Translations under genes and position numbers: made by a program
Shown here: positions 1 to 64,000 of the stretch, one piece after another
Layout of the letters: every line of letters begins with the position of its first letter
Position numbering within the stretch: the stretch's first letter is position 1
The notes under the pieces: model-generated
What the model was told of the DNA's origin: nothing
Databases searched by the model: none
The model's input: only the letters and a program-made list of their open reading frames with translations
Assembly (NCBI GenBank): GCA_963744145.1
Contig: CAVUSO010000001.1
Span: 3,584,001 to 3,648,000 of the forward strand
Length of the DNA stretch: 64,000 nucleotides
Reading direction: 5' to 3'
DNA from: an uncultured cyanobacterium
GTDB lineage: Bacteria; Cyanobacteriota; Cyanobacteriia; Cyanobacteriales; CAWUOF01

Positions 1-1742
1 TCACATAAAGCATTTGTTAACCCATTTACATCTGCATCATTAACATATAAAACTGCTTGACCAGCTACTTCCGGAATAGCAGTATTAGCACAGGTGATCA
101 CTGGACATCCACAAGCGATCGCTTCTAATACTGGTAAAGCAAATCCATCATATTTAGATGGATAAACCAATGCTACAGCACCAGTATAAACTAATCTTAA
201 CTCCTCCTCATTTAGTTCTAGTAGGTGGATAGCACTACCTGCGGTATAAGACCTAAATTCAGATTTTAATCTCGATTTAGTACCGATCCAAACAATTTCA
301 AATCCCTCTTTAGTCCAAAGCTGAGAAAAAGCTTTAAAAAATAAAATATTATTTTGATAATCCTCGTCTCTATCTACTAAAATAAAGTAAGGTTTGGCGA
401 TCCCATACTTATTTTTAAAAGAACTAATTTCAGCTTGGTTTGCTGGATAAAATTTACTGCTGATCCCACAATGAGCAACCTGAATAGATTCTAAAGAAAT
501 TCCTGAAAAAACCCTGACTAAGTCGTGAGCTGTATTTTCAGAAATCGAGATATAGGTAGAAGCATAACTGATCGCATCATGTTTTGCTTGTTCCTTTGGT
601 GCTTTAAGATCCGCACCCATAATTTCGGGAATTAGATCATAGGTGATACAGACAGACTGAGTTTTAATTGGTGTGGTATAATAAGTAGAGATAAATAAAT
701 CAGCACATTCTTGATCACATACTTGTTGTAGCATTTCGCGATCGCGCTCGATCGTAGTATAATCATAAGATGGCACAAATCTATATTTAACCCCGCTAAT
801 TTTCGGAACATTACCTCCTCGATCCAAAATGATGAGATACTGAGCAAAACCATTTTTTGCCCATTCTTCTAACAAGGATTTCCAGATCCGAATCATTCCG
901 GTTTTCTCAAACTGAAATAATATCCCATCAATCAATATTTTTGGAGATCCGATCTGAATTTGCGATAACTCTTCTGGTTGAGTAATTGTGCGATCGACCT
1001 TATTATCAATCACCCTAGGAAAATATTCAACCCCGGACTCAATAATTTTGTCAATGCTTTGGATCTCACTGGTCTTTTTGAAAATTGCATAACCATTACG
1101 AAGTTTTAAGTTCTGAGCAATGAGGGTATAATTACTATCTCTATCCAGTCGTTGTCGATTTTGATAATTTTTAAAAGTATTGACATCATCCAGACAAATA
1201 TATTTAGCTCCATAAACTTCCTCCAGTTCAGCTATCCCTGTAAACTCGGAACCATCGATTAAAACAATATCAAAATTATCGATATTATTTTCTTGTTTAA
1301 TTTTCCTAATCCCATGATCTTCAATTCCAGAGTTGGTAAGATATTCAATATCTTGACGTAACCATCCTAAAATAACCTCTAACGGACAAATACCGAAATT
1401 ATTTTGATTGCGATAATAAAATTCAGCTACTTCTATTTCAGTCGGAAAATCTGCAATAGACACAGATGAGATATTATAACATTTGACAAAATTATTTTGC
1501 TCATACCGATTTTGTAATTCTGCAAATCTCGGTTTTGAAACTTCTATGCAATACAAATTCGGCTGATTTTTATTTTCCAGAATTCCCGTTACAAACGCAG
1601 CTGTGCTTCCTGTTCCTGATGAAGAACCTATTTCCAAAATTGTCTTAATATCTTTTTCTCTGGCGATTTTTTTCAACTCATAATAAAACTCATCATTTTT
1701 GATCTCAGGGGGAATAATTCGATTAATTTCTGAATCTTTCAT
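1..1742 (-). CDS. Methyltransferase-like N-terminal domain fused to a GT4 glycosyltransferase (runs off the left edge)
   Basis: Manual translation from ATG at 1742 gives MKDSEINRIIPPEIK...LEIGSSSGTGST (SAM-binding-like) and later YPSKYDGFALPVLEAIACGCPVI (GT4 motif). There is no stop before base 1, which is why the ORF track lacks it. Confidence 0.8.
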   Translation of the reverse strand, partial: MKDSEINRIIPPEIKNDEFYYELKKIAREKDIKTILEIGSSSGTGSTAAFVTGILENKNQPNLYCIEVSKPRFAELQNRYEQNNFVKCYNISSVSIADFPTEIEVAEFYYRNQNNFGICPLEVILGWLRQDIEYLTNSGIEDHGIRKIKQENNIDNFDIVLIDGSEFTGIAELEEVYGAKYICLDDVNTFKNYQNRQRLDRDSNYTLIAQNLKLRNGYAIFKKTSEIQSIDKIIESGVEYFPRVIDNKVDRTITQPEELSQIQIGSPKILIDGILFQFEKTGMIRIWKSLLEEWAKNGFAQYLIILDRGGNVPKISGVKYRFVPSYDYTTIERDREMLQQVCDQECADLFISTYYTTPIKTQSVCITYDLIPEIMGADLKAPKEQAKHDAISYASTYISISENTAHDLVRVFSGISLESIQVAHCGISSKFYPANQAEISSFKNKYGIAKPYFILVDRDEDYQNNILFFKAFSQLWTKEGFEIVWIGTKSRLKSEFRSYTAGSAIHLLELNEEELRLVYTGAVALVYPSKYDGFALPVLEAIACGCPVITCANTAIPEVAGQAVLYVNDADVNGLTNALC

Positions 1743-1759
1743 ATCGAATGTAATCCTTT

Positions 1760-2161
1760 TCAATTCTGATTAATTTGCTGTTTGAGAGTAGCTAATTGCT
1801 GCTGATAATCTGTCCGTTCAGGATATAATTTTACCAGTTTCTCTACAGGTGCGATCGCCCCCTTAATATCTTTCATCTGAATTTTCGTGTTTGCTAAACC
1901 TTCCAACGCTGTCTGGTTATCTGGTTCCCGTTTTAAAACTGCTTCATATCCTCTTACTTCAAGTTCCAATTTGGAGGTAGGAGAGGTATCTCCTACCTTT
2001 CTTTCCACCTTTGAGTTAGCAAAAGCGGTGCTGATAAACTGGAATGCTCCAAATACCCCTGTTCCTCCAAATGATATAATGGAGACGAGCGCGAAAATCC
2101 GTTGGATTAGCTGTTGACGTTCGCGACGGGATGTGTAATAATCTTGCTCACTAATGGCCAT
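1760..2161 (-). CDS. Membrane-anchored TPR protein
   Basis: One TM helix followed by TPR-like GYEAVLKREPDNQTALEGLA. ATG 2161 follows an AGAGG Shine-Dalgarno-like site. Confidence 0.7.
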   Translation of the reverse strand: MAISEQDYYTSRRERQQLIQRIFALVSIISFGGTGVFGAFQFISTAFANSKVERKVGDTSPTSKLELEVRGYEAVLKREPDNQTALEGLANTKIQMKDIKGAIAPVEKLVKLYPERTDYQQQLATLKQQINQN

Positions 2162-2235
2162 TGTGTTAACCTCTTCTTGATTGCTTAATTTGAGCATACC
2201 CAAATTTTTCTCCAAAACCATCAGTCTATTTCCTT

Positions 2236-4812
2236 TTAAAAAACTTGAGCAAATTTCATAATTTTTAACAATTTTTCCAAATTCACAAAAATATCTTCAT
2301 TAATGGGACTAGGATAGATTAACTTGTGTAGGTATACTCCTGTCGGAATCTCTCCTAATAAATAATAATATTCTAAATCTACTAGATTACTTAACCACCA
2401 GTAACAATGATAAACATAATTTGGGGAAAAAATTTCGATTAATTTCGTCCTCTCTTGACAAAATATGGTATTGGTTAACCCACTACCATGAGCAGCTACT
2501 ATTACTTTAGCATTAGCTAGCAATGCAGCTTGTTTTTTGACTGACATTGATTCTAAATTTACACTTTTAAACCCATAATTCTCTAATAACTTGATCACCT
2601 CATCTTCATTGATAATCCGACGATTAGCTGCTAATTTACGACTGATATATAAATGCTCAATTTTCTCTGAGTTGTCGATCGCTTGTTGGTCTAAAAAGTG
2701 ATGACGGAGAAACTCACAAGTCCATTTTGGCATCCAAGCGATCGTTCCAGGAAAAGATGGTACTATTAATCGGTTTGCTTGGATATGATGATATTGATCT
2801 ACTGCGATTATTTTGGATTCAGGAATACCCAAATTGTTCAATGTTTCTGTTTGAAAGGAAAGCTGATTGCTGACTAAAAATTGATCAATTTTCCCTAACT
2901 CTATCTCACTATTATATAGTAATTGCAGCCGGGGCAAAATATCAAGCATCCAATGAAAATAGACATTATTTAATAATCCAGCTAAAACTACTACTGTTCC
3001 GTCGATCTTTTGAATTGGTGGTAATTTTCCTAAAGAAAAAATCGAATGTTTGCTAGGATGTTGATCGGGATGTCCTGGACTTAAGACTGGAAATTCTAGA
3101 GATAGATCTCCTAAAATTTTCTGATCGGTCGTGATGATCGCTGTACTAGACTGAGTTTTATTTAACCAAAAACGTCCATTGGGGATAATGGTGACAAAGC
3201 TAGCTGGTAACTTCATCTGATCTCCAAATCTAAAACTAAAATGGATAGTTTCTTCGGGGGTATGAGGTGGAGTTAAATCTATGATATTTTCCGGGTAAAT
3301 CGGTAGATAATTAGTTGTCTCTAAATTCCCAGAAATTGCCCATTCTTTAGTAGTTTCATAAAAACTATTAGGAGGTTCAATTGGTAAAATATTATGAATT
3401 ACTAAAGTTTGACGATCTAATTTACCTTGTTCACAAAGCAAGATCATTAGCTGATCTAGTGCTTGAGCTAAATCTGGATTAATTTCGATTAAAGTTCGGA
3501 AACTAGCGATCGCTTCTGTGATTCTCCCTAATTCTGCTAAAGCAATCCCTAAATTACAATAAGCATCGACATAATTAGGTTGAATATGTAAAACCTTCTG
3601 GTAATAACTAATTGCTTCCTCCCATCTCCCACTGGTAGCTAAAACCAATCCTAAACAAAAGTAAACTTCAGCTATATTTGGATTAATCTGTAACGCTTTT
3701 TCATACAGAGCGATCGCACCGAGATGATTTCCCAGATGAGCATAAATCTTCCCTAACTCTAAATAGTTTTCCTCTCCATTAGGCTCAAGTTGGATGGCTT
3801 TTTGATAAACTGCGATCGCTGACTCAAAATCTTCTTGTTTTGCGAAAGCTTTCCCCATTTCCAAATACAATTCAGCCGATTCACATTGTAACTGTAAAGC
3901 TTTCTGAAAACTAGCGATCGCCAGATCAAAATGATGTTCTCTTGCTAAAATCTTGCCTAAGTATAAATAGATATTCAATTGCTTATCGGGCGAATTTAAA
4001 AGGTTAATCAAACTAAAGCCAATCGGCATTATATCATTGATTTGCTTAGGGAAGACTAAATTCTGATTAACTTCAGCAATTTGCAGAGATTTTTGCCAAT
4101 AATCAATTGCCTCATCGATTTTACCTTGAGTTAACCAAATATAGCCTAAATCTGCATAAGCGGTCGCATAATCTGACTTGATGGTAATGGCTGTTTCCCA
4201 ACAAGCGATCGCCCGTTCCGCATTTCTTACTTGCCAAAAACACCAACCCAGATTATAATAAATATCTGGACTCTGGAACGGCAACTCTAAAATTTTCAAA
4301 TAATAAGTGATCGCTCCCTCAAAATCTGTTAACTTTTGCAATAATTCAGCCAAATCGAGATAAACTTCAACTAAACTAGGATTAAGATTAATCGTTGTTT
4401 CCCAACAAGCGATCGCTTGGTAAAAATCACCTTGCTGAGATAAAGCACAACCTAAATAATAATGAGCTTCAACCTGATCAAAATCAAAATCTATAATTTG
4501 CTCATAAAGCTGTTGTGCTAATTTAAACTTGCGCTGCTCCAGATGTCGTTTGGCTTCAGCTCTTAGTATACCCAATAAATCCACCATTTGATCATCGAGT
4601 TCGGCTGGATTAATTTGAGCAAGAGCAGATAACCAAATCGTTTCAGCTTGCACAGTTTCACCGAGCAGAAACCAACCAAGACCTAAATACCAATAATGAG
4701 AAATTAACCCAGGATCAGCAGCAAGCGATCGCTCCCAGATAGCGATCGCTTCCTTATATTGAAATTGCGCTAAATATTCAGCAGCTTGTTGTTGCATTTT
4801 CGCAATATTCAA
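2236..4812 (-). CDS. TPR-repeat protein with C-terminal glycosyltransferase family 61 (DUF563) domain
   Basis: Many TPR units (AI..YQKALQ..P), then YFHWMLDILPRL, YISRK..RRIINE and AAHGSGLTN motifs. Confidence 0.85.
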   Translation of the reverse strand: MNIAKMQQQAAEYLAQFQYKEAIAIWERSLAADPGLISHYWYLGLGWFLLGETVQAETIWLSALAQINPAELDDQMVDLLGILRAEAKRHLEQRKFKLAQQLYEQIIDFDFDQVEAHYYLGCALSQQGDFYQAIACWETTINLNPSLVEVYLDLAELLQKLTDFEGAITYYLKILELPFQSPDIYYNLGWCFWQVRNAERAIACWETAITIKSDYATAYADLGYIWLTQGKIDEAIDYWQKSLQIAEVNQNLVFPKQINDIMPIGFSLINLLNSPDKQLNIYLYLGKILAREHHFDLAIASFQKALQLQCESAELYLEMGKAFAKQEDFESAIAVYQKAIQLEPNGEENYLELGKIYAHLGNHLGAIALYEKALQINPNIAEVYFCLGLVLATSGRWEEAISYYQKVLHIQPNYVDAYCNLGIALAELGRITEAIASFRTLIEINPDLAQALDQLMILLCEQGKLDRQTLVIHNILPIEPPNSFYETTKEWAISGNLETTNYLPIYPENIIDLTPPHTPEETIHFSFRFGDQMKLPASFVTIIPNGRFWLNKTQSSTAIITTDQKILGDLSLEFPVLSPGHPDQHPSKHSIFSLGKLPPIQKIDGTVVVLAGLLNNVYFHWMLDILPRLQLLYNSEIELGKIDQFLVSNQLSFQTETLNNLGIPESKIIAVDQYHHIQANRLIVPSFPGTIAWMPKWTCEFLRHHFLDQQAIDNSEKIEHLYISRKLAANRRIINEDEVIKLLENYGFKSVNLESMSVKKQAALLANAKVIVAAHGSGLTNTIFCQERTKLIEIFSPNYVYHCYWWLSNLVDLEYYYLLGEIPTGVYLHKLIYPSPINEDIFVNLEKLLKIMKFAQVF

Positions 4813-5039
4813 AGGCTACCTCCACTGAGTCAGATTCACAAAAGTATATAGTCATTATACCTAATCGTCAATCATTGATATTAAATGTGGTAGAGAGAAA
4901 AATGTCAGAAAAATTTAGAAAATTTAAGATTCAAACCTGAGAGAAATTGCCACAATAAAAGAAGAAAGATTAACAGTAAATCACGGGATATTGGCCGAAA
5001 CGCAAATAATCCGGTAATTGGTGAAGTGGAGAGCAAAAA

Positions 5040-6408
5040 ATGGGTATCGCGAGTATTAATCCAGCTACGGGAGAAATTCTGCAAAGTTTTGTAGCACTGA
5101 CCGATACAGAGATTGAATCCAAGCTGGAAAAAGCTCAACAAGCATTTAAACAGTATCGGAAAACCTCGATCAGCCAAAGAGGACAGTGGTTAAATGCAAC
5201 TGCACAGATTTTAGAAGAAAACAAAACAGAATTTGCCAAAACCATGACCCTGGAAATGGGCAAAACGCTTAAATCCGCGATCGCAGAAGTGGAAAAATGC
5301 GCTCTCGTCTGTCGTTATTATGCCGAAAACGCAGGGCAATTTTTAGCCGATCTCCCTGCTACTACAGATGCTAGTCAAAGCTTTGTCCGCTATCAACCCC
5401 TTGGTCCAATTCTAGCAGTAATGCCCTGGAATTTTCCATTTTGGCAAGTATTTCGGTTTGCAGCTCCAGCATTAATGGCAGGAAATGTCGGATTACTCAA
5501 ACACGCTTCTAATGTACCCCAATGCGCCTTAGCGATCGAAAAAATCTTTCAGCAAGCAGGATTTCCGGAAGACACCTTTCAAACCTTGTTAGTTGGAGCT
5601 AATCAAGTAGCAGGGATAATTGCCGATCCCCGGGTCATGGCTGCTACACTTACGGGTAGCGAGGGAGCAGGGATTAGTCTAGCTAGCAATGCTGGTAAAC
5701 AAATTAAAAAAACTGTTTTAGAATTAGGAGGTAGTGATCCTTTTATTGTATTAGATAGTGCCGACCTGGAAGCAGCTGTAACTACAGGAGTTACAGCCCG
5801 CATGATTAACAATGGACAATCATGTATTGCAGCCAAACGGTTTATTCTGACCAATGCGATCGCCGATCAATTTGAGGAAAAATTTGTCGCCAAGTTTAAA
5901 GCCTTACGCATTGGCGATCCCATGGATGATAGCACCGACGTTCGGACCTTTGGCAACTGGTCCCATCCTCAAGGAACTTGATGATCTGGTCCAAATTTGC
6001 CTAGCAAAAGGAGCTCGTGCTTTAACGGGAGGATCTCCTCTGAGCGATCGTCCTGGTCACTACTATCCTCCGACCATTCTCACCGACTTTTCCCCTGGAT
6101 CACCAGCCTATCAAGAAGAATTTTTTGGACCAGTTGCCTTAGTATTTCGAGTAACTAACATTGATGAAGCCATCGAACTAGCTAATAGCACTTCTTTTGG
6201 ATTAGGAGCAAGTGCTTGGACAAATATCCCAGCAGAACGCGATCGCTTAATCGAAGAACTGGAAGCGGGTGCAGTATTTATTAATGGGTTAGTCAAATCC
6301 GATCCCAGACTACCCTTTGGAGGGATTAAACGTTCCGGATACGGACGCGAATTAAGTATCCAAGGAATTCACGAATTTGTCAATATCAAAACCGTGTGGG
6401 TTAAATAG
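5040..6408 (+). CDS. gabD: NAD(P)-dependent succinate-semialdehyde dehydrogenase, +1 frameshift near 5943
   Basis: PWNFP, LELGGSDP, GQSC, EEFFGP and PFGGIKRSG motifs. Removing one base from GACGTTCGGACC restores DVGPLA. Confidence 0.85.
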
Positions 6409-6413
6409 GACCA

Positions 6414-8051
6414 ATGAATACCGCAGAATTATTAGTACGTTGTCTGGAAAATGAAGGAGTCCGATACATCTTCGGACTTCCTGGGGAAGAAAATATGCAC
6501 GTTTTGGAAGCATTGAGAAATTCTTCCATTCAGTTTATCACCACCCGTCACGAACAAGGAGCTGCTTTTATGGCAGATGTCTATGGTCGATTAACGGGTC
6601 GTGCGGGAGTATGTCTATCTACTCTCGGTCCTGGTGCGACTAACTTAATGACTGGAGTAGCTGATGCTAATCTGGATCGTGCCCCATTAGTGGCAATTAC
6701 GGGACAAGTAGGAACCGATCGGATGCACATTGAATCCCACCAATATCTAGATTTGGTCGCAATGTTTTCTCCAGTCACCAAATGGAATACCCAAATAGTC
6801 CGACCCAGTATTGCTCCCGAAGTAGTCCGTCGCGCTTTTAAATTCGCACAAACCGAAAAACCAGGAGCAGTCCATATTGATGTCCCCGAAAATATTGCAG
6901 CTATGCCCGCTAGTGGGGAACCTTTAAGCATAGGAGTTTTAGAAAAAACCTTCGCATCTTTCCGGAGTATCGAAAAAGCCGCAGCCCAAATTTCTGCTGC
7001 TCATGATCCCATAATTTTAGTTGGCAATGGTGCAATTCGTGCTAGTGCGAGTGTCGCAGTGACCGAATTTGCCAGTAAATTGAATATTCCTGTCGCTAAT
7101 ACATTTATGGGTAAAGGTGCGATTCCTTATACCCATCCCCTAGCTTTGTGGTCAGTTGGTTTACAACTAAGGGATTATATTAGCTGTGGATTTGATAATA
7201 CGGACTTAGTGATTGCGATCGGCTATGATTTAATCGAATATTCCCCCAAAAAATGGAATGCTGCGGGGAAAATTCCAATTATCCATATTGACTCTCTCCC
7301 CGCAGAAATAGATAGTAGCTATATTCCTCAAGTCGAAGTAGTTGGAGATATTTCTGATTCTCTGTCCGAAATTTTACTCAGAGCCGATCGGACTGGTAAA
7401 CCAAATTCTTATGCTTCACAATTGCGCGATGATATCCGTGCTGATTACGAACGCTATGCGAATGATGATGGTTTCCCCATTAAACCTCAAAAATTAATTT
7501 ATGATTTGCGTCAAGTCATGGGACCCGAAGACATCGTCATTTCTGATGTCGGAGCTCATAAAATGTGGATGGCTCGTCATTATCATTGCGATCGCCCAAA
7601 TACTTGTATCATTTCTAATGGATTTGCTGCCATGGGTATTGCTATCCCGGGTGCGATCGCAGCTAAATTAGTTGCACCCAAACAGCGAGTAGTTGCTGTG
7701 ACCGGGGATGGTGGATTTATGATGAATTGTCAAGAATTAGAAACAGCACTGCGGATTGGAACTCCTTTCGTTACCATTATTTTTAATGATGGTGGTTATG
7801 GTTTAATCGAATGGAAACAACAAAATCAGATGGGTAATTCGGCTTTTATCAAATTTGGTAATCCAGATTTTGTCAAATTTGCTGAAAGTATGGGTTTAAA
7901 AGGGTATCGAATTGAATCTACTGCTGATTTTGTCCCGATGCTGAAAACCGCACTTGAGCAAGAAGTCCCTTCTGTCATTGACTGTCGAGTTGATTACCGA
8001 GAAAATCTCCGTTTTACGCAAAAAGCGGGTGAATTGAGTTGTGCGATGTAA
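6414..8051 (+). CDS. ThDP-dependent acetolactate-synthase-like enzyme, probably 2-oxoglutarate decarboxylase
   Basis: RHEQGAAFMA and GDGGFMM...N ThDP motifs. It starts 5 bp after the SSADH gene, matching the known cyanobacterial 2-OG decarboxylase/SSADH operon. Confidence 0.8.
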   Translation: MNTAELLVRCLENEGVRYIFGLPGEENMHVLEALRNSSIQFITTRHEQGAAFMADVYGRLTGRAGVCLSTLGPGATNLMTGVADANLDRAPLVAITGQVGTDRMHIESHQYLDLVAMFSPVTKWNTQIVRPSIAPEVVRRAFKFAQTEKPGAVHIDVPENIAAMPASGEPLSIGVLEKTFASFRSIEKAAAQISAAHDPIILVGNGAIRASASVAVTEFASKLNIPVANTFMGKGAIPYTHPLALWSVGLQLRDYISCGFDNTDLVIAIGYDLIEYSPKKWNAAGKIPIIHIDSLPAEIDSSYIPQVEVVGDISDSLSEILLRADRTGKPNSYASQLRDDIRADYERYANDDGFPIKPQKLIYDLRQVMGPEDIVISDVGAHKMWMARHYHCDRPNTCIISNGFAAMGIAIPGAIAAKLVAPKQRVVAVTGDGGFMMNCQELETALRIGTPFVTIIFNDGGYGLIEWKQQNQMGNSAFIKFGNPDFVKFAESMGLKGYRIESTADFVPMLKTALEQEVPSVIDCRVDYRENLRFTQKAGELSCAM

Positions 8052-8077
8052 CTCTATAGAGTCCTGACATATATTAG

Positions 8078-8264
8078 CAGGACTATTTCATCCTCGATCC
8101 TAAATTCAGACCTAACCCCCCAACCCCCTTCCCTACAAGGGAAGGGGGAGTAATTAAGATCATTAAATTTATGGGATGTTTAAGCAGATTAATTCTAATC
8201 CCCTTTCCTCTTAGGAGAGGGGTTGGGGGAGAGGTCAAACAATTTGTAGCATGAAACAGTCCTG
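8078..8264. mobile_element. MITE-like element with 14-bp TIRs and two internal G/C-rich hairpin repeats
   Basis: CAGGACTATTTCAT ... ATGAAACAGTCCTG (1 mismatch). Internal CCCCCTTCCCTACAAGGGAAGGGGG hairpin. An inverted relative lies at 11952-12118. Confidence 0.7.
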
Positions 8265-8309
8265 TATATATTAAAGGTATATCTCACTCTTATTTAATTA
8301 ATCATCCCA

Positions 8310-9092
8310 ATGAAAATTGCTACCTGGAATGTTAATTCAATCCGTACTCGTTTAGAACAAGTCAGTCAATGGTTACAAACAAATCCAGTTGATGTCCTCT
8401 GTCTCCAAGAAACCAAAGTCGTAGATGCTGATTTTCCCATGTCACCTCTCCAAGATTTAGGTTATCATGTCTATATATTTGGGCAAAAATCTTATAACGA
8501 TGTCGCTATTCTCAGTCAGATACCCTTAACTAATCTCAGCCTGGGATTTGCGCCAATTATCGGTGATAATGATTATGAAGAACAAAAACGGTTAATCGCT
8601 GGTACTTGTAATGGGATTCGCATTATTAATGTTTATGTTCCCAATGGTGCCGAAGTCGGTAGTGATAAATATATTTATAAATTAAACTGGTTAAACCATC
8701 TGGGTGAATATTTAAAAATTAGCCTTGACAAAAATCCAGATTTATGTATATGCGGAGATTTTAATATTGCTCCAGACGATCGGGATATTCATAACCCAAC
8801 TATTGCTAAAAACTCAGTTATGGCTTCAGAACCAGAACGTCAAGCCTTACAAGAACTGCTAAACTTAGGTTTACAGGATGCTTTTCGGAAATTTACCACC
8901 GAGGGAGGATATTTTAGTTGGTGGGATTATCGGGCTCGTGCTTTTGAGCGTAACAAAGGATGGCGGATCGATCATCACTATCTGAGTGCTAATCTATATG
9001 AAAAATGTATTAGCTGCACCATTGATAAATCCCCTCGTCAACTGAGTAAACCGAGTGACCATACCCCAGCGATCGCGGAATTTTCTCTCTAA
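8310..9092 (+). CDS. xth: Exodeoxyribonuclease III
   Basis: MKIATWNVNS, LQETK, GDFNIAP, WWDYR, GWRIDH and SDH motifs. Confidence 0.95.
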   Translation: MKIATWNVNSIRTRLEQVSQWLQTNPVDVLCLQETKVVDADFPMSPLQDLGYHVYIFGQKSYNDVAILSQIPLTNLSLGFAPIIGDNDYEEQKRLIAGTCNGIRIINVYVPNGAEVGSDKYIYKLNWLNHLGEYLKISLDKNPDLCICGDFNIAPDDRDIHNPTIAKNSVMASEPERQALQELLNLGLQDAFRKFTTEGGYFSWWDYRARAFERNKGWRIDHHYLSANLYEKCISCTIDKSPRQLSKPSDHTPAIAEFSL

Positions 9093-9171
9093 GTATGTGG
9101 AACTATTGAGCAATTAATTGCGACAATATAAGTGTTAACTTAAATTAGCTCCAGGAGCAAGTAAACATCAG

Positions 9172-9687
9172 GTGTTACATCTAATCAAAAAACTATTTCC
9201 TCAACAATCTCAATCTGGTTCACCTCCTACCCAGTAATCGATTAATTGGGTAATTCCCGGACAGCTAGCAGTAGGTAGTTTACCACGTTCTGGTGCAGAT
9301 ATCCCATTAGGTGAAGCCAATATTCAAGTAATTCTCTCTTTATGTCATCCTTCCGAAGGAAACCTACCAGATCAAGTTGCTCAAAATTTTCACTGTATTA
9401 GATACGTTTTACCTGATAGTTATTATGAAACAGAAATTACCGGTGAGCAAATTCACCAAGTAGTAGAAATAATTAGACATCATTTAGAAAATCATCAACC
9501 AATATACGTGCATTGTTTAGCTGGAATTGAGCGCTCTCCCACAGTTTGTATTGCGTATTTATGTCGCTATCATAATTTAGAAATTTGGGAAGCAACAAAT
9601 TGGCTCAAGGAAATTCATCCACGTTCCCACCCGTCAGCATCAGGAATGAAAGCAATTCAAGATTTTCTTGCTACTGCAACTGTTTAA
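9172..9687 (+). pseudogene. Dual-specificity protein phosphatase with an in-frame stop at 9235-9237 (or a non-canonical start at about 9241)
   Basis: Manual translation gives INWVIPGQLAVGSLP...VHCLAGIERSPT (HCX5R). Absent from the ORF track. Confidence 0.75.
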
Positions 9688-9728
9688 TAAAAACTGGAAA
9701 TTTGCAATTATTTATTAATCAGGTTAAA

Positions 9729-10355
9729 ATGACCCAATCAGAAGCTAATTTTAATCTCCAACCCGTTCAGATTCCCGCTGGATATATCAATATTATGGGA
9801 TATGTCGATGAGTCGGAAGTAAATGGTCCGGGAAGTCGTGCGGTAGTCTGGGTTCAAGGATGTGCGAGAGAATGTCCCGGATGTTTTAATCCCACATCCT
9901 GGTCTTTTTCAATTAATCAACTGATTGCGATCGATGATCTAGTCAAAAAGATTCTGAGCAATTCCCAAAATGAAGGTGTAACTTTTTCTGGTGGAGAACC
10001 TTTTTGGCAAGCATCTAGTTTAGCAGAAGTAGCGCGTCAAGTTAAAGCAGTGGGATTGAATGTAATGTCTTTTACAGGATTTACTTTAGCAAAATTGCGA
10101 TCGCCCTCTGCCCCACCAGGATCTGAAGATTTATTAGCCCAACTTGATCTATTAATTGACGGTCCTTATATAGAATCCTTAGCAATTAATCAACCCAATT
10201 CTCTAGTTTCCTCTAGTAATCAACGAGTCCATATTTTTAATCCTAACTTGAGCGATCGATTAACTTGGGCAAGTGACCAGATGGAAATTCATATTCTGAA
10301 AGATGGTAGTCGGATTGTGACCGGATATCGTGGTCAAATGAATTTATTTGACTAG
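9729..10355 (+). CDS. Radical SAM protein, NrdG/organic-radical-activase-like
   Basis: VNGPGSR..WVQGCARECPGCFN (CX3CX2C), GVTFSGGEP and DLLIDGPY. Confidence 0.8.
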   Translation: MTQSEANFNLQPVQIPAGYINIMGYVDESEVNGPGSRAVVWVQGCARECPGCFNPTSWSFSINQLIAIDDLVKKILSNSQNEGVTFSGGEPFWQASSLAEVARQVKAVGLNVMSFTGFTLAKLRSPSAPPGSEDLLAQLDLLIDGPYIESLAINQPNSLVSSSNQRVHIFNPNLSDRLTWASDQMEIHILKDGSRIVTGYRGQMNLFD

Positions 10356-10476
10356 CAGAAAATAGAAAAAATTGCTTATGGTCAATGAAGGCTAAATATG
10401 GAGTATAATAATCGTGTTATACCTAACATTGTAGGAAGAGAAATATTTAGTTACAATATGTAGTAACAATCAAGAT

Positions 10477-10752
10477 ATGGAATTTGAGTGGGATGAGACT
10501 AAACGTCTTGCTAACCTTCACAAACATGGCATTGACTTTATCGACGTTTCAGTAGTTTTTGATGGAGACATCGTGACGGTTGAGGATGATCGGTTCAGTT
10601 ATGGGGAGCAGAGGTTTGTGACTTTTGGTTTGTTGCAAGGGATAGTAGTCGCGATTGTCCATACAGAACGAGAGAAAGTTACCCGGATTATTTCTGCTAG
10701 GAAAGCAACCAAATATGAACAACGAATTTACTTTGAGCAAATCTCAAACTGA
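10477..10752 (+). CDS. brnT: BrnT family type II toxin
   Basis: MEFEWDETK..N..KHGIDF and RIISARKA motifs. Confidence 0.9.
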   Translation: MEFEWDETKRLANLHKHGIDFIDVSVVFDGDIVTVEDDRFSYGEQRFVTFGLLQGIVVAIVHTEREKVTRIISARKATKYEQRIYFEQISN

Positions 10753-10936
10753 TTGGCAACGTCTAGATGCTATGACTGATGAAGATATTGATTTCTCTGA
10801 TTGTCCTGAAGTTACACCGGAAATGTTTGCTAAAGCAGTAGTCCACCGGGGTTTGCCGAACTCTGATAGTAAAGCTGAAGTGACTTTACCCATTGACATT
10901 GATGTGTTGGAAAAGAAATTAGAAACTTTTAATTAG
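10715..10936 (+). CDS. brnA: BrnA family antitoxin, apparently C-terminally truncated
   Basis: TDWQRLDAMTDEDIDFSDCPE motif, overlapping brnT. It ends soon after IDIDVLE and lacks the usual RHH tail. Confidence 0.7.
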   Translation: MNNEFTLSKSQTDWQRLDAMTDEDIDFSDCPEVTPEMFAKAVVHRGLPNSDSKAEVTLPIDIDVLEKKLETFN

Positions 10937-11153
10937 TTAGGTTACCAGTTCAAAGCATCAGCACTCGGGCGACGATTGATCGCTTAAAATTTTGCTTGCT
11001 CGCTTGCCATGAGCGAGCGTAGAGACGTTCAGACGGAAATGTACAGAGCGGAGTCGAGGGCTGTGTACTTAGTGGATTCATGTTCTCTTTTTTACCACAT
11101 TCTCACTTCAACTGCGTAACTTCTGAGAAAATACTATATTTCTCATTTTTTTC

Positions 11154-11182
11154 TTGACTTATTAATAAAGAACAGGTATTAT
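11154..11182 (+). promoter_or_regulatory. Sigma70-type promoter TTGACT-N17-TATTAT with an upstream palindrome
   Basis: Near-consensus -35/-10 boxes with 17-nt spacing. TGAGAAA-N8-TTTCTCA lies at 11124-11145. Confidence 0.5.
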
Positions 11183-11529
11183 CTCATTTAAGTCAGTGAA
11201 AGATTTACTTGGCTGACCCGATCGCCTTTTCAGATGGGGCTACTCTCAACCAAATTTCTTAGTCCCCTGGTTTCGATCGCAGGGGTAAGGGAGATTTATG
11301 TCTGTAGCAGATCAACAGAGAAATGATCTGAGGTTGGTACATAAGTAACTTTACTGATTTTGGCTGATTTGCATAATTTTCTGATTTTGGTCTGGTTAAT
11401 AGTCAAACACTGAACAAAAACTGGGGAAATTCAACTTATGTCAAAAGGTGATCATATCTACGTTCACTGGTTCACTGTTGTATTTAAGTAGTTCACTGTC
11501 CAAGTATTTTCTACTAGAGTGTTAAAACA

Positions 11530-11763
11530 ATGAATGATTTAAAAGTTTTAGGTGCTATTGCAAGTACGGCAGGAGCAGTTGGTGCAGAAGCTATAACTGT
11601 AGCCACTATTACTTCTACTGTTCCCGCAACAGGAATCGCAGGTTTTTTGGGCTTGACTACAACTGCTACAACTGTCGTAGCTCTTCCAGCAGCAGGTCTT
11701 GTCGCAGCAGCAGGTCTTGTCGGTTACGGGATTTACAAAGGAGTACAATTAGCACGTAAATAA
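11530..11763 (+). CDS. Small Gly/Ala-rich hydrophobic protein
   Basis: 77 aa, almost entirely hydrophobic or small residues, with a basic C-terminus. Confidence 0.65.
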   Translation: MNDLKVLGAIASTAGAVGAEAITVATITSTVPATGIAGFLGLTTTATTVVALPAAGLVAAAGLVGYGIYKGVQLARK

Positions 11764-11951
11764 TCTTAACAATCACTCCCTACTCGTTAGCAGACCCCTG
11801 GCAAAAGTCGGGTAGGGTTATCCTGGCATTTTGATTGATTTCCAATAGCTAAAAAATGGCTACACAAACATTATCCTGATCTTAAGCCAACTTTAAATTA
11901 AGTCAGCCAAACTATAATAGGGCGATCGCTCACTAGCATCAATATCCGAGC

Positions 11952-12118
11952 CCGGGCTGTTTTATTATCCCCTTTGACCTCTCCCCCAACCCCTCTCCTA
12001 AGAGGAAAGGTGAGCAAGATTTAATAGTATTAATTACTCCCCCTTCCCTTGTAGGGAAGGGGGTTGGGGGGTTAGGTTTTAAGATTTAGAATATCGCAGG
12101 TCGAATGAAACAGCACTG
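11952..12118. mobile_element. Second, inverted copy of the MITE-like element
   Basis: Same two hairpin repeats as 8078-8264 in reverse order. Degenerate ends CGGGCTGTTTTTAT and ATGAAACAGCACTG. Confidence 0.6.
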
Positions 12119-12179
12119 CTCCCTGAGCTAAAGATCGCCATCTCGATCAAAGTTACTTATATAAAGGATATCCCCAAAA

Positions 12180-12725
12180 ATGCAAACTATTCAAGTCGCT
12201 CAAATTAGCGGTATTGCAGGCAAAATCATTGGTACAATTCCCGTACAAACTAGGGGAAGTATAACTATCAAAATAGTTGGTAATATGTTACAAGTCCAAA
12301 AAGAAACATTTTATGGTTTGGAAACAGAAGAAACTATTATCCCGATTGAAGAGGTTAAAGCAATTGAAACAGGGGAAGGCTGTACTTGGTGGCTGTTTTA
12401 CTTAGGAAGTGTTCCATTAATCTTAGGAAGTGTTCCATTAATCTTAGGAGGTTTTTCAGGATATTTTTTAATTGGTATTATTTTTATTGTTCTAGCATTT
12501 GTAGTCAAACAACGACGAATTATTATTTATACCAGTAAAATAGATTTGATTTTATTTTATAAAAAGACTGAAAAAATCGCTCCTTTTAAGACTGCTCTTT
12601 TAGAATTTATTTGTTCTAAAACTGCTACAGCCAAAACTGCTAATATTCCCAAACCCCCACAGACTATCCCATCACCACCACAGACTCCTCCTTCATCACC
12701 CCCACGCGCTTTAGGTAAGAAATAA
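12180..12725 (+). CDS. Hypothetical membrane protein with a Pro-rich tail
   Basis: Central hydrophobic hairpin containing a 21-bp tandem duplication (LGSVPLI x2). Confidence 0.7.
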   Translation: MQTIQVAQISGIAGKIIGTIPVQTRGSITIKIVGNMLQVQKETFYGLETEETIIPIEEVKAIETGEGCTWWLFYLGSVPLILGSVPLILGGFSGYFLIGIIFIVLAFVVKQRRIIIYTSKIDLILFYKKTEKIAPFKTALLEFICSKTATAKTANIPKPPQTIPSPPQTPPSSPPRALGKK

Positions 12726-12766
12726 AATTAGCTTTCTAGTTTTAGTTTAACATATTATGTCAATTT

Positions 12767-15193
12767 ATGAGCTATCTGGAAACCATTTTTGCAGAAATAT
12801 CGAGACTAAATCAAGGGTTAAGATTAACCTTTGGTCCACCAGATGTAATGCAGGAACAGTTAGCAGAATTTCAAGAAAATTACTCGCAACTGTTAAAAAT
12901 TCAAACGGAAATAAATGCTTATCGGGAAATACTGCAAGGAGAAATTGCTAAAATTGATGCGATTAGATTAGCTAAAGCAGCTGCGGGAATAGTTTTGCTC
13001 TTGGTCAGTGAAAACAACGATAATAATAACAGCGATTTTCTGAGTGAAATTGGTTCACAAATCGCTTCACAAGTTGGTAATAATCTTTTAGATGAAGCGA
13101 TCCATACCGAAAACAGTTTACGAGAATTATATCAGGTTTTAACTACAACTGATCAGGGCATTGTAGTAATGCTTCAGAGAATAGAAACTCTGATTTATGT
13201 GGCTGAAGAATGTTCAAGTAATTTCGCTTGTAGAGAGTATCTTGATTCTACCTATTCATCCGCTAGTTTATCTCAATTATCGGCAAATTTAAGCGATCTA
13301 GCTGTTCGGTTAAAGTTTGATTTTGTGATTGGTAAACCTGAATTAGTTAAAAAACAAGCGTTATCAATAGAAGAAACTATTCAAGAGTTACAGCATTTTA
13401 AAGACAAATTAGAGAAATTTACCCAGTGGTATCGAGAAAATAGCGATTTAACGGTAACTATTGGTTTTATTGAGACTTTATTAGGGTTTCTGGGAAGTGG
13501 TGTTGCTAATATTGAATATAACGGTAATGGAGAATTAGTTTTTACCATTGAAGAAAAACAGTGGGCTGTAGCGGATATCGGGAATTATTGTCAGAGTTGG
13601 GAGGAGAGTATTAATTATTTATTACCTTTATCCAGTGCTTTGGTAAAGTTTGTTAAACAGTATTTTAATCATCCCAGTATAGATAAACTGACCACAGTTA
13701 CACTCCCATCTAGAAGTTTGGATAACTTGCAAGCAGAAATTATTATGCAGGTTAATAGTATTAATTCTAAGTTTTATTTGCTCAATTCTAGATCGATTAA
13801 TCAACAATTACAAAAAATCATCAATTTTCAAGAACAGATTAAATTTATTCAGACTAATTTAAGAATAGCAGTGCAAAAGTTTGATCCTAAAGCAGCATTT
13901 CCTTTAAATTGTGAAGCGATCGCAGCTTTATTAAATTTATTAGGTCTGTTTCTGGTAGGAGTAGGATGCGATCGGGAAGGAATTTTAGTTTTTTACCACA
14001 CCGAAGGTACAGAAACAGTTACTAATATGATCCAGACTTGTGTTAGGATCGAACAAAGTCTAAAACAATCAGTTATTACCAGCATTAATTTAAGAAGATT
14101 AGCAGAACAATGTCTAAAGAGTGCTAATTTAATGCAAGAATTAGAAGCAAATAAACAGCCAATTGCTTTGACATATTGGCAACAGAAAGTCAAAGAAGCA
14201 ACCAAAGAAGTAAAAACTATTAACCTAGCTTTTGAAGATGTTAAAAAGATGCGGCTACAGGTTAAATACCTGCAAAAGATCGCCGATCACCTGACGCAAA
14301 TTAAGCTAAAATTAGAAAAAGTTATTCGAGTAGCTGATCAAAAAACAGGGCTGTTTCTCGGTTCTTTAACCATTAGTGTTTTAATGGCTATCTTAGGATC
14401 TATTTCTGCCATAGAATTGAGCGATCACGGTCAACTCCTCATTTATCAACCAGAAAACGAGAAACCCCTAGAAGCTAAAGCAATCGTTGAATTTTGCTCG
14501 AAATTACAGCAAAAAATCAAACCTCAGCTAGCTAAAATTGAGCAACTAATTCAACTGGGAGAAAAATGTCTTAAAGATGTCGCATTTCGCAAAAAATTAA
14601 TCGCGCAACAGCGAAAAAATCAGCTAGCTTTAAACCTACTTGTAGCATTTTCCCTATTGGTAGTGTTAATTCCTGTAGGTTGGTTCGGTGGAAATAGAGG
14701 ATTTCAAGAATATACCCGATATAAAGCTAATTCGTTAGTAGCGCCAACAGGATCAGCGATCGCAGCGACAAATATAAATGACTTAAAAATTCAACAGCAG
14801 CAATTAAAAGAAGCGATCGCACTTTTAGAAAGTATTCCCTCTATGCCTTGGTCAAGCTATCAGCAAGCGCGAGCAGATATAGATAATATTTTGCTGCGGT
14901 TACAAACAGTAGAGGAAAAAATAAAAGTAGAAGAAGAAGCATTAACTACCCTGCAAACAGCCGTAGAATTAGCAACAGAATTAAGCAACAATACGAATAA
15001 ACTAGACACCCAAATATCTAACTTACGGGAATCAAAAACTAAATGGCGAAAGATCATCGCCCTATTAGATTCAATTCCCGAGGAAACATTTGTTTTTCAG
15101 CAAGCTCAACAATATCTAGCGGAATACCGCTCCAAGTATAATGCTATAGCCAAGCAAGTAAATGTAATGGATAAATTAGAAAAAGTGCCATAA
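12767..15193 (+). CDS. Large helical membrane protein with three 150-aa internal repeats
   Basis: GELVF, GILVF and GQLLI motifs at 13529, 13979 and 14429. One TM near aa 625-645, followed by a helical domain. Confidence 0.8.
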   Translation: MSYLETIFAEISRLNQGLRLTFGPPDVMQEQLAEFQENYSQLLKIQTEINAYREILQGEIAKIDAIRLAKAAAGIVLLLVSENNDNNNSDFLSEIGSQIASQVGNNLLDEAIHTENSLRELYQVLTTTDQGIVVMLQRIETLIYVAEECSSNFACREYLDSTYSSASLSQLSANLSDLAVRLKFDFVIGKPELVKKQALSIEETIQELQHFKDKLEKFTQWYRENSDLTVTIGFIETLLGFLGSGVANIEYNGNGELVFTIEEKQWAVADIGNYCQSWEESINYLLPLSSALVKFVKQYFNHPSIDKLTTVTLPSRSLDNLQAEIIMQVNSINSKFYLLNSRSINQQLQKIINFQEQIKFIQTNLRIAVQKFDPKAAFPLNCEAIAALLNLLGLFLVGVGCDREGILVFYHTEGTETVTNMIQTCVRIEQSLKQSVITSINLRRLAEQCLKSANLMQELEANKQPIALTYWQQKVKEATKEVKTINLAFEDVKKMRLQVKYLQKIADHLTQIKLKLEKVIRVADQKTGLFLGSLTISVLMAILGSISAIELSDHGQLLIYQPENEKPLEAKAIVEFCSKLQQKIKPQLAKIEQLIQLGEKCLKDVAFRKKLIAQQRKNQLALNLLVAFSLLVVLIPVGWFGGNRGFQEYTRYKANSLVAPTGSAIAATNINDLKIQQQQLKEAIALLESIPSMPWSSYQQARADIDNILLRLQTVEEKIKVEEEALTTLQTAVELATELSNNTNKLDTQISNLRESKTKWRKIIALLDSIPEETFVFQQAQQYLAEYRSKYNAIAKQVNVMDKLEKVP

Positions 15194-15843
15194 CTCGCGA
15201 TCGCATTCCCTTGTTGTTCAGTATTACCCCCAACAGTCTTTTCTAGTAAGGGATTAGTCACAGCACTTAGAACGCGATCGCCGCTCAACAACAAATCGCC
15301 CAAACCCAACAACAAGCTGAAAAACTAGCGGCCAAACTGCGATAATTGGGTATTGAGCCAAATACACTACTTTGATTACTGGTGGAGTGGGGGCGATCGC
15401 TTCCATTTTCCTTTATACCAGATTCACCAAGCACTGCTACAGATCCAGATCCCCCTCGCATCCCCCTTAAAAAGCTACGGTAGACCCAAGACTGGGAAAA
15501 AGAGGGGCTTCATTGTATACAGCGATGGCACAACATCAATCAGTAAATATTCGGAAAATCAGTAAAAATCGAGCCGAGCAAGTTGGATATTACCGATTTT
15601 TAGGGAATGAGAATGTAAAAACTGGAGAATTAGTTGTAAGTTTAGGAGAGCATTGCGCCTTACAGGTAGATGGAAAACACCATGTCTTAGCGATAGCGTG
15701 ATAGTAGTGAAATTAACTTAGAGTCTCACTATCGGGAGATTGAAATCCGAGGGAATTGGAGTAGTAGGAAACAATAAAGATGTCGGATTTTATATTCATC
15801 CCACACTGGTACTAGATGCAGAAAATGGATTCCCACTTGGAGA

Positions 15844-15869
15844 AGGGGCGTATTGCAATACGCCCGTAC
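15844..15869. repeat. GTAG-type REP/SDR-like palindrome, copy 1
   Basis: AGGGGCGTATTGCAATACGCCCGTAC. Confidence 0.85.
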
Positions 15870-16242
15870 AGTGCAATTATGGACAAGATCACCTGCTCAT
15901 CAGGATCAGCATGAAAGAAAATATAAAAACTTACCGATTGAAGAAAAAGAATCCTATAAAGGGCTACTGTCAGCCGCTCAAACCCGCACCTGTTTCAGCT
16001 GGTCTAATGTGAAAATGGTGACTCATATAGGCGATCGGGAAAGCGATATATTTGAGGAATTTGTCAGAGTACCTAATCAACAGCATCATCTCTTAATTAG
16101 AGTCGGACAGAACCGTCGGCTCAAAGAGCAGTCCGAGTCTCTGTATACCTATTTAAGTCAGCAACATTGTGAAGGAACTTATCCCATTGAAGTCCAGGCT
16201 GACTCACAGGTTGAACGAACAGCGAGAGAAGCATTCATGTGC

Positions 16243-16268
16243 AGGGGCGTATTGCAATACGCCCGTAC
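16243..16268. repeat. REP/SDR-like palindrome, copy 2
   Basis: AGGGGCGTATTGCAATACGCCCGTAC. Confidence 0.85.
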
Positions 16269-16331
16269 TTGCCCTCGTTCAAATTCAGCGTCCTGAGCAT
16301 TTATCTGCCGCAGATGATCCGGAAAGTGTCA

Positions 16332-16359
16332 GTACGGGCGTATTGCAATACGCCCCTAC
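16332..16359. repeat. REP/SDR-like palindrome, copy 3 (opposite orientation)
   Basis: GTACGGGCGTATTGCAATACGCCCCTAC. Confidence 0.85.
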
Positions 16360-16770
16360 AACGCAGTGGAAGCTGTAGAAATCAATCCACCAAAAGGTCA
16401 ACAACCGATTCACTGGCGATTACTCACCACACATACAGTAGTTTGTATTGAACAAGCGCTACAAGTAATTGAATGGTACAAATGGCGCTGGCGGATTGAA
16501 CAATTGTTTGCTACGCTCAAATCCGTTGGCTTAGATCTCGAAGCAACTCAATTAGAGTCAATTAAATCTATTCAAAAATTGTGTGTTTTAGCTTTATCGG
16601 TAGCTGTCAGAATTTTGCAGTTAATTGTCGGGCGTGACCAGCCTGAATTACCTGCAACCTACGCATTCAATGATGAACAACAGCAATGTTTATCCCAGAT
16701 TGCTCCGACGGTTTCCGGGCAAACTTTGGCACAGCAAAATCCTGATCCACCTCATTCTTTACCTTGGGCA

Positions 16771-16799
16771 GTACGGGCGCAAAAGCAATACGCCCCTAC
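16771..16799. repeat. REP/SDR-like palindrome, copy 4 (variant)
   Basis: GTACGGGCGCAAAAGCAATACGCCCCTAC. Confidence 0.8.
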
Positions 16800-17072
16800 C
16801 GATTATTGCTCGACTGGGTGGTTGGTCTGGCTATCGGTCTCAAAAACCGCCGGGAATTACTACCTTAGTGCGCGGACGCGAGCCAATTTCAATCCTTTTT
16901 TTATGGTTGGAAACTCGCTCTAGGTATGGTTGTGTGTACACCGTAGCTCCTAAGAGGAAAGGGGTTGGGGGGGAGGGGGAGGTGTTCTGCTAGAATTAAA
17001 AGTCCCCCTTAATAAGGGGGATTTAGGGGGATCTAGCTCTGTGCAACTTCACATTAAATTGGTATTATAAGA

Positions 17073-20000
17073 TTAAAATCTAGTTTCATATTCAATCACT
17101 GCTTGACTATCCCCGGAAAAATCTGTACCACCACGAATCCGAAGTTTATTAGTGAGTCGATAGCGCAAATTAAACTGTAAAGGAGTAGGTGCTGTCAAAA
17201 TCTTTAAGACGGAAGTAGATAATTTTCGGGAGAGATCTAAACCTGCTTCTGCAGCTAATCCTAACGTCGATGAATTTGATGAGCTACGGGCTTGATTTTG
17301 GGGAATTAAAGTGGGAAAAAGTCGAAACTCACTTAACCCCGTAGCATTAGTAATAAGATTCTGAAAATTTCCGAATATTGCTGATCCAGCTAAATTTGCA
17401 ATCCCCAGGGTACTATTTCCTCGTCCTAAAGTATTGATAAAACCACCACCAATCAAAGCAACGATCTCTGCTGGAGATCGGGTAGGAGAACTGGTTAATC
17501 GTAACTGATCAAGTAATTGACTAGCTTGACCTTTTACCCGAGCAGTAATAATCACTGTTTCCGAACCAGTACCACTCGCTTTAATCACATCTTCCTGCAC
17601 TTCATTAGAAGCTGGATTCGGTAATCTTGAACCTCCTTGACTGTCCTGTACTGTCGCAACTAGACTCACATTTAATACTGGATCTAGTCCTATATTTGGG
17701 AAAAATTGAGCTGTTTGCTTATGGTCTTTATCAAGACTAAACTGAGTCGTAAATAAGTTGACCTGTCCACTTTTCAAGCGAATTGTTCCTTCGGGTTGCA
17801 GATCAGTCAAAGGACCATTTATGCTCAAATCACCTGCTGCTAAAAATTCTAATATAGGAGCGCGAGTAATTCTCACCCTATCTCCCAAAATCAACTTTAA
17901 ATTATTGAACTCTGGTTGAATAGATGGTCCGTTATTATCACTAGATTGAACTGCAAAAGCAGTCATCTTGGGATCAGATAATAATACCTGTCCATCGCTT
18001 AAAATAATTTGACCACTAAGTTTTGGTACTAAAGCATTTCCTTTGAGTAAAATCTTACCATTTACATCCCCTTGATACAGTCCACGCAAATTCATCGCTA
18101 ACCGATTTAAGTTCACTGTCAAGGGATTGTCATAATCTGGATCTTGTGCAGTTAAATCTAAGATTAAAGGTAATACTCCTTTGACCGTAACTTCCCCTTT
18201 ACTAAATTGTCCTTTCAATAGTTCCACATTTAAGCGATCGCGAGTAAAATTCACCTTACCCTTAATTCCAGTGATCGGATCTGGTAACACTGATGCTTTG
18301 ACTATTGCATCTTCAAATACCGCTCCACCTGTAACAGTAGGACGCAAAACTGTACCTCCTACCATTAATTGTACTTGTCCTTTTCCTCCTAACCAACTCA
18401 CCTCATTATTGAGTAAGTTCAACAGAGATAAACCTTCATTTTTCACATTTACATTTAAACTAATCTTGTCACTATCTGGAAATACTTTCATAAAAGACAA
18501 CCGATAGGGAAAACTTCCATTTACTTCAATCGGGTCTTTTCCTCCAGTTTCTAAATCAGCACCAAAATTTAATCTAGCATTTGCATAGGAAAAACTTCCC
18601 GATGCTTTCTGTAAAGGTTTACCATTTAACCTTCCTTCTGGAAAACTAATCACTCCCCGAGCTAAAGGATTATCTTGATTACCAGCTAGAGCAGCAGTAA
18701 CATTAACATTTCCGGTAATATCAATAAAGCGGAAATCAACAAATTGTCGTAAAGTCTCGATCGGGAAATTTTCGACTCGTAATTGTCCTGATTGATTTCC
18801 GACTCCAACTTTTCCGGAAAAACTGATTAAGGTCTTACCATCTTCTAACCTGACTGGAATTAACGTCAGAGATCCATTGTCTAAAGATCCTTTAGCAATG
18901 ACCTTTTCTGCATTAAGTTTACCCCAGTTCCATTTAGAACCAGTGAGATCAAAATTAGCAGCAATTCCTCCATTTAAAGAACCTGTAAAATTAACTGTAC
19001 CACCAAAAGTTCCCTTAAAATCTGCTAAAGGAGGTAAATTGTTTTGTTCAGCTAGGTTTCGTTCTTGAATTAAGGTTTCAATTTCTGAAAATCTTCTTAA
19101 TTGGGAAAGGAGTGGTAAATTTTCTAAACTTTCTTCGACAATTGGGATTTGTTGAGCATTACTATAAACTGGGGGAGTTAATCCTCTAGAGATATCGCTA
19201 ATATCAAACCATTGTAGAGCTGTAAGAACTGTTTGAATTTGTCCTGCTTCTACTTTTGCTGTACCTTGAAATTGGGGATTTGAACCTGCTAAAGATAACC
19301 GGAAATTTTCCAGACTATATTTACTTTCTCCTTGCTGAATTTGAGCATTAGCTAAACTAGCAATCCCATTGACGATATTAAATTGGGCTCCTAAATTGTC
19401 CATGATAAAGCGACCTGCTCGAAAATTAGCGATCGCGATATTACCTGTTGCTCCTAATTGAGCTAGATCAAAGCTTTGAATTCTCTTAATACTGACATTA
19501 CCAGTTAGATTACCACTCAATAATCCCGGTCCGACGGGAGAGGGTAAAGCGATATTAGCAGTAGCTAATGCAAAATTATTTAGACTGACTTGAAGATAAT
19601 CTCCTTGCACAATTCCGGTCGCGATCGCATCTCCATGTTGAATCTTAAATCCATTAATTGCTGCTACATTTAATCCTCTACTTAAATCTATATTTGCGAC
19701 AAGTTGGTCTTGTTTTCCAGCAATTTGTAAATCTATACCTTGTGAACTTGCGTTGATTTTACCACTTAATTGCGGATCAAAAGCGATTTGATTAATTGCT
19801 AAATTAGCAAAAGCTAAATTTCCCTGAATACTTGGTGCTGTTAAGGTTCCTCCAATATGTCCTTGGAAATCTGCTTCTCCTGATAAGGGATTAGCTGCTA
19901 GATAGGGATTAGGAGGAGCTAGATGTAATCCTACATCTCCAACTTGTTTGAGGTTTAAGTGATTTGCTTGGATATTAAAATCAAATTCACCAATTTGAGG

Positions 20001-23000
20001 AAGATAATTAGCTCCTAAATTAGCATTAATAAACCCATTTGCAGTAACTTGTGGTAAAATTTGATTTTGGGAAATAGTAATATTATTAGCATTAAAGGAA
20101 GCAACTTGTAACTTTTGTCCATTCCAATTAAATGCTGTTTGTACTTGTTCGATCGCTGCATTTCCTACTTGTAAATTAGCGATATTTGCATTTCCTCCAA
20201 TCGCTAAATCAGCTAAATTAATATCAAAATTTCCAGTCAAGTTTCCCGCGACAATATCATTAACTCCATTCTGAGCAGGAGTAATTCCCGGAATTGCTGG
20301 GGGGACAATATTTGCTAATTGAATGGGGAATTGTTCGATATTTACTGCTAAATTATTTCCCTGAACTTTACCGGATGCGATCGCATCTCCCCTTTGAAGT
20401 GCAAAACTATTTAGTGCTTGTAAATTCACCCCTCTTGATAAATCTAAATTAATGGCAATTTTATCTTGTCTTCCCGTTACTTGGAAATTAACTCGATTAA
20501 GGTCTGCTGCTATTTGTCCACTTAAAACCGGATCAAACACAATATTATTAACAGCTAAACCATAAATATCCAAATTTCCATCAATTGCAGGTGATGTTAA
20601 ATTACCAGATACACGACCGTTATAATCTACCAATCCAGCAATATTAGGAACTCCAGCAATATTAACTGGTAAAGATGCAATTGTTTGTAAATTAAAATTA
20701 CTCGCTTTAACATTAAGATCGAAATTATTAATTGTTGGGACCATTCCGGTAAAAGCAGCTAACACAACCCCATTCACTTTTAAATTAGGAGCAGTAGCTT
20801 CTTGGATATCTAACCTTTCTCCATTCCATTGAAATTGTGCTGTTAAAGTCGATCCTGCAAATAAATTCAGTGCAGTGCTAATATTAGGTGAATCCAGTTG
20901 AAGATGAGTTGGTGTTCCCGTAGGAATAGCAGGAACAAAACTCAAATTTCCAGATGCTTGGATTGCGGAAGGTTGGAGAGCAGTGAGGGAAGCTCCAATT
21001 TTAATATTACTATTCAAATTACCAGCAAACTCTGGGAAAAATTGACCAGTTTGGAGGTCATTAGTCGCAACTTGAGCAACAATACGATTATCTTGTAAAC
21101 TAAAAGCACTAACATTAATTAATCCATTTTGCACTCGGACTCTTAAGTCTCCAGTAGCACCAAGTTGGGAAACATTAAAACTCTTATTAATTTGAGCAGA
21201 TAAGTTTAAATTAGCAGTAGCTGACCCTTGACGGATTGCAGCGATAATTTGCGGTTGAATTCCGGGAATTGTTTGATCTGACAATAACTGACTTAATTGG
21301 ATCGGAGCGGTATTAACCTCGGTTCGGAACAATCCATTTTTGAGATTAATTTGGGAAAGTGCTAGATTAGCACCAGCTATATTTGCTGCTACAGAACCAG
21401 TAACTTGTAAATCCGGTACTTGAAAAGATGCAGTCGTACCGCTCACATTTAATGCAAAAGCTAAAAGCTGTCCTTGTTGTAAAAGAGCAGGGATATTAAT
21501 TAGATTAATTTTGGGAAGATTCGGTGCGATCGCAGCTAAATTAAAACTAGCTAAAGGTAAATTATCACCAGTCAAAAATGTTTGCCAAATTCCCTGTTTA
21601 ATAGTACCAGAAGCATTTACCTTTCCACCAGCTAAAGCTAAAGTTCCTTCCGCGATCGCTTGAATATTTTGTAAAGATGGTGCAACTAAAGGAGCAGAAA
21701 CATTAACTCTACCACTAACAATACCTTGATTTAAAGGTAACGGTGATAATCCGGGAATTGGTTTTAAAGTAGCAAGATTAATCCCATCTCCAGATGCTAA
21801 AATTTGAACTTGATTAGGTGTCAATAAACCTTGAGCGATCGTAGTTCCACTACCCAAATTAATTTTAGCATTACGCAGACGAACAACTGTTTTATCAACA
21901 ATTAATTCTCCTGTAGTTGGGAAAAGAGCTTCATTAGCTTGGAAATTAACTACAGTTTGAACATTATCAGCAGGACCAAGAATAGTACCTTTAGCTTGAA
22001 TTTTTCCGAGGGGAACTGGTGACTTAATCCCATAACTTAGAGCGAGACTTTCTCCGGGGAGATTTCGAGCGATAAAATCTGCAACTAGGGAAGGTTTCTG
22101 ATCAAGTTTAATTTGACCATTAGCAGTAATTTCTCCCCCAGCACTAGGATTAACTAAAGCATTAATAATCGAAAAAGAAGTTCCCTTAAGTTGAAAATCA
22201 GCTTTGAGATTAGCCACATCAATTTTATCTACTTGGAGCGGACTAACATTAACTAAAGTTCCTTGTACAACTGGTGCAGCAAGTTTACCAATCACCTTCA
22301 CACTTGCTCCGACTTTTCCCAGCACAGAGACAGGTAGAGTGACTTTTAAAGTATCTAACAGATCAGGAATTGGCGCAGATTTTACCTGAGCAGTAAGATT
22401 AAAACTATCATCAATATTAATAGTACCTTGAGCTAATCCGAATACTTTGCCATAAAAAGCACTAGCATTTTCGAGGGTAATTTGTTTTCCTTTTGCTCGT
22501 AAACCACCATTAGCTTGGGTAAATTTTTGTGGTAAAGGAGTAATTTGGGCAGTTACATCTCGAAAAGTAGCAGTTCCCATTAAATTTGGTAATTCTTGGG
22601 GATGAATGGGACTAATCTCGACATTGAGATTAGCATCGATTCTACCTGCTTGTAATTCCAATGGTAGTGGAATCAATCTACTAATATCTTCAGCTTTAAG
22701 ATTATTAGCTAGAGCTAGTAATTTAATAGTCTTTGGGGGCCATAAAGGTTGTCCAGGATCACGAAGACTTTCCCCTGTCAGATTAAATGTGCCACTTTGT
22801 AAAGATTTTCCTTTAGCAGCAAATTCCAGAATTTGATCTTTGTCTTCTAAATGACTAATTTGACCAGTTACTTGGTTAAAGACAATTGGATTTTGATGTG
22901 CTAACTTTTGGACTTGAGCAGGGGGATTCTGAACGATGGTTCTAGCTCTGGGTAGTAATGCGACCGTTGCATTACTAAATTTAATCTCAGATACTTCTGT

Positions 23001-23465
23001 CTTAATTCCACTAACTTGATTCTTACCAGAACTCCGAGATTTAAACCAAGTATTATCTGGGTATTGTTCAGCATAGACGGTAGGATCGATAAAATTGAGT
23101 TTTAACTCTAGATGTCGATTCAGAATCACTTGGGTCGGGTCAAACTCTACTTCGACCGCTTTAGTCTTAGCACTATTTAAGTCCAGAGTCGTTGAGGGTA
23201 AAGCAGAAGGACCAAAACGTAAACTGGTCAAGGAAAATCTTTCTAATCGTCCAACTTGCACAGGTCGTTTCAGACTATCCGTGAGAGTTTTGTCCAGTAA
23301 AGGGACTAATTGTTCATCCAGAAATGTCTTTAACCACCAAGCACCCCCAGCGATCGCTCCGACTAAAATTAACCCAAGGGTAATGCTAGTACGGTTAAAG
23401 AGAATCAGCCATAACCGTCGATTTGTCTGAGGGGAATCACCACCGCTATTGGGGGAATTGGTCAT
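17073..23465 (-). CDS. tamB: Translocation and assembly module TamB-like protein (DUF490)
   Basis: 2130 aa with an N-terminal TM anchor, beta-rich repeats and a C-terminal ...IEYETRF. Confidence 0.9.
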   Translation of the reverse strand: MTNSPNSGGDSPQTNRRLWLILFNRTSITLGLILVGAIAGGAWWLKTFLDEQLVPLLDKTLTDSLKRPVQVGRLERFSLTSLRFGPSALPSTTLDLNSAKTKAVEVEFDPTQVILNRHLELKLNFIDPTVYAEQYPDNTWFKSRSSGKNQVSGIKTEVSEIKFSNATVALLPRARTIVQNPPAQVQKLAHQNPIVFNQVTGQISHLEDKDQILEFAAKGKSLQSGTFNLTGESLRDPGQPLWPPKTIKLLALANNLKAEDISRLIPLPLELQAGRIDANLNVEISPIHPQELPNLMGTATFRDVTAQITPLPQKFTQANGGLRAKGKQITLENASAFYGKVFGLAQGTINIDDSFNLTAQVKSAPIPDLLDTLKVTLPVSVLGKVGASVKVIGKLAAPVVQGTLVNVSPLQVDKIDVANLKADFQLKGTSFSIINALVNPSAGGEITANGQIKLDQKPSLVADFIARNLPGESLALSYGIKSPVPLGKIQAKGTILGPADNVQTVVNFQANEALFPTTGELIVDKTVVRLRNAKINLGSGTTIAQGLLTPNQVQILASGDGINLATLKPIPGLSPLPLNQGIVSGRVNVSAPLVAPSLQNIQAIAEGTLALAGGKVNASGTIKQGIWQTFLTGDNLPLASFNLAAIAPNLPKINLINIPALLQQGQLLAFALNVSGTTASFQVPDLQVTGSVAANIAGANLALSQINLKNGLFRTEVNTAPIQLSQLLSDQTIPGIQPQIIAAIRQGSATANLNLSAQINKSFNVSQLGATGDLRVRVQNGLINVSAFSLQDNRIVAQVATNDLQTGQFFPEFAGNLNSNIKIGASLTALQPSAIQASGNLSFVPAIPTGTPTHLQLDSPNISTALNLFAGSTLTAQFQWNGERLDIQEATAPNLKVNGVVLAAFTGMVPTINNFDLNVKASNFNLQTIASLPVNIAGVPNIAGLVDYNGRVSGNLTSPAIDGNLDIYGLAVNNIVFDPVLSGQIAADLNRVNFQVTGRQDKIAINLDLSRGVNLQALNSFALQRGDAIASGKVQGNNLAVNIEQFPIQLANIVPPAIPGITPAQNGVNDIVAGNLTGNFDINLADLAIGGNANIANLQVGNAAIEQVQTAFNWNGQKLQVASFNANNITISQNQILPQVTANGFINANLGANYLPQIGEFDFNIQANHLNLKQVGDVGLHLAPPNPYLAANPLSGEADFQGHIGGTLTAPSIQGNLAFANLAINQIAFDPQLSGKINASSQGIDLQIAGKQDQLVANIDLSRGLNVAAINGFKIQHGDAIATGIVQGDYLQVSLNNFALATANIALPSPVGPGLLSGNLTGNVSIKRIQSFDLAQLGATGNIAIANFRAGRFIMDNLGAQFNIVNGIASLANAQIQQGESKYSLENFRLSLAGSNPQFQGTAKVEAGQIQTVLTALQWFDISDISRGLTPPVYSNAQQIPIVEESLENLPLLSQLRRFSEIETLIQERNLAEQNNLPPLADFKGTFGGTVNFTGSLNGGIAANFDLTGSKWNWGKLNAEKVIAKGSLDNGSLTLIPVRLEDGKTLISFSGKVGVGNQSGQLRVENFPIETLRQFVDFRFIDITGNVNVTAALAGNQDNPLARGVISFPEGRLNGKPLQKASGSFSYANARLNFGADLETGGKDPIEVNGSFPYRLSFMKVFPDSDKISLNVNVKNEGLSLLNLLNNEVSWLGGKGQVQLMVGGTVLRPTVTGGAVFEDAIVKASVLPDPITGIKGKVNFTRDRLNVELLKGQFSKGEVTVKGVLPLILDLTAQDPDYDNPLTVNLNRLAMNLRGLYQGDVNGKILLKGNALVPKLSGQIILSDGQVLLSDPKMTAFAVQSSDNNGPSIQPEFNNLKLILGDRVRITRAPILEFLAAGDLSINGPLTDLQPEGTIRLKSGQVNLFTTQFSLDKDHKQTAQFFPNIGLDPVLNVSLVATVQDSQGGSRLPNPASNEVQEDVIKASGTGSETVIITARVKGQASQLLDQLRLTSSPTRSPAEIVALIGGGFINTLGRGNSTLGIANLAGSAIFGNFQNLITNATGLSEFRLFPTLIPQNQARSSSNSSTLGLAAEAGLDLSRKLSTSVLKILTAPTPLQFNLRYRLTNKLRIRGGTDFSGDSQAVIEYETRF

Positions 23466-23634
23466 ACCATACTCACTCCATCACATCAATTTTAGATTTT
23501 AGGTGTTAACTTTGGGACGATTCTGGTAATTAGGGTAATTAACCGAATTTTAGGGGATTGCGGTTAGTACCGATCGCGAAACGTTCTGAGTCCCTGTAAA
23601 ATAGGATTGGTGAAACGAAAAAAATATCTAACCC

Positions 23635-23994
23635 ATGCGAGTGTTTGTCCTCATATTTAATTCTCGAACTGATAACGAGGGAATTCATACGATTCGGATT
23701 GGTAATCGCAATCAGGTACTGATGTTTGAATCAGAAGACGACGCGATTCGCTTTGGTCTGATGCTAGAAGCTCAAGACTTCCCCAGTGCTAGCGTGGAAG
23801 CATTAGACGAGGAGGAAATCAAAGAATTTTGTCAGAGTGCAGATTACGACTGTCGCTTGATCGGTCTTGGAGAATTAACTATACCTCCAGAAACTAATGT
23901 GGATTCGACCGACTGGACACCGGAAAAAAAAGCATCCGAATTCTCTGAGTCTGAACTAGATCGAATTAAGCGTAAGCTTGAAGGACTACTGTGA
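23635..23994 (+). CDS. DUF3110 family protein
   Basis: VLIFN...EGIH..., FESEDDA.RF..MLEAQDF and RKLEGLL motifs. Confidence 0.8.
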   Translation: MRVFVLIFNSRTDNEGIHTIRIGNRNQVLMFESEDDAIRFGLMLEAQDFPSASVEALDEEEIKEFCQSADYDCRLIGLGELTIPPETNVDSTDWTPEKKASEFSESELDRIKRKLEGLL

Positions 23995-24923
23995 ATGATC
24001 CAAGTATGAACAATATTCAGGAGCGCGGGTATCTTCTCACTGAGCAGATTAACCTCAACAGTCAGAATTTAGATCAGTTAAGTTCCCTGGAGTTGGTAGA
24101 TCTGTTTAATCAAGAAGATGCCCAAGTCCTGAGCGCGATCGGGGCAGCTCGAACCCAATTAGCCCAAGCTATCGATCGTACTGCCTACGCATTAAAGCAT
24201 AATGGACGCTTATTTTATATCGGTGCTGGCACTAGCGGTCGTTTAGGAGTTTTAGACGCGGCTGAATGTCCACCAACTTTTTGTAGTCCTCCGGAAATGA
24301 TCCAAGGAATTATTGCTGGTGGTGCTGGTGCTTTAGTCCGCAGTTCTGAAGAATTAGAAGATAAATTTGCTGATGGTGCGGTCGCGATCGCTCACCATCA
24401 GATTACCCAGTTGGATGTGGTCTTGGGGATTACTGCTGGTGGTACTACACCCTATGTTCATGGTGCTTTACAAGCAGCTCGTCAACGTGGAGCAACGACT
24501 ATTTTTATGGCTTGTGTTCCCAGCGAACAAGTTAGCAGTAATGTTGATATTGATATTCGGCTATTAGTTGGACCAGAAATCCTCGCTGGTTCGACTAGAC
24601 TGAAAGCTGGAACAGTAACTAAAATGGCCCTAAATATCATCTCTACTGGGGTGATGGTCCACCTGGGCAAAGTCTATGGTAATCGCATGATTGATGTGGC
24701 TGTCACCAATCAAAAATTACACGATCGCGCAGTCCGGATCATCCAAGATTTGACCAACTTAACTCGCGAAGCTGCGTCCCAAATCCTTGAACAAAGCGAT
24801 CGCTCGGTTAAGTTAGCTTTATTAAAGCATTGGACTGGTCTAAATCAATCAGCAGCATTAACCCTATTATCTCAATCCCAAGGTAACCTTAAAAAAGCAC
24901 TATCCAGTTATCAAAGTAGATAA
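23991..24923 (+). CDS. murQ: N-acetylmuramic acid 6-phosphate etherase
   Basis: GAGTSGRLGVLDAAECPPTF and GSTRLKAGT motifs. Confidence 0.95.
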   Translation: MNDPSMNNIQERGYLLTEQINLNSQNLDQLSSLELVDLFNQEDAQVLSAIGAARTQLAQAIDRTAYALKHNGRLFYIGAGTSGRLGVLDAAECPPTFCSPPEMIQGIIAGGAGALVRSSEELEDKFADGAVAIAHHQITQLDVVLGITAGGTTPYVHGALQAARQRGATTIFMACVPSEQVSSNVDIDIRLLVGPEILAGSTRLKAGTVTKMALNIISTGVMVHLGKVYGNRMIDVAVTNQKLHDRAVRIIQDLTNLTREAASQILEQSDRSVKLALLKHWTGLNQSAALTLLSQSQGNLKKALSSYQSR

Positions 24924-24969
24924 TGGTCATTTTGCTCAACCATCTCCACTCTTTTACACTTGAATTTTT

Positions 24970-25491
24970 ATGTCTTGGGGTAAATTATTACAGCCTGATT
25001 TAGTTCTAGGAGGTTCGATCCTCAATCTGACACCGGAGATTATTCACCAATATCATCTCCAAGGATTGGTATTAGATGTGGATGAGACTCTTGTACCTCT
25101 GAGTGCTAGAGAAGTTTCCCCCCAACTACGAGAATGGATTGACCAGATGCGTCAAGTGACCACCATCTGGTTGGTCAGTAATAATATCAGTCACAATCGG
25201 ATTGGTCGGATTGCTGATTCTTTGAATTTGCCTTATCTTAGTGGTGCCCGTAAACCTTCTCGACGGAAGTTAAGTCAAGCTGTGAGTCAGATGAATTTAC
25301 CAGTAGCCCAAGTAGCTATGGTTGGCGATCGCTTGTTCACTGATGTCCTTGCGGGTAATCGTTTGGGGATGTTTACCATTCTGGTTGATCCCGTCATTAA
25401 TAATGGACAATCCCTCTCTCCATCTCCCATCCGTTCTTTGGAAATCTGGCTCTCTCAAGCTTTAGGTGCTTCCCTCACTCCACCAGAATAA
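24970..25491 (+). CDS. YqeG family HAD-IIIA phosphatase
   Basis: LDVDETL, VSNN, KP and GDRLFTDVL motifs. Confidence 0.9.
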   Translation: MSWGKLLQPDLVLGGSILNLTPEIIHQYHLQGLVLDVDETLVPLSAREVSPQLREWIDQMRQVTTIWLVSNNISHNRIGRIADSLNLPYLSGARKPSRRKLSQAVSQMNLPVAQVAMVGDRLFTDVLAGNRLGMFTILVDPVINNGQSLSPSPIRSLEIWLSQALGASLTPPE

Positions 25492-25633
25492 AACTGTCTC
25501 ATTGTTAAGTTGAGTAAATATAAAAAAAATATTAAGGATTTATTTGTTACGAAATATGTTTGCAATACTAATAATAGTTCAAATGGGGTCAGCCAATATA
25601 AAGACCCTAAACATATAAAATAAATAAAACACT

Positions 25634-25669
25634 AAACACCAGTTTCCCCTATATAGGAAACTGGTGTTT
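25634..25669. terminator. 14-bp stem-loop upstream of proB
   Basis: AAACACCAGTTTCC-N8-GGAAACTGGTGTTT. Confidence 0.55.
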
Positions 25670-25693
25670 GGCTATTGATGATCCATTCCATCC

Positions 25694-26812
25694 ATGTCCC
25701 AAAGCCAAACTATAGTTGTCAAAATCGGTACTTCCAGTCTGACCCAACCAGAAACAGGTTGTTTAGCTCTGTCCACCATTGCGTCCTTAGTGGAAACCCT
25801 GACCACCTTACGTCAACAGGGACATCAGATCATTTTAGTTTCCTCTGGTGCGGTGGGAGTAGGTTGCGCTCGTTTGGGACTAGCAGAAAGACCCCGCAGT
25901 ATTACCCTAAAACAAGCGATCGCGGCTGTGGGTCAAGGTCGATTAATTCGGGTTTATGATGACTTATTTACCACCCTCCAACAACCAATTGCCCAAGTTT
26001 TATTAACCAGAAGCGATTTAGTAGAGCGCAATCGTTACGTTAATGTCGCAAATACTTTCGGAGAACTATTACGTTTAGGAGTTATTCCCATAGTCAATGA
26101 AAATGATACCGTCGCGATCGAAGAATTAAAATTTGGCGATAATGACACCCTGTCAGCATTAGTAGCTAGTTTAGTAGAAGCTGACTGGCTATTTTTATTA
26201 ACCGATGTCGATCGTCTTTATTCTGCTGATCCCCGTTATCATCCCGACGCTAAACCCATTAGCTTAGTCAACAACATCGCTGATTTAGCCACATTACAGG
26301 TGCAAACGGGAGATTCTCGGAGTGGTTGGGGTACGGGAGGAATGACTACTAAAATTACCGCAGCGAGAATTGCGACCAGTACCGGAGTAAAAACCGTCAT
26401 TGCAGAAGGAAGAATACCCCGCAATATCGAAAAAATTCTCCAAGGAGAACCTCTAGGGACTCAATTTGAACCCCAGTCTCGCTCTTTCAATGCTCGTCAG
26501 CGCTGGATTGCTTATGGTTTGATTCCCATGGGAAAACTTTACTTAGATTCCGGTGCGGTAAAAGCAATTTGTGATGCGGGAAAATCTCTTTTAGCCGTAG
26601 GAATTACCCAAGTAGAAGGAGAGTTTCAGAGCGAAGATGCAGTACAGCTATGTAACCCTCATGGTGAGGAAATTGCTAGGGGAATTGTGAATTATAGCAG
26701 TGTGGAGTTAGCCCAAATTCGTGGACATCACTCCGAGGAAATACCTGGGATTCTGGGTTATCTCGGAGTGGAAACTGTGATTCATCGGGATAATTTGGTT
26801 TTAAGTAATTAA
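25694..26812 (+). CDS. proB: Glutamate 5-kinase
   Basis: [28 protein letters not shown] and a C-terminal PUA domain. Confidence 0.97.
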
Positions 26813-26827
26813 GCCAATTTAGCAGGA

Positions 26828-27943
26828 TTAGAAAATATTAAAGATCATCTCTGGTGGAACAAGATCATTACCAGCAACTAAACCGATCGAGCTAAATTTT
26901 AATCCTGGGGTCGAAATTGGTGCAGCACTTTTAAATAAATGGGAAGAAGGACTATAGGGTAAAGAGGGTTCAGGTTTAAATATGGGTTCTGATTTGGGTT
27001 GCTGAGATAACCAAGTAATACTACTTAATGCTCCAGCAACTAGTGCAGCATATCCAACATATAAATGAACTGGTTTAATTTGAAAATTTTTGGGAGGTAC
27101 GGGTTTATACCAAGAGGGGATGATATTTTTCAATGAATCAGTTGCTGGTACAGAAGCCGCCATCTTAGCACCATTTAATTCTAACGCATCTCCTAAGTGA
27201 CGGATAAAACCGCGCACATAGATGTCTTCTGGTAAAAGATCCGTGCGTCCTGTTTCCAGAGCATCGATCATATTAGCAGGTACAAGAGTTTGTCTAGTTA
27301 GTTCGTAAATAGAGAGCGATCGAGCTTGACGGTTAATCCGAATTTCTTCACCGAGGTGACGTAAACATTGTTCCCTTTCTTTTTCTTTTTCTTTTTCTTG
27401 AGTAACCAAATCAACTGGTTTTTTATGTTCCTGAACTAGATTATTCAGTATGGCTGACCAAGTATTTGGATGGTCAGCGGGAACAACCGGCTCAGTGGGA
27501 GCATCAGTAACCCGATGGGGAAGAGAAGTAGTCTGAATATGGTGATTTCCCCAGACGAAGGAGTGGGAATGGTCTAGTTCACTGGGATGATGAGCTAGGG
27601 GATAGGTCGGTCTGGGTGGAGATTCTTCCCCAACCTGATGTCGATCGGGAATTGCTGGTGGAGTAATTGATGTTTGAGTAGGATCGGTAAACCTGGTTAA
27701 TGCGAGTTTAATTGCTTGTCTAGCTACTGATTGTAGTAAGAGTTGGGCTTCTTGAACTGCTTCTGGGAGGAGATTGTGAAAACTGACCACAGCATAATTA
27801 TAACTTTCACTACGATAAAGTTCAGTTTCGATCTGACCCAAGAGGATTTGCCATCCTTCCTGTGAAAATTCAACGGTTGTGTTACCCGCAAAACTTAAGC
27901 AGGGTGCAGATTTGATTACCATGATTGCTATTTTCTCCGTCAA
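26828..27943 (-). CDS. RodZ-like HTH membrane protein
   Basis: ALETGRTDLLPEDIYVRGFIR HTH motif followed by one TM. Start codon uncertain. Confidence 0.75.
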   Translation of the reverse strand: MTEKIAIMVIKSAPCLSFAGNTTVEFSQEGWQILLGQIETELYRSESYNYAVVSFHNLLPEAVQEAQLLLQSVARQAIKLALTRFTDPTQTSITPPAIPDRHQVGEESPPRPTYPLAHHPSELDHSHSFVWGNHHIQTTSLPHRVTDAPTEPVVPADHPNTWSAILNNLVQEHKKPVDLVTQEKEKEKEREQCLRHLGEEIRINRQARSLSIYELTRQTLVPANMIDALETGRTDLLPEDIYVRGFIRHLGDALELNGAKMAASVPATDSLKNIIPSWYKPVPPKNFQIKPVHLYVGYAALVAGALSSITWLSQQPKSEPIFKPEPSLPYSPSSHLFKSAAPISTPGLKFSSIGLVAGNDLVPPEMIFNIF

Positions 27944-28179
27944 AAGTGTGCAGCAAAAATTAACTCGACTATTAGCCCAAACAGAAATGAAAATAAATTT
28001 CTACCTCTGGGATTTAGTCCGAGAGATTTATTCCTTGAGGGTGTTAATGCAAATAATATTTGAGCTAGTTGATGACTTATTCGGCTTTTACCAACTAATT
28101 CCGGAGAAGGAAGTCAATCTGGAGCTAGAAAATCTAGCAGTAATTTAGACTGAAAAGTGTTAACTTGGGCACTGAACTC

Positions 28180-28761
28180 CTAGCTGGGACGAGTCAAACA
28201 GTAAATTAGCCACAGCGCACCGACAATCCCCAGAAAATGAGCAAAGATCGTATGAGTATTACCCAGGACAATAAACAAATCTACTGGTTGAATAAATTGA
28301 TTGAGTTGACTGGGATTAAATGCTACACCCTGTTGCGATCGCAAAGCTTTACCCAAAAGTGAGCCCGTGATGGTCTCTGCACCCAGCAAAGTTAGTAACA
28401 TTCCTGCTAAATTGCCGATCAGCGCGATCTGAACCATTTGAATGGTATCGGCTTTTTTGGGACGTTCTTCGGGATTGCTTGATCCTAGTCGCTTGGCTCT
28501 ACCCAGGTAGAAGAAAGCGCGATAAATGTTAAAATAAAGTATCAGTAAACCGAGTACAGCAAAAAGCAACCCACCTCCTGTGCCCGGGTTATTAGGATCG
28601 CTACTAGCGTTGAGAGTAGAAGCAGCAAATAATAAAATCAAACTAGCAACTACAGCTAGCACTAGCTGACCCCAAAAGCTAATCCGACCAGTCCAGCGAA
28701 ACATCCGGGCGATTCGTTGAAGTTTGACAGGAATTGGTGAGGAGTTGAATTCGTTTGACAT
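28180..28761 (-). CDS. DUF3611 family (Tic21/PIC1-like) membrane protein
   Basis: GRISFWGQL...NTHTIFAHFLG with four TM helices. Confidence 0.8.
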   Translation of the reverse strand: MSNEFNSSPIPVKLQRIARMFRWTGRISFWGQLVLAVVASLILLFAASTLNASSDPNNPGTGGGLLFAVLGLLILYFNIYRAFFYLGRAKRLGSSNPEERPKKADTIQMVQIALIGNLAGMLLTLLGAETITGSLLGKALRSQQGVAFNPSQLNQFIQPVDLFIVLGNTHTIFAHFLGIVGALWLIYCLTRPS

Positions 28762-29169
28762 ATTGATTTCCAGTTGGCACGATTTGGTATAAATCAGTAA
28801 TTTTGCCCAGCAAGTCAGAAACATTTTATACTTAACATTTCTATTGCTATACTAGGTTTTCCGCTGAAGACAGACAATTGTCTTCAGTCAACTTAATCCC
28901 AAAACATTTCCCAATTTTAATGACCGATGACCAATAAATGGCCAAATATCCTGACTGATCATAGGATCATCATCAAAGACCAATTACTAGGTTGGAAAAA
29001 TAATCCATGAATTTTTACAAGTATCTCCGGATTTGGGTATTAAGAATTGAATCGTATTATTCAGTAGTCTCTGATCAGATGTTTTAAAATCAAGAACTTG
29101 TGATCAGTCATTTTTTTACCCGATATGTGATTTTTTCTTATGGATAGTCTATCCTGCACGGTGAGCCAG

Positions 29170-29550
29170 ATGAAATTTGAGGATATTTATCAATTTTTCC
29201 GTGATCCCCCTCCCCTTTATCTCAACAAGGAATTAGCCGTGTGTTATATTCTTTCTGTTTTGGTGGGTGGAGATTCCTATGGCACGGAATTAATTGGGCG
29301 ATTAGAAAGTGAATTTCCTACTTATCGTCTTTCTGATACGGTACTTTATAGTGCCCTAAAATTCTTGGAGTCAGAAAGAGCAATTATCGGTTACTGGAAA
29401 AAAGTTGAAGGTCGTGGTCGTCCACGTCGGATGTATCAACTTCGTCCTGATTGGCGATCGCAAGCACAAGACCTAGCGACTTTATGGCATCAGTATACCC
29501 ACAGCCAACCTCAAGCAACTGGACTCGGACTTGATTCGATCGCTCGGTAG
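29170..29550 (+). CDS. pex: PadR-family regulator Pex (circadian period extender)
   Basis: ELAVCYIL, SYGTELI, RLSDTVLYSALKFLE and GRGRPRRMY motifs. Confidence 0.85.
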   Translation: MKFEDIYQFFRDPPPLYLNKELAVCYILSVLVGGDSYGTELIGRLESEFPTYRLSDTVLYSALKFLESERAIIGYWKKVEGRGRPRRMYQLRPDWRSQAQDLATLWHQYTHSQPQATGLGLDSIAR

Positions 29551-29644
29551 CCCAGCTTGATTTCCCTTGTTGTTCTTAAAAATGCCAGCTTGAATTCAGG
29601 GTGCTTTTGCTGGCCAATCCTAGTCTACCAATCTTCTATTATCA

Positions 29645-30199
29645 TTGATGAATTCGGCTATTATCTCCTCTACTTTACTCCTAACTGTTTTATTGGCAGT
29701 TGGTCTGGTTTTCTTTATTCGGGCTGCATCTAAAGATCGCACTCAACAAACTCAACTTTATTCTGAACAAACCCAAGAGCAGCTTTTGCCCCACCTAGAG
29801 CAGTATTTTACCCAAAGAGGTTATCAGATCGCCGCAGTTGATCCTGCTCAATCCCAAGTTACCTTTGCTGGGTTTGTCCGACCGAGCCGATTTCTGGCGA
29901 TATTTTTAACCATCCTAGCGATCGCTGGCACCCTTTGTCTAGCCCTAGTTTTCACCATGCTGGTGCCCAAGCTAGCCCAGTTATTTTTAGGGTTGGTATT
30001 TTTAGCCCCCTTAGCGGGAATTTTTTATTGGCAAAAAGCTGGTAGAATCGAACAAGTCTTACTTCAAGTTCAACCCTTATCTACCTTAGCCTCGATCGAA
30101 CCAACGGGTAAACCACAACCACAAAGCCTAATTACAGTTACAGCACATCGTGATGAATTAGCAGCTTTACCAGAGAATTTAGGTTTAAGAGTTCCCTAA
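29645..30199 (+). CDS. CCB1-like cofactor assembly of complex C subunit B (DUF3529)
   Basis: FFIRAASKDRT, FYWQKAGR.E and AHRDEL motifs, adjacent to pex. Confidence 0.8.
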   Translation: MMNSAIISSTLLLTVLLAVGLVFFIRAASKDRTQQTQLYSEQTQEQLLPHLEQYFTQRGYQIAAVDPAQSQVTFAGFVRPSRFLAIFLTILAIAGTLCLALVFTMLVPKLAQLFLGLVFLAPLAGIFYWQKAGRIEQVLLQVQPLSTLASIEPTGKPQPQSLITVTAHRDELAALPENLGLRVP

Positions 30200-30379
30200 T
30201 TAGAAATAATCATCTCTTCAAGAAAAACAATTAGATTTGCTGTTATTTGCAGCAAATCTAAGCAAAAAGTTTATAATACTAAATCTAGGTACTAATCGGG
30301 CCGGATGGGAGTAGATTGGCCGCCCTGCTTGAAGCCCCGCTGAATGGGAGTTTCCAGAGGGCGGTAAGCCACACCACAT

Positions 30380-30703
30380 TTAGCGGGTCTGTATAGCAAC
30401 GGCAGAATTATCTGAGGGAGTTTCGAGGATTTTTAAGCTGGGGAAAAGAAAATGGTTTTCTTCGACATATTGAGCGCCAAATAAGCCTTTTTCTGCCCAG
30501 AAGTACCGATCCGTAGTATGCTCGTTCCGTTTCACCAGCAATAGAGCTGGTGGCACAATGCCCTCAGATTTGATGAATTTTCGAGCTGCTGTGACTGGTT
30601 TATCTTCGCCGCTTTCGATGCTATATTGAGGGACGTGTTCGAGAATTCTGCGTCCTTCTTGACGACGACGGCTTTTCCGCTTGCGTCTCCTAGCCAAATT
30701 CAT
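30380..30703 (-). CDS. DUF3155 family protein
   Basis: ARRRKRKSRRRQEGRRILE...RYFWAEKGLFGAQY. Confidence 0.85.
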   Translation of the reverse strand: MNLARRRKRKSRRRQEGRRILEHVPQYSIESGEDKPVTAARKFIKSEGIVPPALLLVKRNEHTTDRYFWAEKGLFGAQYVEENHFLFPSLKILETPSDNSAVAIQTR

Positions 30704-31163
30704 TACCTCCTCTTTGTGGCAGTCAGGTGTAGTGATCGTTACAAAAACCGTCGCAAGTATATCCTCTTAATATCAAAATTTCAAGGTTTTTTAATTTTTT
30801 GATACAAACCGCCTTCAAACCCTGAAAGCTATGTATATGAAGCTTTCCATTCTTAATTAATCAAATAATAGATTGGGTAAAATCCGGAAATCAGCTAAAA
30901 ATTTTTAACAAATTTTAAAATTGACGCTACTATTCATAAAAAATGTTACGTCTATAATGTCGTCATCTATAATTACTCATAACAGAAAATTCATCAAATC
31001 CATCAGATTGCATCTAAGTTCCGAATCAATTCAGGCTCAGGGTAGACTTAGTTTTGTCTGTAAGCCAATATTTACTTAAAGGAAACAGTATTTTAATGGC
31101 GACAAATTTGGAGTGATCTAGGGGCAATAAACCTTGCATTACCATGTACATCGAGGATTCTAG

Positions 31164-32501
31164 TTGGGGCAGTCCTTGAATAAAAAAGAGCCAACTGGTT
31201 ATGAACTAAGCCGGACTAACTTCGCGGCAGTAGATTTAAAGGGACAAGACCTCAGAGGTGCTTACTTAAAAGGCACCTATCTGCGAGGTGTTTCCTTGAG
31301 AGGAGAAGACTTGAGTGAAGCTAACTTGAGTTATTCTGACCTGATTGAAGCTGATTTAAGCGACAGCAATTTGAGTGGGGCTAATCTAGGAGAAGCTTGC
31401 TTGAATTTGGCCAATCTGAGTGGGGCTAATCTTAGTGGTGCGAATCTGAGCGAAACCAGTCTGGTTGGTGCAGATCTCAGTAACACGGATTTGAGAGGAG
31501 CTAACCTGAGAAATACTAATTTAATTGGAGCCAATTTGAATGGAGCCAATTTGAATGGGGCTAATCTTCGCGGTGCAGATTTAAGTGAAGCTGATCTGAA
31601 CAGAGCAATTTTTAAAAGAGCTGTTTACACGATTGGGACTAAATTTTCCGAAGGGTTCGATCCAGTAGCCGCAGAAGCTTATTTAATTGGTCATGGGGTT
31701 TCTCTAGCAGGAATTAACCTCACTGGTGTTAATTTGAGCGAAGCTGATCTCCGACGTGCTGATCTCCGACGTGCTAATTTGCGAAAAGCTAATTTAGCTG
31801 GTGCTAATTTAGAAAATGCCAACTTAACAAGAGCTACTCTTGATGGAGCTAACTTCAAAGGAGCTGACTTGAAAGGGGCAATCCTGCGTAGAGCTGTTTA
31901 TACTCGCAGTACCCTATTTTCTGAAGGTCTAAACCCATCTTTGTCTGGAGCTTTTTTGGTTGCTCCTAGTATCTCTCTACCTGAAGTCAATTTAAGTGGT
32001 GTAGACCTGAAAGATACTAACTTAAATAACGCTAATTTAAGTGGAGCTAATCTGGCAGGGGCTGATCTACGTGGGGTAGATTTGAGTAAAGCTAATTTAA
32101 GAAAAGCTGTTTTAGACAATGCTAATTTAGAAGGAGCTGATTTACGAGCCACTGATTTAAGTGGAGCTTGTTTAAATCAGGTTAATTTGATAGAAGCAGA
32201 TTTGCGCGGGGTAGATTTAACTAGAGCTAGTTTAAATGGTGCTAATTTAAGAGGGGCTGACTTAAGAAACGCTGATTTAACCGGAGCTACTTTACATCAA
32301 GTTAATCTAACCCAAGCAGATTTGCGCGATGCTGATTTAACTAGAGCTGAGTTAAATGGTGCTAATTTGCGAGATGCTAATTTGGATGGTGCTGATTTAA
32401 CTAATGCTAATTTAGATGGTACTCGTTTGCTAACAGGACAATTGACAGATGTAGATTTGATCGAAGCTGTAAGAGAGTTACCAACTTTTCAAGAAAAGTA
32501 A
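31164..32501 (+). CDS. Pentapeptide repeat protein
   Basis: A(D/N)LXX repeats interrupted twice by an AVYT..T.FSEG..P insert. Confidence 0.9.
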   Translation: MGQSLNKKEPTGYELSRTNFAAVDLKGQDLRGAYLKGTYLRGVSLRGEDLSEANLSYSDLIEADLSDSNLSGANLGEACLNLANLSGANLSGANLSETSLVGADLSNTDLRGANLRNTNLIGANLNGANLNGANLRGADLSEADLNRAIFKRAVYTIGTKFSEGFDPVAAEAYLIGHGVSLAGINLTGVNLSEADLRRADLRRANLRKANLAGANLENANLTRATLDGANFKGADLKGAILRRAVYTRSTLFSEGLNPSLSGAFLVAPSISLPEVNLSGVDLKDTNLNNANLSGANLAGADLRGVDLSKANLRKAVLDNANLEGADLRATDLSGACLNQVNLIEADLRGVDLTRASLNGANLRGADLRNADLTGATLHQVNLTQADLRDADLTRAELNGANLRDANLDGADLTNANLDGTRLLTGQLTDVDLIEAVRELPTFQEK

Positions 32502-32543
32502 GAAATGGGTAATTGAAAATTTTTGCTGGATCAAGGTGGATTC

Positions 32544-34100
32544 ATGTTTCAAGACATTACTGCTCAGATTAATGATTTTTCTTTATTTCCATATTTAGTG
32601 ACAGTCTCAGGAATTACTAGCATAGCAGGAATACTTAGTTGGCGATGGTGGAAATATAAGAGGGCATACAAATCACTAGAATCACTCCCTTCTCCTCCCA
32701 AACACTGGCTGTTAGGAAATCTGCCGCAAGTGTTAGTAGCAGTAAAACAGAAGAAATTATTTCGGCAATTCTTTGATTGGAGTCAGCAGTTAGGCCCGAT
32801 GTACGTGTTCTGGAATGGTAGTTCTCCAGTTGTGATTTTAAGTAACCCAAAAGTAATCGAAGATACTATCGTCAATGGCATGAGGGATGGTAGCTTAATT
32901 AGATCTAAGCGATTACGCCAAGCTTGGAACGATATCAGTGGTCCCATTATGATCGGAGAAACTGGGACTGAGTGGCAGTGGCGACGTAAGGCTTGGAACC
33001 CGGAATTCAGTTCTAGCAGTCTCTCCAAATATCTAAAAATTATTACCCAAGCTTGTGAACAAGTAATTGAGACAATCAAAGAAACTGCACCACCAAAAGA
33101 ACTTGAGGTTGATCCTCTGTTTGTCGAACTAACAATGAGGGTGATTTCCTGTCTGGTAATCGGCATTCCTGTGGATAGAAAAAGTGGGAGTTGTGAAGGC
33201 CCATCTCTGGAAGTTGGCAAGGTGTACGAAGCGACCTCTATTCTCAGCTATCGTTTCCTCCGACAAGCTGCTGGTGAAAAGATGTGGATGAAATATTTGC
33301 CAACTCAGAATTCACGAGATTATTGGGCAGCAAAGCAATATTTAACCCAATTTCTCACTCCCCTGGTAGACTTAGCTTTACAGATGAGAGAACAAAACCA
33401 GACCGATTTACCTCAAATAAGTCCTTTGTTCCGGGAATCAATGTTAGTCAAAATTGCGGCTAAAGAACCAAAATATGATCGAGAAACCTTAATCGCAGAA
33501 TCTGTTGAACTATTAATAGCTGGTACTGATACCACAGCCCATACTTTATCCTTTGCTGTAGGGGAGTTAAGCTTAAATCAAAGAGTGTTTCAACAAGCAC
33601 AGGATATCGTTGACCAAGCTTGGCAAAATCAAGGTGAGATTAACCTAGAAAGCTTCAAGGAGTTGGCTTATATTCGTGCCATTATCAAAGAGACATTGCG
33701 CCTTTATTCAGTTGCTTCAGGCTCAACTCCATTAGAGGCTCAACGCGATATGGTAATTGAGGGTAAAGGGATTCCTCGCGGGACAAGAGTATCCTGGTCA
33801 ATGCTTGCTGCGGGAAGAGATCCACAAATCTACGCTAATCCGGTCGAATTTCTGCCAGAACGTTGGTTAGACAACAATAAGGAAAATATTTCACTACCAA
33901 TGATCGACTTTGGCTCCGGGTCTCATCGTTGCTTGGGAGAGCATCTATCAATGTTGGAATCAACTATGATGCTAGCCTTATTGCTTCGCTACTTCGACTG
34001 GGAGTTAGTTAACGGGCGCTCTTCTCTGGAACAATTACAACAAAACCTGTTAATTTATCCGACGGATAAAATGCCAGTGCGCTTTCGGTTGAGAAAGTAA
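32544..34100 (+). CDS. Cytochrome P450
   Basis: AGTDTT, ETLR, PERW and FGSGSHRCLG motifs with an N-terminal anchor. Confidence 0.95.
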   Translation: MFQDITAQINDFSLFPYLVTVSGITSIAGILSWRWWKYKRAYKSLESLPSPPKHWLLGNLPQVLVAVKQKKLFRQFFDWSQQLGPMYVFWNGSSPVVILSNPKVIEDTIVNGMRDGSLIRSKRLRQAWNDISGPIMIGETGTEWQWRRKAWNPEFSSSSLSKYLKIITQACEQVIETIKETAPPKELEVDPLFVELTMRVISCLVIGIPVDRKSGSCEGPSLEVGKVYEATSILSYRFLRQAAGEKMWMKYLPTQNSRDYWAAKQYLTQFLTPLVDLALQMREQNQTDLPQISPLFRESMLVKIAAKEPKYDRETLIAESVELLIAGTDTTAHTLSFAVGELSLNQRVFQQAQDIVDQAWQNQGEINLESFKELAYIRAIIKETLRLYSVASGSTPLEAQRDMVIEGKGIPRGTRVSWSMLAAGRDPQIYANPVEFLPERWLDNNKENISLPMIDFGSGSHRCLGEHLSMLESTMMLALLLRYFDWELVNGRSSLEQLQQNLLIYPTDKMPVRFRLRK

Positions 34101-34111
34101 TTGTATTCAAC

Positions 34112-34228
34112 TAGGTATTGAAATTAGGAATAAAAACTAAATAATTTGATGAGGTACGTAGTAGCGCTTCAGCGCCAAGAACACTACTACATACCCGAAT
34201 GCTCATGTTATTTAATTTCTATTCCTTA
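34112..34228. mobile_element. Small MITE-like element carrying a GTAG...CTAC hairpin
   Basis: Imperfect TIR AGGTATTGAAATTA / TAATTTCTATTCCT. Internal GTAGTAGCGC...ACTACTAC. Confidence 0.4.
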
Positions 34229-34229
34229 G

Positions 34230-34556
34230 AGAGCGTGGTTTCATTTGGATGAACAAGTTGAATTGGCGATCGCCGAAGCTTTAAGAAGACGGAATATTGA
34301 TGTTACGACTACACCAGAAGTACAACTTTTAGGTGCAACTGATGAAGAACAATTAGCTTTTGCGACTTTTCAAAAGCGGGTAATTTTTACCAATGATGAT
34401 GATTTTTTAGTATTTCATCAGCGCGGGTTAGAACATTATGGTATCGCTTACTGTCATCAAAATAGTCGTTCCCTTGGTGAAGTTGTGCGGAGCTTAATTT
34501 TAATTTGGGAAGTCCTTGAACCATCAGATATGCAGAATCATATAGAGGTTATTTGA
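34230..34556 (+). pseudogene. DUF5615 PIN-like toxin, 5'-truncated
   Basis: Reads (W)FHLDEQV...TDEEQL...TNDDDF. The start appears to be lost, and no DUF433 partner lies upstream. Confidence 0.7.
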
Positions 34557-35022
34557 AAAAAAAAGATTCTCGGTTTCGCTCTCCAAACGGAACATCGCGT
34601 CAGGAAATCAAAGATCATTTAGCCGATCACACAGCTATTTCACAGTAATCTATTATTCGGCATTGCTGATTTACAGGATGAAAGACATAAAAGTTTGCGA
34701 TCGCTAATTAAGTGGCGATCGCGATCGCGAATGGTTCTAGCTGAATTAGCTCAACAAAATGCAGCTTTAGAAGCAGAACGTCAACAGACCAAACTGTTAC
34801 GCGATCGCGCTAAGCCACTAGGAATTAATCTAGAAACTTAGGCAGAGAAATTAAATTCCTAAGAAATCTCTCCCAATTATTAGAGATTAAATTTTTTCTC
34901 GTTGCTCGCGATCGCGCTTTCTGAGTTAGAGCAAGCAACTTTGATGAAGATGCGATCGCTTGAATTGATAATAATAATGCTGCTTACATTGATTGATAAT
35001 TAATTAAACCGAGGGCGAATTA

Positions 35023-35319
35023 TTAAATAACTTGGGAGTGAGAACAAATCCTCGAACTTTCAGAACCTGGGGCGAAGTGGCCGCGCAGTTCTGTTCGTAC
35101 CTCATCAATGGGTTGTACCAGCCCCGCTTCGACATCGGCAACACCCCGCGCCATGGCGGTATCGAGCGATTCAAACCGCTGTTTGCGTTCCATCAGAGCA
35201 CGCAATGCTTCGCGGATAATTTCGCTGTTGGAGCTATATAAACCGGAATCTACCTTCTGACGGATAAAGTTGGCCATTTGGGTTGGCAAAGTAATCGAGA
35301 GCTTTTCCGTAGATTGCAT
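35023..35319 (-). CDS. ParD-like ribbon-helix-helix antitoxin (orphan)
   Basis: LSITLP...VDSGLYSSNSEIIREALR. No intact ParE was recognised downstream. Confidence 0.8.
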   Translation of the reverse strand: MQSTEKLSITLPTQMANFIRQKVDSGLYSSNSEIIREALRALMERKQRFESLDTAMARGVADVEAGLVQPIDEVRTELRGHFAPGSESSRICSHSQVI

Positions 35320-35526
35320 AGCATTTACCCTCTGCTACTCAAATGCTTTCCTGAACTAATAGCATAAAATCCTATTATATCCTACTAATCCTAGTCTGAG
35401 AATAACCCCCAGTAAATTTCAGACTGGACAGAGTATGAGGTGAGCCAGTCCTAGTTAGGTTCAGTTTTCTCACATCTATGGCCAAAAGCAACAATCCGAT
35501 CATCGCGCCAGGAAATAAAATATCAC

Positions 35527-35556
35527 TTGACAGAACGCAGCATGAGTTGATAGATT
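35527..35556 (+). promoter_or_regulatory. Sigma70-type promoter TTGACA-N18-TAGATT
   Basis: Perfect -35 box upstream of the FAAL leader hairpin. Confidence 0.45.
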
Positions 35557-35583
35557 AAATCAGGAAAGTAAATAAATAACAAG

Positions 35584-35637
35584 AGCCGAATCTGTAGCCG
35601 ATGCTACGCATCGGCTACAGATTCGGCTTTTTTTTTT
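35584..35637 (+). terminator. 21-bp perfect hairpin plus T10 tract in the FAAL leader
   Basis: AGCCGAATCTGTAGCCGATGC-TAC-GCATCGGCTACAGATTCGGCT followed by poly-T. Confidence 0.75.
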
Positions 35638-37642
35638 AGAAATTTTTTGGCCCTGAGAGTATTTTATGGTAATGCGACCAAATCAGCAAGTAATTACATC
35701 TATATTAGAAATTCTGGAGCTAAGAGCGCAAACTCAGTCAGAGCAGCGCTGCTATACTTTTCTAAGCAGTGGGGAAACCGAGTCAGGGAGCCTGACCTAT
35801 AGAGAATTAGATCGACGAGCTAGATCGATCGCGTTCCATCTCGAATCTTACTGAGGAGAACGGGCATTACTATTATACCATTCTGGATTAGAGTTTATCA
35901 CAGCGTTTTTTGGCTGTTTATATGCGGGAGTGGTGGCAGTACCAGTATATCCTCCCAGACGTAATCAGAAATTGTCTCGTTTACTGTCAATCATCAATGA
36001 TGCCCAAGCCAAGTTAGCATTGACGACAACAGGAATATTGTCTGACTTGGAGCAGAAGTCGGAAGAGCAAACAGAATTAGCTCAGTTAACATTCGTTGCT
36101 ACCGATGCGATCGCGGCTCATAGTGAAGAATTGATCATGCGATCGATCACACCAGAAACTTTAGCGTTTTTGCAATATACTTCTGGTTCAACAGGAACAC
36201 CCAAAGGAGTGATGGTAACACATGGCAATATCATTCATAACCAGCAGTTAATTCAGGAAGCTTTTGGTCATAGTGAGAAGACCATATCTGCGGGTTGGTT
36301 GCCATTGTTTCATGATATGGGACTGATTTGGCAGATGTTGCATCCAATGTATCTGGGCACTCCCTGTATTATGATGCCCCCAGTCGCATTTCTCCAAAAG
36401 CCGATTCGTTGGTTGCAGATGATTTCTAAATATCAAGCGACTACCAGTGGTGGACCGAATTTCGCTTATGATTTATGTGTCAAAAAAATTCCAGACGAAC
36501 AATTAGCGGAACTAGACTTGAGGAGTTGGGATGTAGCTTTTAATGGATCTGAACCAGTCAGAGCAGAAACCCTGGAGCAGTTTAGTCAAAAATTTGCCAA
36601 ATGTGGTTTTCATGATCATGCCTTTTATCCTTGTTATGGCATGGCGGAGACAACGCTATTAACAACAGGTGGGGAGAAGACTCAAAGTCCAGTAGTTCAA
36701 AGAGTTAAGGCTGAGGAACTAGAGCAAAATTTAGTAGTAGAGAGTGAGAGCGAAACAGCCGAAAATCGAACATTTATAGGATGTGGTCATCCCTACCAAG
36801 ACACCACAGTAGTAATAGTTAACCCGGAGTTATTAACTCCCTGTGCAGAAAGACAAGTCGGAAAAATTTGGGTATCAGGTGGGAGTGTAGCAGCGGGATA
36901 TTGGCAGAGTCCTGAAGCAACAGCAGAAACATTTCAAGCAGCTCTAAGGGATAACGGTGCAGGTCCTTTTCTTCGCACAGGAGACTTAGGGTTTTTCCTG
37001 AATGGAGAGTTGTTTGTAACAGGGAGAAGAAAAGATTTAATTATTATTAAAGGCAGAAATCATTATCCGCAAGACCTAGAAGTAACAGTAGAAAAAAGCC
37101 ATCGTGCCCTCCGAGAGAATTGTAGTGCAGCATTTTCAGTAGAAAGGCAAGGAGAGGAAAGACTGATAGTTGCTTGTGAGGTAGAAAGAACTGAACTCAG
37201 GAAACTGAAGCTAGATGAGATTGTCAGAGAAATCCAAATTGCAGTAGCCACAGAACATGAGTTAGAAGTTGATGGAGTTGTTTTGTTGAAGACTGGAAGT
37301 ATTCCGAAAACTTCGAGTGGAAAAATTCAACGTCGAGCTTGTCAATTAGGATTTTTAGAGAATAGTTTAGAGAGTGTAGGCAGATGGGAAAAACCTCTCT
37401 CAAATGAACGGGAAATATATGTAGCACCAAGAACAGCTAATGAAGAACTCATCGCTAACATTTTCGCCCAAGTCCTAGGAATAGAAGCAGTAGGAATTCA
37501 TGACAACTTCTTTAGCTTGGGAGGACAGTCTCTCTTAGCCACCCAATTAATTTCCCGACTCCAACTTACCTTTGGCGTAGAAATACCCCTAAGAACAATC
37601 TTTGCATCACCCACAGTAGTTCAATTAGAGCAAACATTAACC

Positions 37643-39099
37643 CAGGGTTAGCGCATCTAATTTTGTCACCGAGGATACAGAATATTTTCATCAAATATGA
37701 AATATAGCCATCGAGATCAGAACATCACAAATCTGGTAGAGAAAATAGTTGACAAAAGAGCATAGAGAGTGGTAGGTGAAAAACTATACCGTCCAACTCA
37801 TAATCTCCAGGAATATTCAAATGTCTCAAGGGTTCGATATCAATATAGCTAATGCTAAACAAAACTCCCATTCTGCTAGGAAAAACCAAGTAGTAGCTGA
37901 CTTGATGGAAATACAACAGAGTTTAGTCAAGCATTTTGAAGATGTTGAAGACCCGAGAGTAAACCGAACAAAAAAACACTTATTGATAGACATTTTAGTG
38001 ATGGCAATTCTGGCCATAATAGCTGGAGCACAAGGCTGGGAAGACATTGAGAATTATGGGATTAGTAAACAAATTTGGCTAGAAGAGTTTTTAGAATTAC
38101 CCAATGGTATTCCCTCAGATGATACCTTTCGTCGAGTATTTGAAAGTATTAACCCCAACCAATTGGAGCAATGTTTTCAAGCTTGGGTAAACACCTTAGT
38201 TACTCAAATGGGAGGAGAAGTAATTGCCATAGATGGGAAGACTGTCAGAGGTTCCTATGACCGAAATCAAGGACAATCAGCATTACATTTGATTAGTGCG
38301 TGGGCTAGTGAACAACGATTAGTTTTAGCACAAATGAAAGTCCAAGATAAATCCAATGAAATTACAGCTATTCCAGCATTACTAGAGTTACTTGATATCG
38401 CTGGCTCAATTATTACTATTGATGCGATGGGGACCCAAACCGAAATTGCTCAAAAGATTATTGATAAAAAAGCTGATTATATTCTGACACTTAAAGCCAA
38501 TCATCCAACTTTACATAATCAGGTACAACAATTCTTCCAAACTGCACAGAAAAATAATTTTTCAGGAATTGATTTCACTCATGACAAACGGATTGAGAAA
38601 GGGCATCATCGGGTGGAAATTCGTGAAGTTTGGGTGCTCCCTATTACGGCCATTCCTGACCTTTACCAACCCAAATTATGGGCAGGTTTAAAAAGTATTG
38701 TCATCATTCATCGTATCCGTCATCTTTGGAACAAAACTACTTGCGAGACTCAATACTATCTTACTTCTTTAGACAACAATGCTGAATTCATAGGTCGAGC
38801 TATTCGTCAACATTGGGAAATCGAAAATTCTGCACACTGGACTTTAGATTGTACTTTTTTTGAAGATAGCTGTCGCATTCGTTCTTTTCACAGTCCTCGT
38901 AACTTTTCTCTGCTCAGACGATTAGCTCTCAACGCTCTTAATCGCGAGTCAACTTACAAACGCAGTTTACGCCAGAAAAGTAAACGCGCTGCTATGGATA
39001 ATAATTATATGCTCCAAATCCTCCTTTCTTGTTTCTCTGAGTCTACATTAGATCCTTCTTAATCCTTGTGTCAAGCCTAATTGAGATGCTCTTACCCTG
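37643..39099 (+). mobile_element. ISAs1-family insertion sequence with 10-bp TSD
   Basis: Ends CAGGGTTAGCGCATCT and AGATGCTCTTACCCTG. TSD AACATTAACC at 37633-37642 and 39100-39109. Confidence 0.95.
37776..39062 (+). CDS. ISAs1 family transposase (intact)
   Basis: IAIDGKT, KSNEITA, TIDAMG, HWEIEN and F.ED..R motifs. Confidence 0.93.
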   Translation: MKNYTVQLIISRNIQMSQGFDINIANAKQNSHSARKNQVVADLMEIQQSLVKHFEDVEDPRVNRTKKHLLIDILVMAILAIIAGAQGWEDIENYGISKQIWLEEFLELPNGIPSDDTFRRVFESINPNQLEQCFQAWVNTLVTQMGGEVIAIDGKTVRGSYDRNQGQSALHLISAWASEQRLVLAQMKVQDKSNEITAIPALLELLDIAGSIITIDAMGTQTEIAQKIIDKKADYILTLKANHPTLHNQVQQFFQTAQKNNFSGIDFTHDKRIEKGHHRVEIREVWVLPITAIPDLYQPKLWAGLKSIVIIHRIRHLWNKTTCETQYYLTSLDNNAEFIGRAIRQHWEIENSAHWTLDCTFFEDSCRIRSFHSPRNFSLLRRLALNALNRESTYKRSLRQKSKRAAMDNNYMLQILLSCFSESTLDPS

Positions 39100-39547
39100 A
39101 ACATTAACCCAGTTATGTAATACGGGAAGTGGATTAAGTCTACCTCCAATTCAACCCAGACCAGAGGGAGAAGAATTACCCCTATCATGGGCGCAAGAAC
39201 GACTGTGGTTCCTGAATCAATTAGAAGGGGCAAGTGCGACTTATAACCTAGCAGGAGCGTTTCGCATCACTGGTGATTTAGATATTAAGGCACTGCAACA
39301 AGCATTAGCAGAGATCGTCCGCCGTCACGAGGTACTACGCACAAGCTTTGCCACAGTAAATGGCACACCAGTTCATACCAATTCACTATGAAGGTACACT
39401 TAATATAGTATACTAAATATGGGCTAAAAGCAGAGGAGAGCAAATATGGCCAACAAATTTCAGGTAGAAATCCAGGAAACCGTTGAGGAACTAGCGCATC
39501 GGCTCGAACGAGCTAGCACAGGAACGAGTAAAGAAAAATTGCTGTTA

Positions 39548-41127
39548 AGTAGTCGGACAAAAGTAATAGGTACTGTATTAACTTTTGTAAAACGTATGGG
39601 TCAAGCAATAAGCTGGACAAAGTCATCGAAAAATTAGTCCAATCTGGAGAAGATTGGCCAAAGAAGTGGCTGGACAATGGGAGCAAAAAATTAGACTTAT
39701 TTTGGTAATTAAGGGGATAAGTGAGGTCGATTTTAGCTTCAAAAAAAACACCCTGATTGTGAAATAATTATAGAGCTAACTTAAAAGTTTGAAGAAAATG
39801 TCATCTCCTCCTTTGAGAATATTTTTAACATCTGCGGAAAATCAAACCTTATGGGAATTAAATAGAGCCGAGGGAGTTCCACTAAGAACAAGAGATCGGG
39901 CTGCGACATTGAGATTATCATCAATGGGATGGAAAGTGGAACAGATCGGCAAGTATCTGAACTGGTCAATTAAGACAGTGAGAGCCACAATACATCGTTG
40001 GGAAAAACAGGGATTAGCAGGATTATGGGATGCGCCTCGTCCGGGCAGGAAAAGAAAATGGAGTCAGGCAGATTTGGCAGAAATTGAAAAAAAACTAGAG
40101 ACAGAGGAACGAGCTTATAATAGTCGTCAGTTAGTGAAATATCTAGCCCAGGAAAGGCAAGTAAAACTGAGCCAAAGACAGTTGCGTCGAATCCTCAAAA
40201 AAAACTATCGGTGGAAAAGAACGAGAACATCTCTAAAAGGAAAGCAAGACCAGGAAAAAAGAGCAACTAAAAGAAATGATTTAGAGATGTTGGAATTCGC
40301 GGCAGCCGCGGGTGAAATATGTTTAAAATATTTGGATGAATCAGGATTTAGCCTGTGGGCTGAACCTGTATATACCTGGGGGAAAATCGGCCAACAGAAA
40401 CAGATCAAACAGCCTAAAAAGAAAGGGAAAAGATTAAATATATGTGGATTTTTGGCCGTGGGAGAAAGCTTTGAATATGGATTAAGTTTTAAGAGTTTTG
40501 ACAGTAAGAATTATATCAAATTAATGGATTGGCAAGCCGCGCAAGCGGAAACTAGATTGAAAGAAACGGGCAAAATAACTGTAATTGTCCAAGACCAATA
40601 TTCCGTTCACGTAAGTAAATTGACGAAGAGCAACTATGATCAATGGGAAAAACAAGGATTATATATATTCCTATTATCCAGTTACTCTCCCGAATTAAAT
40701 CTGATTGAAACGGAGTGGGAAAGAATCAAAGAAGATGAATTAGCTGGTCAAATGTTTGAGAATGAATATGAATTAACCATCGCGGTAAGAGCAGCAATCG
40801 AAGCTCGTCAAACTAGTAAGGGCTTAGAAGTAAAAAGATTTAGATTTGGTGGTCAGCCTAGCCAGGATGAACAAAAATCCTAATCGGGTTTATTCTAGTT
40901 CTAGTCAACCGGAAAAATTCCATTAATTGTTTAATGAGAGGCTGAGGCAAAACTGACCATATTTATAGTTAATAGAAAATCTGGAAATGCAGTTTTCTTA
41001 CTCTCTAGTGAAACCTATTCAGTTGGACGGAGGGAATACTTTTATATGCTTTTCTCTGGTAAATTTGTGGGTCAAATTTACTCTTAAATAAAGTTAACAT
41101 AGTTAACTTTATTTATGTCCGACTACT
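39548..41127 (+). mobile_element. IS630-family element (inner) with TA target duplication
   Basis: TA|AGTAGTCGGACA...TGTCCGACTACT|TA. Removal restores KLLLLYWIA of the outer transposase. Confidence 0.9.
39789..40883 (+). CDS. IS630 family transposase (single intact ORF)
   Basis: HTH region plus YLDESGF, VQDQYSVH and YSPELNLIE. Confidence 0.9.
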   Translation: MKKMSSPPLRIFLTSAENQTLWELNRAEGVPLRTRDRAATLRLSSMGWKVEQIGKYLNWSIKTVRATIHRWEKQGLAGLWDAPRPGRKRKWSQADLAEIEKKLETEERAYNSRQLVKYLAQERQVKLSQRQLRRILKKNYRWKRTRTSLKGKQDQEKRATKRNDLEMLEFAAAAGEICLKYLDESGFSLWAEPVYTWGKIGQQKQIKQPKKKGKRLNICGFLAVGESFEYGLSFKSFDSKNYIKLMDWQAAQAETRLKETGKITVIVQDQYSVHVSKLTKSNYDQWEKQGLYIFLLSSYSPELNLIETEWERIKEDELAGQMFENEYELTIAVRAAIEARQTSKGLEVKRFRFGGQPSQDEQKS

Positions 41128-41500
41128 TATTATACTGGATTGCTACCAAAAAAATCAGGACAAGACAAGAATTAGCTGCCATGTTAAAGCGCGATGAATC
41201 AACCATATATCGCTGGTTAAAAACTTACAAACAAGGTGGAATTACGGCATTACTAACAGTCAAAAAAGCCCCCGGAAAAGCTCCTCATGTCCCCCCCGAA
41301 GTCCGAGAAAAATTAATCAAGAAACTGCAAGAACCAACGGGGGAAACCAGTTATGGCAAATTGCGACTCTGGTTAGAAAAAGAGTGTGGAATTAAAGTCA
41401 GCTATAAAGTGGTACATGATCTAGTTCATTATAAATTAAAAGCTCACCTAAAAGTCCCCAGACCCCAAAGTAATAAAGTGGATGAAATTGCACAGGAGCA

Positions 41501-41528
41501 GTACGGGCGTATTGCGATACGCCCCTAC
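41501..41528. repeat. REP/SDR-like palindrome, copy 5
   Basis: GTACGGGCGTATTGCGATACGCCCCTAC immediately before the A7 run at the IS630 ORF junction. Confidence 0.85.
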
Positions 41529-42118
41529 AAAAAAACTGTGGTCGATCATAAAATTAATGATTAAATATTTCGGAACTGGTCAGCCAGTAAGGATCTGGTG
41601 TCAAGATGAGAGTAGATTTGGATTAATTACTATGCTGGGTAGAATGATTACCTTGAAGGGCATAAAGCCGCTAGGGAAAAAACAGTGGAAACGCGGAAAT
41701 TTTTAGGTCTATGGCGTGGTAGAACCGGCTACTGGTGAACAATATTTTCAAGATTTGCCTCATGTAAACTGTAACTATTTTCAAGAATTTTTAGATGGAT
41801 TTGCCCAAAAATATCCAGATAGTTTTAATTTAATTATTATGGATAATGGGAGTTTTCATAAAGCGCTGGATTTAACCTGGCCAGATCATGTCCTCCCGAT
41901 ATATTTGCCCGCCTATAGTCCCGAATTAAATCCCATTGAAAGATTATGGGAATATGTCAAGCGAGACCTCAAATGGGAAAACTATTCTACTGTAGATGAA
42001 CTCAAACAAAAAGTAGATCTAATACTCCAATCTCTCACCGTCGAAGAGGTTTTATCCATTTGTGGTTGGGACTATATCCTTGAGGCTATATTAAGTGCAG
42101 CTTCATAGTGAATTGGTA

Positions 42119-42344
42119 TTAGAAGCGAGTAATTTCGATCTCGCATCGTGATCGCTGAAAACAGACATCAAATTCTCGAAAGAAGTTTGTTTGCCCAAGG
42201 ATCAAGGGCACCTGAGATGCTTGTGCCCAAGCAAATGCTAGGCGAACTGGTTCCAAATTTCCAATTTGAACATACACAAATAAACCCCGTGCTTGAACAT
42301 TGGCAAGATTTCCAGCCAATGGCAAGGAAACAGTTTGTTCATCC
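42119..42344 (-). pseudogene. 3' half of a retropepsin-like small protein gene
   Basis: LAFAW...PLILGQTNFFREFDVCF. The N-terminus is replaced by the end of the TnpB element. Confidence 0.55.
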
Positions 42345-44167
42345 GCTTTTAAAAATCTATGCAAATCTACGCAAGGGCAGAAATGAATAGACAAGACTCC
42401 GCGGTTTAAGTTTCTGAAGCATCCTTTCTTAGTGCTTGTGCTTCCCCAGTATTGAGGTTGGCCAAGAAATCCCAGTTAGAGGCAGTATAATAATCGTGTC
42501 TGCGATTGATTACACTGGAATGCTTGAAAAGGTTATTTAGTTGATGCCACTGACTCCAAACGTGCTTAGTTGAGTTCACCTCAACAAAGGCGGTTAAGGA
42601 GTCAGGTAATTTTTCCGATAGCCTCATGGCACGTCTGCCAATGACTAACGCTGCGGCTTCATCACTGGCTAGAGCATACATCCGCAGGTATTTGACTAGG
42701 CCAATTATGCTTGTATAAGCAGGATTGACCAGGATTAGTTCAATGCCTCGGTTGGCCAAAATTGAACTTAGTTGTTTAAAAAACTCAGAATATGCCCATC
42801 CAGAAAGCATCCTGGCATATTTCCGACCACGTTCTCTCAATTGTTCTTTCTTAGTAGAAAAGTCTAGCTGTTCGCAAACGATGGGGCATTGATATCTGAT
42901 TGCTAAAATGGCCAGTTGTAGACAAGCTTCAACAATTTGAGCTTGTTGTTGGCCGTTGGGTAATCCAGTTTGTAACGAAATCTGACCATGTGCTTTGAGA
43001 TTACCTTCAGGGTCAAGGTATGCCCATCCAATTGAACCAGGATTTAGGTCAATGCCGATACATCCATAGTTTACAGAACGCGATATTTGCTTAACTGGTT
43101 TTGGAGTAAATTGAATTGCCGCACACCATTTACCAGCCTTGTAATAAAAGTGCCAAGTCTTAGCACCTATCGCTGGTAATCGATTAATATTTCTAGGGAA
43201 ATCTCCAATTTTGGACTCTACATATTTACCAAACTTTGACTCTAAACAAGCAGGGACTCTAAACTTTAAATTATTCCCATCCCATTGACATACTGAATTA
43301 CCAAAAGATTCACCCTTAGAGCCAACTACAAAGACTTGGTTTTTAGGAACTGATGCCCGAATAGGAATACATTTTAGTCTAGCAATCTTTTGTTGATACT
43401 GAAACAGCTTGCGTTTCTTATTGTGGATTTGAAACCGTAAGTGTTGCCAGTTAGTTTGACGATATTTTAATGAACTGGAGAGCGGAAATCTACACCCAGT
43501 CTTACTATTGACCCAATTCTTTTGACGATAAAACTTCCGGGCATCCTTTAGTTTCTTTTCAGCTTTTCTTAACCATTGCTCACAAGACTTCGCCTTACCC
43601 TCTAAGTTTTTGATATGTAAAATCCGACATTCCTTAGCACTATTAACCGCCCCATAAGCTGATGCAATCACACCAGCAGCATGGCGTTTATTGATTTGAT
43701 AAGTCTGTTGTAAATGTGTATTCCATTTGGACTTATTGAATGCTTGTTCTGATAATAAATGATTAACGGTTTCACATACAGCCTGACGGAATATTGGCGC
43801 ATAAGCACTCAAAAACATCTCTAGCTGAGTTTTGCCAATGGCGTTTAACTCTTCTAGTGGTGTTGGTAGTCCTTTGCAATATGTGAGCGAAGTCAATAGT
43901 TCGACATCCAATGAGTATTGAATCTTGATTCTATTATAACATCTAAGTCGTAAAAAAAATCAACTTCTGCAATAAATTTGTTGAAAATAACCACATTAGT
44001 ATCTAATTTTCAATTTAGGCAAAACAAGTTCTCGAACCAACATAATTAATCTGTTATTTAAGTTTGGCTAGTTTAGTAATGCTGATAGATTTTATTACCT
44101 CATTTATATAGAATTACCAAATAAATTCTATGTAAACCTAGGTATTTCGGCTACTGCTCACAACCCC
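42343..44167 (-). mobile_element. Non-autonomous IS607-like element carrying only tnpB
   Basis: Host frames appear to break at GG dinucleotides on both sides. An 18-bp motif (15/18 identical) lies at 42352-42369 and 44123-44140. No TIR, TSD or resolvase gene was found. Confidence 0.55.
42406..43911 (-). CDS. tnpB: TnpB-related RuvC protein, zinc-finger-less type
   Basis: GIDLN, VCEQLDF, VNPAYTS and SDEAAALVIGRR motifs, with no CxxC pair after AYTS. Confidence 0.85.
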   Translation of the reverse strand: MDVELLTSLTYCKGLPTPLEELNAIGKTQLEMFLSAYAPIFRQAVCETVNHLLSEQAFNKSKWNTHLQQTYQINKRHAAGVIASAYGAVNSAKECRILHIKNLEGKAKSCEQWLRKAEKKLKDARKFYRQKNWVNSKTGCRFPLSSSLKYRQTNWQHLRFQIHNKKRKLFQYQQKIARLKCIPIRASVPKNQVFVVGSKGESFGNSVCQWDGNNLKFRVPACLESKFGKYVESKIGDFPRNINRLPAIGAKTWHFYYKAGKWCAAIQFTPKPVKQISRSVNYGCIGIDLNPGSIGWAYLDPEGNLKAHGQISLQTGLPNGQQQAQIVEACLQLAILAIRYQCPIVCEQLDFSTKKEQLRERGRKYARMLSGWAYSEFFKQLSSILANRGIELILVNPAYTSIIGLVKYLRMYALASDEAAALVIGRRAMRLSEKLPDSLTAFVEVNSTKHVWSQWHQLNNLFKHSSVINRRHDYYTASNWDFLANLNTGEAQALRKDASET

Positions 44168-44365
44168 TCGGTCATCCTGAATCATTTGGATCAGAATGTT
44201 GGCGGCTTCCGTTGCGTCGTAGGGCGACCAAATCGGATACTCTGATGCAGAAAAGATGACTTGTAGTTCAGCGTTTGGGATCTGCGCGGCTAAGAGTTTG
44301 AATAGTGATAATTTGTCTGAATGGCTCAGATTGTTCACCAAAGGAATTAACTCGGCGAGAGACAT
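44138..44365 (-). CDS. Small antitoxin-like protein with its C-terminus running into the element end
   Basis: LSHSDKL.L...YPIWSPYDA.EAA pattern. Confidence 0.6.
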   Translation of the reverse strand: MSLAELIPLVNNLSHSDKLSLFKLLAAQIPNAELQVIFSASEYPIWSPYDATEAANILIQMIQDDRGVVSSSRNT

Positions 44366-44599
44366 GATTTAAACTCCCAGATCTACGAGAATACAGTCAG
44401 TGCTTTGAGCAGATTGATAAAATCTGCCTGATACTCAAAGGAAACCAATACAATAGCAGGTTTCCCTTCGGCTACGCTCAGGGCTTCTTATTTCCCTTTT
44501 TGCCAGGGCTTTTTATATTAAATACGATCGCCATCACCGAATAGAGTAGAATTAGACACTTTCAACCTAGAGCAGTTTCCAGTAAACATCAATTTCCCC

Positions 44600-45615
44600 A
44601 TGACGCGATTTATTCATGACCAATTCGCTTGCGGATTATCTCGAAGAATTATTAAGAACCTTGGGCCGAGTCCAAGCACCCCGTAGCGTTACCACCGAAG
44701 TGAGGGAAATCGATGTTTGGTTTGAGCCAACATCAAATAGCACCGGCAATCCCCAACTGTTAGGATTATTAGGCAGATTAGCAGCAACACCCTGTATTTT
44801 AGAACCATTTCGTAATCCCGTCACACCCCAAGAAATTTGTGATTGTCTCTGCAAAGAATTAGAAATTAGACGCAGATTCTACCGAGAAACGATTCGTCAT
44901 GCTCAAGAACTAGCTGACTTACCCAGATTGTGGATACTTACACCCACCGCATCGCCAGCAATATTGTCAGGATTTCGTGCTATAGTAGAACCAGAATGGT
45001 TACCGGGAGTTCATTTAATGGCACCGGAACTCGCCGACGGCAATTATCGTGATTCACCAATTGCCCCGAACCCCAGAAACATTATGGTTGAGGATTCTGG
45101 GTAAAGGTAAAGTTCAACAACAGGCAATTGAGGAAATAGCAGCACTGCCAGATTCCCATCCTTTCCGCACTAATGCTTTAACCATGCTCAATCGGTTAAG
45201 AGCAGATTTACAAGTGTTCGCCAATCAAGATGTAGAAGATCAGGAGTTAGTTATGCGATTATCACCCCTGTTCGATCAACAATTAGAACAAGCCAAACAA
45301 ACAGCCGAACAGCAGGGTCTCCAGCAGGGTCTTCAGCAGGGTCTCCAGCAAGGCATCCAGCAAGGCATCCAGCAAGGTCTCCAGCAGGGCATCCAGCAAG
45401 GCATCCAGCAAGGCATCCAGCAAGACATCCAAGCGGGACAGCGTCGTCTGATCGAAAATCTCCTCATGTCACGTTTTGGTGACTTAGATGAGGAACTAAC
45501 CACGATCATCTCACCTTTGTTGGCTGTACCCCTCGATGAGTTGGCTCCTGCTATCCTCCAATTATCTCGTGCAGAATTATTATCTCGGTTTGGCTCCCCA
45601 AATAGAACAGAATAA
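44600..45615 (+). pseudogene. Rpn/PD-(D/E)XK-like (DUF4351-type) protein with two frameshifts
   Basis: MTRFIHDQFA..., EIDVWF, EPFRN and IHQLPRTPETLWLRILG. Apparent +1 shifts near 44633 and 45032. Confidence 0.8.
45310..45432 (+). repeat. 12-bp coding tandem repeat (QQG[L/I]) x about 10
   Basis: CAGCA(A/G)GG(T/C)(C/A)TC units. Confidence 0.9.
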
Positions 45616-45676
45616 CACTTTTCCAATTGCGGATTTCGCCAAGCGCACTATCCCTACTATTTTACCTGATTTCTGA

Positions 45677-47092
45677 TCAAAAACTTTTATCCTCATTTTC
45701 GAGTCGGTGAATCTGAATTTGATGTAACCTTGGACCCTCGGTAGAAACAATGGTAAATTCGAGGCTATTATAAAGCAATATTTCTCCCACCGTAGGAATC
45801 TTTTGCAATTGGTAAATTAAAAACCCTCCCAGGGTTTGATATTCATCAATGAGAGGTAAATCTAGGTTTAATAAATCGTTGATTTCTTCGATATCTGTCT
45901 GAGCTTGAACTAACACAGTACGTTCATCTAAAGTTGATATAATTAAATCTTCGATACAATTGGGATAATCACTATAGCCAATAATTTCAGATACTAAATC
46001 TTGAATTGTGACTAATCCTGCTGTCCCCCCAAATTCATCAACAACCATCACAATTTCTTGATGCGATCGCTGCATTAACGATAATAGTTCATTTAAGGGA
46101 GTATATTCGGGCACAAATAAAGCAGGGTGAATCCAATCTTGAATCGGAGTCTCTAGGGATATTTGACCTTGGGCTAAAGGTTCAGCTAGTTCTTTAAAAT
46201 AAATAATTCCTTTAATATCATCTAAAGATTCCCCTTTGACTGGATAACGGGAGTGACCACTGGTCGCTACTTGTTGACACAACATTTGGAAAGTAGCATC
46301 ATCAGGAATCGCATCAATCCGAGTTCTCGGGATCATTACTTCTAAGGCTAAAATCGAGCTAAATTCAAAAACATTATTTAATAATTCTCTTGCTTCTGTT
46401 TCTAAGCCACTGGATTGATCTTCAGTCGCTATAATTAATTGTAACTCTTCCGAAGTTACCCGATTATACAAGCCCTGACTTGGATCGCGAATCCCCATCA
46501 GTTGCAGCAAAAAATAAGTAGATTGATTTAAAATCCAAATAAAGGGAGTGAAAAAACGGGCGATCGCTAAACTTGGTGGACCTAAAAATCGGGCTAGTTC
46601 TTCTGAATATAACAAAGCTACCGACTTGGGACATAATTCACCTAGCACAATTTGTAAATATGCGATCGCCAAAAAAAACACCGGAATGGCGACGGAATGG
46701 GCCGTGGCTTCACTTAAGACCACAGATATGGGCCAATTATCGAGCCAAATTTTCACTAAAATAGCCATGGTATTTTCGCCAATCCAACCGAGGGCTAGAC
46801 TAGAGAGAGTAATCCCAATCTGAGTAGTCGATAACAGTCGATCGAGCCGATTCTGTAATTCTTGGACAGTTTTAGCGGGAATATCCCCTTCTTCAACTAA
46901 CTGGTTAATCCGCGATCGTCTGACTGAAACCATAGCAAATTCAGCAGTCACGAAAAAAGCATTAATCGCAATTAGCAATAATACCAGAAGCAAACGTAAC
47001 CAAATTTCTGACCAAGTCACCACAGTCGGATGGATGACTTGAAGCATCAAGCCACTACTTACCTTTAAAACTAACCAGTCAGGATCAACCAT
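45677..47092 (-). CDS. TlyC/CNNM-CBS-CorC hemolysin-family membrane protein
   Basis: NAFFVTAEFA, QIGITL, GELCPKS, VMIPR and VVDEFGGTAGLVT motifs. Start codon uncertain. Confidence 0.92.
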   Translation of the reverse strand: MVDPDWLVLKVSSGLMLQVIHPTVVTWSEIWLRLLLVLLLIAINAFFVTAEFAMVSVRRSRINQLVEEGDIPAKTVQELQNRLDRLLSTTQIGITLSSLALGWIGENTMAILVKIWLDNWPISVVLSEATAHSVAIPVFFLAIAYLQIVLGELCPKSVALLYSEELARFLGPPSLAIARFFTPFIWILNQSTYFLLQLMGIRDPSQGLYNRVTSEELQLIIATEDQSSGLETEARELLNNVFEFSSILALEVMIPRTRIDAIPDDATFQMLCQQVATSGHSRYPVKGESLDDIKGIIYFKELAEPLAQGQISLETPIQDWIHPALFVPEYTPLNELLSLMQRSHQEIVMVVDEFGGTAGLVTIQDLVSEIIGYSDYPNCIEDLIISTLDERTVLVQAQTDIEEINDLLNLDLPLIDEYQTLGGFLIYQLQKIPTVGEILLYNSLEFTIVSTEGPRLHQIQIHRLENEDKSF

Positions 47093-47195
47093 CCGTTATG
47101 CTACAGGGGAGAATGACCGTCATAGATCATCAAATTAATAATCTTATCCTGGCCGAAAACTCCTGCTGTATAATTTATCAATTTATTCTAACTAC

Positions 47196-47582
47196 CTAAA
47201 AATCTATCTGAGACTTAGTTGTTTGGGAACTATCTTTTTTCAGAGATTGGTCTTCTTTACTTGACTTAGAACTATCCTTGTCATTTTTATTGTTATCACC
47301 TTCAGATTTCTTACCTTTGCCCTCGATTTGTGCTTTTACCTTCTTCAAGATATCGTCTTCGCGCAAAATTACCACCTCTTGGGGCCGAATTTGATTTCCT
47401 TGATGACCAGGGATATTCTTAGTGGGACGAGTATCGGGTTGAGTAATCCCCGTCAATGCTTCACGACCCAAAGCAAAACCCCAGGATGCACTGATGCAAC
47501 CTGTAGCAACCATCATAATTAGTAGAATAAACGTCAATGCCACTGTTAAATTAAATCTCATAGCGGTGCAAATTTTACTCAC
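47196..47582 (-). CDS. Hypothetical membrane-anchored protein, possibly truncated
   Basis: N-terminal TM, GREAL.GITQPD.RP motif and a charged tail. Confidence 0.55.
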   Translation of the reverse strand: MSKICTAMRFNLTVALTFILLIMMVATGCISASWGFALGREALTGITQPDTRPTKNIPGHQGNQIRPQEVVILREDDILKKVKAQIEGKGKKSEGDNNKNDKDSSKSSKEDQSLKKDSSQTTKSQIDF

Positions 47583-47706
47583 AAATAACTGATCACTCTA
47601 GCCTATTCTGACCAACAGATCAACCTTGGGTCAATCAGCTAGTTCTAGGAATTGATCTAACACAATCACTTTTTCTGAACATAGTTGCCTAAATCAGTCA
47701 ATTTAC

Positions 47707-48082
47707 AAATACTCACCGAGAAAGCCCACCCCTTTCAGGGGTCGGGATGAATCGGACAGCTCATAAGAGGAGCCGTGAAAATTAATTATTAAATTATATT
47801 GTTAATAGCGTATTTTCCAAAGAAAATACGCTATACTAATATAAATCTGTGGCAACGCTGAAAATGGCGGCAAGCGTCGCACGGCGTAATTTTAGTATCT
47901 AGCGATACGACTGCTCACGGACATCTACAGCCAAATAATCAAGGTTGTTAAAAATACGGCGGGGCACGCTGGAATTTCTACGCTTGAGGAGATTGTGCCT
48001 CTGGCTAATTCTAAGCAATTAGGTTGGTTAAGCGCGGTCGTTGATTCAAGAATCCCACTGCCTTTAGGCGTGGGAGTGTCAA
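47707..48082 (+). mobile_element. Miniature IS200/IS605 derivative with an omegaRNA-like right end
   Basis: Left hairpin AAAGCCCACCCCTTTCAGGGGTCGGGATG lies just after TTAC. The right end reads AAGAATCCCACTGCCTTTAGGCGTGGGAGTGTCAA. No ORF. Confidence 0.8.
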
Positions 48083-48100
48083 TATAATATATAGTTTCAT

Positions 48101-48181
48101 CCAGGGTTGGCCGAGCGGTTCAGGCAACGGACTCATAATCCGTGGGGAAACCCAAGGCTGGTTCGACTCCAGCACTCTGGA
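48101..48181 (+). tRNA. tRNA with CAU anticodon, probably tRNA-Ile2 (lysidine) rather than Met; enlarged variable arm
   Basis: Acceptor CCAGGGT/ACTCTGG+A, anticodon arm ACGGA-CTCATAA-TCCGT, T arm GCTGG-TTCGACT-CCAGC. No encoded CCA. Confidence 0.9.
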
Positions 48182-48248
48182 TTATGCTAGTCCTACCAGG
48201 GGGCGAAAATTGCTCTGCCCCCTGATAGCGATTATGGCTAAATTCCTC

Positions 48249-48632
48249 CTACCTTGACGGGATACTTTGATTAACTGGCGGTAGGGATAACAGTGAGTTA
48301 TCATAGGGATTTGGCAAATCAGGGGTGCGTATGATCGGAGCATTAGATACTTGTTGGTTGAGAACCTCACGATAGAGATTGTAGATCCCCCGACCATCCT
48401 GGGTGATCTCATTTTCGGGAAAAGAGAAGAACAGCCAAGCAGAAGTTCTGCCCAAAGTCCGGTTTTGGGAAAAGATGCGATCTTTATCAAAAAACTGTCG
48501 CTCAAAAGCATCTGGGATACTTTCATAATGCAGTCTACCATCACTAGAAGTATCAGCGTTGGCTTTTTGGATACCAAAAACACTAGCAACCGCAACTAGA
48601 CAGAAAATACCCACTAGGTTTGGAAGTCTCAT
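48249..48632 (-). CDS. Hypothetical exported protein
   Basis: Signal peptide (..ANA), then FPENEI..D and IRTPDLPNPY..SL. Confidence 0.7.
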   Translation of the reverse strand: MRLPNLVGIFCLVAVASVFGIQKANADTSSDGRLHYESIPDAFERQFFDKDRIFSQNRTLGRTSAWLFFSFPENEITQDGRGIYNLYREVLNQQVSNAPIIRTPDLPNPYDNSLLSLPPVNQSIPSR

Positions 48633-48800
48633 ATTCACAACTTAGTCCTTTTGAGTAATAGGGATATTGGCAAAATTTGAGATTTTTTTTTGCTAATATA
48701 TAAATCGGCCAAAACTATCTCAATGGAATTGTCATTATTTTAACATCTGTTTGGGCGAAATCGGCCAAATTTTTAAATTTCTTTTGCATAGGAATCAACA

Positions 48801-49430
48801 ATGGAATTAGATCAGGATAAGTTGCCACTAGCGGATATCGCAACTGCCAATTTGACAACAATGCGTCAACAGCTTTTAGATTTATTCTGTGAACGGGCTT
48901 ATCAATCAGGGGATTTTGTCCTGTCTTCGGGTCAGCGTAGTTCCTATTACATTAATGGTAAAGAAGTGACACTTCACCCCCAAGGAGCTTTGCTCATTGG
49001 TCGTTTATTATTATCAATGTTACCATCTGATACTCAAGCCGTCGCTGGGTTGACTTTGGGTGCAGATCCCATTGTGACTTCAGTTAGTGTGGTTTCTGCT
49101 TATGAAAATCAACCAATCCCAGGGTTGATTATTCGCAAGGAGTCAAAAGGACATGGCACAATGGCTTATATTGAAGGTCCGAAATTACCTCCTGGTACAA
49201 AAATAGTAGTTTTAGAAGATGTGGTCACTACTGGTGCTTCCGCCATGAAAGCAGTTGAGCGATTGCGAGCCGCAGGTTATGATGTCGAGATGGTGATTGC
49301 ATTGGTAGATCGACAACAGGGTGGTGCAGAATTTTATCAAGACCAAGGGATGAAGTTTAAGTCGGTGTTTTCGATCGCTGATCTTCAATCCCGATCGCTG
49401 CAACTAAAAAGCCAGCTAGACCATAGCTAA
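48801..49430 (+). CDS. pyrE: Orotate phosphoribosyltransferase
   Basis: LSSGQRSSYY, RKESKGHG and VLEDVVTTG motifs. Confidence 0.97.
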   Translation: MELDQDKLPLADIATANLTTMRQQLLDLFCERAYQSGDFVLSSGQRSSYYINGKEVTLHPQGALLIGRLLLSMLPSDTQAVAGLTLGADPIVTSVSVVSAYENQPIPGLIIRKESKGHGTMAYIEGPKLPPGTKIVVLEDVVTTGASAMKAVERLRAAGYDVEMVIALVDRQQGGAEFYQDQGMKFKSVFSIADLQSRSLQLKSQLDHS

Positions 49431-49442
49431 AAACTTGATTTT

Positions 49443-51648
49443 TTAATGCGCTTGATAATCTGAATATAGTTTGATCGGAATTTCAATCTTAAACTCAGCT
49501 CCTGCACCAGGAGTTGAGAAAACTTGTAATTTTCCACCATGTTTTTCCACGACAATTGAATGAGCGATCGATAAACCTAATCCAGTCCCTTTACCAACTG
49601 CTTTAGTCGTGAAAAATGGATTAAATAATTGGTGTTGGATCGACTCACTAATCCCGTTCCCATTATCAGAAATAGTAATGGTTATTTTAGCATTATCTTC
49701 TATGGTAGTAGCAATTTTAATCAGCCCACAATGAATCTTGGATTCGGCAACTTTTAACTGTTCTTGTCGTTCTTCGATCGCATCAATTGCATTAACTAAC
49801 AAATTCATAAATACTTGATTAAGCTGTCCTGCGTAACAAGGAATATGAGGTAATTTACCATAAGCTTTGATCACTTCAATCTCTGGATAACCTGGACGTA
49901 CTCTTAAGCGATTTTGCAAAATCATTAAGGTACTATCAATCCCTTCATGGATATCAACATGTTTGAGTTCAGATTCATCAAGTCTAGAAAAAATTCTCAG
50001 AGATTTAACAATTTCTCGAATCCGAACAGCTCCTGTTTTGATCGAATCAACCATTTTCGGAAAATCTTTTTTTATGTATTCTAAATCAATATCTTCTATA
50101 AATTCTTGAATTTCTTCGCTTGATTCTGGACAGGTTTTTCCATATAACTCAATTAGCCGAAATAAATTATTAGCCGATTCTTCAACATGGGTAATATTCC
50201 CATGTATAAAACTAGTTGGATTATTAATTTCGTGAGCAATTCCTGCTACTAATTGACCTAATGCAGCCATTTTTTCCGATTGAATTAAATGAGTTTGAGT
50301 AATTTTCAGATCATAAAGAGTATTTTTTAGCTCCTGAGTCCGCTGGTCTACTGTAACTTCTAAATTGCGAGAATATTCGGCTAATTTTTCATTAGCTTCG
50401 GCTAATTGTTCATGACTGATTTTTAAATGCGATCGATTCAAATAATTTGCCATTAAAATTGCTGAACAACTCAAAGCGAGTAAAGGTGAAAATACCGGAA
50501 TAATCCAACCAGATAGAAAAGCCAGATAACTCCCACCAATTAAATACACACTTCCTGTTAATATGGTAAATATTGTGCCTCCTAAAAATATTTGCTTTTT
50601 CAAAATTTTGATTTGCAATAATTTCCAAGACCCAATTGCTCCAAGACAAGACCAAACTAAAATCCAGAGAGAATTTATGGTTCGATCCCAAGCTCTCAGC
50701 ATGGGACGTTCCTTCTAAAGCAGCACTTAAAATTTGACTGGCTAAATTAGCATGAATTACAATTCCTGGTGTTAGTTTAGAATTGGAGAATGCGACACTA
50801 CTATAAGGTGTTTGGAAGGTGTCTTTAAGACTGTCTGCTGTTGAACCAATTAAAACTAGGCGATCGCGCATTAAATTGGGAGGTATATGATTGTCTAATA
50901 CATCTTTCATCGATATACTCACAAACCGATCCAATTCTCCCCGAAAATTCATTAAAATCTGATATCCCCCAGTATCAGCACCAACATATCCACCTTCTTT
51001 TCCGGTTAATGGTATAAATACTGCTTGACCTAAGCCATAGATTTTTTTTTGCGGATCTATAAGTTTTAAAGATATATTTTCCTGTTCCAAATATATTAAC
51101 GCCAGTTTAGCGGCGAGACTCTCTCGAAATTTACCACTTTTATTACCAATTAATATTAAACCTCGCCGCACTTTACCATCAGCATCTAAGATCAAATCTG
51201 AAGCGGCTACTTGATCGATTTTATCCAAACTTGGTGGAGGATTGATGGGTGGTACTCCTACCTTTTCAATCCCAATAGATTTTGGTGCAGACTCAAATTC
51301 CTGCACTAATTCTTGATGACCTGGTGCAATTGGTAAATCTCGATAAATATCTAAACCAATCACTCTCGGTTGTTGTTTTTTGATGTTTCGCAGTAAATTA
51401 GCCATTACCTGATCAGACATGGGCCAATGCCCGATGTTCGTGATATCTGATTCTTCAATCTTCACAATCACAATACGCTGATCAATTGGCTCAACTGGAC
51501 GTAGGTGAAAAAATTGATCGATGATCGTCCATTCGAGGAGTTGAAAAATTCCAGCTATGCTCCCAGCCATAACTAATCCTGCTACGCTGGGAGCGATAGT
51601 TAATACTCCTAGACCCTCACCTATTCTCTGTCTGAGCTTTTGCCACAT
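49443..51648 (-). CDS. CHASE2-domain sensor histidine kinase, +1 frameshift near 50710
   Basis: CHASE2 (WPMSD, IGLDIYRD, DADGKVRR, PGIVIHA), TM helices, AHEINNP and FFTTK..GKGTGLGL. Deleting one A restores LEGRPMLRAW. Confidence 0.88.
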
Positions 51649-51675
51649 TTACTTTCAGCTATCCATTAATACCCC

Positions 51676-52779
51676 TTACAAAGGTTCAAGCACAGACTGA
51701 TTGGCGATCGCATCTAATCCCACCTGGGCTAACAAGTCTCTCCATTCACTTTTTAGGGTGGTATTATTAGGCTGGGCTTGTTTAGCTGCATTTAAAACGG
51801 CGATCGTATCGTACCAAATTCCTGATTTGGCATATAATGTGGCCACTTCTACCGCATTTAATTTAGACAGGTTATTGCTAATTGTTGGTGCTTCTACTCG
51901 TTTTACCCATCCACTCACAAAATGATTATCTGGACGGATGATCGCTCCAGGTACGCTCGCTGTAAAAAACCAAGCATAGTTTTTACCTAGGGCTAATTCG
52001 GGAGCATCATCAGGAAGAGTAATTTTAACTATTCCTCCTTGACCAGAAACTTGGAGATTGGTTTGATAAAATTGATTTTTGTTTTCATCTTGCATGGTAA
52101 ACAAGATGTTTGTGGCAGAAGTTGGAGGTAGATAAACAAAAAATGTCGGGTGAGCTGCGATGGTACGTCCAATTTTAGTTTGGGGAATTAAAGCCACCAG
52201 ATTAGAAATTTTTTCACTACGAGTGGCTGCCCCAGTGGTATTTTGAGGTGTAGATTCTCCCGGAGCTTGGAAACTCACATTACCACGAGTAGCTCCTCCT
52301 GTAGTATTTTGAGGTGTGGATTCTCCCGGAGCTTGGAAATTCACATCACCACGAGTAGCTCCTCCTGTAGTATTTTGAGGTGTGGATTCTCCCGGAGCTT
52401 GGAAACTCACATTACCGCGAGTAGCTCCTCCTGTAGTATTTTGAGGTGTGGATTCTCCCGGAGCTTGGAAACTCACATTACCGCGAGTAGCTCCTCCTGT
52501 AGTATTTTGAGGTGTAGAATCTCCCGGAGCTTGGAAGTTGATATTTCCTCTTATTCCTCCACCCGTAGAATTATTAGGTGTACTATCTCCTGGTGCTTGA
52601 AATTGAATATCTCCCCGACTACCTCCTCCGGTAGTATCATGGGGAGCCGAATCTCCTGGTGATTGGAATTGGATCGCGATCGCTGGTTTTAAACTGCTCA
52701 AGTTAGTGCCCACTACCATGATTCCAGCTAGAGAGAAAAAGAGAGCTGTTTTAGTAATAGAGTTGTGAGAAGTAGTCAT
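51676..52779 (-). CDS. Exported DUF928 protein with seven N-terminal 22-aa repeats
   Basis: Signal peptide ending AIA, followed by the repeats and then GRTIAAHPTFFVYLP...GIWYD...W..LL..VGL. Confidence 0.88.
   Translation of the reverse strand: MTTSHNSITKTALFFSLAGIMVVGTNLSSLKPAIAIQFQSPGDSAPHDTTGGGSRGDIQFQAPGDSTPNNSTGGGIRGNINFQAPGDSTPQNTTGGATRGNVSFQAPGESTPQNTTGGATRGNVSFQAPGESTPQNTTGGATRGDVNFQAPGESTPQNTTGGATRGNVSFQAPGESTPQNTTGAATRSEKISNLVALIPQTKIGRTIAAHPTFFVYLPPTSATNILFTMQDENKNQFYQTNLQVSGQGGIVKITLPDDAPELALGKNYAWFFTASVPGAIIRPDNHFVSGWVKRVEAPTISNNLSKLNAVEVATLYAKSGIWYDTIAVLNAAKQAQPNNTTLKSEWRDLLAQVGLDAIANQSVLEPL
52213..52674 (-). repeat. 66-bp coding tandem repeat x7
   Basis: Consensus VSFQAPGESTPQNTTGGATRGN. 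Copies 3-7 are near-identical in DNA. Confidence 0.95.
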
Positions 52780-52809
52780 AATAGCTCCTTATTTAATTGA
52801 ATGAAAAAA

Positions 52810-55435
52810 TTACAGCCAATTTCCGACTAAGACAAATGGTGCCCAGAAATAGGGATGGTTGTATTCAGGATTTTTTAACAAACCGATTTGAGCTTGACGT
52901 AAAGCTTCGGCTTTGCTCATTTTTAAGTCTGTCCGACTTAAGTTATGATAAAATTTTATCATCAAATCTGCCGTAAATCTGTCACTGACTGACCACAAGC
53001 TCGCTAAGGTACTGAGTGCTCCTGAGCGTAATGCTAATCCTGCTAGACCCAATACAGCCCTTTGATCTCCCGATGCAGTTTGACAAGCACTTAAAACTAA
53101 TAACTGAATGGGATTTAGGTTTACTTGTCCTTGGGGTTGAAGTAATTGATCGAAATCTTTGACTGCGATTTTTTGATCCCAAGTAAGTAAAAAGGTTTCG
53201 GCTGGATTAGAGCTGAATTGGCCAGTGGGTAGCCAGATGAACTACTGGAAAGACGTTAGTCTCTACTTGGGTTTTAAAAGCAGCACGAGTAAAATTCTCA
53301 TTTAACAGTACCTTAGCATCTATTGTAGCAGCAATTTGTTTGACTTCTTCGGCAACTCCTGGTAAATCAGAAAAACCTTGACGAGCTTCTGTAAGTCCCA
53401 CCGCTAAGACTTTGAGTTGATTTCGTTCCAGTCCTTGGGGAAATAGTTGTAACCCTGGGCTCAGAGCGATACTATATTTTTCGATGAGATACTGTTGACC
53501 ATCATAGAGGGTAGCCATGGGTAAAGAACGGAAGAACCCATCTAGGACAAATACTAGGGTTTTGACCCCATGACTAGCTAGGTCTGTCTCAGCGGGTCGA
53601 ATCAGCCAGTCATAAACTTGCTCGGAAAAGTGCTGATTCTTATCATAAGAATAACCTATATAAAAAGAAGAGTATAAATTTTGCAGTACTGCTTCGATTT
53701 GTTCTTTAGCTAGTGGGGTGGTGTAGTGACGGAGCGGTTGATTAGGTTGAGATAAGATTACTTCTAAGCGATCGTCCAGAATAATTGGATAAATTACAGC
53801 CGATTGGGGATCAATACTATCAATTTTTTGGGGATGGGTTGTTAAGCAAGCATCCCGGAAAAAGTTATCTAATTCTGCCAATTGGAGAGCTTCGATGACT
53901 TGACGAGCTTGAGTAATATTAGCTTGGCTGGCATTAGGCTGTAATAATAAGCTGACCAGTTGTCGATAAACGGGTTCTACGCTTTCTTTAAAGTTAAATT
54001 GCACTTCGGAATTAATTGCAACTAAGTCATTGCGAAGTGATTGTAAGGTATTAACGGCTTCAGTATAAGCGGTAATGGATTGATTTACATCTCCTTTTTG
54101 CTTGAAAATTCGACCTAGTTGCCAAGCAGCACGGGCGACTGTTATCGGGTCATTAGTTGTTTGGGCAATTTGGAGAGAATGTTGAGTGAGATTTTGGGCA
54201 TCTGCCCATTGTTGATTTTGTTCATAAATTTTTCCTAGTTCATTGAGGGCTGATGCTTCGGCTCTTTGATCTCCGATTTGTCTAGCTTCTTCGATCGCTG
54301 TTGCTAATATTTTAGCAAGATCAGGGATTTGGCGATCGCCCGTTCCGACCGATAGTTTCATTAAACTTTCAGCTAAGTTAACTTTGCCGTAGATCGAATA
54401 ATGGGAAGCTGGTAATCCAGCTAAATTAGATTCTATTTGGGGGAGCAGAGCGATCGCGGGTTTCCAGTTTTTGCTTTCTGTCAATAAACTTAGTTCATTG
54501 AGTTGAGATTGGAGACGAACCAGATCATTTTTGGCTACTTTTGTGGCTTGTTGATAGTAGGCTAAAGCCACATCATTTTGCCCTAAATCTCTGGCTACAT
54601 TACCGATGCTAAATAAGGTAGAACTTGTGTCTTTACTAGGGTCAATCCGCTTGCTAATTTCCCAACTTTGTTCTAATATTTTCTTGGATTTAACTAAATC
54701 ACCTGCGGTTTGCAAAGCTACACCTAAACTGCGTAAGCCATCTGCTTTCAAAAGAGTATCTGGTTGAGATTGCAGTTGCCCGACCAACTCGTCTAAAAGT
54801 GATCTTGACCGTCGATACTGTCCTAAAGATTGCCAAGCTTGAGCTTGATTAATCTGACTACCCAATTTGCCAGTTTGATTATCAGCTCGATCATAGGTAG
54901 CTGTGGCAATTTTCCAAGTTTCTAATGCTGGTTCAGTTTGTCCAGTTGCTAGTTGAATATTGCCTTGAATATTGAATGCTTGCGCTAAGATATCAACACC
55001 TCGGCGCTCTAAATTACTTTGATTTTGTAATAAATTTATACTCGTTTCGATGGTCTTTTTAGCCAAATCCCATTGACCTAAATCTTGAGTTACAGATGCT
55101 AGGTAATTTAAGGCTTGAGCTTGGTTAAGAATAGCACCTTTTTCGGCATATTTCTGGGCTGCTTGTTGCCAGATTTTAGCAGCATCGGCAAAACGTCCTG
55201 CTGTATATAGTTCTTTTCCCTGCTGCAATAATTGATGTGGATCTTCTAAAGTTTGAGTCACCGATAAGGATACTTGATTTTCTCTTTCCCCATGGGAATG
55301 TTGGGCGATCGCTGGTAACCCGACTGTAACTATAACTAAAGTTAGCAAAAAGCAACCTATAAACAGGAAAGATGAAAAAGAACTAATTTTTTTCTTACCT
55401 ATAGATCTTATGCGTTGCAGATAAATGTTGACCAT
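52810..55435 (-). CDS. Exported TPR + CHAT-domain (caspase/HetF-like) protease, +1 frameshift at about 53224
   Basis: Hydrophobic leader ending AIA, TPR helices, ELDNFFRDAC, HLATH(G), LSACQTA.GD and HPYFWAPFVLVGNWL. Confidence 0.88.
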
Positions 55436-55700
55436 AATTTTATATACCGTTACATTTAAAATGTTTATGGTTATCAGTAGGGCTGATATTTTCTGTTCAA
55501 TGAGTATTTTTACCATCGTTAATCAGAAAATTTGTAACTGAAGATACTTTTTCCTCCGCTGCATATAGTTAATTTCATTATTCCCATAATTGAGCTAGAT
55601 CTATCTTCTATTTGCCAATTTAGATATTGAGCGATCGCTGACAACCTGGCTGTAGCAATAAAATCCAGTGAGCAAAAAGGGATAACTATTGGTCATGAAT

Positions 55701-58202
55701 TTATATACCGTTACATTTAAAAGGTTTAAGCCAAGGTGAATCACCAGTTAAATTTGTTGGATCAGCGACTAATTTGATTTTGCCGATCGCATCTTTTACC
55801 CAACCTGTTGCTTCCACCAATTGATGGGACTGCTGTGGCACCAAAAAACGCGAATTTTGGCTAAATCTTTGGGGACGGGGGTTTTCCGGTGCGGAAAAAT
55901 CTTGCCAATCTTGCCAAATTGTTTGACCTCTAATTGTTGTGGTGGGATCTTCTGGTAAACCACCAAGTCCAGTCACAGTTAAGGAGTTACCTTGATTAAC
56001 AGCACATCCTACCACTACTTGGTGAGTGGGATCTTGGACTGTATCTGGTAATATTACTAATCCAGAACTAGGGTTTACGGCGGGATTGTTAATATTGATC
56101 GTACCAGAAACTCCAAACTGGGAACTAGCGGTAATATTACTATTGGGAGAAAGAAATAGTCCTTGGGTAGTGATATTAATATTACCACCTCGACCTTGAA
56201 CCGCATTAGCAATAATGTTACTATTTTCGAGTAGCTCTACCGTATTTGTATCAATATAGAGGTTACCCCCATTACCATTACCACCAGCAGTAGCAGTAAT
56301 ACTACTGTCTCCTTGTAGTTGGATATTCTGTCCTTGCAACATAATATTACCACCTTTACCATTAGTAGTAGTAGCAGTAATCTCACCAGCATTGTCTAGA
56401 AAAATAGAAGCAGCATTAATATTAAGTGTTCCTGCACTACCAAGTCCCTGATTGGTGACATTGACTAAACCACCATTAAGGACGCTCAATTGAGGAGTGT
56501 TAATTGTCACAGTTCCCGATTTCCCGCTTGGTACGGTCGGTAATCCCAGGAATTTTTGGGCTTCTAAATCAGCAATCTGAGCAGATGCACTAATCTGGGA
56601 TGGATTCAGATCTGCGACTGCTTGACCATTCACTTCGACAGATTTGAGAGCATTGATAGTAATATCACCAGCATTACCACTTGCATAAGTTGCGCTAGAA
56701 ACTTGTCCTCCCTGATCTATGGTTAACTTTGAGGTATTAATTATTAAATTACCACTATTTCCTGGACCGAAATTTATCACTCCCAAAAAGCTAAAAGTCC
56801 TAGTATATGTGTCTGCTCCTGTACCGATAATGTCTAGAGTAGTTGCAGAAACAGTAAATTTACCACCGCTTCCAGAACTAAATGTACTATCCGTTATCCT
56901 TGCTCCCTGTAAAATACTTAGCTGATTTGTGAGTATGGTTAAATCTCCCGCATTCCCTGAGCCGTAGGTAGCACTACCGATATTACTAACAGAAGATTTA
57001 CTTACTTCTACAGATTGAGCAGCATTTATATTAATATCTCCACTTTTCCCCGTATTAAAACTTGTAGTATCTATAATTGCTCCAGATTGGACGAATAAGC
57101 GTTTAGTTACAATATTTATATCTCCTCCGTTTCCTGCTGCTACCGATTGAGTGAGCAAGCTACTAGGAACGTCTTGAGTTGAGGATATTCCACTTAATTG
57201 GACGGACTCAGATGCGTTAATACTGATATTTCCAGTTGGTTTAATTCCTTGATTTTCAATTAAAATAACTGAACCATCATTAAGAGTTACATTTCTACCT
57301 TGGACAGAAATAAACCCGCCTCCTTGATTATTACTAGCATCAAGTAAAGCTTGTTGAGATAAATTTATATCAGCAAATATTTGCCCATCTGGATAGTCAA
57401 AGCTCCAACCAGTTGCCGCAGAATTAAAATTAACATTACCAGCACTAACGCTACCTAATTCAATTCTTCCTCCTGGTGCCATTAATACCGCTCCTTGGAG
57501 ATTAATATTATTCCCAATTAAGGCTAAAGATTGACCTGGTGCTACTTGTAAACCTGGAGAGTTATTTCCCCTTAAAAATCGGGGAGAAGCTGGGTTAGGA
57601 ATAGTTAAATTATGTCCCATCCCAGCAACATTAATAGCTCCAGAATTTTGACTAAATTGTAATCCTATTGGTGTACTAATAGTTAGTAATGGGGAGTTTT
57701 GAGGATTAGTCGCACTAAATAGAGTGCCATCAGCAAAACTAATTCTATTCGCTGTACTTCCTAAAAAAGACCCACCAATATTTAAGGCTGCATGAGTACC
57801 AAAATTAATTCCATAAGGATTGAGGAAAAATAAGTTAGCTGTCCCATTAGCTTTGAGAGTCCCATCAAGATTAGAACTAGTATTCCCTGTAACGCGAGTG
57901 ATAATATTTTGGATATCTAAAGCATTATTAAAAAATGCTGTATTACCAGTCGGGATCGAAAAATTTGTGAAACTATGAAATAAGTTGCCACCTGCTCTAC
58001 TACCACCTAGGATCATTAAATCCTTACCATTGGGAACAACAATAGAATTATTAGGAAGAGTGCGATCGGGGATAATTTGTGCTGTGACTCGACTAGAAGG
58101 TACAGCTAGCGCGATGAAGATAGTCCAGAATAATTGGGAAGAGACTAGGTGACAACGACATAAAAAAATACGCTTTTTAATGGAACTAATAAGCATTATC
58201 AA
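55701..58202 (-). CDS. Filamentous-haemagglutinin-N-domain (TpsA-like) exoprotein, copy 1
   Basis: NLFHSF..F, NP.GI.FG, beta-helix repeats, GLGGLP and EATGW. Confidence 0.9.
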   Translation of the reverse strand: MIMLISSIKKRIFLCRCHLVSSQLFWTIFIALAVPSSRVTAQIIPDRTLPNNSIVVPNGKDLMILGGSRAGGNLFHSFTNFSIPTGNTAFFNNALDIQNIITRVTGNTSSNLDGTLKANGTANLFFLNPYGINFGTHAALNIGGSFLGSTANRISFADGTLFSATNPQNSPLLTISTPIGLQFSQNSGAINVAGMGHNLTIPNPASPRFLRGNNSPGLQVAPGQSLALIGNNINLQGAVLMAPGGRIELGSVSAGNVNFNSAATGWSFDYPDGQIFADINLSQQALLDASNNQGGGFISVQGRNVTLNDGSVILIENQGIKPTGNISINASESVQLSGISSTQDVPSSLLTQSVAAGNGGDINIVTKRLFVQSGAIIDTTSFNTGKSGDININAAQSVEVSKSSVSNIGSATYGSGNAGDLTILTNQLSILQGARITDSTFSSGSGGKFTVSATTLDIIGTGADTYTRTFSFLGVINFGPGNSGNLIINTSKLTIDQGGQVSSATYASGNAGDITINALKSVEVNGQAVADLNPSQISASAQIADLEAQKFLGLPTVPSGKSGTVTINTPQLSVLNGGLVNVTNQGLGSAGTLNINAASIFLDNAGEITATTTNGKGGNIMLQGQNIQLQGDSSITATAGGNGNGGNLYIDTNTVELLENSNIIANAVQGRGGNINITTQGLFLSPNSNITASSQFGVSGTININNPAVNPSSGLVILPDTVQDPTHQVVVGCAVNQGNSLTVTGLGGLPEDPTTTIRGQTIWQDWQDFSAPENPRPQRFSQNSRFLVPQQSHQLVEATGWVKDAIGKIKLVADPTNLTGDSPWLKPFKCNGI

Positions 58203-58278
58203 ACCTATTTATTGACCAATACGGTTCAGGTAAATATAAAATACAATTAGCAAAAAAAGATAAATTTTTGTGATAAAT

Positions 58279-60783
58279 TTATATACCTTTACATTTAAAA
58301 GGTTTAAACCAAGGTGAATCACCAGTTAAATTTGTTGGATCAGCAACTAATTTGATTTGACCGATCGCATCTCTTATCCAAGCTGTTGCTTCCACCAGTT
58401 GATCTGACTGCTTTGAAATCTCCAAAGACAAATTTTGACTAAATTTTTGATCATGAGAGTTTTCTGGTGCTGAAAAATCTTGCCAATCTCGCCAAATTGT
58501 TTGACCTCTAATCGTCGTAGTTGGATCTTCTGGTAAACCACCAAGTCCAGTTATCGTTAAGGAGTTACCTTGATTAGCTGCACATCTCACAGCTACTTGC
58601 TGGGTGGGATCTTGGACTCCATCTGGTAATACTACTAATCCAGAACTAGAGTTTACGGCTGGATTGTTAATATTGATTGTGCCAGAAACTCCAAACTGGG
58701 AACTAGCAGTAATATTGCTATCGGGAGAAATAAATAGTCCTTGGGTGATGATATTAATATTACCACCTCTTCCTTTAAAGGCATTAGCAATAATATCACT
58801 ACTTTCTAAGGCAACTAAGGTATCAGTTTTGATATTAATATTACCACCATTTCCTGTATCACCTGCGGTAGTAGTAATTTTACCACCCAAACGCAATTGC
58901 AAATTTTGGTTTTGCACAATAATATTACCACCTGCACCAGATGCAGTTGTTGCTGTGATCAGACCACCATTAGTGACAGAAATATTCTTCGCATTTATTC
59001 TCAGTGTTCCCGCGTTTCCAGAACCGACATTCCTCACACTAAGCAGTCCCCCATTTTGGATGGTTAATTGATCTGTGTTCACAATCAAGTCTTTCGATGC
59101 TCCACTAGGTAAGGGGAGCAGGTTAAATTCTTGCTGGTATATAGTAAGGGGTGCTTCAGCCGAAGATGTAATCGAAGTCAAGAATGCTCCAGGAATATTG
59201 TCGCTAATTTTGATTGACTCAGTAGCATTAATAGTAACAGTTCCGGCATTACCACTCCCCAAAGTGGTAGCAGTAATATTACCTCCATCTTGGATAATTA
59301 ACTGGGCGGTATTAATGCTCAAGTTACCTGCATTACCACTATTAAAGGTACTACTAGAGATCACACTAGGTTGAAGTAAGGTCGGTTCAATTCCACTGAC
59401 TTGGATCTGGGTAGCATTCACTTTCACATCTCCTGCGTCACCTTGTCCTAATGTTAAAGATGTCAGCGCTCCTCCACCCAAAACTTGCAACTGAGGGGTG
59501 GAGATCGTGACATTTCCCCCATGACCAGGACCAAAGGTGGGACTTCCCAGAAAACTAAAAAATACTGGATTGAGTGGAGAAACTCCGCTTACTACTACGG
59601 ATTCAGAAGCGTTGACATTCACATTACCTCCGATCGCCGGACCGAATGTGTTAATATTGATTGACGCACCATCCTGAACTAACAACTTTTTGGTATTGAT
59701 ATTTAAGTCACCTATAAATCCTTCTGTAGTTGAACTACCGATATTGCTACGAATGCGTAAATCAGGTGCAGTTCCGATTAGATCGAATTCCTGGGAAGCA
59801 TTGATATTTATCTGACCTGATGGTTTTAACCCTGTATTCAGGATGATAATTTGGGAACCATCGGTCACTGTAATCAACCCCCCTTGAACTGTAATCGAAC
59901 CACCACCATCACTTTTAGCGTATGCTGCGGCTAGTTGTGATAGCGTAATATTTCCGAAGGATGACACTTTTGAATAGTCAAAGCTCCAACCATTGGGAGC
60001 AGCATTGATGGTGACATTGGGTAGTACACCTGAAGTTCCATCCACACTACCTAATTCTATATGTCCTGATGGTGCAGCAATAGTGCCACCAGTTAAGGAT
60101 ATATTGCCACCAATCAATGCTAAGGTATTTCCTGGTGCTACCTGTAATCCGGTGATTTGATCTCCTCCGGTTATTTCTCCCAGATTCGGATTAGGATGGG
60201 TAAATGTGTGACCTAAACCATTCACATTAATGTCACCAGGATGTTGTCCAAATTGTAATCCCATGGGAACGCTAATGGTTAATAGGGAATTAGGTTGGGG
60301 ATTGCTAGCACTAAAGGATGAGCGATCGCTAAATAGTATGGTCTCTGCGGTTGTCGCTAAAAACGAACCCCCTATATTTAATCTAGCATTTGGACCAAAA
60401 ATAATTCCCTTGGGATTGAGCAGAAACAGATTAGCTGTACCATTGGTTTGTAAGAATCCATCAATATTAGAACTGGAACTACCTGTAACACGAGTAATAA
60501 TATTTTGGATATCTAAAGCATTATTAAAAAATGCTGTATCACCAGTCGGGATCGAAAAATTTGCGAAACTATGAAATAAGTTGCCACCTGCTCTACTACC
60601 ACCTGTGATCATTAAATCCTTACCATTGGGAATAACAATGGAATTATTAGGAAGAGTGCGATCGGGGATAATTTGTGCTGTGACTCGACTGGAAAGTACA
60701 GCTAGCGCGATGAAGATAGCCCAGAATAATTGACACTGACATAAAAAAATGTGCTTGTTAATGGAACTAATAAGCATGATCAA
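58279..60783 (-). CDS. TpsA-like exoprotein, copy 2
   Basis: Same architecture as copy 1 with a divergent middle. Confidence 0.9.
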   Translation of the reverse strand: MIMLISSINKHIFLCQCQLFWAIFIALAVLSSRVTAQIIPDRTLPNNSIVIPNGKDLMITGGSRAGGNLFHSFANFSIPTGDTAFFNNALDIQNIITRVTGSSSSNIDGFLQTNGTANLFLLNPKGIIFGPNARLNIGGSFLATTAETILFSDRSSFSASNPQPNSLLTISVPMGLQFGQHPGDINVNGLGHTFTHPNPNLGEITGGDQITGLQVAPGNTLALIGGNISLTGGTIAAPSGHIELGSVDGTSGVLPNVTINAAPNGWSFDYSKVSSFGNITLSQLAAAYAKSDGGGSITVQGGLITVTDGSQIIILNTGLKPSGQININASQEFDLIGTAPDLRIRSNIGSSTTEGFIGDLNINTKKLLVQDGASININTFGPAIGGNVNVNASESVVVSGVSPLNPVFFSFLGSPTFGPGHGGNVTISTPQLQVLGGGALTSLTLGQGDAGDVKVNATQIQVSGIEPTLLQPSVISSSTFNSGNAGNLSINTAQLIIQDGGNITATTLGSGNAGTVTINATESIKISDNIPGAFLTSITSSAEAPLTIYQQEFNLLPLPSGASKDLIVNTDQLTIQNGGLLSVRNVGSGNAGTLRINAKNISVTNGGLITATTASGAGGNIIVQNQNLQLRLGGKITTTAGDTGNGGNINIKTDTLVALESSDIIANAFKGRGGNINIITQGLFISPDSNITASSQFGVSGTININNPAVNSSSGLVVLPDGVQDPTQQVAVRCAANQGNSLTITGLGGLPEDPTTTIRGQTIWRDWQDFSAPENSHDQKFSQNLSLEISKQSDQLVEATAWIRDAIGQIKLVADPTNLTGDSPWFKPFKCKGI

Positions 60784-60855
60784 ACCTATTTATTGACCAA
60801 ACGATTGAGCATTTCTCCGTAGTGATGAGGTAAAGTTTGGATTTTTGTGATAATT

Positions 60856-63354
60856 TTATATACCTTTACATTGTAAGGGTTTAAGCCAAGCTGAATCCCC
60901 GGTTAAATTTGCTGTATAAGTAGTTAATTGGATTTTTCCCCCTGGAGCGATTACCCAACCTGTTGCTTCCACCAATTGATGGGGCTGTTGTGGCACCCAA
61001 CGCGAATTTTGACTAAATTTTTGGGGACGGGCGTTTTCTGATGCGGAAAAATCTTGCCAATCTCGCCAAATTGTTTGACCTCTGATTGTTGCAGTTGCAT
61101 CTTCTGGTAAACCACCAAGTCCAGTTACGGTTAAGGAGTTACCTTGATTAGCAGCACATCCTACCACGACTTGGTGAGTGGGATCTTGGACTGTATCTGG
61201 TAATATTACTAATCCAGAAGTAGGGTTTACTGTGGGATTGTTAATATCGATCGTGCCAGAAACTCCAAACTGGGAACTAGCAGTAATATCACTATCGGGA
61301 GAACGAAATAGTCCTTGGGTGATGATATTAATATTACCACCTTGACCTTTAACTGCATTAGCAATAAGGTTACTATTTTCGAGCAGAGCTAGGGTATTTG
61401 TATCAATATGGAGGTTGCCACCATTACCATTACCCCCAGCAGTAGCAGTAATAGTGCTGTTATGCTTTAGTTGGATATTCTGTCCTTGCAAGATAATATT
61501 ACCACCTTCACCATTAGCAGTAGTGGCAGTAATACCTCCCGCATTGTTCAGAAAAATTGAACCAGCATTGATATTCAGTGTACCAGCATTACCTAGTCCT
61601 TGATTGGTGACATTGATTAAACCACCATTGAGGACGTTCAATTTAGGAGTGTTGATGGTGATATTTCCTGTTTTGCCACTTGGTACGGGAGGTAATCCTA
61701 GTAATTGTTGTATCGCTTGAGTAGGCATCTGGGCAGATGCTGTGATCTGAGATGGATTTAGAGTTTCTACTGCTAGACCACTTACTTCCACGGATTTGAG
61801 AGCATTGATAGTCACATTACCAGCATTACCATTAGCATAAGTTGCACTAGCAATTTCTCCGCCATCAGCGATGTTTAAGGTTGAGGTATTAATTGTTAAA
61901 CTACCACCATTTCCTATGCTATAGGCTGATCCATCGAAACTACTAGCAATTTTAGTAGATCGGCCTGTTCCCGTACCAATAATATTTATGCTATCTGCCG
62001 AAATAGTGAATTTGCCGCCTGCCCCAGAACTTAATGTACCATTAAATATAAATGCTCCATTTAAAATATTCAATTGACTGGTTGATAGAGTTAAATTTCC
62101 CGCTGGTGCCAGACCGTAAGTAGTTGAAATAATGGCCGAAGGATAAGTATTTAATACCACCGATTTAGAAGCATTTATATTCACATCTCCACTTTGGCCA
62201 GTAGCAAAATCTATAGTAGCTATTTGAGCGCCATTTTCGATCAATAAGCTTTTAGTTGAAATCTGGATATTTCCACTATTTCCAGTTGTTAATGCTGGGG
62301 TATATATGGTAGTTGGAAGTATTCCATCTGCGGAAAATCCACTTATTTGGACAGATTCTGAGCCATTAATCGCAATATTTCCTGTTGGTTTAATTCCATC
62401 ATTTTCAATCAATATAACTGAGCCGTTATTGATCATTATGTTTCTACCTTGCACTGCAATCAGTCCACCTCCTTGACTACTACTAGCATCAAGTAATGAC
62501 TTTTGCGATAAATTTATATCAGTCAAATTTTGGGCATCTTGATAGTTAAAAATCCATCCGGTTGCTGTGGAATTAAAACTCACATTCCCCGCCCCAACAC
62601 TACCTAGCTCAATTCGTCCTCCTAGTGCTACTAATACACCTCCTTGCAAGTTAATTGCACCTCCAATTAAAGCTAATGATTGACCCTGTGATACTTGCAA
62701 GCTGCTCGGATTATTCCCTCTGATCAATTGTTGAACTGGTGATGATGAATCAATAGTTATAGCAGAACCTAAACCAGTCACATTAATTGCTCCCACATTT
62801 TGACCAATCTGTAAACCAACTGGCACACTCATTGTTAGTAATGGTGCGGTTTGAGGATTACTGGCACTAAATCCAGTTCCATCTGCAAAACTAATCCTAT
62901 TTGCGGTACTTCCTAAAAATGACCCACCAATATTTAATGCTGCATGAGTACCAAAATTAATCCCATTCGGATTGAGGAAAAATAAGTTAGCTGTCCCATT
63001 AGCTTTGAGGGTACCATCAATATTAGAACTGGAATTCCCCGTAACACGAGTAATAATATTTTGGATATCTAAAGCATTATTAAAAAATGCTGTACTCCCA
63101 GTTGGGACAGAAAAACTCGCTAAACTATGAAATAAGTTACCACCTACTCTACTACCACCAGTGATTGTTAAATCCTGACCATTGGGGACAACAATAGAAT
63201 TATGAGGGAGGGTTTGATCGGGGCTAATTTGTGCTGTGACTCGACTAGACAGTAAAGGTATAGCAAGGAGGATAACCCAGGATAATTGGGAACAGACCAG
63301 GTGACACTGACCTAAAAAATTACGCTTGTTAATGGAACTGATAAGCATTATCAA
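60856..63354 (-). CDS. TpsA-like exoprotein, copy 3
   Basis: Same architecture as copy 1. Confidence 0.9.
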   Translation of the reverse strand: MIMLISSINKRNFLGQCHLVCSQLSWVILLAIPLLSSRVTAQISPDQTLPHNSIVVPNGQDLTITGGSRVGGNLFHSLASFSVPTGSTAFFNNALDIQNIITRVTGNSSSNIDGTLKANGTANLFFLNPNGINFGTHAALNIGGSFLGSTANRISFADGTGFSASNPQTAPLLTMSVPVGLQIGQNVGAINVTGLGSAITIDSSSPVQQLIRGNNPSSLQVSQGQSLALIGGAINLQGGVLVALGGRIELGSVGAGNVSFNSTATGWIFNYQDAQNLTDINLSQKSLLDASSSQGGGLIAVQGRNIMINNGSVILIENDGIKPTGNIAINGSESVQISGFSADGILPTTIYTPALTTGNSGNIQISTKSLLIENGAQIATIDFATGQSGDVNINASKSVVLNTYPSAIISTTYGLAPAGNLTLSTSQLNILNGAFIFNGTLSSGAGGKFTISADSINIIGTGTGRSTKIASSFDGSAYSIGNGGSLTINTSTLNIADGGEIASATYANGNAGNVTINALKSVEVSGLAVETLNPSQITASAQMPTQAIQQLLGLPPVPSGKTGNITINTPKLNVLNGGLINVTNQGLGNAGTLNINAGSIFLNNAGGITATTANGEGGNIILQGQNIQLKHNSTITATAGGNGNGGNLHIDTNTLALLENSNLIANAVKGQGGNINIITQGLFRSPDSDITASSQFGVSGTIDINNPTVNPTSGLVILPDTVQDPTHQVVVGCAANQGNSLTVTGLGGLPEDATATIRGQTIWRDWQDFSASENARPQKFSQNSRWVPQQPHQLVEATGWVIAPGGKIQLTTYTANLTGDSAWLKPLQCKGI

Positions 63355-63553
63355 ATCTCTTTATTGACCGAATATTTGGTAAAATTTGGTATTTGGCTCA
63401 CCCGGATCTACACTGATAATTAGTATTTATACTATCTAGCTCATTGATGCTTGATTTTCTATTTCCTGCATTTAGATATTTGGCGATCGCCTAGCAACCA
63501 GGCTGTAACTAGAAAATACAATTAGCAAAAAAAGATAAATTTATGACAAAAAT

Positions 63554-64000
63554 TTATATACCTTTACATTGTAAGGATTTAAGCCAAGCTGAATCCCCGG
63601 TTAAATTTGCTGTATAAGTAGTTAATTGGATTTTTCCCCCTGGAGCGATTACCCAACCTGTTGCTTCCACTAATTGATGGGGCTGTTGCGGCACCAAAAA
63701 ACGCGAATTTTGACTAAATTTTTGGGGACGGGCGTTTTCTGATGCGGAAAAATCTTGCCAATCTCGCCAAATTGTCTGACCTCGGATCATTGCAGTTGCA
63801 TCTTCTGGTAAACCACCAAGTCCAGTCACGGTTAAGGAGTTACCTTGATTAGCAGCACATCCTACCACTATTTGATGGGTGGGATCTTGAACTGTATCGG
63901 GTAATACAATTAATCCAGAACTAGGGTTTACTTCTGGACTATTGATCGTGATCGTGCCAGAAACTCCAAACTGGGAACTGGCGGTAATATTACTATCAGG
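63554..64000 (-). CDS. TpsA-like exoprotein, copy 4 (3' end only; continues past the window edge)
   Basis: C-terminus nearly identical to that of copy 3. Confidence 0.85.
   Translation of the reverse strand, partial: PDSNITASSQFGVSGTITINSPEVNPSSGLIVLPDTVQDPTHQIVVGCAANQGNSLTVTGLGGLPEDATAMIRGQTIWRDWQDFSASENARPQKFSQNSRFLVPQQPHQLVEATGWVIAPGGKIQLTTYTANLTGDSAWLKSLQCKGI

Follow-up and report, generated by a model that had tools for sequence, protein, structure and literature searches.

Why would an apparently exported cyanobacterial protein carry one short motif seven times between its leader and its folded domain, and what could such an array do between the genes of a protease and of a membrane sensor? 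These questions are raised by a locus of an uncultured cyanobacterium, found in a stretch of 64,000 nucleotides (contig CAVUSO010000001.1, positions 3,584,001 to 3,648,000) that is hereafter called the window. An initial annotation of this locus had read the array as a multi-copy peptide precursor cleaved by the adjacent protease. We analysed the array itself, its distribution among DUF928 proteins, its gene neighbourhoods and structural models of the protein, and we weighed the functions that could be proposed for it.

The seven-unit array of the window protein

The minus-strand ORF 52779-51676 encodes a protein of 367 residues, composed of a leader, the array and a DUF928 domain (Table 1). 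The array consists of seven Arg-ending units at an exact spacing of 22 residues (52219-52674), with the terminal Arg at residues 55, 77, 99, 121, 143, 165 and 187. This is the seven-fold 22-residue cassette that the initial annotation had placed after the signal site, and the unit endings listed there (GGGSR-G, GGGIR-G, four times GGATR-G and GAATR-S) match the sequence. The unit consensus given with them needs a small correction for copy 1, which reads FQSPGDSAP and spans only 20 residues after A-I-A. TRF returned a 66-bp period, with 6.1 copies at 87 % over 52240-52641 and, as a second match, 4.8 copies at 94 % over 52219-52536. When residues 1-190 were shuffled, at least two motifs were obtained in 0 of 10,000 shuffles, as against the seven observed.

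Residues 1-35 are predicted to be an export signal peptide, since hydropathy peaks at 2.1 over residues 13-25, A-I-A occupies residues 33-35 and homologues have similar leaders. The protein belongs to the DUF928 family (PF06051), with a Pfam match over residues 183-362 (E 2e-54; 184.6 bits against a curated cut-off of 26) whose start is overlapped by unit 7. With seven motifs and no Cys at all, it departs from the single-motif DUF928 type (i.e. one motif and a Cys within 8 residues). It combines an export signal, as judged by hydropathy, with tandem conserved units sharing one junction type, both expected of a precursor, and it looks like a candidate multi-copy peptide precursor whose units would yield peptides of about 2176-2204 Da.

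By their similarity, units 3-6 are recent duplicates, and units 1, 2 and 7 are older. Over the 21 pairs among the seven copies, mean pS was 0.42 and mean pN 0.17, and copies 4 and 7 differ by six synonymous changes and a single replacement. As pS exceeds pN across unit pairs, the protein sequence of the units is maintained by purifying selection. Promoter and terminator scans gave chance level only, and a unit profile run across the organism's own genome returned no convincing further carrier.

Table 1. Features of the array-bearing gene and its neighbours (window coordinates)
Feature	Coordinates	Strand	Basis
Predicted Sec signal peptide, residues 1-35, ending A-I-A	52675..52779	-	Hydropathy peak, AxA, homologue leaders
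Unit 1, the 20 residues that follow A-I-A, ending GGGSR	52615..52674	-	Unit parsing
Unit 2, 22 aa, ending GGGIR	52549..52614	-	Unit parsing
Units 3-6, 4 x 22 aa, ending GGATR, near-identical	52285..52548	-	TRF and unit parsing
Unit 7, ending GAATR, then Ser	52219..52284	-	Unit parsing, AlphaFold
DUF928 core, Ig-like beta-sandwich and TPR-like helices, MtxA-C-like fold, no cysteine	51676..52218	-	Pfam, AlphaFold, fold comparison
TPR-CHAT, first (N-terminal) frame: TPRs behind a hydrophobic leader, then CHAT as far as the catalytic His	53207..55516	-	ORF, Pfam
TPR-CHAT, second (C-terminal) frame, holding the catalytic Cys (S-A-C)	52810..53223	-	+1 frameshift near 53224
CHASE2 sensor, first (N-terminal) frame, with the ectodomain (positions 2-229 of the 257 in the profile)	50410..51648	-	ORF, Pfam
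CHASE2 sensor, transmembrane helices and histidine kinase (HisKA, HATPase_c)	49443..50708	-	Extra base near 50709
Three tandem genes with two-partner-secretion (TPS) domains, upstream (55701-58202, 58279-60783, 60856-63354)	55701..63354	-	ORFs, Pfam

Amplification of the motif among DUF928 proteins

DUF928 was present in 51 of the 151 genomes sampled from the phylum. The organism's own genome holds 16 matches, i.e. two multi-copy proteins (7 and 9 units) and 14 with one motif or none, four of the 16 scoring zero motifs. The second multi-copy paralogue (G000:C1:7338274-7339551; L024:8272-9543, minus strand) carries nine units of another dialect, ending GGGSR; its CHAT-DUF928-CHASE2 cassette is intact, and a transposase gene lies directly after its upstream TPS gene.

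Counting motif copies across homologues, as the initial annotation had proposed, showed the motif to be conserved. At least two units, mostly 4-5, were found in 113 of the best 120 of 236 homologues, in many genera, a set biased towards repeats by the multi-copy query. Copy number ranged over 6, 7, 9, 9 and 10 units inside one 90 %-identity cluster and reached 13 units at locus L104; since it varies so freely, the units would act additively and not as parts of one fixed fold.

With a single-copy paralogue as query, exactly one motif was found in 117 of 119 homologues, which supports the proposal that the array amplifies the single motif of the family. Phe lies 17 residues before the Arg in 108 of them, and a Cys follows the Arg by at most 8 residues in all single-copy forms (117/117). 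In a dereplicated set, this post-Arg Cys was present in 0/79 multi-copy cores vs 38/40 others, so that amplification goes with the loss of the Cys. Single-motif proteins (e.g. paralogue G000:C1:42946) share with the multi-copy form the same core, an F-x(16)-R motif and similar CHAT, CHASE2 and TPS neighbours. They carry one copy followed by the Cys, which is probably paired with a second core Cys, whereas the multi-copy form has 2-13 copies without that Cys. Multi-copy DUF928 proteins are a widespread subfamily rather than a strain-specific or local novelty.

A single origin of the amplification is not favoured by a quick tree, which needs three changes, two of them forced by starred branches, and amplification may have arisen two or three times. 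Two multi-copy outliers sit on long branches of this tree. P0133 (419 aa, from a metagenome) is a distant DUF928 protein with eight units and a Trp near the place of the Phe; it lies on a long branch off the main multi-copy clades and is possibly an independent amplification. An array-only search of 1.84 billion representatives gave 48 matches, mostly DUF928 proteins or fragments, the unrelated low-complexity repeats among them being set aside by eye.

Neutral slippage could be invoked, with only the core-adjacent unit mattering and the other copies being tolerated by-products of 66-bp duplication. The fast turnover of copy number inside one cluster, the near-identity of the middle copies and the frameshifts found in both the CHAT and CHASE2 partners in the assembly are compatible with it. 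We nevertheless regard it as highly improbable in view of the recurrence of at least two copies in many genera, of a pN well below pS, distal copies included, and of the tracking of Cys loss by amplification.

Unit grammar was described in 157 core-bearing proteins out of 186, near-identical ones included. With a script that favoured the Arg-giving register, Arg was near-invariant, ending 695 of 731 unit-like segments (Lys, none), and the following residue was Gly at 502 of 554 internal junctions. Spacing was 21-24 residues in 556 of 580 cases and exactly 22 in 440. In a profile of 528 distinct units, selected by a pattern that set Phe and Arg, Pro at -14, Pro at -9 and Gly at -3 each exceeded 90 %; a second, internal Arg occurs in 260 of these units, never after a Gly-rich run. 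The window units have Arg at P1 followed by a small residue, as do substrates of HetF/separase-type CHATs. The loose resemblance to PatS that had also been suggested was not borne out, RG[S/T]GR being found in 0/305 proteins over the first 200 residues searched.

Gene neighbourhoods and structural models

In the window, the DUF928 gene lies between the gene of a presumably exported caspase-like TPR-CHAT protein and that of a CHASE2 membrane sensor with a histidine kinase. Both genes, as well as the three TPS-domain genes, are on its minus strand, and a fourth TPS match lies just outside the window. Within 55701-63868, the three tandem TPS genes share a conserved C-terminal segment, an extra copy of which (63554-63868) is part of a further gene leaving the window. 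Elsewhere in the window, we observed a 12-bp tandem repeat (45310-45431; QQG[L/I] units) within ORF 45049-45615, overlapped by ORF 44616-45104, which may be its frameshifted first half, and several ORFs at 39789-43911 that were judged transposase-like by the look of their translations.

Both partner genes are split. A +1 frameshift near 53224 leaves the catalytic His and Cys of the CHAT both present, in two different frames, and another +1 frameshift near 50709 interrupts the CHASE2 sensor gene. Judged against the proteins of relatives, 1/47 non-module vs 1/5 module genes are split, and 14 of 18 candidate frameshifts genome-wide are +1. The low rate in non-module genes and the excess of +1 shifts make us lean to long-read assembly error as a possible cause, although two frameshifts within 2.5 kb are more than that genome-wide rate predicts. 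One public soil metagenome carries the stretch with no indel listed, but the contigs listed span neither frameshift site; no RNA data set carrying the stretch was listed. With CHAT and CHASE2 both split, the window copy would work only if the frameshifts are sequencing errors or if paralogues act in trans.

Neighbourhoods were compared at 40 multi-copy loci, i.e. 39 from relatives picked by similarity and the own paralogue, which are not independent; locus L101, whose array is cut by a contig end, was left out of the counts, and L128-L131 are outside the 40. A TPR-CHAT gene was found within 3.5 kb in 36 loci, with the His/Cys dyad intact in 36/36 and a hydrophobic leader in 34/36. The CHAT protease noticed beside the array by the initial annotation is thus a regular neighbour. 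A CHASE2 sensor was found within 1.2 kb in 33 loci, its output varying between loci (kinase, hybrid kinase, SpoIIE or cyclase). CHAT is absent nearby in four of the 40 loci and CHASE2 in seven, two of the latter at or near contig ends. The own genome totals 18 CHASE2, 85 CHAT and 56 TPS matches, and many of its ORFs above 1,000 residues carry both CHAT and TPS. Co-variation of the units with CHASE2 rather than with CHAT (partial Mantel r 0.46 vs 0.10; 25 loci) was discarded, as it was reversed (0.26 vs 0.36) once the divergent locus L110 was removed.

Three genes encode the unit without a DUF928 core, two in L100 and one in L128. The L100 pair (L100:10831-11298 and L100:10380-10841, minus strand; G327:C214) encodes small exported proteins with 1-2 Arg units and an acidic tail, and is placed between a TPR-CHAT gene and a five-unit DUF928 gene. 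The second protein of the pair has no Pfam match and is 42 % identical to P0145, from a 7-member cluster, and would therefore represent a conserved family. In L128, a core-less unit protein of the P0141 type (L128:9252-9806, plus strand; G481:C66) is encoded directly after a prolyl oligopeptidase gene and 233 bases before a CHASE2-SpoIIE gene; neither DUF928 nor CHAT was found in the 19 kb examined.

The AlphaFold model of the window protein's core has a pLDDT of about 90. It best matches MtxA (4z29; Z 9.9-10.2, rmsd 3.8-4.0, 148-149 residues aligned), the next unrelated entry reaching 7.4-8.0, and shows the same two-part domain, Ig-like and TPR-like. An atlas comparison gave leads all below 0.9, including a weak one to the MtxA Pfams (score 0.78), and a Foldseek search gave no match at E 0.001. 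When the core was modelled with the last unit, residues 1-10 had a pLDDT of 78 and residues 14-23 were below 50. Read from these pLDDT values, the F-x-x-P half of the last unit probably rests on the MtxA-like core, and its GGxR end would be flexible or free.

The full array was modelled as a low-confidence solenoid (pLDDT 55-62; 37-47 in part of units 1-3). The units could form a structural stalk: stacked as a beta-solenoid, they would hold the core away from the membrane or assemble into a filament. The repeating short strands of the full-length model, a faint resemblance to CAP/TBCC solenoids (Z 6-8) and the frequent spacing of exactly 22 residues agree with such a stalk. However, the pLDDT is low, Z scores under 8 are frequent by chance, a whole subfamily works with one copy, and the units are Pro/Gly-rich and 21-24 residues long, and we hold the stalk to be very unlikely. 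As for the protease, an Asp located 34 residues after the catalytic Cys is invariant and is at most a candidate for the acidic S1 residue that separase has in Asp2151/Asp2070; a search of solved structures for the S1 residue returned only TPR matches and one weak CHAT match (8tl0, E 1.2).

Possible roles of the units and related systems

HetF of Anabaena PCC 7120 cuts PatU3 at R117-S118 with the Arg required, and it tolerated substitutions at the three residues preceding this Arg (PMC9457339). Separase cleaves after Arg in unfolded sequence (PMC10317155) and craspases after Met or Leu (PMC11506125); the available part of a SAVED-CHAT preprint gives no cut site. HetF is thus a cyanobacterial CHAT whose single cleavage site, an Arg with a small residue behind it, resembles the one proposed here. 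It acts at the division site, where a single cut destroys a regulator (PMC9457339), whereas the window protease and its candidate substrate have export leaders and the site is repeated.

By analogy with HetF and separase, both of which cleave after Arg, we favour a reading in which every unit-ending Arg is a CHAT cut site and the peptides so released work on CHASE2, while giving it somewhat less than an even chance. A presumably exported precursor would present seven copies of the DUF928 recognition motif. In keeping with the model, the unit next to the core would be held there by its F-x-x-P half, its TxGGxR end remaining an exposed loop. The co-encoded and co-exported TPR-CHAT would then cut after each Arg, yielding one 20-mer and six 22-mers, all Arg-ended, and these, as gene order suggests, would act on the neighbouring CHASE2 ectodomain and switch its kinase. 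More copies would give more signal per precursor; the trigger, more speculatively, would probably come from TPS surface proteins.

This reading is favoured because the Arg is strict, with no Lys and with Gly next, because the units are under purifying selection, and because a TPR-CHAT with its dyad and a CHASE2 sensor accompany most arrays. The core-less units beside CHAT or CHASE2 genes and the flexibility of GGxR in the model point the same way. In single-copy forms, the conserved Cys comes after the Arg, so that the N-terminal motif would be released by cleavage all the same. Several points count against it. CHAT specificity varies between proteases, and no Arg-binding S1 was mapped on the window CHAT. 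A plain Arg-cutter would shred the units, given their frequent internal Arg, and the HetF evidence does not explain the GGG, as changes at the three preceding residues were tolerated. Some loci have no CHAT (four, as well as L128) or no CHASE2 (seven) nearby, the full array was modelled as a solenoid, if at low confidence, and both window partners are frameshifted. Finally, this conservation is also compatible with a tether in which the Arg serves for binding.

Such a tether would be an uncut multivalent ligand, whose attached units bind CHASE2, DUF928 cores, the TPS protein or the groove of the TPRs; avidity, reach or the clustering of receptors would depend on how many units there are. Conservation over 18 residues (Phe -17, Pro -14, Pro -9) goes far beyond the needs of a protease site, the Arg is kept at loci without an adjacent CHAT (L074, L109, L113, L118), the F-x-x-P half is confidently placed in the model, and half of the units have an internal Arg, all of which suits a ligand. 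Yet the strict Arg without Lys, the small next residue, the flexible Gly run and a dyad-bearing protease in 36/40 loci resemble a cut site, and we consider the uncut ligand rather unlikely.

The array could also be cut without the peptides being the signal. Removal of the leader would unmask or inactivate the core, itself the CHASE2 partner, and extra copies would serve as decoys or as a timer, or would restrain the protease as substrate mimics. This is consistent with the probable docking of a unit on its own core in the model, with the own paralogues that scored zero motifs and with MtxA, whose similar core is encoded beside a CHASE2 cyclase gene and for which the available text describes no such units (PMC4439547). 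It is weakened by the core-less proteins beside CHAT and CHASE2, which keep the unit without a core, though decoys would look alike, and by the purifying selection acting on distal copies along their whole length; we judge it unlikely. Taking together the freed-peptide and the unmasking, timer or brake readings, we consider cutting of the array by the CHAT fairly probable.

Known systems share parts of this arrangement. MtxA of Magnetospirillum gryphiswaldense (4Z29) resembles the window protein by its signal peptide and its C-terminal Ig-like and TPR-like fold, and a CHASE2 adenylate cyclase gene comes right after its own; it is 7 % identical to the window protein, its N-terminal part is predicted to be beta-rich, with no Arg units described in the available part of the report, and mtxA deletion gave no phenotype (PMC4439547). 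DdvA of Myxococcus xanthus is a periplasmic TPR-CHAT proposed to start trans-envelope signalling by cutting a flexible linker; unlike the window cassette, it is a single membrane protein that acts as anti-sigma factor, with no separate precursor and no CHASE2 described in the available text (PMC11506125). NsrA of S. meliloti, with CyaD1/CyaD2/CyaK, illustrates CHASE2 cyclase sensors that answer a protein-type signal through an envelope partner; there, the signal is a plant protein and the partner an outer-membrane barrel, and the accessible part names no protease or precursor (PMC13001267). Akin to our proposal, a peptidase trims exported PatX down to a short Arg/Gly peptide, but the active PatS/PatX motif, HRGTGR, binds HetR (PMC12756182), and no RG[S/T]GR occurs in the first 200 residues of the 305 proteins searched here. 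A single paper naming DUF928 was found, and it does no more than record the domain beside CHASE2 and WD40 genes (PMC5587647). In the literature searched, whose coverage excluded most subscription papers, we found no described function of DUF928, no work treating CHASE2, the CHAT domain and cyanobacteria together, and no published description of a DUF928-CHAT-CHASE2 cassette with an array.

Yeast alpha-factor and prohormone precursors have a signal peptide, tandem near-identical units and a basic residue per junction; they are eukaryotic and are processed by subtilisin-type convertases at dibasic sites. They are not known to carry a folded C-terminal domain like that of DUF928 proteins. A bacterial prohormone-like system may be envisaged, although we think it somewhat unlikely in this full form: an exported caspase-fold protease would release Arg-ended 22-mers as the CHASE2 ligand, with copy number as gain control, paralogous cassettes as peptide dialects and core-less mini-precursors or decoys as add-ons.

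The units form a genuine array, maintained by selection and widespread, in which the DUF928 motif has been amplified within a conserved envelope cassette. CHASE2 is a common sensor domain for which no ligand is named in the literature searched; the ligand has been stated to be unknown (PMC5192318), and only an indirect protein signal has been reported (PMC13001267). That one motif has been amplified naturally singles out the functional element and defines peptides for synthesis. Such peptides would allow cheap tests of the substrate of exported CHAT proteases and of the signal perceived by CHASE2.
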